Source: Archangiaceae bacterium (GTDB lineage: Bacteria; Myxococcota; Myxococcia; Myxococcales; Myxococcaceae). Taken from it: 34,727 nt of DNA. The position numbers were made by a program, and so were the translations under genes. Shown here piece by piece: positions 1 to 34,727 of the stretch. How positions within the stretch are numbered: position 1 is the stretch's first letter; every line of letters begins with the position of its first letter. The notes below the pieces were generated by a model that saw only the letters and a program-made list of their open reading frames with translations, made no database searches and was not told the origin of the DNA. The stretch spans positions 1 through 34,727 of the forward strand of contig JAYVCD010000119.1 in the NCBI GenBank assembly GCA_043750125.1, in the 5' to 3' direction.

Positions 1-97
1 GGAACGCACGCCGGGCTGTGCCCGGCAAGCTGTCCCCAGTTGCGAGGTGGATCAGTTTCAGACCGCCAGGTGGATCACTTTCAAGCCGCCCGGATCA
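1..97. mobile_element. Probable IS21-family terminal region (element extends beyond the window's left edge)
   Basis: Two tandem 23-bp near-identical repeats at 45-67 (aggtggatcagtttcagaccgcc) and 68-90 (aggtggatcactttcaagccgcc), followed by cggatCA ending at 97. Multiple subterminal repeats and TG...CA ends are typical of IS21 elements. No istA/istB is visible in the window. Confidence 0.55.
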
Positions 98-399
98 AAG
101 GGGGTCCCTACTAATATTAGTCAGCCCCCCCAAACCGCCCCGCGCCACCCCCGAAGCGAACGCGTCGCAGCTTCCGCGAGGTCGACAAAGGCAAGGTCAC
201 CGCTGTCGCCACGAGAAGTTCCTCACCACGGGACCTTTCGTCGACCCCGGTCTCGTCGAGCGACTGCGCGAGGCACTTGTCGAAGTGACCTTCGAGTCGG
301 AGGAGCAAAAGAGCCTCCTCAACATCGTCAGCCAATGGATGCCCATGGCGAAAAAACCAACAACCCCTCGATCGAGAGTTCGGTTCCGAACGGATCACC

Positions 400-664
400 A
401 AGCGTCTCGAGATCAAAGGGCTCGAGGCACCCTGTGCTCAGCTGAAGACGGCCGCGGACGCAGCCCGTGCTTGCGGCCCGGCCCGCGGCGGATTTTGATC
501 ACGGGCCCGACCGGCACTGGAAAGACGACGCTGATTCGCGCGGTGGCGTCCGATGCGTCGCTGCAGTTGCTGGCAGCGAGTTCATCGAGGTGTTCGCGGG
601 CATCCCTGCATTCTGGCCATCGACGATGTTGACGCGTTCGCCACTCGCCGCGGGGCTCCGGGTG
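400..664 (+). pseudogene. Degenerate FtsH-like AAA+ ATPase remnant split over three frames
   Basis: Consecutive motifs lie in different frames: RRILITGPTGTGKTTLIRAVASDA (Walker A, from 483), AGSEFIEVFAG (cf. FtsH SGSDFVEMFVG) and HPCILAIDDVDAFATRRG (cf. Walker B PCIIFIDEIDAVGRQRG). EIKGLEAPCAQLK upstream is a weaker match. Confidence 0.7.
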
Positions 665-2230
665 TCACAAATCGTAGCGAGCGCCCACGACGACTTGATC
701 GTTTCGACCGAAGTAACCCAGCGGGCTGTAGGGCGAACCTTCGAAGAACTCTGCTCCCGCCCAGATTTTCACCTTCTCCAGCCCCTGAAAAGTGACTCGG
801 GGAGCGAGGCTGAAGCTGCGCTGCACCGGCTCGAACCCCGCGCTGAGGGCGATCACCAGGCGGTCCTTCCACAGCGTGTAACCGACGTTGGCCAGGAAGA
901 GATGAAACCAGGCGGTGCGGTCGACCCCCACCGCGGTCGCCGGCTCGAGCAAAAGAACCTGTTCCTGCGCCCCCACGTTCGGCACCGCCATGCCCAGATA
1001 GCTCACCGCCCACACCCACTTCGACTCGGCGGCGGTGCTGTACCCCACCACCCAGGTCACCGCGCTTTTGTTCACCGGAGCGAACTGCGCATCGAAGAAC
1101 GTCTGGCGCGGCGAGTACGAGACATCGATGTCGAGCTGGCCTGGGCCCACCAACATCGAGCCTTCCGCCGAGAAGATGTGCTGGCGCAGGTACTCGCCGC
1201 GGAACAGCGTCTCGTTGGCCGCCAGTCGGTTCTGCACCGAGACCGCGACGGCGGGGTCGACCGTCCTCCCCGACGACTGGCTCGACAGCAAGGACTGCAG
1301 CTCGCCATCGAGGGTGACCTGGGGAAGCTTCTCGTTGATCCACGCCCAGCTGGCTCCGAGCTTCAACCGCCCGGTGGTCACGACGCGCAGCGCGAGGTCC
1401 CCCAGGAACGCCGGTGGCCTCCGGGTCTCGAGCAGCCGTTCTTGAATCAGGTCTTCCACCGTCGGGTCGATTCGGCGCGTCGGCAGCGCCGGAGCCAGCG
1501 CGGGCTGCAACAACCCCTCGTCCTGCCCGAACAACACAAAGCGGCTCGGAGTGAAAAACGGCGCGTAGGCGGCGAGCCACGACACCTTGCCCAGCTCACC
1601 GCGCGCGCGAATGGCGAACACCGGAACTACCGCATCGTCGGGATCCTGGGCGGCCAGCCCCACCCGGAAGTCTTTGGGGTTGAGCGCATCGGCCGGAGCG
1701 AGCGCGGCATTGGCCCCCATCGGGATGCGTTGGTTGCCCACCCGCAGGTCGACCCGGTCGGTGTAGACATCGACGAACGCCTCGCCCAGATTCGGCTCGA
1801 AAAACGCCTTGGTGCGATCGAAATCCCGCTGCGAGCCGGCGCGCACCCAGGCCTTGCCTTCGAGAAACAGCCGCACCGACTTGTTCACCTTCACGTCGAT
1901 TCCCAGCCGCGCGCGCAGCTGACCGTCCCACACGTTTTCGGCGAGCTCAGCGCGGCGGGGCGATTCCCAGACGGTGTCGACCGCCGCCATTCCCTGCACG
2001 CTTCCGCTCACCTGCACGCTCGGCGCGCTGCTCGGTGCCTCGAACTGCTCGAGGCCCGGCCCGATTTCTGGCGCGAAGGGTTCGATCGCAAGAGGGGCTG
2101 CGTCGCTCGATTCGCCGGTCGCGCACCCCCCCCCGCCATCGGTCCACGTCACCGCCGGGCAGGGCGCCGCCGACTGCGCAAAGACAGTCGAGGCCGCGCC
2201 CACGCTGAGCCACACCAGGAGCCTGCGCAC
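665..2230 (-). CDS. Putative outer-membrane beta-barrel protein (DUF1302-like)
   Basis: Signal peptide (…STVFA-Q), a DLRVGNQRIPMG segment, many amphipathic beta-strands and a C-terminal VVVGARYDL; lies 7 bp downstream of a LolA-like gene. Confidence 0.65.
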   Translation of the reverse strand: MRRLLVWLSVGAASTVFAQSAAPCPAVTWTDGGGGCATGESSDAAPLAIEPFAPEIGPGLEQFEAPSSAPSVQVSGSVQGMAAVDTVWESPRRAELAENVWDGQLRARLGIDVKVNKSVRLFLEGKAWVRAGSQRDFDRTKAFFEPNLGEAFVDVYTDRVDLRVGNQRIPMGANAALAPADALNPKDFRVGLAAQDPDDAVVPVFAIRARGELGKVSWLAAYAPFFTPSRFVLFGQDEGLLQPALAPALPTRRIDPTVEDLIQERLLETRRPPAFLGDLALRVVTTGRLKLGASWAWINEKLPQVTLDGELQSLLSSQSSGRTVDPAVAVSVQNRLAANETLFRGEYLRQHIFSAEGSMLVGPGQLDIDVSYSPRQTFFDAQFAPVNKSAVTWVVGYSTAAESKWVWAVSYLGMAVPNVGAQEQVLLLEPATAVGVDRTAWFHLFLANVGYTLWKDRLVIALSAGFEPVQRSFSLAPRVTFQGLEKVKIWAGAEFFEGSPYSPLGYFGRNDQVVVGARYDL

Positions 2231-2237
2231 GAGTCTG

Positions 2238-3002
2238 TTAACCGCGCTCGAGCGCCCGTTCGGTGTACGCGTCGTCAGACGAAGCCGCGTCTTCCAACTT
2301 GAGCACCGTCAGCTGGGTCTTGGTCCCGGTCTGCAGGTTTTCCATCACGCTCTGGGCCGCAATCGTTCGGTCCTTGAACGCCTTCAACTTCAACGCCCGG
2401 TACCTCTTCAACGGCTTGCCCGCCTTGTCTGCATACTCGACCTTCATCGGGACCCAGGTCTGCTTGTCGACGAACAACTTCACCTCGCCATAGGGCGAAT
2501 CGTCGCCTCCTTTCCCCAGCAAGACGAAGCAGTCGCGCCCATCGACCTTGTCGTCGGGAAGCCGCTTGTTCTCTTCGTCCTTCGAGCCGTTGCTGGCGAT
2601 GTCGGCGTACGAAAAGTCGGTGTCCATGAACGCCTTGCCCCGCTCGGTCTTCGCCACTTTGCGCACCCGCTTGAGCTTGGGAAGGTACAGCGAGATGTCG
2701 TCGGCTTCGCCCGGGCCGCCTTCGATGGTGAGAAAGGCGACGCCCGCGACGCCGGCCGGCTGAATGAAACGAGACAGCGCGTGGTTCTTGCCGCCGACGT
2801 TCTTGGACGAAGTGCTCAGCACCTGGTCCTTCACCTTCCCGTCCGCGCTGGTGGTGGTGAGCTTCAGCTCGGCGGAAAGGTCGACCAGGTTGAGCGCTCC
2901 CCGCTCGCGCGACTTCTTCGAAATCTCGGCCGCCGACTCTTCGGCCAGCGCCACGCTCGCCGCCAGCACGCCGCACATCATCCACACTCGTCCAGAGCTC
3001 AT
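2238..3002 (-). CDS. Outer membrane lipoprotein-sorting protein (LolA-like fold)
   Basis: Signal peptide; LYLPKLKRVRK and FMDTDFSYAD family motifs; AAGGA SD upstream of the ATG. Confidence 0.85.
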   Translation of the reverse strand: MSSGRVWMMCGVLAASVALAEESAAEISKKSRERGALNLVDLSAELKLTTTSADGKVKDQVLSTSSKNVGGKNHALSRFIQPAGVAGVAFLTIEGGPGEADDISLYLPKLKRVRKVAKTERGKAFMDTDFSYADIASNGSKDEENKRLPDDKVDGRDCFVLLGKGGDDSPYGEVKLFVDKQTWVPMKVEYADKAGKPLKRYRALKLKAFKDRTIAAQSVMENLQTGTKTQLTVLKLEDAASSDDAYTERALERG

Positions 3003-3011
3003 GCAGGGTCC

Positions 3012-4805
3012 TTACTTCACCGATGCAGGCTGGGCCCGGGCATTCGAGCGTTGCAGCTCGGCTTCCAGCCGCTGCTGCGCCGCCTTCAGCCGTTCGTCCC
3101 GGGGAAGAAAGGAGCGCGCAGTGGAAATCCGTTCCAGCGCCCGGGGCACGTTGCCGCGCGCCACCTCGCACCGCGCGTCTGCTTCCAGCGCCCACGGGTC
3201 TTCCGGAGCGTAGAGCACCGCGGCCGCGGAGGCCTCGCAGGCCCGCGCGATTTCGCCCATCTGCAGCAGGGCCAACGCCAGCTCGCGGCGCGACGAGACA
3301 TCGGCCGGCTCTCCACGAACGGCGGCGCCCAGCGCATCGGCGGCGGCGGCCCACTCGCCCTCTCGAAGCAGCGCCCCGCCCAGCCGGGCCAGCACGTCGG
3401 GGGCGTTGGGAAACAGCAGCGCCTTCCCGCGCGCTTCTCGCAGGCTTCTGGGCTCATCGAATCGGATTCCCGCCACCATCGCATCGGCCACATGCCCGTA
3501 GCGCGGAAACTCGTCTGGGAAAGTGAACACCAGCTGGTAGACCAGCTCGCCGCGCGGGACGAAGTAAGCGGTGAGGTGGGTGGACCCCTGCGGCGCGTAA
3601 AAGCGGGCGTTGACCCTCACTGCGTTGCGCCCCCCCAACCACGTAATCACCGGAGCCTCGGGGACCACTTTGAAGACTTCCGGCCCGAGCGACAGCGGGT
3701 TCAACCTTTCGTCGATGAAGGCCTGGGCGCTGGCCACCGCGTCGGCCATCAGGCTGGCGTTGCCGACCTGAACTGCTTCGGCCGCGAAGCTCGCGCGCCC
3801 CAGCTCAGGCAGGCCGTTGTACCAGGCGAGGCTGCCCAGGGGGTTGGCGCCCTTGAGCCAGCCGCGGGGCACGGGCACCGAAATGCCGAACGCATCGTCC
3901 CGCTCGAGGCGCAGCACCGGCAGCCATTCCCCCAGCAGCTGCTGCCCGAACAGCACGCACGCCAGGATTCCCAGCGACGGAGCCGCACGCAGCGCCGGGC
4001 TCCACCACGCCGCGGGCTCGGTCAGCAACCGGGGCCGCATGAACGCCGCGCAGGTCATCCCCGCGATCAGCCCTCCAAAGTGGGCCCAGTTGTCGATGCC
4101 TTTGGAATTCAGGCCAATCAGCAGCAGCCCGGCCACCGTAGGAATCGCCGCTTCTCCCAGCACCCGCCGGTACCGCGAAGGCAGCAGCCCCCGGTATTTC
4201 AGCCCGAAGACCACCACCCCCCCCAGGCAGCCGTACACCATGCCCGAGGCGCCAATGCTCACCGCGTCCGAGAGGAACAGCGAAGCGGTCATCGTCGCGA
4301 TCCCCGAGAAGACCAGCAGCCAGAGATAGTCGAGGGTGCGGTAGGTGTTCTCGAGCGCCCCGCCCACGTTGAAGAGCACGAACATGTTCAGACCGATGTG
4401 GAGCCCATCGCGGTGCAGAAAGTTGGCCGTCAGCAGCCGCCACAGCTCGCCCAGGTCCGTCACCAGTGGCCCCACCTTCGCGCCGAAACGCACCATCTCG
4501 TCGAAGTCCAGCGAGCCGTGGGTCACGGTGGAAAGGTAGACGGCGAGGTTCAGCAGGATCAGCGCCGAGGTCATCCACGGGAAGCGGGCGATGGAAAAAG
4601 TGCGGGCGAAGAAGGCGCGGCGGGGCTCGTGCAGCGATTGGTAGAGCTTCAGCTCGCAGGCGGGAACGAAGCTGTCGCCGGTGACCGCGGGGACCCGCAC
4701 GAGGCTTTGGGGCGACACTTCTCCTCGACGGACGCGCGTCTCGAACTCGGCCAAATCGACGCGTTCGTCGCCCGATTCGGTCCGCAGCGTGAGGGGTTGA
4801 CTCAT
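3012..4805 (-). CDS. Rhomboid intramembrane serine protease with N-terminal GYF_2-like and C-terminal TPR domains
   Basis: GELWRLLTANFLH, HIGLN, catalytic GASG and NWAHFGGL motifs; the C-terminus has Ala-rich TPR-like helices. Confidence 0.9.
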   Translation of the reverse strand: MSQPLTLRTESGDERVDLAEFETRVRRGEVSPQSLVRVPAVTGDSFVPACELKLYQSLHEPRRAFFARTFSIARFPWMTSALILLNLAVYLSTVTHGSLDFDEMVRFGAKVGPLVTDLGELWRLLTANFLHRDGLHIGLNMFVLFNVGGALENTYRTLDYLWLLVFSGIATMTASLFLSDAVSIGASGMVYGCLGGVVVFGLKYRGLLPSRYRRVLGEAAIPTVAGLLLIGLNSKGIDNWAHFGGLIAGMTCAAFMRPRLLTEPAAWWSPALRAAPSLGILACVLFGQQLLGEWLPVLRLERDDAFGISVPVPRGWLKGANPLGSLAWYNGLPELGRASFAAEAVQVGNASLMADAVASAQAFIDERLNPLSLGPEVFKVVPEAPVITWLGGRNAVRVNARFYAPQGSTHLTAYFVPRGELVYQLVFTFPDEFPRYGHVADAMVAGIRFDEPRSLREARGKALLFPNAPDVLARLGGALLREGEWAAAADALGAAVRGEPADVSSRRELALALLQMGEIARACEASAAAVLYAPEDPWALEADARCEVARGNVPRALERISTARSFLPRDERLKAAQQRLEAELQRSNARAQPASVK

Positions 4806-4892
4806 GGGGTCTTCAAAGTAGCTAAAAAGCCGTCGTGATTTGGCGAGGATGGCTTTGTTGCATCGTCGATTGTGGTGCTAGAAATCGTCTGC

Positions 4893-6743
4893 GTGCTGAA
4901 GCTGATCATCGAAGACGACGAAGGCCGGAAGACAGTCGTCCCGTTCGTACGGGATGAGATCACCATTGGCCGGCAAGAAGGCAACACGATCCGTTTGACG
5001 GAACGCAATGTGTCGCGCCGCCATGCCCGGCTGGTGCGTCAGAACGGGCACGTGTTGGTCGAGGATCTCGGCAGCTACAACGGGATCCGGATCAACGGCG
5101 ACAAGATTCAAGGCCAGGTTCCGGTTCACGAAGGCGACCTGATTCAAATTGGCGATTACGACCTGGCGGTGCAGACCGAGCCGAGCCAACAGCAGGCGAA
5201 CCCCTCGACTTCGGCGACCTCTCCGCTTTTGCCGGTCCACCCCGGGATGAACCCCGCCGACGCCGACGGGCTCGAAAAAACCGCTCAGCGCGTCAGCGCC
5301 GCGGCCAACGCGCAGACGGTCAAGCTGCCCGACCTCAACGCCACCGCTCCGGCGTTGCCGGTCGTCAACGATGCCAGCGCCACGCTGGGCGCAGACGATG
5401 ACGGCCCAGAAGAAGCAGACCCCGATGACGTGCAGTCTGCTTCCGGCGAATCGGACACCGGGCGGCGACAGTCGACGGCGATCATCCGCATGGACCAGGT
5501 CGAGGGGAACCGCCCCCGGCAAATCGTCGACATTGATCCCGCCGAAGCCCCGCGGCTGGTGGTGCTCAACACCGAGTTTGCCGGCCGGGAGTTCGCCTGC
5601 ATTCGCACCGAGCTGCGAATCGGCCGCATCGAAGACAACGACATTGCCCTCGACCACCGCTCGCTGTCCCGCACCCACTGCAAGATCGTTCGCGAGGACA
5701 CCGGGGAATGGCGGGTGGTGGACATGCAGTCCGCCAACGGGCTGACCGTCAACGGCGAGCCCTACGCCCAATCGGCCCTGCGCACCGGAGACACCCTCGA
5801 GCTGGGGCACGTGAAGTTCAAGTTCGTCGGCCCCGGAGAAAGCTTCACCCTCTCGCCTTCGGTCGATGGGGTGCACGTCAAGCAGAGCAGCAATTCGCGG
5901 GCGCCGATGCTCGCCACTCTGACCGCGATTTTGATCGCGGTGGCCGGCGCGGGCTACTGGTTCGTGTTGCGAAAGAAGCCGGCGGAAGTTCCGAAGGTCG
6001 ACGAGATCGCCCAGCCGGTCGTCGACGAGGTCACCCGACCGGAAGTCCCCAAGCCTCCCGAAGAGCTCACTCCCGAAGAGCAGAACAAGCTGACCGCCCG
6101 GAAGCTCGCTGCGGCGAACCAGGCGATCGAAGAGCTCGACTGGAAGAAGGCCGACGAGATCCTCAAGACCTGCTTCGTCGGCGAGTCACCCTGCCCCGAG
6201 GCCACGGTGTTGATCGGCCAGATGAACCAGGAAAAAGGCCAGCGGCTCGCGCTACAGAATGCCGAAGCGGCGCTGGCGGCGGGCGACCTTCAGAAGGCGC
6301 AAGCCGAGCTGAACATGGCCGCCAGCAGCAAGCTGCTCACCAAGCGCTTCAAGCTCGCCGAGGCCCGGTTCAAGCAGGACGCCGCCCGCGAGCTGGGCGC
6401 GAAGCCGGTCAAGCCGATCGAACACACCAAGCCTCCCGAGCCGCCGCGTGTCGCCGAAGTGGTGAAGCCGACGGTGGATCCTTCGACCGCGCTGTTTGAT
6501 GAAGGCAAGCGCCTCTACAAGGCGATGCAATACCCCGCTGCGAAGGCCCAGCTCGAGAAGTGCATCAAGGTCGCGCCGAAGAACGCCGACTGTCACAAGC
6601 TGCTCGGCAGCACCTGGGCCAAGCTGAACGAGCCGGACAAGGGCGCGCGCGAGTACCGGGAATTCGTGAAGCTCGCCTCTCCGGACCACGCCGACCTGGC
6701 CAAAGTGAAGACCATCCTCGACAGCTTCGAGAAGCAAAAGTAA
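4893..6743 (+). CDS. Tandem FHA-domain, single-TM, C-terminal TPR protein
   Basis: FHA1 (IGRQEGN…VSRRHA…DLGSYNG) and FHA2 (IGRIEDND…LSRTHC…DMQSANG), a TM helix (MLATLTAILIAVAGAGYWFVL), a Pro-rich linker and TPRs. GTG start at 4893 chosen. Confidence 0.9.
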   Translation: MLKLIIEDDEGRKTVVPFVRDEITIGRQEGNTIRLTERNVSRRHARLVRQNGHVLVEDLGSYNGIRINGDKIQGQVPVHEGDLIQIGDYDLAVQTEPSQQQANPSTSATSPLLPVHPGMNPADADGLEKTAQRVSAAANAQTVKLPDLNATAPALPVVNDASATLGADDDGPEEADPDDVQSASGESDTGRRQSTAIIRMDQVEGNRPRQIVDIDPAEAPRLVVLNTEFAGREFACIRTELRIGRIEDNDIALDHRSLSRTHCKIVREDTGEWRVVDMQSANGLTVNGEPYAQSALRTGDTLELGHVKFKFVGPGESFTLSPSVDGVHVKQSSNSRAPMLATLTAILIAVAGAGYWFVLRKKPAEVPKVDEIAQPVVDEVTRPEVPKPPEELTPEEQNKLTARKLAAANQAIEELDWKKADEILKTCFVGESPCPEATVLIGQMNQEKGQRLALQNAEAALAAGDLQKAQAELNMAASSKLLTKRFKLAEARFKQDAARELGAKPVKPIEHTKPPEPPRVAEVVKPTVDPSTALFDEGKRLYKAMQYPAAKAQLEKCIKVAPKNADCHKLLGSTWAKLNEPDKGAREYREFVKLASPDHADLAKVKTILDSFEKQK

Positions 6744-6748
6744 CCCTC

Positions 6749-7354
6749 GTGCGCCACTCCACTTCCATCCGAGCGCTGGTTGTCGACGACGAAGTCGAGA
6801 ACGCCGACCTGTTCAAGCTGATCCTCAGCAAAGAGGGCTACCAGGTCACTTCGCTGACGGATCCCACCCAGGCGGTGGGCGAGCTGAAGGCGCACGACTA
6901 CCACCTGGTCGTGCTCGACATGATGATGCCGCAGATGTCGGGCACCGAGCTGCTCAAAGAAATTCGCAAATGGGACGACGACATCGCGGTGATCGTCGCC
7001 ACCGGCTACCCGACCGTCGACACCGCCGTCGAGAGCCTCAAGCTTGCGGCCAGCGATTACGTGCGCAAGCCGGTCGAGCCCGCAGAGTTCATCGCCACGG
7101 TCCGCAACGTCCTCAGCAAGAAGGGCATCTCTCGAGACCCCGAGGCGGACCTGCACCGCAACATCGGCCGCTTCATCCGCGACGGGCGCACCAAGCAGAG
7201 CCTCACCTTGAAGCAGCTGGCCCGTCGCACCGGGCTGTCGGTCTCGTTGCTCTCGCAAATCGAACGGGCCGAAAGCTCAGCTTCGATTTCCTCGCTCTAC
7301 AAAATCGCTTCGGCGCTGAAGGTGCCGATGAGCGAGCTGTTCGGCGATTCCTGA
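6749..7354 (+). CDS. digR: Response regulator with receiver and Xre-type HTH domains (DigR-like)
   Basis: LVVDD, LDMMMP, TG and KP receiver motifs; HTH_3 segment LTLKQLARRTGLSVSLLSQIER. The architecture matches Myxococcus DigR. GTG start is 5 bp after the upstream stop. Confidence 0.8.
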   Translation: MRHSTSIRALVVDDEVENADLFKLILSKEGYQVTSLTDPTQAVGELKAHDYHLVVLDMMMPQMSGTELLKEIRKWDDDIAVIVATGYPTVDTAVESLKLAASDYVRKPVEPAEFIATVRNVLSKKGISRDPEADLHRNIGRFIRDGRTKQSLTLKQLARRTGLSVSLLSQIERAESSASISSLYKIASALKVPMSELFGDS

Positions 7355-7367
7355 AGTCCCTCGCCCG

Positions 7368-8132
7368 TTAGCGGCCGGAAAACTTCGGGGCCCGGCGAGC
7401 CAGGAATGCTTCCCGACCTTCCCGCGCATCGGCGCTGTTGAACGCGGCCCGCCGCAGCGCTTCGAGTGCCAGGTCCTCTGCGGGGCTCGGGCCTCCGCGA
7501 AGCAGCGCGCTGAAGGTCTGCTTCATTCCAGAGATTGCCAGCGGAGCGGCCCCCGCCAGGTCTCGGCAGACTTCCAGCGCCCGAATCTCAGCTTCGGCGG
7601 TGAGCACGTCGAGCAGTCCGAACTGCCGGGCCTCTTCGGCCTCGATTCGCGCCCCGGTGAGCAACATCCACTTTGCGCGGCCCAGGCCGGTGAGCGCGGC
7701 GACGCGCCGAATGCCGCGGGCGGCGTAGACCACTCCGATTTTTGCCGGGGGCAGGCAGAACACCGCCTGGGCGTTGCCGACCCGAAAGTCGCAGGCGCAG
7801 GCCAGCTCGCAGCCCGCACCAAAAGCCGGGCCGGTCACCAACGCTACCGACGGCGCCCGGTGGTGCTGCAGCAGGTCGAACACGTCGCCGATTTCCTCGT
7901 CCGGCAGCGGGCCTTCCCCCACCGCGGTCAGCGACGACAAGTCATAGCCTGCGGAAAAGGCGCCCTCTCCTTCGCCTCGCACCAACCAGCAGCGCACGTC
8001 CACCGCGGTCAGCAGCGCCGCGCGAAGCTGAGCCAGGGCCCCGTCATCGAGCGCGTTCTTCCGCGCCGGGTGGCTCAAGGTCAGGCAGAAGATGCCCTCC
8101 CCGCGGTCGGCAACTGTGAAGGTGGCCGGCAC
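7368..8132 (-). CDS. Enoyl-CoA hydratase/isomerase (crotonase) family protein
   Basis: AFSAGYDL, AFGAGCELACACDFR and DAREGREAF…R.PKF.GR motifs. Confidence 0.92.
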   Translation of the reverse strand: MPATFTVADRGEGIFCLTLSHPARKNALDDGALAQLRAALLTAVDVRCWLVRGEGEGAFSAGYDLSSLTAVGEGPLPDEEIGDVFDLLQHHRAPSVALVTGPAFGAGCELACACDFRVGNAQAVFCLPPAKIGVVYAARGIRRVAALTGLGRAKWMLLTGARIEAEEARQFGLLDVLTAEAEIRALEVCRDLAGAAPLAISGMKQTFSALLRGGPSPAEDLALEALRRAAFNSADAREGREAFLARRAPKFSGR

Positions 8133-8144
8133 GGACGAAAAGAT

Positions 8145-8357
8145 TCAGCCGAGAACCACCAGCACGTCGCCTTCGTTCACCGCCTGCGTTTCCTTGCAGC
8201 GAATCTCTTTCACCGTGCCGCCCTCGGTGGCTTCGACCGGCATTTCCATCTTCATCGACTCGAGGATCACCAGGGTGTCCCCGGCGTTCACCGCCTGCCC
8301 GACCTTGCATTCAATCTTCCAGACAGTTCCGGTGATGTGCGCAGCAACGTCCGCCAT
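8145..8357 (-). CDS. accB: Biotin carboxyl carrier protein
   Basis: ESMKME biotinylation motif in a 70-aa stand-alone biotinyl domain; AGGAGA SD. Confidence 0.9.
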   Translation of the reverse strand: MADVAAHITGTVWKIECKVGQAVNAGDTLVILESMKMEMPVEATEGGTVKEIRCKETQAVNEGDVLVVLG

Positions 8358-8402
8358 GGGTCGTCTCCTGAAAAAACGGTAAACGTGAGAGGAAGAAGAG
8401 AG

Positions 8403-9752
8403 TTACGGCTTCGCGTGGTGCTCGAGAAACCGGGTGTCGATGTTCCCGGCGCGAAACGTCTCGTCGCGCAAGATGCGGGCGTGAAGAGGCAGGTTGGTCT
8501 TGATCCCCTGAACGTCGAAGGCATCGATCGCCGCGGTGGCCCGCTCGATGGCTTCGCGGCGGTCGGCCCCGGTGATGATCAGCTTGGCGATCATCGGATC
8601 ATAGTTGGGAGTCACCGCGTCCCCTTCGGCGTAGCCGGCGTCGAGCCGCACTCCGGGCCCGGTGGGGGGGCGAAAGACTTTTAGCGGCCCGGGCGAGGGA
8701 AAGAACTTCACCGGGTCCTCGGCGTAGATCCGGAACTCGAGCGCGTGGCCGGTGCGCGCAATCTGAGCCTGCTGCAGCGTCAGCGGCTCGCCCGCGGCGA
8801 TGCGGAACTGCCAACCGATCAAATCCACCCCGGTCGTGAGCTCGGTCACCGGGTGCTCGACCTGCAGCCGGGCGTTCATCTCGATGAAGTAGATGCCCCC
8901 CTCGCTGTAGAGAAACTCCACCGTCCCGGCGTTGGCATACCCGAAGGCCCGCGCCGCCTTCAGCGCGTGCTCGAACATCTTTTGCCTCAGCGGCTCATTG
9001 GCTCCGTTCTGGAACAGCGGAGCCCCCGCTTCTTCCACCACCTTCTGGTGCCGTCGCTGAATGCTGCATTCCCGCTCGAGGACATGCAGCGTGTGGCCCT
9101 TCAAGTCGCCGAGGATCTGCACTTCGATGTGTCGGGCGCTCGAGAAATAGCGCTCGAGGTAGACCCCTTCCCGGCCGAAGGCGGCCTTCGCGCGATCGGT
9201 ACAGGCGCGGAAAACCTTCTCGAGCTCGGCGGGGCTCTGGGCGACGGCCATTCCGATTCCCCCGCCCCCGCTGGCGGCCTTGCACAACACCGGGTAGCCA
9301 ATCTGCTCGGCCTGCTGGGCGGCGCTCGCCACGTCGGGAACCACGTTCGCCGTCCCCGGAACGACCGGCACCCCCGCTTCCACCACCAGGCGGCGGGCTT
9401 CACTTTTGTCCTTCATCCGTTCCATCGCTTCTGGAGGAGGGCCGATGAAGACCACGCCCGCATTCGAAATCGTCCGGGCGAACTGCGCGTTTTCGGAAAG
9501 GAAGCCGTAGCCGGGATGCACCGCTTCGGCCGAGGTCTTCTTCACCGCTTCCAAAATGGCATTGACGTTGAGGTAGCTGTCTTTGGCCGGCGCGGGCCCC
9601 AGCCGAACGGCTTCGTTGGCTTCCCGGACGAACGGCAGCTTCTCGTCGGCGTCGGAATAGACGGCGACCGTCTGGATTCCCATCGACTGGGCGACGGTGT
9701 TGATGCGCCGGGCAATCTCACCGCGGTTGGCGATCAGGATCTTGCGGAACAT
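8403..9752 (-). CDS. accC: Biotin carboxylase subunit of an acyl-CoA carboxylase
   Basis: KILIANRGEIA, HPGYGFLSEN, GGGGIGM, ERECSIQRRHQK and EMNARLQVEHPVTE motifs. ATG at 9752 preferred (alternative GTG at 9776). Confidence 0.93.
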   Translation of the reverse strand: MFRKILIANRGEIARRINTVAQSMGIQTVAVYSDADEKLPFVREANEAVRLGPAPAKDSYLNVNAILEAVKKTSAEAVHPGYGFLSENAQFARTISNAGVVFIGPPPEAMERMKDKSEARRLVVEAGVPVVPGTANVVPDVASAAQQAEQIGYPVLCKAASGGGGIGMAVAQSPAELEKVFRACTDRAKAAFGREGVYLERYFSSARHIEVQILGDLKGHTLHVLERECSIQRRHQKVVEEAGAPLFQNGANEPLRQKMFEHALKAARAFGYANAGTVEFLYSEGGIYFIEMNARLQVEHPVTELTTGVDLIGWQFRIAAGEPLTLQQAQIARTGHALEFRIYAEDPVKFFPSPGPLKVFRPPTGPGVRLDAGYAEGDAVTPNYDPMIAKLIITGADRREAIERATAAIDAFDVQGIKTNLPLHARILRDETFRAGNIDTRFLEHHAKP

Positions 9753-9793
9753 GGTCGGCGGACCGTAGTGGGCCACTGCTTCAGTGACAACGA

Positions 9794-10168
9794 CTACTGC
9801 TTGAGGTGCTCGAAGTCCTGGCTGGTGCGCTCGGTCAGATCGCTGGTGCGCTGCAGCAACACGTCGAGCTCGACGAAGATCGAATCGACCTCGCTTTGCT
9901 TTTTCGGCGCAGGAATGTCGCCCTCGTGGCTCAAGCGATCCAACAAGGTCACCACCCGCAGCAGGTGCTGGTGGGCCAGCAGCAGGTCCCGCCCGGCGCG
10001 GCTGCCTTCCTTGGTGAACAGCACTCCGGACACGTACAGCCGGCCGATCGCGCGCTTGTTCGCCCCGACGACCTTGTTCAGGCGTTCGCGGTAGTGGGTC
10101 AGCCGCCGCGCCAGGCGCGCCTCAGTGAGGTTGACCACCAATGCTGGAGCAGATCTGGGGCGAGGCAA
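9794..10168 (-). CDS. Hypothetical alpha-helical protein
   Basis: 124-aa ORF that fills the gap between fadL and accC on the same strand, with normal codon usage; TTG start is uncertain. Confidence 0.75.
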   Translation of the reverse strand: MPRPRSAPALVVNLTEARLARRLTHYRERLNKVVGANKRAIGRLYVSGVLFTKEGSRAGRDLLLAHQHLLRVVTLLDRLSHEGDIPAPKKQSEVDSIFVELDVLLQRTSDLTERTSQDFEHLKQ

Positions 10169-10183
10169 GGGAAACAGCGAACT

Positions 10184-11437
10184 TCAGGTGACGGGAACCG
10201 TTTCCCGGACCGGCTCGGGCACCGGAGCGCGGGTGGGCGGAGGAGAGCGGTAGCTCAGCGTCAGGCCCACGACCTGGGCCGTTCCGCTGTAGGTGCCTTC
10301 GAACCCGGGGGCCAGGCTCTCACCGCCGGTGAGGGCGACGAACTGGTAGCCGAGATCCACGCCGAAGCCGCTGTCGTGCCGCCAGCCGACGCCCGCGGTG
10401 ACCTTGATGCGGGTCGAGTCGGGAAGGTCCGGAGTCAAAGTGCCCTTCGGGGAAGGCGTCGGGTCGTAGACGACGCCCAACCGCACCGCCACCGACCGGG
10501 TGGGGTTGAACTCGGCGCCGACGTGAACGCTGACCTGATCCACCCAGGCCTTCTTGAGGGGAACGGTCAGATCCGGGTTCTCGAAGTTGATTGCGAGCTC
10601 GGTGAACGAGCTCCACTGAACGAAGTCCGCATCGAGCGAGAGCCGCAGGTTGTCGATCGGCTGAATCGTCAGACCCACGTTCGCCTGGGTCGGAAGAATC
10701 ACCTGCGCGGTGATCGGCTGATCTTTGAGGCGGCCCCCGAGCTCTTCGGGAACGTTTTCGAAGTGGGCGCGGCCCTCGAACTTCATCGTCACCGGGCTGC
10801 GGTAGGTGATGCCGAAGTAGAGCCGTTTTTCGACAACTTCAATCTGCCCGCCGACGTTCCAGCCGAAGCCCCAGGCTCCGCCGCCCAGCACCACGCTGCC
10901 TTCGGTGTCGACGAAGTTCAGACCCCGTTGAATCAACACCGTGCCGCGCACGGCATTGAAGCCGACGCCGAACTTCAGGCGCGGGTGAATCCGGTAGGCG
11001 ATCGTCGGGTTGATGTCGAACATCTGCAGTGACGACTTGATCGCCTTGAACCGCCCTTCCCACGTCGAAGGCCAGCTGCCGGCCGCGCCATACGGAGAAA
11101 ACAGGCCGATGCCGATGGTCAGGTCATCGGTCACCCCGAAGGTCACATACCCGTGCGGAGGCGGAGAGACGGCCAACGGCGAGGCGGTCATGTCCCCATC
11201 TTCGGCGTGGGTGAACTTCAGCAACGGAACGATCAGCGTCACTCCGGCCTGAAGCTCGAAGCCTTTGTGACCCGAGATCCCCGCCGGATTGAAATAGATG
11301 CCCGAGGCGTCATCGATGAACGCGGTGACCGCGCCCCCCATGCCAGTGGCCCGCGAACCGTTTACGTCGAGTTTGAAACCGGCCCCGAAGGCGACCGTGG
11401 AGAGAAGTACCAGCCAGGCTGCAGTGAGCTTGTTCAT
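10184..11437 (-). CDS. fadL: OmpP1/FadL family outer-membrane long-chain fatty acid transporter
   Basis: Signal peptide, then AGF…GMGGA…DDASGIYFNPAG (FadL hatch NPA motif) and TPDLPDSTR. Confidence 0.92.
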   Translation of the reverse strand: MNKLTAAWLVLLSTVAFGAGFKLDVNGSRATGMGGAVTAFIDDASGIYFNPAGISGHKGFELQAGVTLIVPLLKFTHAEDGDMTASPLAVSPPPHGYVTFGVTDDLTIGIGLFSPYGAAGSWPSTWEGRFKAIKSSLQMFDINPTIAYRIHPRLKFGVGFNAVRGTVLIQRGLNFVDTEGSVVLGGGAWGFGWNVGGQIEVVEKRLYFGITYRSPVTMKFEGRAHFENVPEELGGRLKDQPITAQVILPTQANVGLTIQPIDNLRLSLDADFVQWSSFTELAINFENPDLTVPLKKAWVDQVSVHVGAEFNPTRSVAVRLGVVYDPTPSPKGTLTPDLPDSTRIKVTAGVGWRHDSGFGVDLGYQFVALTGGESLAPGFEGTYSGTAQVVGLTLSYRSPPPTRAPVPEPVRETVPVT

Positions 11438-11455
11438 GGTCTTGAGGTCCTTCGG

Positions 11456-14400
11456 TTACGGTGTCGGCTGAGCGCCGGTTGCGAGGAAAGTCGCCATCTG
11501 GGTCTGGCCCTTCGCGCGGGCTGCGGCGCAGTCTGCGTTCGGCATTCCGATCGCGTCGCCCGGGCACGACAGCAGGTAGCTGTGACGCGGTCCGAACGGG
11601 AACCCGGGCCCCGGCTGGGCCAGGGTCACGTACGCCTGGTTCGCCGGAGTCTGGTTGGCGGCGTTGATCAGCTGAAGCGTCGTCGGGTTGGGCAAGACCT
11701 GATCGTTCTCGATGTACTGGATGTAGACCTTGCGTCCCGGGGGGACAGACTGGTTCACGCCGGTCCAGATCGCGTTCTGCGAATCGGCCGGGTCGAGGAT
11801 CATTCTCGCCAACACCATGAACTGATCGAACGCCGGCATTCCCGGACGCAAGCCGAGCGAAGCGAGGTTCCCCAGGAAGGCATCGCGCTGGGCCTGGAAG
11901 CCGGCAGCCGTGAGCAGAACCTGGATCTGATCCGAGCCCGCCACGTTGAGCCCGATGTACTTGAAGTCGGTGTTCACCGCCGACGCCATCGCTCCGTTGA
12001 AGCTGCCCAGGCTCTGTCCCGCATAGTTGATGAGTCCGGTGTTCAAGCGCGCGTTGGGGTCCGCCGCAGCAAGGCGCGCGGCAAGGCTCCCGGTCACCGT
12101 GGACGGGACTTTGAGGATCTTGATCAACATCGCAAAGTCGAGCGGCGCGTACCGGAAGTTGTCGCGCGTCGCGAAGAGGTTGGTGAGGTTCAAGAAGTTC
12201 CACGCTGCAATCGCGGGGGGACTCGAGGCGGAGGCCCGCTTGAAGTCGCCTCCCTCGCAGCGGTTGGCCGCCAGACACAGCCCCTGGCCCTGCGCCTGAC
12301 ACCCGAGATCGCCGCTGACGCCGTCTGCTCCGAAAGCGCAGGTGGCCGGGGTGAAGCTCGTTCGTGCGACGCAGCGCCCGCTGCTCGGGTCGCACTGCTG
12401 GTTGGTCGGGTTGGCGCACGCCGCGTCATCCGAGGCCTGCATCGTGGCCGCGGTCGAGCCGAGGCAGCTGGTCCGCTCACCGTGGTAAGTCACGTCGATC
12501 GCGACCGTGGCGAAGCCCGCCGATGCGGCGGCGTTGGCAAAGGCGATCATGTTGGTGCGGTTGCCGGTCAAGCCGTGACCGAAGACCAGCACCGGGAAGC
12601 CGTTGGTGGGGGTAGCCGATTTTGGAACGGTGATCAGCGCCGGGGCCCGACGAAACTGCGGCAGTCCGGCCGGAGGATTCAAAGTGCCTCCGGGCCCGGT
12701 GAGAATGAACGGAAGCGGAACCTGTGCCTGAAAGACGTTCACCCCAGTAATCAACGAGGGGGGAAACAGTGCCGAGACGTTGTTGACTGAGCTGGGCAGA
12801 GCGACGCTTTCGGGAAGCAGAGCGGGCAACCCGTTGAGCACCTTGAGCACCGAGACCGTGCTTTCCGTCTTGTAGCTGAAGGCGAGCGCCAGGTTGCGCC
12901 GGGGCAGGCCGGCCGCTTCGAGCGCGTCGAACATCGGCTTGAGCGCGGCGCGCGCCGGCTCGAGCGCGGCGGCCTGGAGATCCGAGACGCCGTTGATGGT
13001 GCTCTTCCCGGCGACGAGCAGACTGGCCCGGCTGCGCATCAGCGCGAACGCGGGCGCGGCCATCACTGCCCGGCCGGTGGTGTCTTTGAGCCCGGTGGTC
13101 ATCCAGGCCGCGTAGTTGCTGCGCTCTTCCAGCGGCCGCTGGGGAACGAACTGCAGCTGCTGCGGCGCGGGCTCGATCGAGCCCCCGTCAGGAAAGAAGA
13201 CGCCGGTGCCGCCATCGGACAGCCGGGTCGAGGCACAGTTGAAACAGGCGATCACCTTCGGCTTGAGCGGACCTGCTCCCTGCAGCTTGACGAAGCCGGT
13301 CGTGCCGCCATCGAGCGACGCGGGGTCGATCATGTCGAGGTCGATCGCCCCCCGGGTGTCCGAGTTTTCCGACACGGCCATCGCGGTCAGCGAAAAGCCA
13401 TCGAGCGTGTTGAGCCCCTGCACCAACTGCTGCTGAAGGCCCGGAGTCGTCGGCACCGGGAGGTTGACCTGGGTGCCGCCATCGGGCAGCGGCAAGGTGA
13501 GCAGGTTGTTGGGGAAGGGAATGATTCCCGCCCCGGGGTCGAAGGTCGCCTCAGGCTGATTGACGGTGCGGAAGATCCACATCAACGCCACTTCACTGCG
13601 GGGAACTCCGATCATCGTGTCGATCTGATCGAGCACCGGCGCATACCCGCGGCGAAGCCCTTCGAGGCCCAGCGCCTGGTCCCGGGTCAGAGGGGCGGCG
13701 GTGATCGCCGGCTGGCAATCGGGCGAGGCGAGATCAGCGCAGGTGACCAGCGAGTTTGCGCTGCGAACCAGGGCCCAGGTCTCGGTGCCGACCACCGTTC
13801 CACCCCCGACCTTTTTCACTCCGTTCTTCCCGCCCGCCACCACCAGCGCGAGCAAGCGACCCTTGCCCCAGCTTCCCCCCGGAGGGGCGATCTTCAGCGT
13901 GCGGGTCAGCGGATCGTAACTGAGAATGGGATCCCCGGCGAGGTCTCCACCACTGAGCGGGACGACGAACACCGTATCCGAGGTGATCGAAGCGGGGTCG
14001 AGATCGCCCCCCAACACTTCGGCGGTGCCCACGGCCGAGACCGGGAACCCGTTGAGGGTGTTGAGGTAGTCGGCAGTAAATTCTTTCTGCGCCGCGGTGC
14101 CTGCATCATCGATCGGCGCGTTCACCAGGCCGGTGGTCCGGCTGATTGCCAGATCGTTCGGAGTGGGGACGCTGGGCGGCGAGGCGGCGGGGTTGAACTG
14201 CAGCAGCGTGAAGGCGTTGGCCTTGAAGGTCCAGGCCACGACCAGGTCTCCGCGCTGAACCGAGCCGGTCACGACCTTGTCGACGACCGGCTTGTACTTC
14301 AGCCGCAGGCCCTCGAGCCGGCGCGCCGAATTGGTCTGGTCCGCCAGGCGCCCCGCCGCGTCGTCCTTGATCGCGGAAGGAATGATTTCCGTGGCGGCGC

Positions 14401-14992
14401 GGCAGTTCGTCACCCCGTCTGCTTCGCAGGTGAGCAGCGACTTTTCCGAGCGGATGAAGGCCCACGTCGCGCTGCTGACGACTTTGCGGCCATCTCCACC
14501 CTTGACCCCCGAGCCGCCCCCGATCACCGCGATCGCGTACTGGTTGCCGGGTTTCCAACCTCCGGCCGGAGGCGAGACGTTGATCCGCGCCGGAACCGCC
14601 GCGTCGCCCGTGTCGACGTAGGTGATCGCGCTCGGGGTTACGTCGGTCAGGCCGTCGGTGACGTTGAAGACCCTGACGCTCGAAGCGTTGACGGTCGCGG
14701 CGTCCAGCAGGCCGGTGAAGCTGGTCGAGGCCGTCGCGCTCAGGGGGAACCCATTGAGCGTGTTGAGGTAGGTATAAAATTCGCGATCGATCGCGCTGGC
14801 GTTCTCGGCAATCGGAACTGCCAACAGCCCCGTCGCAGGGTCGGTCGCCAGATCATTGGGCGACGGGACCACAGCCGGAACGGCCGAAGGATCAAACCGG
14901 GCGATGATCAAATCGGGAGCCGGCTCGTTCTTGATCGACGGAGTGCATGCGAACCAGGACAGGCACGCGATGGCGACGGAAAGCTTCTTCAT
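11456..14992 (-). CDS. Large lipoprotein lipase (Pla-1/VolA-like alpha/beta hydrolase) with three tandem N-terminal domains
   Basis: Lipobox WFAC (Cys16); three FDP…P.PN.L…LNTL.GF repeats; oxyanion HGLTG; nucleophile GQSLG; candidate Asp (NDQVLPN) and His (RHSYLL); Cys-rich insert. Confidence 0.85.
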   Translation of the reverse strand: MKKLSVAIACLSWFACTPSIKNEPAPDLIIARFDPSAVPAVVPSPNDLATDPATGLLAVPIAENASAIDREFYTYLNTLNGFPLSATASTSFTGLLDAATVNASSVRVFNVTDGLTDVTPSAITYVDTGDAAVPARINVSPPAGGWKPGNQYAIAVIGGGSGVKGGDGRKVVSSATWAFIRSEKSLLTCEADGVTNCRAATEIIPSAIKDDAAGRLADQTNSARRLEGLRLKYKPVVDKVVTGSVQRGDLVVAWTFKANAFTLLQFNPAASPPSVPTPNDLAISRTTGLVNAPIDDAGTAAQKEFTADYLNTLNGFPVSAVGTAEVLGGDLDPASITSDTVFVVPLSGGDLAGDPILSYDPLTRTLKIAPPGGSWGKGRLLALVVAGGKNGVKKVGGGTVVGTETWALVRSANSLVTCADLASPDCQPAITAAPLTRDQALGLEGLRRGYAPVLDQIDTMIGVPRSEVALMWIFRTVNQPEATFDPGAGIIPFPNNLLTLPLPDGGTQVNLPVPTTPGLQQQLVQGLNTLDGFSLTAMAVSENSDTRGAIDLDMIDPASLDGGTTGFVKLQGAGPLKPKVIACFNCASTRLSDGGTGVFFPDGGSIEPAPQQLQFVPQRPLEERSNYAAWMTTGLKDTTGRAVMAAPAFALMRSRASLLVAGKSTINGVSDLQAAALEPARAALKPMFDALEAAGLPRRNLALAFSYKTESTVSVLKVLNGLPALLPESVALPSSVNNVSALFPPSLITGVNVFQAQVPLPFILTGPGGTLNPPAGLPQFRRAPALITVPKSATPTNGFPVLVFGHGLTGNRTNMIAFANAAASAGFATVAIDVTYHGERTSCLGSTAATMQASDDAACANPTNQQCDPSSGRCVARTSFTPATCAFGADGVSGDLGCQAQGQGLCLAANRCEGGDFKRASASSPPAIAAWNFLNLTNLFATRDNFRYAPLDFAMLIKILKVPSTVTGSLAARLAAADPNARLNTGLINYAGQSLGSFNGAMASAVNTDFKYIGLNVAGSDQIQVLLTAAGFQAQRDAFLGNLASLGLRPGMPAFDQFMVLARMILDPADSQNAIWTGVNQSVPPGRKVYIQYIENDQVLPNPTTLQLINAANQTPANQAYVTLAQPGPGFPFGPRHSYLLSCPGDAIGMPNADCAAARAKGQTQMATFLATGAQPTP

Positions 14993-15102
14993 GGGGAATT
15001 CCTCGTTGCGATGGAACGGGAGGCCGCGCGCTCATAGCAAACTGCCAACACGCCAGTTTGATTTTTGCGTTGAGACGGCAAGGGCCGGGGTAGATACGCC
15101 GG

Positions 15103-15816
15103 GTGGGTTTCGTCCTCGTCTACCTTCGTCTTTATGCCCGTTGTTTCGCGCTGGCCTTCGCGGGAATCGCCAAGAACGCGTGGACCCTGGTGCTGCCGAT
15201 GGGACTGTTCGCCGCCTACCTGCTGCTCTCGGTTCCGATTTCTCGGCTGGGCCCCCTGGCGGGGATCTTCCTGCGGCTCGCCCTCTACTTCGGCTTCAGC
15301 AGCTACCTGTACTTCGCCGCCGGAACCGTCGCCAACCAGCGGGTCGACCTCGCCGACTTGAAGAAGAGCTTCCTCGTCTACTTCTGGAGCTTGATGGGGC
15401 TGTTCTTCGTGATCTGGATTGCAGAGATCATTCTGGGCGCCGTGCTGGCCAGCAACCCGAACAAGAACGTCATTCTTCGCGGGGTCGAATTGGTGGCGTT
15501 CGTCGTGCTCAACCCGGCTCCCGAAATCATCTACCTCAAGGGCACTCGGGCCGGCATGGACACCATCGGCCGCAGCGTGAAGTTCATTCAAGAGACGTGG
15601 ATCGAGTGGTTCATTCCCAATGGGCTGATCGGCCTGGCCGCCTTCTGGTTGTTGAGCCAGCTGAGCGCGTTGCCCGCCGCGGTGACGATCGTCGCGGCCC
15701 TCGTGGGAGGAGCGCTGTTCCACCTGGTGATGGTGTTTCGGGGCCACCTGTTTCAAGCCCTGGACGGCAGCACCCACCGCCAGCGCATGTTCAAGTACAG
15801 CCGAAAAGACGCTTGA
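15103..15816 (+). CDS. Hypothetical integral membrane protein (about 6 TM)
   Basis: Multiple hydrophobic helices, high GC3, divergent from the lipase gene. Confidence 0.8.
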   Translation: MGFVLVYLRLYARCFALAFAGIAKNAWTLVLPMGLFAAYLLLSVPISRLGPLAGIFLRLALYFGFSSYLYFAAGTVANQRVDLADLKKSFLVYFWSLMGLFFVIWIAEIILGAVLASNPNKNVILRGVELVAFVVLNPAPEIIYLKGTRAGMDTIGRSVKFIQETWIEWFIPNGLIGLAAFWLLSQLSALPAAVTIVAALVGGALFHLVMVFRGHLFQALDGSTHRQRMFKYSRKDA

Positions 15817-15823
15817 GCTTTTT

Positions 15824-16879
15824 TCAGTCTTCGGCGGCGACGAGGTCGAAGTCGGGAATCTCGCGTTTCATGTAGTCGCGCATCCGCGCCACCAGCGCCG
15901 ATTCAATCTGTCGGGCGCGCTCGCGGCTGACTCCCCATTGGGCGCCGATGTCCTGCAGGGTGCGGGGCTCGTCGGACATCAAGCGCTGCTCGAAGATGAA
16001 CTGCTCCTTGTCGTTGAGCGTCTTGGCAAAGAGCGCGAGCTTGGTCTTGAACACTTCGCGCAGCTGCGCATTGCCCAAAGACTCTTCGGCGCCGATCGCG
16101 TTCGAAGGCAGGGCCCGGTCCGCGCGGGTCTTCCCGTCGTCCTCTCCCGGGTTGATGGGAGCATCCAGCGACAGCTCGTCGTGGCCCAGGCGCTGGTCCA
16201 TGTCCATCACCTCTTGCTCGGTGACGTTCAGCCGCTGCGCCAGCAGCTTGGGAGTGACCTCGAACCCCTGATTCCGAAGGCGTTCTTGTTCCTGCCGCAG
16301 CTTGAAGAAGAGTTTCCGCTGGGCCTCTGTGGTCCCGAGCTTCACCATCTTCCAGTTGTCCATGATGTAGCGAAGGATGTAGGCGCGGATCCACCACGCC
16401 GCGTAGCTCGACAGCTTCACTCCCCGGGTGGGGTCGAACTTCTTCACCGCCTGCATCAACCCGACGTTTCCTTCCTGAATCAGGTCGAGCAGCTGAATCG
16501 GATTCCGGTGGTACTCGTGCGCGAGCTTCACCACCAGCCGCAGGTTGCTGGCCACCAACCGGTAGGCGGCCTTCACGTCTCCGGTCGCCCGGTACTTTTC
16601 TGCGAGCGCTAACTCTTCTTCCCGGGTCAGCAGCGGGTGCTTGATGACCTCGGACATGTACGCCTGAAGCGGGTCTCTTCGGGCGAGCTTCGAATCGGGG
16701 TCGTCCTCGTCCGCGACCTTGACCGTCAGTGTCCCGCCGGCGTCGATCTCTTCGAGCTCTTCATCGGGGGGCTCGATCTCGGCCGTCTCGTCCGCCGCGA
16801 GCGCAGGCTTGGCCGGCACGTCCTCGACGAGCTCCGCTTCAACCAGGTCCTTTTTTCCCCGCCGTGGCATCCCGTCCAT
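15824..16879 (-). CDS. rpoH: RNA polymerase sigma factor, sigma-32 (RpoH) family
   Basis: NLRLVVKLA, DLIQEGNVGLMQAVKKFDP, SYAAWWIRA, RpoH-box-like QRKLFFKLR and region 4 VSRERARQIE. Which myxobacterial paralogue this is cannot be determined. Start is 16879 or 16870. Confidence 0.9.
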   Translation of the reverse strand: MDGMPRRGKKDLVEAELVEDVPAKPALAADETAEIEPPDEELEEIDAGGTLTVKVADEDDPDSKLARRDPLQAYMSEVIKHPLLTREEELALAEKYRATGDVKAAYRLVASNLRLVVKLAHEYHRNPIQLLDLIQEGNVGLMQAVKKFDPTRGVKLSSYAAWWIRAYILRYIMDNWKMVKLGTTEAQRKLFFKLRQEQERLRNQGFEVTPKLLAQRLNVTEQEVMDMDQRLGHDELSLDAPINPGEDDGKTRADRALPSNAIGAEESLGNAQLREVFKTKLALFAKTLNDKEQFIFEQRLMSDEPRTLQDIGAQWGVSRERARQIESALVARMRDYMKREIPDFDLVAAED

Positions 16880-16932
16880 CAATAACGCAAAGCCGCGCGA
16901 AGGCCCATTGCTCGTGCTACAGGAAACGCGCA

Positions 16933-19062
16933 ATGAGCAACCAGCCTCTTCCCATGCCCAGTGGTGAAGCCGACCGCGACCAGGAATACGTCGCCGATGT
17001 CAGCTTCGATTCGCTCGGCCTGTCTCCTGAAGTCCGAAAAGCAATCGCAGACCGCGGCTACACCCACCCCACTCCCGTCCAGGCCAAGGCCTTCGCACCG
17101 GTGATGGCGGGCAAAGACGTCATCGTCCGCTCCAAGACCGGCACCGGCAAGACGGCCGCCTTTGGCATTCCCCTGCTCGAGAAAATCGAGAAGGGCGAGA
17201 AACGGGTCAAGGCGCTGATCATGTGCCCCACCCGCGAGCTGGCGATGCAGGTTGCCGCCGAGCTGACCGAGCTGGCCAAGTACCGCGAGATCCGGGTCAC
17301 GGCGATCTACGGCGGCGCGTCGATGAAGGTGCAGGAAGACGCGCTCGATGAAGGCAGCGCGATCATCGTTGGCACCCCGGGCCGGGTCTACGACCACATT
17401 CAGCGCAAGAACATGAAGCTCGAACACTGCGCGTTCGCGGTGCTCGACGAAGCCGACGAGATGCTGAACCAGGGCTTCTACGAAGAGGTCACTCGCATTC
17501 TCGACTGTCTTCCGAAGACTCGGCAGGTGCTGCTGTTCTCGGCCACCGTGCCCGAAGACATTCAGCGGTTGATTTCGAAGTACACGACCAACGCCGAGAC
17601 GCTGTTGCTGTCGGGCGATGTCTTCACCGTCGATCACATTCAGCACGTGAAGTACGAGGTCTCGGAGGCGTACCCCAAGCCTCGCAACCTCATCTACATG
17701 CTCGAGATGGAAGAGCCGGACAACGCGATTGTCTTCTGCAACACCCGCAGCGACACCGAGCTGGTGACGGCAGTGCTGAACCGCAATGGGTTCGACGCCG
17801 AGATGCTCAACGGCGATCTGCCGCAAAAAGAGCGCGAGCGGGTGATGGCGTTGGTGAAGCGGGGCGAGGTCGCTTTCATGGTGGCCACCGACCTGGCGGC
17901 ACGCGGAATCGACATCAGCGACCTGGGCCACGTGATCAACTACACCCTGCCTGAAGACCCTGCGGTCTATCTGCACCGGGTCGGCCGCACCGGCCGCATT
18001 GGAAAAAAAGGGGTGGCGCTGAACCTGGTTTCGGGCCGCGAGTTCTCGCAGTTTTCCACGCTCGAGAAGAAGTACGGAATCGTGTTCGAGAAGCGTCAGA
18101 TGCCCAGCCCCGAGCTGGCGGTGACGATGTGGACCGATCGCCACGTGAAGGAGCTCAAAGAAGCCGCTTCGGGAACCATCTACGAGGGCTTCCTCGGTCT
18201 GGCCAGCGAGCTGAAAAAACGGCCCGACGCCGACGAGCTGATCGCGCTGATGTTGAAGAGCTTCTTCAAAGAGCTGCGCAAAGAAAAACTGCAGCACAGC
18301 GGCAAGGAAGCGCCTGCGCCCGCGCCGCACAAGTTCGAGAAGCTGCGCCCGCACGAGAAGAAGTACGCCGGGAAGGACGAGCGCCCTTCTGCGCGCCGCG
18401 GTAGTGAGGGCCGCCCGGTTCGTGAACGCGGGGGCCGTTCGGAAGCGAAGACCGAGTCGGATCGCGGCGAGTTGCGAGCGGTCTCGCGACCGGTCACGTC
18501 TTCGGAAGCACCGCTTCCCAGCGATGCGCCCACTCCAGCTGAAGGAACCCCGGCGGTGGTCCGCACCCCGGCGCCGCCCCGAAAACCGTCGGGAGCCAGG
18601 AAGCTGACCGATCGTGAGCTGTTCGAGGCTTTGCAGCGGGGAGAGACGCCCCCCATGCCCGACCCGACCGCCGATGATTCGCCTTCTGAGGCGTACGTCC
18701 CGGCGAGCAATGAAGTTCGGGCCACCCGAGAGCCACGGGAGTCGCGCGGCGCTCGTGAAGATCGTCCGCCGCGGGAAGATCGCGAGCGCCGGCCGCGAAG
18801 GGAAAAGAGCGAGGTTGCTCCTCCCGCCCCCGGCCAGGTTCGCCTCTGGCTCAACCTGGGAACTCTGGACGGCCTGGACGCCGCGTCACTGACCCAGGCG
18901 ATCGAAGCGGCCGGAGCTCCTGCTGGGAAGCTCCAACGCGCGGACGTGCTGCGCAGCTTCAGCTATCTGTTCGTCGCCGAAGAAGATGTGTCGGGCTTCG
19001 AAGCGACCGCGGGGAAGAAGCAGGGCGAGAAGGCAATCAAGATCGAGCGCGCGAAGAAGTAG
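16933..19062 (+). CDS. DEAD-box RNA helicase with C-terminal DbpA-type RNA-binding domain (DeaD/CsdA-like)
   Basis: Q motif GYTHPTPVQ, TGTGKT, PTRELA, TPGR, DEAD, SAT, ARGID and HRVGRTGR; C-terminal VRLWLNLG.LDG; AGGA SD before ATG 16933. Confidence 0.95.
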   Translation: MSNQPLPMPSGEADRDQEYVADVSFDSLGLSPEVRKAIADRGYTHPTPVQAKAFAPVMAGKDVIVRSKTGTGKTAAFGIPLLEKIEKGEKRVKALIMCPTRELAMQVAAELTELAKYREIRVTAIYGGASMKVQEDALDEGSAIIVGTPGRVYDHIQRKNMKLEHCAFAVLDEADEMLNQGFYEEVTRILDCLPKTRQVLLFSATVPEDIQRLISKYTTNAETLLLSGDVFTVDHIQHVKYEVSEAYPKPRNLIYMLEMEEPDNAIVFCNTRSDTELVTAVLNRNGFDAEMLNGDLPQKERERVMALVKRGEVAFMVATDLAARGIDISDLGHVINYTLPEDPAVYLHRVGRTGRIGKKGVALNLVSGREFSQFSTLEKKYGIVFEKRQMPSPELAVTMWTDRHVKELKEAASGTIYEGFLGLASELKKRPDADELIALMLKSFFKELRKEKLQHSGKEAPAPAPHKFEKLRPHEKKYAGKDERPSARRGSEGRPVRERGGRSEAKTESDRGELRAVSRPVTSSEAPLPSDAPTPAEGTPAVVRTPAPPRKPSGARKLTDRELFEALQRGETPPMPDPTADDSPSEAYVPASNEVRATREPRESRGAREDRPPREDRERRPRREKSEVAPPAPGQVRLWLNLGTLDGLDAASLTQAIEAAGAPAGKLQRADVLRSFSYLFVAEEDVSGFEATAGKKQGEKAIKIERAKK

Positions 19063-19101
19063 CTCGGTGCTGGGGCAGCCTCGGCCCTGCCTACCATCGA
19101 G
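19063..19101 (+). terminator. Stem-loop immediately after the helicase stop (no poly-U)
   Basis: ctcggtg/catcgag outer arms and gggcag/ctgcct inner arms. Confidence 0.35.
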
Positions 19102-19338
19102 GATGAGGCGAGGTGAGCCTCACCCGAGAAGGGGGCGAGCGTGCAGGTACCGGGGGCGCAGGCAGGCCCGTTGGCCCCGCGTTCCTGCCCCCTCGAGTTC
19201 AAGCCCAACCCGCAACTGCGGTAAAATGTACCTTCATTTGCATTTGCGATTGATTTTTACCCCAAATGCCTCATCGAGCGCTTTCGGACGTCCTCTGGGC
19301 TACCAGTACCGGGGCCCTTATTTCGTCAATGCCCGCAC

Positions 19339-19394
19339 TGAGAATTCCCGAAGACCCAGGGCGACGGCCTGCCCTGAGTCCTCCGAAGTTCTCA
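19339..19394 (-). ncRNA. 24-bp RNA hairpin; candidate structured RNA element
   Basis: On the minus strand, tgagaacttcggaggactcagggc-[aggccgtc]-gccctgggtcttcgggaattctca pairs at 22 of 24 positions, including three G-U pairs. Confidence 0.4.
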
Positions 19395-19613
19395 CGAATC
19401 GTCCAGCGCAACGACCCGAGTTCGGCTGCAACACATCCGCCCGCGGTTCAGTAGGCAGCTCCGAGAACTTTCGGCCCGTGGAGACAGCTCTGTGCACCCG
19501 ATGACCGAGGTGGCTGTTCGAAGCCGCGCACTGGGCAAGTCCGCAGCCCTTCAGGACTGCTTCAGGGCGCGGAGCAGCGGCCTCGAGAGCGCCTCCAGGC
19601 CACCGACTACCAA

Positions 19614-21125
19614 CTAGGCGGTGGGCGCTTCGACGCTGGTCGCAACCAGCTCCGAGTCGCGATTCCCACTCAGGCCCCACGCCTGCAGCAGGCTCGAGAC
19701 GCCCACGTAGAGAAAGCCGAGCTGGAACAGAATCAAGAACGGCAGCGAGGTGTAGACCGAGTTGTCCCAGGCGAACCACACCGCCCAGGTGAAGTAGGCC
19801 CCAAAGGCGAGCTCGACGAAGGGCACCCAGCTTGCTTTGCCGCGGTACGACTTTTTGACCTTCAAGACGTTGCGGCCTTCGGCTCCGGTCTTCGGCGTCC
19901 GGGTGAAGCCGGACTCCTGCTTGAACAGCGCCTCAACGACCGCCTTCGCGTTGTTGATCGCCATCCCAAGGCCAAGGCTCATCAAGAAGGGAAGGTACTT
20001 CACCCTGTCCCACCAGCCGCGCCCGAGCTCACGCTGGGTGGCGATGTAGAAGAAGGTGACCGAGAGTGTGGCTGCAATGCAAAACGGCAGATCGAGGAAC
20101 AGCGTTCCGTACAAGCCGTGCTCGAACCGCACGACCATCGACAGCGGCATCAGCACCGACAGCAGCACCATCAACAGGTACGCCATGTTGTTGGTCAGGT
20201 GGAAAAACGCTTCCTGCTTCACCTTGAACGGAAGGTTGCTGCGCAGGATGGCCGGAAGGAGCTTGCGCGCCGTCTGGATGCTGCCCTTCGCCCACCGGTG
20301 CTGCTGACTCTTGAAGGCGTTCATGTCCACCGGCACTTCGGCCGGCGAGACCACGTCGGGCAAAAATACAAACTGCCAGCCCTTGAGTTGCGCGCGGTAC
20401 GACAGATCGAGATCTTCAGTGAGCGTGTCGTGCTGCCAGCCGCCCGCGTCGGTGATGGTGTTGCAGCGCCAGATGCCGGCGGTACCGTTGAAGTTGAAGA
20501 AGCATCCGCTGCGGTTTCGTGCGGTGTGCTCAATCATGAAGTGGCCGTCGAGGAAGATGCTCTGGGCCTGGGTGAGAATCGAGTACTCGCGATTCAGATG
20601 CCCCCAACGCACCTGCACCATTCCGACTTTGGGATCGGCAAAGAACGGAACCGTCCGCATCAAGAAGTCCGGGCTGGGTACGAAGTCGGCATCGAACACT
20701 GCGACGAACTCGCCTTTGGCGACCTTGAGTCCCGCTTCGAGCGCTCCGGCCTTGAAGCCGTACCGGTTGCTGCGGTGCAGATAGACGATGTCCACGCCCT
20801 TGTTCTTCCACCGTTCGACGCACGCGCGCGCGATGCCGCAGGTCTCGTCCGTTGAATCGTCCAGGACCTGAACTTCGAGCAATCCGGTCGGGTACTCGAT
20901 CTTGCAAACCGAATCGATCAACCGCTCGACCACGTACAGCTCATTGAAGACCGGCAGCTGAATCGTCACCCGGGGCGTCTGGGCCAGGGTCCCGTTGGGA
21001 GTCGGGAGCTTGAACTTGTGCCGGTAATACAGGAACGCCATCCGGTAACGGTGGGAGCCGTACACGGACAACACAGCCAGGACGCCAAAATAGATGGCTA
21101 GAAAGAGAACTTCGACGGTGCTCAT
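19614..21125 (-). CDS. Processive glycosyltransferase family 2 (cellulose synthase-like)
   Basis: DDSTD, KAG, FDADF, TEDLD and QQHRW (D,D,D,QxxRW) motifs with flanking TM helices. Confidence 0.93.
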   Translation of the reverse strand: MSTVEVLFLAIYFGVLAVLSVYGSHRYRMAFLYYRHKFKLPTPNGTLAQTPRVTIQLPVFNELYVVERLIDSVCKIEYPTGLLEVQVLDDSTDETCGIARACVERWKNKGVDIVYLHRSNRYGFKAGALEAGLKVAKGEFVAVFDADFVPSPDFLMRTVPFFADPKVGMVQVRWGHLNREYSILTQAQSIFLDGHFMIEHTARNRSGCFFNFNGTAGIWRCNTITDAGGWQHDTLTEDLDLSYRAQLKGWQFVFLPDVVSPAEVPVDMNAFKSQQHRWAKGSIQTARKLLPAILRSNLPFKVKQEAFFHLTNNMAYLLMVLLSVLMPLSMVVRFEHGLYGTLFLDLPFCIAATLSVTFFYIATQRELGRGWWDRVKYLPFLMSLGLGMAINNAKAVVEALFKQESGFTRTPKTGAEGRNVLKVKKSYRGKASWVPFVELAFGAYFTWAVWFAWDNSVYTSLPFLILFQLGFLYVGVSSLLQAWGLSGNRDSELVATSVEAPTA

Positions 21126-21196
21126 CGCGGCGTGTCAGCCCTCAAAGGTCCGGAAACACAAAGGATCTTTCCCCCCTCTGGGGTGAAATTCGCGCT

Positions 21197-21225
21197 TACT
21201 TAGGGGGTGACTGGCCCGGTGTCAA
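21197..21225 (-). promoter_or_regulatory. Possible sigma-70-type promoter for the GT2 gene
   Basis: Perfect TTGACA (21225-21220), 17-bp spacer, then a weak TAAGTA. Confidence 0.35.
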
Positions 21226-21319
21226 AGCGTTTTCGCCAAACCCCGGTTTTCGTCCCTGCGGCGTGCGAATGGGTCGCATCAGCCCAGCGCGCGATCGCGA
21301 GCGTGGCCGGCTGGGGGAA

Positions 21320-22166
21320 TCACAGCTTCAGGGCGAGCAGCGTGGCCCCCACGACGACGGCGAAAGCACCCAGCCATTGGCGCAGTGTGGGGGGCTCACC
21401 GAGCCACCACGAGAGCAGCAAGGCAAACACGATCGAGCTGTTGCGCAGCGTGGTCCCGAGCGCGGCTCCTTCGGACTGGAGCGCCACGAGGAACAACGCG
21501 TAGCTGCCAAAACACAGCACGCCTGCGAGCCCAAGACTCTTCCAGCGGTCGACGGCCAACCGGCCGAGCGGGCGCAAACCCACGCCCAGCATCAGCACCG
21601 CCGGGACGAGCCCGAGGCCCAGGGAAAATGCGAAGACCTGCAGGGGGTCTGCACCTTCGATCAGCGCCTGGCGAATACAGGGGTTGGAGAATCCTCCTCC
21701 CAGCCCCGCGAGCAGAGCCCACCCCGCCCCCCGGGCCAACCGCAGCTCCGAGGCGCGTGAACCGGCGAGGACGACTCCAACGACGACGAGCGCGGACGCG
21801 ACGACAGCCGGCGCCGACACGCGCTCGTTTTGGAAGAGGACCGCCAGCGGCCAGACCCACAACAGGCCGGTTCCGCGAGAAACCGCGTACGCCAGCCCCA
21901 GCGGAGCGACCTCCAGCGAGCGCGCCAGCCCAATCACATACACCCCTTCGCAAAAGGCTGACGCGATCGCCCAGCCCAGCGCGGGCCCAGAGAGGAACGG
22001 GTTTCCGCGAAACGCCGAGGCCAGCACCGCGCCGAGGGTGGCGAGGACCAGCACCACGAGTGTGGCGGCTCGAACCTGGGGTTCCCGGCGAACGGCGAAC
22101 GAGCGCGTTCCAGCTTGCGTGAAGAAACGCCGAGGCCACCACCCACGCCACGGCGCCGAAGACCAC
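21320..22166 (-). pseudogene. EamA/DMT transporter interrupted by a 1-nt frameshift
   Basis: The N-terminus VVASAFLHASWNALVRR (from 22166) is in one frame; the remainder (…LAYAVSRG…LRNSSIVFALLL…LGE) is in the 21320-22057 frame. The frames join if one base near 22084-22086 is removed. Confidence 0.8.
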
Positions 22167-22168
22167 TT

Positions 22169-23137
22169 TTAGCCAGCGCAGCGCGCGGTGGGCGCGGCCA
22201 GTTCCTCTTCAACCCCGACTTCAACTTGATCGAGCGACGCGCGAGAGAGGATCTGCTCGACGAGTTGTTCGAAGCCGACGCCGGCCTGGCGAGCGATCTT
22301 GGGCATCAAGCTCATCGGAGTCATTCCCGGCAGGGTGTTCACTTCCAGCACGGTGTCGTTTGCGGTGTCGCTGCAGAGGAAGTCGACCCGACCGTACCCG
22401 CGGCAACCCAGCGCACGGTAGGCAGAAAGCGCCATCGCTTCGACGTTGGTGACGCGGGTGGCCGAAAGGCGCGGCGGGAGGTGATGGCGGGCGGTGCCAG
22501 TTTGATATTTCGTCTGGTAGTCGAAGGTCGAGCCGCCGTGGCTGATTTCACAGCTTCCGAGGACGGTGTCGCCCAGGATTCCAACGGTCACTTCGCGGCC
22601 TTTGACCATCCGTTCGACCAGGGCTTCGCCGCCAAAGCGACAGGCCTGCGCGACGGCACCCTCGAGCTCGGCAAGGCGGTGCACGACCGAGAGCCCAACG
22701 GATGAGCCTCCGTGGGCGGGCTTGACGACACAGGGGAAGCCGAGATCGAGGTGCAGCTCGGCGGCGTGATCCCCCCGGTCGCGTCGCACCGTGTAGCCAA
22801 GTGGCGTGGCCAGATTGTGCTGTCGAAAGAGCTTCTTCGCGAAGGGCTTGTTCATTGCGAGCGCGGAAGCGAGCACTCCGGATCCGGTGTACGGAATGCC
22901 CAGCACCTCGAGCAGCCCTTGAACTTTTCCGTCCTCGCCCATTCGACCGTGGAGAGCGAGAAAGGCTACGTCGATCTGTGCGGCACGAAGGGCTTTGTCC
23001 AGGCCGGGGCCCGCCAAGATCCGCGTCACGTCGTGCCCGGTTGCCTCGAGGGCGGTAGCGATGGCCTCGCCGGTCTTGATCGAGATCTCGCGCTCTTCGC
23101 CCCAACCGCCCATCAGCACACCCACTCGATTGATCAT
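22169..23137 (-). CDS. ddl: D-alanine--D-alanine ligase
   Basis: VGVLMGG…EREIS, LHGRMGEDG, GSSVG, FDYQTKY, GRVDF and EVNTLPGMT motifs; AGGAGG SD before ATG 23137. Confidence 0.93.
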   Translation of the reverse strand: MINRVGVLMGGWGEEREISIKTGEAIATALEATGHDVTRILAGPGLDKALRAAQIDVAFLALHGRMGEDGKVQGLLEVLGIPYTGSGVLASALAMNKPFAKKLFRQHNLATPLGYTVRRDRGDHAAELHLDLGFPCVVKPAHGGSSVGLSVVHRLAELEGAVAQACRFGGEALVERMVKGREVTVGILGDTVLGSCEISHGGSTFDYQTKYQTGTARHHLPPRLSATRVTNVEAMALSAYRALGCRGYGRVDFLCSDTANDTVLEVNTLPGMTPMSLMPKIARQAGVGFEQLVEQILSRASLDQVEVGVEEELAAPTARCAG

Positions 23138-23566
23138 TTTCTCGTGGCCTCCTGACCACGCGCCCGCGGGCACGGACGGATGAAGAGCAGCTGCGATGCC
23201 ACGGGAGGAACGCTACAGGCCTGTGGCGAACCGTCCAGTTTCCGACGGGTGGGCGAGCTTGGCCTTCCGACCACACCCTGATGTGGCGGGAAGGACAACG
23301 TGACTGAAACGAACAACTCGACCGCCCGGCCAACGCAAGGAAGAGCTTCGGGGCCGGCAGGTCGGTGGTTCGTCCTCGGTAACGCGCACTGAGTCCGAAC
23401 TTTTTTAAGACGCATCTGTTTCGGAAGACACGGAACCCGCCTGTTTTCCCTGCCCGAGATGCGTTCGTGCCCTGGGCTGACTGGGCGTGTACGCGATCAT
23501 CGTTTCGGGGGTGCGGCGAAGCGCCCTGGCGGAGCGAGACCACAAAGGCGAGGTCCGACGACCGCG

Positions 23567-25456
23567 TCAAAAATTCCGCAGGTCGTCTTCCTCCGCTTTC
23601 TTTTTCTTCTCTTCGTCGGCCTTGCGCTTCGCATCCTCGGCCTTTTTGGACTCTTCGACCTTCTTTCCCGGCTCGGCTTTCTTCGCCGCCTCCGCCTTTT
23701 TCGCCTCTTCGGCCTTTCGCGCCTTGGGGTCGTTCGCCTTCTTCGCGTCGTCCGCTTTCTTCGCGTCGTCTGCTTTCTTCGCGTCGTCTGCTTTCTTCGC
23801 GTCGTCCGCTTTCTTCGCGTCGTCTGCTTTCTTCGCGTCGTCCGCTTTCTTCGCGTCGTCCGCCTTATTCGCGTCGTCCGCCTTCTTCGCGTCGACGGGC
23901 TTCTTCGAATCCTCGACCTTCCTGGCCTCATCGGCCTTCTTCGAATCGCTGCCCCGATTACCCTCGTCGGTGACCGAAGCTCCGTTCCCCTTCTTCCCGT
24001 CGGGCTTCCGGAAATCCTCGGGGCTGGCCTTTTTCGGCAGGGCCGGTTCTTCGACCGGACCGGACTTGCCACCTGTAAGCAGAACCAGAGTCCCGCCGAC
24101 GGCTGCGACTGCGGCAGCGATGAACGAAACATCGGCGATCAACGCGAAGGTCTTCCCTTCCGACGCCAGGCTGGCGCTCTTCGCAGTGAACACCTGCGGC
24201 GTATTTCGAAACTCTTCCGCTTTCCCGCTCGCAGAGATTCCACCGAACACTCCTGCGCCGACCCCGGCGGCAGCGACTGCGAGCAAAGCGATTCCCAGGA
24301 CCGTCCGCCCCACCTCAGCAGCTCCGGACCCGCCGAAATTCGCGACCGGCTTCGTCCCGTTCCGCGCAGCATCCACGTCTAGAGCGCCGGCGAGGAAGGC
24401 CGCGAGAGCCCGGTTGTCCCCAATGGCGACGAGGCCCGAGCGGTAGCCGAGGTTGTGACCATCGCGCGCTTCGAGCCGCACCGCGATCAATTCCAACTTT
24501 TGGCCGGCGGTGCTCTTGCGCGCGACGAGGACCAGCGCCTGGTTGGCCTGCGCCGCGAGCGAGGCCCATTCACGACCTGCAGCATCACGGCCCGCTCCCT
24601 CGGGGTTGCTCGCCACTTTGGCCTGGGCCGCCTTCAGCTTCGCTGCGCCTGCGCTGGCCTTGAGCCGAACCAGCTCATCTCCGAGGTTCAGGTCCAGCGT
24701 CACCCGCTCGAAGCCCGGCATCGCCACCACCACCACGTGCTTTCCCCCCGCGAGATTGGTCGTCCTCGCAGGCGCGAAGCCGCGGGCAGCTCCGTCCACC
24801 CAGACCTTGGCGCCAGGGGGCTCGGTCCGCACCACCAGTTCGCCCGAGGCCCGCGTCACCAGCCGGCGCTGAGCCTCGACGAACTTCAGCAAGTCGGGAG
24901 GGAAAAATGAGTCTGGGAAAATGCTCTTCGACGACACGGTCAGAACTTTCTCGATCTCGGCCTTTGCCAGAGCGGTGTCGCCCGTGGCGACCAGCGAGGC
25001 GGCCTTCATCACCCACGCCTTGACGAAGTTGCTCCAGACCGACGGCTCGGTGAGGTCCGACTGTCGCCACAACGCCATCGCGGCCGTGAACTGCACGCCC
25101 GACTTCTGAGCATCGAGATCGTCCAGCGACTTGTGGGCCGCCTGGGTCAGCGCTTCGGCTTCCGCAGCCTTCCCGTTTTCGGCTTCGGCGGCGGCGTCAC
25201 CAACGCTCGCGAGGGGAACCAGGGTGAAGCGCCCGGAAGCATTGATCGCCTCTTCGGCGCCGTCGGTCAGCCAGCTTTCCTGGGCCTTCGAGAGACCATC
25301 GAGTTCCACCGGCAGCACCACCAGGCGGGGGCCACGGGCCGAAGCCGAAGAGATCGAAGGAAGCAGCCGCGACGAAGGAGCTGCCTGGGCTGGGCCTCGA
25401 GCGAGCGAAAAAATCAGCAGCGCAGTCAGGCCCGCCGTAGAGGGAGGCAGCTTCAT
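23567..25456 (-). CDS. PEGA-domain exported/membrane protein with a Lys/Ala/Asp-rich repetitive tail
   Basis: Signal-like N-terminus, TPR-like helices, PEGA segment LVVRTEPPGAKVWVDG…GKHVV…PGF, two Gly/Ala-rich hydrophobic segments and AKKADD repeats. Confidence 0.85.
   Translation of the reverse strand: MKLPPSTAGLTALLIFSLARGPAQAAPSSRLLPSISSASARGPRLVVLPVELDGLSKAQESWLTDGAEEAINASGRFTLVPLASVGDAAAEAENGKAAEAEALTQAAHKSLDDLDAQKSGVQFTAAMALWRQSDLTEPSVWSNFVKAWVMKAASLVATGDTALAKAEIEKVLTVSSKSIFPDSFFPPDLLKFVEAQRRLVTRASGELVVRTEPPGAKVWVDGAARGFAPARTTNLAGGKHVVVVAMPGFERVTLDLNLGDELVRLKASAGAAKLKAAQAKVASNPEGAGRDAAGREWASLAAQANQALVLVARKSTAGQKLELIAVRLEARDGHNLGYRSGLVAIGDNRALAAFLAGALDVDAARNGTKPVANFGGSGAAEVGRTVLGIALLAVAAAGVGAGVFGGISASGKAEEFRNTPQVFTAKSASLASEGKTFALIADVSFIAAAVAAVGGTLVLLTGGKSGPVEEPALPKKASPEDFRKPDGKKGNGASVTDEGNRGSDSKKADEARKVEDSKKPVDAKKADDANKADDAKKADDAKKADDAKKADDAKKADDAKKADDAKKADDAKKANDPKARKAEEAKKAEAAKKAEPGKKVEESKKAEDAKRKADEEKKKKAEEDDLRNF
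23729..23890. repeat. Coding tandem repeat, 9 x 18 bp (AKKADD)
   Basis: Units gtcgtc(c/t)gc(t/c)ttcttcgc start at 23729, 23747 … 23873; two are variant units (AKKAND, ANKADD). Confidence 0.95.
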
Positions 25457-25528
25457 CAAGCCGGCGATGCTCGCCCAGACCGCAGTCTGGGACAACAACC
25501 CCGTTGGCAACAGGGGCGGTCTAAAGGC

Positions 25529-26842
25529 TCACGGCGCTTTGGCGGCCGTCGCTTTGAGGGCCGGCGCCAGACCGTTCAGATAGTTGAGGGCGATCTTAAG
25601 CTGGTAGTCGCTCAACTTTTCCGTCGCGTCCCAGGCCTTCAAGTTCTCCGGAAGATTCGGCTTGAGCTTGTCCGACGCCTCGCCTTCCGATTCACCCTTG
25701 AAGTGCCGCTTCAAGTCCTTCTCGCGAAGCTGCTCGGTCTTGGTGGCCGCGACGCCCTCTGATTCCCCCACCACGAAATCAGGAGTGATGCCCTTCTCCT
25801 GAATGCTGCGGCCGCGGGGGGTGTAGTAGCGCGCGATCGTCAACTTCAACCCGGACCCATCTTCCATCTCGATCACGGTCTGAACGCTGCCTTTGCCGAA
25901 GGTCGGCACGCCGAGGACGACGGCCCGCTGGTGGTCCTGCAGCGCACCCGCCACGATTTCAGAAGCCGAGGCACTGCCCGCATTCACCAACACCACCATC
26001 GGGTACGGCTTCTCGGTGTCGCGGTCCTTGCTCTTCTCTTCGGTCACGTGGCCGCCGGCACGGCCCCGGGTCGAGACGATCGCCAGGTTTCCGGGAAGGA
26101 AACGATCTGAAATCGCCACCGCCTGGTCGAGCAGCCCACCCGGATTGTTGCGCAAATCGAGCACCAGCCCGCGCAGCTCTCGACCGCCGTTCAGCGCCCT
26201 CAATCGTTCGAGCTCTTTGAAGAGCGAAGCGTCGGTCCGTTCCTGAAAATTCTTCACCTTGACGTGACCCAGGCCGTTGTAGAGCGCTCCCTCGACCGAG
26301 GCGATGCGAATGTGGTCCCGCATGATCGCGAACTCGCGAGGAGCCGTGAAGCCCTCGCGCATGATGGTCAGCATCACCTTCTTCCCCGCCGGCCCCCGCA
26401 TCTTCTGAATCGCGCGCGCCAGTTCCATGTTGCGCGTCGCCTCGTCATCGATTTTCAGAATCTGGTCGCCCGACTTGATTCCCGCGCGATGCGCTGGGGT
26501 GTCATCAATCGGAGAGACGACCACGATGTTGTCGTTCTTCCGGGCGATCTCGATTCCCAACCCGCCGAACTCACCCGAGGTGTCGATCTTCATTTCCTTG
26601 AACACATCGGGCGGCATGAACACCGTGTGCGGGTCCAGAGTGTCGAGCATTCCCCGGATTGCGCCGTACATCAGCTGCTGCTCATCGACGTTCTCGACGT
26701 AGTTGTTCTCGACGTACGAGAGCACCCGCGCGAACAGCTCGAGCTGTTTGTAGGTCCCTTCACCCCGGGTCGCGGGCGGCCCGGCGACGGCCGGCAATCC
26801 GAGCAAGGCGACCCACACCAGAATGACCCGCCGAAGTTGCAT
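25529..26842 (-). CDS. ctpA: S41 carboxyl-terminal processing protease
   Basis: LDPHT, PDZ GLGIEI, DLRNNPGG, SASASEIVAGALQD and TFGKGSVQ motifs. Confidence 0.93.
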   Translation of the reverse strand: MQLRRVILVWVALLGLPAVAGPPATRGEGTYKQLELFARVLSYVENNYVENVDEQQLMYGAIRGMLDTLDPHTVFMPPDVFKEMKIDTSGEFGGLGIEIARKNDNIVVVSPIDDTPAHRAGIKSGDQILKIDDEATRNMELARAIQKMRGPAGKKVMLTIMREGFTAPREFAIMRDHIRIASVEGALYNGLGHVKVKNFQERTDASLFKELERLRALNGGRELRGLVLDLRNNPGGLLDQAVAISDRFLPGNLAIVSTRGRAGGHVTEEKSKDRDTEKPYPMVVLVNAGSASASEIVAGALQDHQRAVVLGVPTFGKGSVQTVIEMEDGSGLKLTIARYYTPRGRSIQEKGITPDFVVGESEGVAATKTEQLREKDLKRHFKGESEGEASDKLKPNLPENLKAWDATEKLSDYQLKIALNYLNGLAPALKATAAKAP

Positions 26843-26873
26843 GCTCTGATTGTAGGAGCCTGACCCGATCAAT

Positions 26874-27734
26874 TCACAGCAACCCGCTTCGGCCGGCGAA
26901 ATCGCACAGAAGGGTCACGAGCTCTTTGGGGTTTTCCATCTGGGGGATGTGGCCGAAACCCTCCACTTCACACACCTCGGCTCCTTTCGGCAGCCAGGCG
27001 CGGAAGTAGTCGATGCTCTCGTAGGGCAGCACTTTTTCGCTCTTTCCCCAGACCAGCAGGGTCGGCATCTTCAGATTTCCCAGCATGTCCTCGGTGACCA
27101 CGTCGCCCGGCTTGACCTCGGACATCGCCGAACGCACCGCGGCGCTGCCATAAATCTTCTTCAGCTGGCTCGAGAACAGCAGCAGCGGAAGCGGCGCGCG
27201 GTGGAACAATTTGCGCGTCAGAGCCCGCGCTTGCGCGGTGGTCGAAATCTGAAACGACGCCAGCAGCCCCTTCATCCGCGCCTCGCTCACCCGAGCCCCT
27301 GCCGGAGAGACCACCGCCAGCGCCACCAGCCGATCGGCCGCGAGGTGCGCCGCAAAGAGCGCCATCGCCCCACCCAGAGAATTCCCGACCAGGAACACCG
27401 GCTTCTTCACCACCTGGTCGAAGAACGCGACCAGCAGCGTCACCTGCTCCTCGAGCTTCAACGCCCCCGTCGTCGGCAGCGGCGAGAACCCATTGCCGGG
27501 AAGATCCGGCGCCCACACTTCGGAAAACTGTTTCGAGAGCAGGAAAAACGTCTTGTAGAAGCCGTGGGCCGAGCCTCCCAGGCCGTGCAGCAGCACCACC
27601 GGAGGGCCCCGGCCTTCTCCCTTGATGAAATAGGTGTGCACCGGGTGACCGCTGAGAATCTCGGTGCTGCTCCTGGCGCCTCGGGCCACCAGCACGTGCC
27701 GCAGCGCCTTGTTCGCCGACATCAGCAAATCCAT
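26874..27734 (-). CDS. Alpha/beta fold hydrolase
   Basis: LLHGLGG, DLPGNG, GNSLGG and GHIPQME motifs. Confidence 0.9.
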   Translation of the reverse strand: MDLLMSANKALRHVLVARGARSSTEILSGHPVHTYFIKGEGRGPPVVLLHGLGGSAHGFYKTFFLLSKQFSEVWAPDLPGNGFSPLPTTGALKLEEQVTLLVAFFDQVVKKPVFLVGNSLGGAMALFAAHLAADRLVALAVVSPAGARVSEARMKGLLASFQISTTAQARALTRKLFHRAPLPLLLFSSQLKKIYGSAAVRSAMSEVKPGDVVTEDMLGNLKMPTLLVWGKSEKVLPYESIDYFRAWLPKGAEVCEVEGFGHIPQMENPKELVTLLCDFAGRSGLL

Positions 27735-27765
27735 ACGGGTGTTCTTAGCCCAGTCCCACCAGCGC

Positions 27766-28866
27766 TCAGTCGGCTTCGAGCCAGGGCGCGGGGTCGATCG
27801 CCTCGCCCAGCTTGCGAATTTCGAAATACAAGAACGCGCCCTTCAGACTTCCGGTGTCGCCCACCGCGGCGATCTCTTCACCCTCTTCGACTTCGTTTCC
27901 TGCCTCGACGAGGCTGTGCGCCAGGTGGGCGTACAGCGAATGGTAGCCACCGCCATGGTCGAGGATCACCAGGTTCCCGTAGCCCTTGAGCCAGCCTGAG
28001 AACGCCACGGTCCCGATTCCCACCGCGACGACCTTCGCGCCCAGCGCGCCGCGAATGTCGAGCCCCTTCTGGACGGTGACGGTGTTGAACCGCGGGTTGA
28101 CGACTTTCCCAAACCCCACCTCCACCCGGCCATTGGACACCGGCAGCGGCAGGTGGCCCCGGCGGGTCCGAAAGCCCGAGGTGGCGGTGCTCTTCATTTC
28201 GCTGACGAACGCGGTCAGCTGCTTCTCTTCGCGTTCGAGATCCGCGATCACCCGGCTGACCCTCTTTTCCTCGGCCGTCGTCTGGGCCAGCAGCTCGAGG
28301 AACCGGACCTTTCGTGATTTTGCCAGCTGCTGTTCCAGCGAAATCACCTGCTCGATCGCTTGCGAGGTCTCGAGCAGCCGTTCTAGTCGCGTGGCGGTCA
28401 GCCGTTCATAGCGGCTGATCTTCGCCAGCCCTTCGAGCTCGCGCAGATCGCCGGCCACCAGCGTCGACAGCCCCCGCTCGCGCTTGACCATCGAGGCAAA
28501 GTCCCGGGCCGAGACCAGCCGGTTGACCCGGTCTTCGCGCGACAAGCGGTAGAGCGTCTTGAGTCGGGGGCCGAGCGCGCGTTCCTTTTCATCGGCCGCG
28601 GCACGGGCGCGACTCTCTTCTGCGCGCAGCACCCCCGCACGCAGGCCGAGCGCCGTGGAGCTCTTCTGCAGCGCCACTGCTTTTTCCGACGACTCGCGAA
28701 AGCGGCGCTCGAACCAGTCGAGGCCGGTGAGCAGATCGGCCCGGTCGTTCTTGAGGGCGTCGAACAGCGCGCGTTCGGCGTCGATGCGCTCGTTGAGCTC
28801 GGCCTGTTCCTCTTCGACGGGCAGGGCTGCGAGCAGCGTGATGAGCAGCAGCGCACCCAGACTCAT
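27766..28866 (-). CDS. envC: Murein hydrolase activator EnvC-like (coiled coil + M23/LytM domain)
   Basis: Long coiled coil, then KGLDI…GYGNLVILDHGGGYHSLYAHL…LYFEIR with degenerate Zn ligands as in EnvC; ATGA overlap with the ftsX stop. Confidence 0.88.
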   Translation of the reverse strand: MSLGALLLITLLAALPVEEEQAELNERIDAERALFDALKNDRADLLTGLDWFERRFRESSEKAVALQKSSTALGLRAGVLRAEESRARAAADEKERALGPRLKTLYRLSREDRVNRLVSARDFASMVKRERGLSTLVAGDLRELEGLAKISRYERLTATRLERLLETSQAIEQVISLEQQLAKSRKVRFLELLAQTTAEEKRVSRVIADLEREEKQLTAFVSEMKSTATSGFRTRRGHLPLPVSNGRVEVGFGKVVNPRFNTVTVQKGLDIRGALGAKVVAVGIGTVAFSGWLKGYGNLVILDHGGGYHSLYAHLAHSLVEAGNEVEEGEEIAAVGDTGSLKGAFLYFEIRKLGEAIDPAPWLEAD

Positions 28867-29759
28867 GCGTTCAAGAACCTGCGCACCGCGACCATGCTGC
28901 CTGACAGCCCCATCGCGACGCCCAGCAGCAGCAACTCGAGCACCAACCGCATCGACACCAGCTGGGCGCCTCGGGGCAGTGCGAGAAACGACAGCAAGCC
29001 TGCCGCCCGCGGAGCACCCCAGGTGGCCAGCGCCCACAACAGCCCCGCTGCGAGCAGCGCCGACAGCAGCCCTTGCACCATGCCCTCGAGCAAGAACGGA
29101 GCGCGAACGAAACGGTGGGTCGCTCCGACCAGCTTCTGGATTTCGATTTCTTCGCGCCGCGCGTAGATCGCCAGCTGCAGCGTGGCCGAGACCACCACGA
29201 TGGTGGTGAGGAACACGACCGCGAACGCCACCACGCTGGCCAGCTTCAGGGCCTTCGACAGCGCGGCCAGTCGGTCGAGCGCATCGGCCCCGTAGTCCAC
29301 CGCTTCGACGAACGTCACCGCGCGCAGCGTCTGGGCGAGGATCTTCAACGCGGCGGCTTCGCGCAGCTGCGGCGGCACCGTCACTTCCACGCTCCACGGC
29401 AAGGGGTTGGCTCCCAGCTCGGTCAGTACCTGCCCCTGCGGCCCCAGCTGCTCGGCCAATCGGGCCAGGGCTTCGGTGGGGCTGATGATCTTCGTTTCCC
29501 CTCCGGTGCGCTGGGCGAGCGCGGCCTCGAGCTTTTTGATCTCGTCCGGCGGCGTTCCGTCTTTCAGGTAGACGGTGAGCTCGACTTCGCCCCGCAGCGC
29601 GGTGACCAGGGTGTCGATCTGGGCTCCGGCAATTCGCGCCAGCCCAAAGCCCACCAGCGCAATTGCCAAAGCGGCAATCGCAATCACGTGCACGAAGGGG
29701 TCGCGCCACATTCCGCCCAGCGCGGTGCGGGCGAAGTAACTGGCCTTGGCGCCGATCAC
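28863..29759 (-). CDS. ftsX: Cell division ABC transporter permease FtsX
   Basis: NPLP and RREEIEIQKLVGAT…FVRAPFLLEG motifs, 4 TMs, overlaps ftsE. Confidence 0.93.
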   Translation of the reverse strand: MIGAKASYFARTALGGMWRDPFVHVIAIAALAIALVGFGLARIAGAQIDTLVTALRGEVELTVYLKDGTPPDEIKKLEAALAQRTGGETKIISPTEALARLAEQLGPQGQVLTELGANPLPWSVEVTVPPQLREAAALKILAQTLRAVTFVEAVDYGADALDRLAALSKALKLASVVAFAVVFLTTIVVVSATLQLAIYARREEIEIQKLVGATHRFVRAPFLLEGMVQGLLSALLAAGLLWALATWGAPRAAGLLSFLALPRGAQLVSMRLVLELLLLGVAMGLSGSMVAVRRFLNA

Positions 29760-30451
29760 CCTTGCACCATCAGCAGCGCGGCCTTGGCTCCGCGTTCTTC
29801 GGACACCATCGTGCCCCGCTCGAGGCGCAAGGTCCGCTTCTGGAATCGGGCGATCAGCGAGGCATCGTGGGTGGCCACCACCACCGTCGTTCCGCGCACG
29901 TTCACGTCGCAGAGCAGATCCATGATCTCGACCGTGAGCGCGGGGTCGAGGTTTCCCGTCGGCTCGTCCGCGAGCAGAATCGCAGGGTCGTTCACCAGCG
30001 CGCGTGCAATCACCACCCGCTGCTGCTCGCCCCCCGACAGCTTCGCGGGCAGCACGTTGGCTTTGTGTTCCAGCCCCACCCGCTTGAGGATCTTCAGCGC
30101 CCGTTGCCGCACCACATCGCGCGGAGTCCCGATCACATCGAGCGCAAAGCCGACGTTCTCGGCGACCGACCGGTTGGGCAGCAGCTTGAAGTCCTGGAAG
30201 ACGACCCCGATGTTGCGGCGCAGATAAGGGATTCCCGAGGCACGAAGCCGCGCGATGTTCCGCCCGGCGATCAGCACCTGGCCCCGGGTCGCGCGCTCGG
30301 CGAGGAACATCAGCTTGAGCAGCGTGGTCTTCCCCGCTCCGGAAGGGCCGGTGAGAAAGACGAACTCCCCTTTTTCGATGTTGAGGTTGATGTCCATCAG
30401 CGTCGGAGCGTCATTCCCGAACGCCTTGGTGACATGGAACATCTGAATCAT
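29756..30451 (-). CDS. ftsE: Cell division ATP-binding protein FtsE
   Basis: GPSGAGKT, LRRNIGVVFQDFKLL, LSGGEQQR and ADEPTGNLD motifs. Confidence 0.96.
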   Translation of the reverse strand: MIQMFHVTKAFGNDAPTLMDINLNIEKGEFVFLTGPSGAGKTTLLKLMFLAERATRGQVLIAGRNIARLRASGIPYLRRNIGVVFQDFKLLPNRSVAENVGFALDVIGTPRDVVRQRALKILKRVGLEHKANVLPAKLSGGEQQRVVIARALVNDPAILLADEPTGNLDPALTVEIMDLLCDVNVRGTTVVVATHDASLIARFQKRTLRLERGTMVSEERGAKAALLMVQG

Positions 30452-30496
30452 CGCATTTGGCTACTTACCAACTTGCTAAGTACTAAAGCTTCTCTC

Positions 30497-31117
30497 GTGT
30501 ATCCAACGCGTTACCAGTTGCAGGAATTGACCGGCCATGTGGTCGCCGCTCTCGAGCGCCGTCGAGAAGGTTTCCCCGAGTGGAATGCCTCGGTCGAGGC
30601 GCGGCTGACCGACGAAGCCAGGACCGTTCTGAATGAAGCCGGACGCCAGTTCGCCGAAGTGGCCGACGACAAGCCGTATTGGGAACAGCTCGAGCGCACC
30701 GTGCTGACCGCCGCGCTTCCCCGCTACTTCCAGGTCGCGAAGGAACAGCACCACCTGGAAAAGACGAAGTACGGGCTCTGGCGGGGCGGCGATGTGATTT
30801 CCCGCGCCGCCTACGCAGCGGTCGGCCTGGTGGTGGCGGCGATCGTCTTTCGGACCGCGATCCCTGATTGGCTCGAGCCGTTGCCGCTGGGCTTCTTCAT
30901 CATCGGACCCCTGTTGCCGGACATTCAGACCTGGTTTGCCCGGCGCCGCTACGCCGCGAAGCTTCGGGCGCTGGTCGACGACATGAAGGAAGAAGCGGCG
31001 GCGCGCGAGCAGTACCGGCCGCTGACGGAAGGAACGCCCAGCGCAGTCGATGCGCAGGTCGGCTCACCGCAAAGTTCAGGGCCAGCAGAGAAACCGAAGA
31101 CCACAGGGGAAGGCTGA
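30497..31117 (+). CDS. Hypothetical protein with a helical N-terminal domain and a two-TM hairpin
   Basis: Only the 3' part of ORF 29663-31117 lies outside ftsE; GTG at 30497; hydrophobic segments AAYAAVGLVVAAIVF and LPLGFFIIGPLL; stop overlaps the next ATG (TGATG). Confidence 0.8.
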   Translation: MYPTRYQLQELTGHVVAALERRREGFPEWNASVEARLTDEARTVLNEAGRQFAEVADDKPYWEQLERTVLTAALPRYFQVAKEQHHLEKTKYGLWRGGDVISRAAYAAVGLVVAAIVFRTAIPDWLEPLPLGFFIIGPLLPDIQTWFARRRYAAKLRALVDDMKEEAAAREQYRPLTEGTPSAVDAQVGSPQSSGPAEKPKTTGEG

Positions 31118-32169
31118 TGCGCGAACGCTCGCAGGCTCAGGAATTCATTCGTCGCCGAGGACGGCTGTTGTGGCCGCTGGCGGCGTTGCTGTTCCTCGGA
31201 GTCTTCGGCTACGGCAGCTGCACCGTCTACGTCCACCCCGGCCAGTACGGGGTGAAGCAGGTCATCGTCGGCTCGGGTCAGGGAATTCAGCCCGACATCT
31301 ACCCGCCCGGGCTTCACTTTCTCACCCCGGGTGTCGAACGGATGCACATCTTGCCCGCCGAGTTGCAGGTGCTCGAGATGAGCGACGTCCCGGGCGGCGG
31401 CCACCAGCCGACCACCAACATGCGCCAGGTCTCGGCAATCAAGATCCAGACGTCCGAGGGGTACACGGTGTCGGTGGACATCACGGTGCTGTACCGAATC
31501 GAAGATGCCTACAAGGTGATGACGCAGATTGGGCCCGGCCGCTTGTACGAAGACTCAGCGGTGATTCCCCGGGCGGAACAGCAGCTGCGGCGGAAGTTCG
31601 GAGAGCTCGACGCCGAGCAGTTCTACCAGGGCGACTTTCGCGAGAAGGCCGCTCTCGAGGCGCAGCGGCTGTTGACCGACGAGCTGTCTCCCAAGGGGAT
31701 CCACGTCACCCACGTCCTGGTCCGCCAGTACCGCTACGACCAGCGCTACCAGGAAGCGATCGAGAGCCGAAAAATCCAGGACCAGACGGTATTCAAGAAC
31801 CGGGCGGAAGCGGCGGCGGCGCAGGAAGAAGCGAAGAAGAACACCATCGTCGCCGAAGGAGCGGCCCAGGTGATGACCGAGCTGGCCCGGGGCGAGGCAG
31901 AAGTAAAAAAGATTCAGTCCGAGGCGGACCTCTACAAACGAACCAAGGACGCCGAAGGCAAGCTGAAGGTCGAGCTGGCCAAGGCCCAGGGCATCGAGCT
32001 CGAGAACAAGGCGCTGCGGGTGGGCGGCAGCGAGAACATGGTGGGTCTGAAGATGGCCGAGACGCTGAAGGGAGTTGAGATTTTGATTCTTCCCAGCGAC
32101 GGAGAGAGCGGAACCAACCCGCTGGATCTCAACGCGATGCTCAAGCGGTTCGATGTGAGGGGACAGTGA
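31117..32169 (+). CDS. SPFH/Band 7/prohibitin domain protein
   Basis: N-terminal TM, V.PGQYGV…PGLHF, TSEG..VSVDITVLYRI and an Ala/Glu-rich coiled coil. Confidence 0.9.
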   Translation: MRERSQAQEFIRRRGRLLWPLAALLFLGVFGYGSCTVYVHPGQYGVKQVIVGSGQGIQPDIYPPGLHFLTPGVERMHILPAELQVLEMSDVPGGGHQPTTNMRQVSAIKIQTSEGYTVSVDITVLYRIEDAYKVMTQIGPGRLYEDSAVIPRAEQQLRRKFGELDAEQFYQGDFREKAALEAQRLLTDELSPKGIHVTHVLVRQYRYDQRYQEAIESRKIQDQTVFKNRAEAAAAQEEAKKNTIVAEGAAQVMTELARGEAEVKKIQSEADLYKRTKDAEGKLKVELAKAQGIELENKALRVGGSENMVGLKMAETLKGVEILILPSDGESGTNPLDLNAMLKRFDVRGQ

Positions 32170-33167
32170 TGAAGAACCTGGTTCTGTGGGTGGTGGGTTC
32201 GATGATGATCTCGTTCAGCGGGTGCTCGTGCCACTCGACCGGGGCGAACGAGGTCGGAGTGCTGACGCGGAAGGTCGCTCCGTTCGGGAAGAAGGGAGTG
32301 CAAGAAGAGCCCTACCCGTCGGGCGGCACCTACTTCTTCCTGCTCGGGACGACCGACTGGCATCGGTTCGAGACGAAGTTGCAGAACCTGCGAATGGTCA
32401 AAGACAGCGCGGACGACGTCGAGTTCAAGACGGTCGACGGCAACGACATCTCGGTCGACATCACCGTCGCGTGGCGCATCGACCCGGCGAAGGCGTCTTT
32501 CCTGCTGATGAAGGTGGGCGAGTCAACCCAGGACATTCAAGATCGCATCGTGCGGCCCGGTGCGCGGGCCTACGTGCGAGACGCCCTCAACAAGCTGAAG
32601 AGCGAAGAGTTCTACGAAGCCGACCGACGGTTCAAGGCGGCCGAAGAAGGCCGGGTGCTGCTGGCAGGAGCGTTGAACCCGGAAGGGGTGATCGTCGAAC
32701 AGGTGATTCTCGGCGAGCACCGCTTCAACCCCGAATACGAGGCGGTCATTCGCGACAAGAAGCTCGCCGAGCAGAATGCCGAGAAATTGAAGTCCGAGGC
32801 GCTGGCCGCGGCAGAAGGCAGCAAGCGCAACTTCGAAGCGGCGAAGGGGCAGGTGGCCCAACAGATCGCCCGGGTGGCAGGCACGCTCGCGCAGGCGAAG
32901 CTCGGGGCGAACGCGTCGCTGGTCCAGTCGAGCAATGAGGCGGAAGCGATCTTGATTGAAGCGCGCGCCAATGCTCAGGCGATCGAGAAGCGCAACGCCG
33001 CCCTCGCTGGAGCCGGGGGGAAGACGATGGTGAAGCTCGCCATCGCCGAAGCGATGATCGGCAAACGGATCATCCTCGTGCCGTCGAAGGGCGCGAACAT
33101 CCAGACCCTCGACGTGAATCAGATCGTGAACAAGATCGCAGCGGACAAGGCGCTCGACACGAAATAG
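32166..33167 (+). CDS. Second SPFH/Band 7 domain protein (possible lipoprotein)
   Basis: EVGV, TVDGNDISVDITVAWRID and a coiled coil; N-terminal hydrophobic stretch ending FSGC; start is GTG 32166 or ATG 32169, overlapping the upstream stop. Confidence 0.9.
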   Translation: MMKNLVLWVVGSMMISFSGCSCHSTGANEVGVLTRKVAPFGKKGVQEEPYPSGGTYFFLLGTTDWHRFETKLQNLRMVKDSADDVEFKTVDGNDISVDITVAWRIDPAKASFLLMKVGESTQDIQDRIVRPGARAYVRDALNKLKSEEFYEADRRFKAAEEGRVLLAGALNPEGVIVEQVILGEHRFNPEYEAVIRDKKLAEQNAEKLKSEALAAAEGSKRNFEAAKGQVAQQIARVAGTLAQAKLGANASLVQSSNEAEAILIEARANAQAIEKRNAALAGAGGKTMVKLAIAEAMIGKRIILVPSKGANIQTLDVNQIVNKIAADKALDTK

Positions 33168-33283
33168 CCGCCTCAGCCGTTGGGCCGAATTCCGAAGTCC
33201 AATTTGAAGCCGAGGGTGAGGCTGACGCTCAGCGCATCCTCGAAGCCCTGACTGCCCTTGAGGTTGACGGGCGACCCCACCCG

Positions 33284-33312
33284 CCTGCGAGGGACGAAAC
33301 GGACCTCGCAGG
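33284..33312. terminator. Perfect 9-bp inverted repeat downstream of the SPFH operon
   Basis: cctgcgagg (33284-33292) / cctcgcagg (33304-33312); no U-tract. Confidence 0.35.
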
Positions 33313-33341
33313 GATGAATCGCGCTGGCGTTTTGCTCGATA

Positions 33342-33357
33342 CTGAACGCATATTCAG
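33342..33357. promoter_or_regulatory. Candidate Myxococcus-type LexA (SOS) box
   Basis: CTGAAC-GCAT-ATTCAG. The reverse strand CTGAATATGCGTTCAGT matches the recalled M. xanthus LexA consensus CTRHAMRYBYGTTCAGS at 15 of 17 positions. It ends 3 nt before ATG 33361. Confidence 0.65.
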
Positions 33358-33360
33358 TGC

Positions 33361-33819
33361 ATGACCGAACTCGATTTGACCCCTCCTGACGTGGCGCAGC
33401 TGGTCCAGCTCTTCTCAGCCCAGGCCGACCTTCGCTTCCCCGACTTCGACGCTGCCGTGCTGCAGGACGCATTGGTCCGGGTGAAAGAGAGGCACCTGGA
33501 AGTGGTCCGGGTTGAAGCGCAATTGCTCCAGCTGAAGGCTTCGCTGGAAGAAGAGCAGGAGTCCCTGGTCAAGAAAGCTCAGCGGGGGCTGGCCTACCTG
33601 CGGGTGTACGCCGAGCCGGACGAGGCACTGACGGCCAAGGTCAACGCGATCGTCCTGCCCCGGCCTCGACGCGCGGTGCGCCCAGAGACGGCGCCGACTT
33701 CAACGGACGAAGCGGGCGGGGTTGCTGTTGCGCCGAGGAAGCGGGGGCGACCGCGCAAGGTCGATTCGTCGTCGCTGTTCGCCGCGATGACCGAAAGCCC
33801 GGCCCCCGCCGCCGAGTGA
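33361..33819 (+). CDS. Hypothetical coiled-coil protein with a C-terminal AT-hook
   Basis: Heptad-like helix (LEVVRVEAQLLQLKASLEEEQESL), a flexible linker and a canonical AT-hook PRKRGRPRK. Confidence 0.85.
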   Translation: MTELDLTPPDVAQLVQLFSAQADLRFPDFDAAVLQDALVRVKERHLEVVRVEAQLLQLKASLEEEQESLVKKAQRGLAYLRVYAEPDEALTAKVNAIVLPRPRRAVRPETAPTSTDEAGGVAVAPRKRGRPRKVDSSSLFAAMTESPAPAAE

Positions 33820-33827
33820 CGGTCGGA

Positions 33828-33864
33828 TTGACTGTGGACTATGAGCCCACAATACTTATCCACA
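33828..33864 (+). promoter_or_regulatory. Promoter/operator of the TA module
   Basis: TTGACT-17 bp-AATACT, overlapped by TGTGGA (33833), CCCACA (33846) and TCCACA (33859) half-sites at a 13-bp period. Confidence 0.6.
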
Positions 33865-34092
33865 ATGAAGGTGATCCAGGTCTCCATGGACGAGAGGCTT
33901 CTGAAGAGCCTGGACAAGCGTCCCGAGGTAAAAAAATTAGGGCGCTCGGCGGTCCTGCGTGAGGCGGTTTATGAATACCTGCGCTCAAAGCGGAAGAAGG
34001 AGATCGCCGAAGAGTACCGTCGGGCTTACGCCGGGGGACCAGACCCCGAGTTGGCAGGGTGGGAAAAACAAGGCGTATGGCTCGAGGACTGA
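33865..34092 (+). CDS. Ribbon-helix-helix (CopG-like) antitoxin
   Basis: KVIQVSMDERLLKSLD…RSAVLREAV RHH pattern; overlaps the toxin gene. Confidence 0.88.
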   Translation: MKVIQVSMDERLLKSLDKRPEVKKLGRSAVLREAVYEYLRSKRKKEIAEEYRRAYAGGPDPELAGWEKQGVWLED

Positions 34093-34415
34093 ATCGCGGA
34101 GACATCTGGATGTACGAATTTCGTCCGCCAGACAAACGCCGACCGGTGCTCGTGTTGACTCGAAACGAGGCCATCGCGGTGCTCGACTCGGTCACCGTCG
34201 CGCCCATCTCCACGACCATCCGCCGGATCCGAAGCGAAGTTGAAGTGGGAATTGCTCAGGGCCTCAAGGCTCCGTCCGCAATCAATCTCGACCATCTGCA
34301 AACAGTTTCAAAGTCGGCGTTGAAGCACTTCATCGGCACGGTGGATCTCCGCACGCTCGATCGGGTCTGCCATGCAATGGAACACGCTTTGGGCTGCCGC
34401 GATCTCGACTCGTGA
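34077..34415 (+). CDS. mazF: MazF/PemK family endoribonuclease toxin
   Basis: RGDIW…KRRPVLVL…VTVAPISTT…INLDHLQTV motifs. Confidence 0.92.
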   Translation: MARGLNRGDIWMYEFRPPDKRRPVLVLTRNEAIAVLDSVTVAPISTTIRRIRSEVEVGIAQGLKAPSAINLDHLQTVSKSALKHFIGTVDLRTLDRVCHAMEHALGCRDLDS

Positions 34416-34424
34416 GTCGATTCC

Positions 34425-34448
34425 GCCGGCCGAGATTCTCAGGCCGGC
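34425..34448. terminator. GC-rich hairpin at the convergent mazF / MBL junction
   Basis: gccggcc…ggccggc arms. Confidence 0.35.
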
Positions 34449-34727
34449 AGCGCGAACCGGAACACGTCTACGTCTTCTATTCGCCGAATCTTTCCTTCGT
34501 CCTCGAGGACCTCGAGGTTGCCGAGCACTTCCGACAACATCAGGTAGAGCCGGCCGGGGTCCGCGCGGGGGAACACCACGCTCACCAGTTGGCTCACCGT
34601 CGCCGGTGCTTCGGCCAGCTTCTTCAGCAGCTTCTCTTGCCGGCGCAGATAAAACTCGAACAGCCCGTCGAGCAGCGGCCGGTGATTCTTGAAACCCTCG
34701 CCGTGACCGGGCAGCACGCAATCGAGA
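34439..34727 (-). CDS. C-terminal part of an MBL-fold metallo-hydrolase with winged-helix tail (5' end outside the window)
   Basis: LDCVLPGHG motif, then TVSQLVSVVFP…SEVLGNLEVLEDEG. Confidence 0.8.
   Translation of the reverse strand, partial: LDCVLPGHGEGFKNHRPLLDGLFEFYLRRQEKLLKKLAEAPATVSQLVSVVFPRADPGRLYLMLSEVLGNLEVLEDEGKIRRIEDVDVFRFALPA

Follow-up and report, generated by a model that had tools for sequence, protein, structure and literature searches.

Gene and candidate LexA operator at the locus

The window, that is, the whole 34,727-nucleotide stretch of DNA analysed, carries close to its right end a gene for a 152-residue protein, and a candidate LexA operator lies directly upstream. 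The gene and the features found in and around it are listed below.

33338..33343, plus strand: GATACT, a conserved GA[TC]ACT hexamer that overlaps the left edge of the box and is -10-like in many homologous loci
33341..33357, no strand assigned: ACTGAACGCATATTCAG, candidate LexA operator; CTGAAC-N4-ATTCAG forms an imperfect palindrome, and the A on its 5' side is conserved
33349..33354, plus strand: CATATT, within the box and 6 nt short of the ATG; resembles a -10 hexamer and is a possible promoter element for a leaderless transcript
33361..33819, plus strand: gene for the 152-residue protein, stop codon included; supported by homologues and a GC3 of 0.80
33361..33675, plus strand: N-terminal helical domain (residues 1-105), ending in a conserved LPRxRR; predicted antiparallel homodimer
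33676..33732, plus strand: variable linker (residues 106-124); pLDDT 74 and then 44, with residues 114-122 below 50
33733..33759, plus strand: AT-hook PRKRGRPRK (residues 125-133), with an R-G-R-P core and basic flanks
33772..33780, plus strand: conserved S-L-F (residues 138-140), 5 residues past the hook; putative partner-binding or degradation signal

No other possible start lies between the upstream stop codon and the ATG, which aligns with the N-termini of the homologues (M-x-D/E-x-D-L). The palindrome, CTGAAC-GCAT-ATTCAG, occupies 16 bp (33342-33357) and is followed by TGC (33358-33360) and the ATG at 33361; it thus ends 3 nt before the start codon, as the original prediction had it. The right half-site reads ATTCAG, compared with GTTCAG in the Myxococcus xanthus consensus. 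The claim of a match at 15 of 17 positions to CTRHAMRYBYGTTCAGS holds for the minus strand (33341-33357), whereas the plus strand (33342-33358) gives 14 of 17.

We found one copy of CTGAAC-N4-GTTCAG with at most one mismatch in the window, against 0.12 expected, and 10 of 100 shuffled sequences contained at least one. The degenerate 17-mer with at most two mismatches occurred twice, against 1.27 expected, and at least two copies were seen in 38 of 100 shuffles. Because shuffled sequences match this often, the window alone does not place the site beyond chance, and its significance has to be decided by comparison across loci. A Pfam search of the 38 open reading frames of the window turned up no recognisable SOS gene to act as an internal control of the box.

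Conservation of the operator box across Myxococcota

Related loci were scanned using a 12-row subset of a 27-row alignment, which yielded at least 22 loci (with L001-type labels, e.g. L003 and L022). The scan patterns are specific to the subfamily of the window protein and leave out Myxococcaceae-type loci such as that of M. xanthus. Among the loci listed, the box precedes the homologous gene in all 21 that hold upstream DNA; L019 holds none and was left out of this count. Twenty of the 21 have at most one mismatch to ACTGAAC-N5-TTCAG, and L022 has two. With at most one mismatch, this pattern occurs 21 times in 225,062 bp (the window plus the 22 listed loci), and every copy lies just 5' of a homologous gene (the window and 20 loci), with none elsewhere. 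The expectation of a LexA box conserved upstream of orthologues was therefore confirmed among these loci. Information content in the listed loci is near maximal inside the box and about zero in its flanks. The left half CTGAAC is kept in 18 of 22 family sites, and the first base of the right half-site is G in 7 of 22.

Loci bearing the box include members of Kofleriaceae and Nannocystaceae, whose proteins are merely 30-44% identical. Four of the listed loci (L018, L020, L021 and L022) score higher against the M. xanthus protein MXAN_0268 than against the window protein, and all four carry the box. None of the 8 neighbouring genes of the window, used as queries, was found in any of the 22 listed loci. 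The neighbours vary by clade, with a DUF2461 gene downstream in 6 loci and the family gene located between tsf and pyrH in 3, and no operon partner conserved across the family was found among the listed loci. The gene probably belongs to the LexA/SOS regulon of Myxococcota as a monocistronic unit of its own.

The LexA motif of M. xanthus is given in the available text of Sheng et al. 2021 (PMC9705874), where it is credited to Campoy et al. 2003. Gel shifts in that text are limited to four sites: those of recA2 and lexA were shifted, that of pafBC only weakly, and that of recN, with two deviations, was not shifted by LexA. A 15 of 17 match is thus no guarantee of LexA binding. Similar boxes are also mentioned there for three genes that are described as 'function-unknown' and not named. 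In our own comparison, the family box shares 10 of 12 specified positions, in the same register, with the recA2 site ACTAAAAGCGCGTTCAG (PMC9705874), and 3 of the 17 positions in the box of L003 deviate from that site. Like the recA2 and lexA operators of M. xanthus, the family box has the same length and register, a CT-purine-N-A-[AC] left half, a TTCAG right half and a core-promoter placement. Unlike them, it is more palindromic and usually has A rather than G before TTCAG. From this resemblance we infer that LexA would bind the family box directly.

The promoter elements around the box were also compared. The GA[TC] columns before the box are conserved across the listed loci, and a TTG-type -35 hexamer lies 16-18 nt 5' of GA[TC]ACT in 11 of 22 listed loci, the window not being one of them. 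In 4 of 22 listed loci, the box contains an A/T-rich hexamer that is preceded by a -35 element at 17-18 nt. L004 (AATATT), L020 (TATCAT) and L022 (TATGCT) have a hexamer placed like CATATT; in these, the box is followed after 2-3 nt by the start codon, and a TTG-type -35 is found at 18 nt. The window shares with these three loci the gap of 2-3 nt between box and start and a single possible start. No -35 hexamer fitting CATATT was found in the window, and a promoter scan found no sigma-70-type promoter 5' of the gene and none at CATATT. We found no GGAG, GAGG or AGGA in the 16 nt before the ATG, consistent with the predicted lack of a Shine-Dalgarno sequence; such tetramers are present in 9 of 22 listed family loci. 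Translation of the window gene may begin on a leaderless transcript.

Protein family, AT-hook and predicted dimer

A first search returned 27 homologues of the window protein at E<=0.001, and a wider search returned 895 cluster representatives at this threshold and 809 at E<=1e-10. Pfam found no domain in the N-terminal part, and neither NCBIfam nor PADLOC gave a match for it. PHROGs likewise gave no match for the N-domain, and a single weak, function-unknown match to the tail of MXAN_0268 (E 0.0089). A search of the PDB with the AlphaFold2 model returned 0 fold matches at E<=0.001 (best E 1.7), and ESM Atlas matches were unnamed clusters, mostly from Myxococcota. The family is large, is covered by neither Pfam nor NCBIfam models, and lacks a relative of solved structure.

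The AlphaFold2 model, built from the 27-row alignment, has a mean pLDDT of 80.8, with helices at residues 9-20, 31-83 and 88-96. Residues 11-100 lie at block pLDDT 88-97, and the tail from about residue 105 is of low confidence. The linker varies in length and sequence in the homologue alignment. The original prediction described a 152-residue product with a coiled coil, a linker and PRKRGRPRK, and the open reading frame, the long-helix N-domain of the model and the position of the motif agree with this description. It also described the protein as oligomerising. This holds for a dimer, since a homodimer model of the N-domain passed the controls with two copies modelled, but nothing beyond a dimer was supported. 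The homodimer scored 0.60, against 0.12 for the best control; among proteins of solved structure, 20 of 30 that form pairs of one chain pass the mark used for this score, compared with 1 of 23 that were solved as single chains. At least 85% of contacts recur between runs, the partner's pLDDT is 79 or higher, and the contacts 55-51, 62-48 and 69-41 indicate an antiparallel arrangement. Dimerisation of the N-domain is thus a model-supported prediction.

The Pfam AT_hook model (PF02178) matches the window protein weakly (E 0.041; 14.2 bits, under the 17.4-bit cut-off), and 34 of 150 family members reach E<=0.1. R128 and R130 are nearly invariant in these 150 sequences. Exactly one [RK]GRP core is present in 328 of the 384 family proteins compared and none in 56, and a basic-flanked hook core was found by pattern in 326 of the 384. 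The family profile hit the AT-hook regions of yeast Orc2 (E 0.018) and GLYR1 (E 0.16) among PDB sequences, and no others. L139 of the S-L-F is nearly invariant (27 sequences). Of the 328 proteins with a hook, 258 have an LF on its C-terminal side at a distance of 5-15 residues (median 8), most commonly in the form A-S/P-L-F. The conserved motif suggests that the protein would bind DNA through its AT-hook. With the predicted dimer taken into account, we consider it reasonably likely that the family protein binds A/T tracts as a dimer.

HMGA carries three hooks per chain and CarD four. In the family, as in both of these, the R-G-R-P hook motif is of canonical form, has basic flanks and lies in a disordered region, but there is one hook per chain (328/384), and valency would come from dimerisation. 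Pfam found no CarD_CdnL_TRCF domain in the window protein or in 150 members. The 'H-NS/Lsr2-like logic' of the original prediction stands as an analogy of architecture but not as homology, which the Pfam, PDB fold and PDB sequence searches did not indicate. As in H-NS, Lsr2 and MvaT, an N-terminal helical self-association domain is joined by a flexible linker to a C-terminal arginine motif of the minor-groove-reading type. In contrast to these proteins, the DNA-reading part is a bare hook rather than a folded domain, expression appears damage-induced rather than constitutive, and only a dimer was modelled. None of the tools used pointed to descent from H-NS, Lsr2 or CarD.

DNA damage response of the M. 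xanthus homologue

MXAN_0268 of M. xanthus DK1622 (ABF86883.1, Q1DFM4; annotated as 'hypothetical') belongs to the same family, with 39% identity over its full length. It has the same helical N-domain, LPR motif, linker, single AT-hook (RRRGRPPK), SLF and Ala-rich tail. It differs from the window protein in length (174 against 152 residues) and in coming from a different lineage, a cultured member of Myxococcaceae.

In the available part of Table S1 of Jung et al. 2025 (PMC12288472), MXAN_0268 is significantly increased after mitomycin C treatment (log2 fold change 8.13 at 5 h and 7.04 at 10 h) and in the lexA deletion compared to the wild type (6.66), and ddiA deletion has no effect on it. 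The corresponding values (5 h, 10 h, lexA deletion) are 7.75, 6.51 and 6.86 for RecN, 2.85, 3.44 and 4.09 for RecA2, and 2.79, 2.68 and 4.72 for UvrA (PMC12288472). The response of MXAN_0268 is on a par with that of RecN. A log2 fold change near 8 probably reflects the near-absence of the protein in untreated cells. MXAN_0268 appears in this supplementary proteomics table and is absent from the main-text discussion in the available text of the paper (PMC12288472); in the literature searched we found it in no main text, the supplementary-table mention being the only one. It was not found in the available part of the supplement of Sheng et al. (PMC9705874), where every row examined in parts 2-3 of Table S5 shows a negative fold change, so that its absence is uninformative.

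The predicted response of expression to DNA damage is thus borne out by the available published proteomics for the homologue (PMC12288472), and the conserved box together with these data supports the description of an uncharacterised, DNA-damage-inducible protein. Damage induction and lexA derepression were shown for MXAN_0268 only, the organism of the window being uncultured. The box was read at loci of the window's subfamily and the proteomic response at MXAN_0268, so that the link crosses between family members, and derepression of MXAN_0268 in the lexA deletion could be indirect. Taken together, we regard LexA-dependent damage induction of the family gene as very likely.

Proposed mechanism and alternative explanations

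We favour, with moderate confidence, a reading in which an SOS gene, transcribed on its own and repressed by LexA, encodes a DNA-binding protein that acts as a bivalent dimer through its AT-hooks. In the undamaged cell, a LexA dimer would sit on the 16-bp palindrome and cover the -10/start region of the promoter. Upon DNA damage, RecA-stimulated self-cleavage of LexA would free the promoter, and the protein would go from near-undetectable to abundant. Two chains would pair in antiparallel orientation to form a coiled coil of about 50 residues, with a flexible tail at each end carrying one AT-hook, then the xSLF and then an acidic/alanine-rich end. Because there is one hook per chain and two chains, the dimer would bind DNA bivalently. 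Short A/T tracts are scarce in such GC-rich genomes; the two hooks would enter the minor groove of these tracts, and the dimer would bridge two DNA segments or span two tracts; we hold bridging with less confidence than the reading as a whole. The SLF motif may recruit a partner or mark the protein for removal after repair.

SulA, SidA and YneA are small, LexA-controlled, lineage-restricted inhibitors of division that act after damage in other bacteria and have no DNA-binding motifs, while SlmA and Noc exemplify a DNA-tethering logic. The window-family protein resembles the first three in being small, apparently LexA-controlled, lineage-restricted and damage-only. Under the same regulation, it may therefore be a nucleoid-anchored division inhibitor, in which the AT-hook tethers the dimer and the N-domain or the SLF blocks the divisome. 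We consider this possible but unlikely. It is in line with the filamentous growth of the M. xanthus lexA deletion, which lexA complements (Jung et al. 2025, PMC12288472), and MXAN_0268 is among the proteins raised by both lexA deletion and mitomycin C. The available main text of that paper has no SulA, its sole mention of a division inhibitor being Caulobacter didA, and none of the literature titles returned by a search names an SOS division factor of M. xanthus, the titles covering reviews and other organisms instead. However, 78 proteins rise in the lexA deletion (PMC12288472), so that MXAN_0268 is one candidate of many, and Pfam, NCBIfam, PDB fold and PDB sequence searches found no similarity of the family to any known division inhibitor.

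The LF that follows the hook in 258 of the 328 members with a hook would also suit a role at the replisome or origin. The consensus for binding the beta clamp is QL[SD]LF, and the last three residues of the family motif fit its [SD]LF end. The SLF would then be a degenerate clamp motif, the AT-hook would direct the protein to the A/T-rich unwinding element of oriC, and, under the same regulation, the protein would delay initiation or fork progress while repair is under way. A/T tracts are scarce in this genome region (about 58-71% G+C), which is in keeping with such targeting. However, the Q at position 1 and the L at position 2 of the pentapeptide are absent, only xSLF is kept, and P/A/T, S/G, A and S/P are the preferred residues at the positions ahead of LF. 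We regard this role as improbable.

A very low probability is given to the palindrome being the operator of a regulator other than LexA, either a second damage repressor or the protein itself, with an indirect lexA effect. Against the protein itself, no AT-hook is known to read a 16-bp palindrome. Regulation by LexA is deduced from sequence and homologue proteomics, and the first base of the right half-site departs from the LexA consensus in 15 of 22 family sites, usually to A. According to the available texts of PMC9705874 and PMC12288472, part of the damage response of M. xanthus is moreover independent of LexA, and DdiA and PafBC act as further regulators. On the other hand, the agreement in register and positions with the gel-shifted recA2 site (PMC9705874) and the indifference of MXAN_0268 to ddiA deletion (PMC12288472) argue for LexA, and conservation across at least four family-level lineages fits a universal regulator. 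A chance palindrome before an ordinary hypothetical gene, or a spurious reading frame, might be suspected from the non-significant match within the window. This was ruled out with next to no probability left to it: the box is present in 21 of 21 listed loci and absent elsewhere in the 225 kb, the family has 809 cluster representatives at E<=1e-10, and the M. xanthus homologue was detected as a protein (PMC12288472).

Implications for the SOS response of Myxococcota

LexA regulons always include lineage-specific genes of unknown function, and here such a gene and its operator are conserved across Myxococcota. Published accounts disagree on the direct targets of myxobacterial LexA beyond recA2 and lexA. 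The probably LexA-repressed AT-hook family is a candidate for the question of which further targets are direct, and also a candidate for the cause of filamentation in lexA-deletion M. xanthus, an organism that already offers deletions, proteomics and microscopy for its study.

A damage-induced reader of A/T tracts in a GC-rich genome would be a new type of SOS effector. As a rather doubtful extension of this reading, the family may be the missing SOS checkpoint effector of myxobacteria, a damage-induced, nucleoid-anchored dimer on rare A/T tracts such as the origin unwinding element. In that case the N-domain or the SLF would stop the initiation of replication or the division of the cell until the damage has been repaired. 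Such an effector would be the first in the bacterial SOS response to use an AT-hook, and it would explain why M. xanthus filaments when lexA is deleted.

A candidate LexA operator at the start codon

The palindrome CTGAAC-N4-ATTCAG in the window ends 3 nt ahead of an ATG (...gat ACTGAAC GCAT ATTCAG tgc ATG...), and the 16 nt preceding this codon contain no GGAG, GAGG or AGGA, so that the originally predicted spacing and lack of a Shine-Dalgarno (SD) tetramer were both seen. The predicted match to the M. xanthus LexA motif CTRHAMRYBYGTTCAGS, quoted in Sheng et al. 2021 (PMC9705874), was borne out on the minus strand (15/17); the plus strand agrees at 14/17. The features of this region are:

30868-32169, +, first of two tandem SPFH/Band 7 genes upstream (Band_7 E 2e-28)
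32166-33167, +, second SPFH/Band 7 gene (Band_7 E 7.5e-20; 4-nt overlap)
33342-33357, palindrome CTGAAC-N4-ATTCAG, found in the sequence
33361-33819, +, 152-aa ORF; the ATG at 33361 is the earliest start codon possible in frame
33828-33856, promoter-like site of the toxin-antitoxin pair, TTGACT-17-AATACT
33841-34092, +, RHH/CopG antitoxin (Pfam RHH_1 E 7.7e-5)
34059-34415, +, PemK/MazF toxin (Pfam E 3.4e-17)

Taken from the window by itself, the evidence for the box is weak: a palindrome at no more than one mismatch was reached in 10 of 100 shuffles of the window, and two degenerate-motif matches at no more than two mismatches in 38 of 100. A second 15/17 match to the LexA motif, CTGCACCTTCGATCAGC (21649-21665, +), is located where several overlapping ORFs lack a Pfam match; it looks like chance, two such matches being within chance expectation. 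Elsewhere, a 1,178-aa ORF (11456-14992, -) without a Pfam match at E<=1e-5 adjoins a FadL-type outer-membrane transporter gene.

The box is conserved with the gene in Myxococcota

One genome per species was scanned with patterns fitted to the window's subfamily, and at least 22 loci were found, all in Myxococcota MAGs (labelled Myxococcales, Archangiaceae/Archangium, Myxococcaceae, Kofleriaceae or Nannocystaceae). ACTGAAC-N5-TTCAG at no more than one mismatch is located immediately 5' of the homologue in the window and in 20 of the listed loci. Since locus L022 has a box with two mismatches and L019 is cut within the gene, with no upstream DNA, the box is kept 5' of orthologues in 21/21 listed loci having upstream DNA. 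No further copy at this stringency (one mismatch at most) was found in 225,062 bp on both strands. In the box-aligned upstream regions, information is near maximal over GA[TC]ACTGAAC and TTCAG and falls to about zero on either side; the base preceding TTCAG is usually A, and G in 7/22.

None of the window's 8 neighbour genes, used as queries, was found in any of the 22 listed loci, where the neighbours vary by clade: DUF2461 downstream in six, tsf/pyrH flanks in three and unrelated genes elsewhere. On sequence grounds, a gene that travels with its box is the pattern of a putative self-contained, monocistronic regulated unit. The type II toxin-antitoxin pair that adjoins the window gene downstream (33841-34415, +; genes overlapping by 34 nt) is absent from all these loci and thus lies outside the SOS unit. 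In L005-L009 and L017, a DUF2461 (PF09365) gene lies directly 3' on the same strand (e.g. L006 685-1359, L009 5443-6144) and may be co-transcribed with the homologue in that clade; the window has no such gene. In L010, L011 and L013, homologue and box are inserted between tsf (EF-Ts) and a pyrH-like amino-acid-kinase-family gene, a pair widely conserved elsewhere.

A TTG-type -35 hexamer was found 16-18 nt ahead of GA[TC]ACT in 11/22 loci, a spacing which explains the conservation of the three bases before the box and places the box over the -10 and start site. In 4/22 (L004, L007, L020, L022), the box itself holds an A/T-rich hexamer with a -35 at 17-18 nt upstream, and 7/22, window included, have neither arrangement by the criteria used; a general promoter scan found no site upstream of the window gene. 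An SD-like tetramer is present in 9/22 loci. In the window, L004, L020 and L022, the sole possible start is 2-3 nt past the box, and the hexamers 5-6 nt before it are CATATT, AATATT, TATCAT and TATGCT, respectively. A leaderless transcript is plausible for the window gene; a leaderless start would not be a family-wide trait.

Induction of the M. xanthus homologue

By cluster look-ups we found MXAN_0268 of M. xanthus DK1622, which has the same parts as the window protein and is 39% identical to it over the full length. Table S1 of Jung et al. 2025 (PMC12288472) labels it 'Hypothetical' (COG S) and gives log2FC values of 8.13 (5 h) and 7.04 (10 h) with mitomycin C and of 6.66 for a lexA deletion, all flagged significant; the ddiA comparisons were not so flagged. 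The corresponding values were 7.75/6.51/6.86 for RecN, 2.85/3.44/4.09 for RecA2 and 2.79/2.68/4.72 for UvrA. Changes of about 2^8 probably arise because a protein is nearly absent before treatment. Thus, the predicted DNA-damage inducibility holds for this homologue. Four homologues from Kofleriaceae and Nannocystaceae (L018, L020-L022) obtain better scores with MXAN_0268 than with the window protein and carry the box, and so bridge both subfamilies. The same table gives RecA1 (MXAN_1441) a log2FC of 3.42 in the lexA deletion; RecA1 is reported elsewhere as LexA-independent, and this is among several points on which the two lexA studies of M. xanthus disagree.

In the gel shifts of Sheng et al. 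(PMC9705874), M. xanthus LexA clearly bound recA2 and lexA, weakly bound pafBC and did not bind recN. The recA2 site ACTAAAAGCGCGTTCAG and the family box share the same register and 10/12 specified positions, and the box of L003, a related locus, differs from the recA2 site at 3/17. Sites with two mismatches bound LexA poorly in that study, whose text counts five genes only as direct targets and one of whose figures presents further box-bearing 'function-unknown' genes. MXAN_0268 is absent from the negative-fold-change rows of its Table S5, which are uninformative for induction. Derepression of MXAN_0268 in the lexA deletion may be indirect; a regulator other than LexA is unlikely. Pure chance, the concern raised by the shuffles, is likewise unlikely beside the conserved boxes. 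The regulatory part is a candidate LexA operator of the ordinary Myxococcus type.

A protein family with one predicted AT-hook

A word-indexed search gave 27 proteins at E<=0.001 of 307 candidates, none named. When a profile was run against 1.84 billion cluster representatives, 895 matched at E<=0.001, of which 809 reached E<=1e-10 and 46 reached E<=1e-30. In the ESM Atlas, the window protein falls in unnamed clusters, known members being mostly Myxococcota. A profile search with names found members in cultured Myxococcaceae (Stigmatella, Corallococcus, Pyxidicoccus, Archangium, Hyalangium, Myxococcus), and because of it the sample of 384 proteins is Myxococcaceae-enriched; P0138 (1,290 aa, multi-hook), matched only via its hooks, was left out. 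Exactly one [RK]GRP core is present in 328/384 (basic-flanked in 326) and none in 56/384. Of the 328 single-core proteins, 258 have LF at 5-15 residues (median 8) past the hook. Forty of the 384, including the window's (...PAPAAE, 33811-33819), have -A[AG]E or -xAE as their last residues, possibly a C-terminal signal for recognition or degradation. One family protein, P0376, is labelled 'Comamonas sp. JC664' and shares a 90%-identity cluster with a Myxococcus hansupus protein; a wrong label or a mixed assembly is the probable cause.

Pfam gave the window protein an AT_hook match below threshold (residues 125-135, E 0.041); a Pfam coiled-coil match was dismissed as spurious. NCBIfam, PADLOC and PHROGs searches gave no match. 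The AlphaFold2 model (27-row alignment, mean pLDDT 80.8) has short helices at 9-20 and 88-96 and a 53-residue helix at 31-83, with the conserved loop LRFPDFD between the first and the long helix; the remainder is low-confidence. Foldseek of the model against the PDB gave no match at E<=0.001, and the family profile matched solved structures only in the AT-hook regions of yeast Orc2 and GLYR1. The window protein is outside every described family.

A two-copy model of residues 1-105 scored 0.60 versus 0.12 for the best of 3 controls, above the tool's mark, which 20/30 proteins solved as one-chain pairs and 1/23 solved as single chains reach. Contacts agreed by at least 85% between runs (partner pLDDT >=79). 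The closest (55-51, 62-48, 69-41, 72-37) indicate antiparallel pairing of the long helices, so that the two tails would exit at opposite rod ends. The N-domain is thus predicted to be an antiparallel homodimer, and the earlier term 'oligomerising' has the model's support for a dimer.

Proposed role in the SOS response

We propose that LexA would repress the promoter overlapped by the box, and that damage would lift repression and let the protein accumulate. It would form an antiparallel dimer with one AT-hook per end, giving bivalent binding to A/T tracts in a region of ~58-71% G+C. The conserved SLF and frequent -AAE ending suggest possible partner binding or timed removal. Under the same regulation, the protein could instead serve as a nucleoid-anchored division checkpoint, a reading prompted by the filamentation that Jung et al. 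(PMC12288472) report for lexA-deletion cells; our literature search of titles and abstract openings found no SOS division inhibitor of M. xanthus described. A replisome or origin role would act through a degenerate clamp-binding motif, but the canonical Q-L positions are absent from the family.

The predicted 'H-NS/Lsr2-like logic' survives as layout (self-association domain, linker, arginine minor-groove motif) and not as kinship: H-NS and Lsr2 are unrelated to the family in Pfam, PDB fold and PDB sequence searches, as are CarD and HMGA. Titles and abstract openings described no bacterial LexA-controlled AT-hook protein; among the papers matched, those containing 'LexA regulon' lack 'AT-hook', and vice versa. 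The locus tag MXAN_0268 was not found in the main text of any paper in the literature searched. We rate the family as an SOS effector of new architecture, visible yet unremarked in published proteomics.
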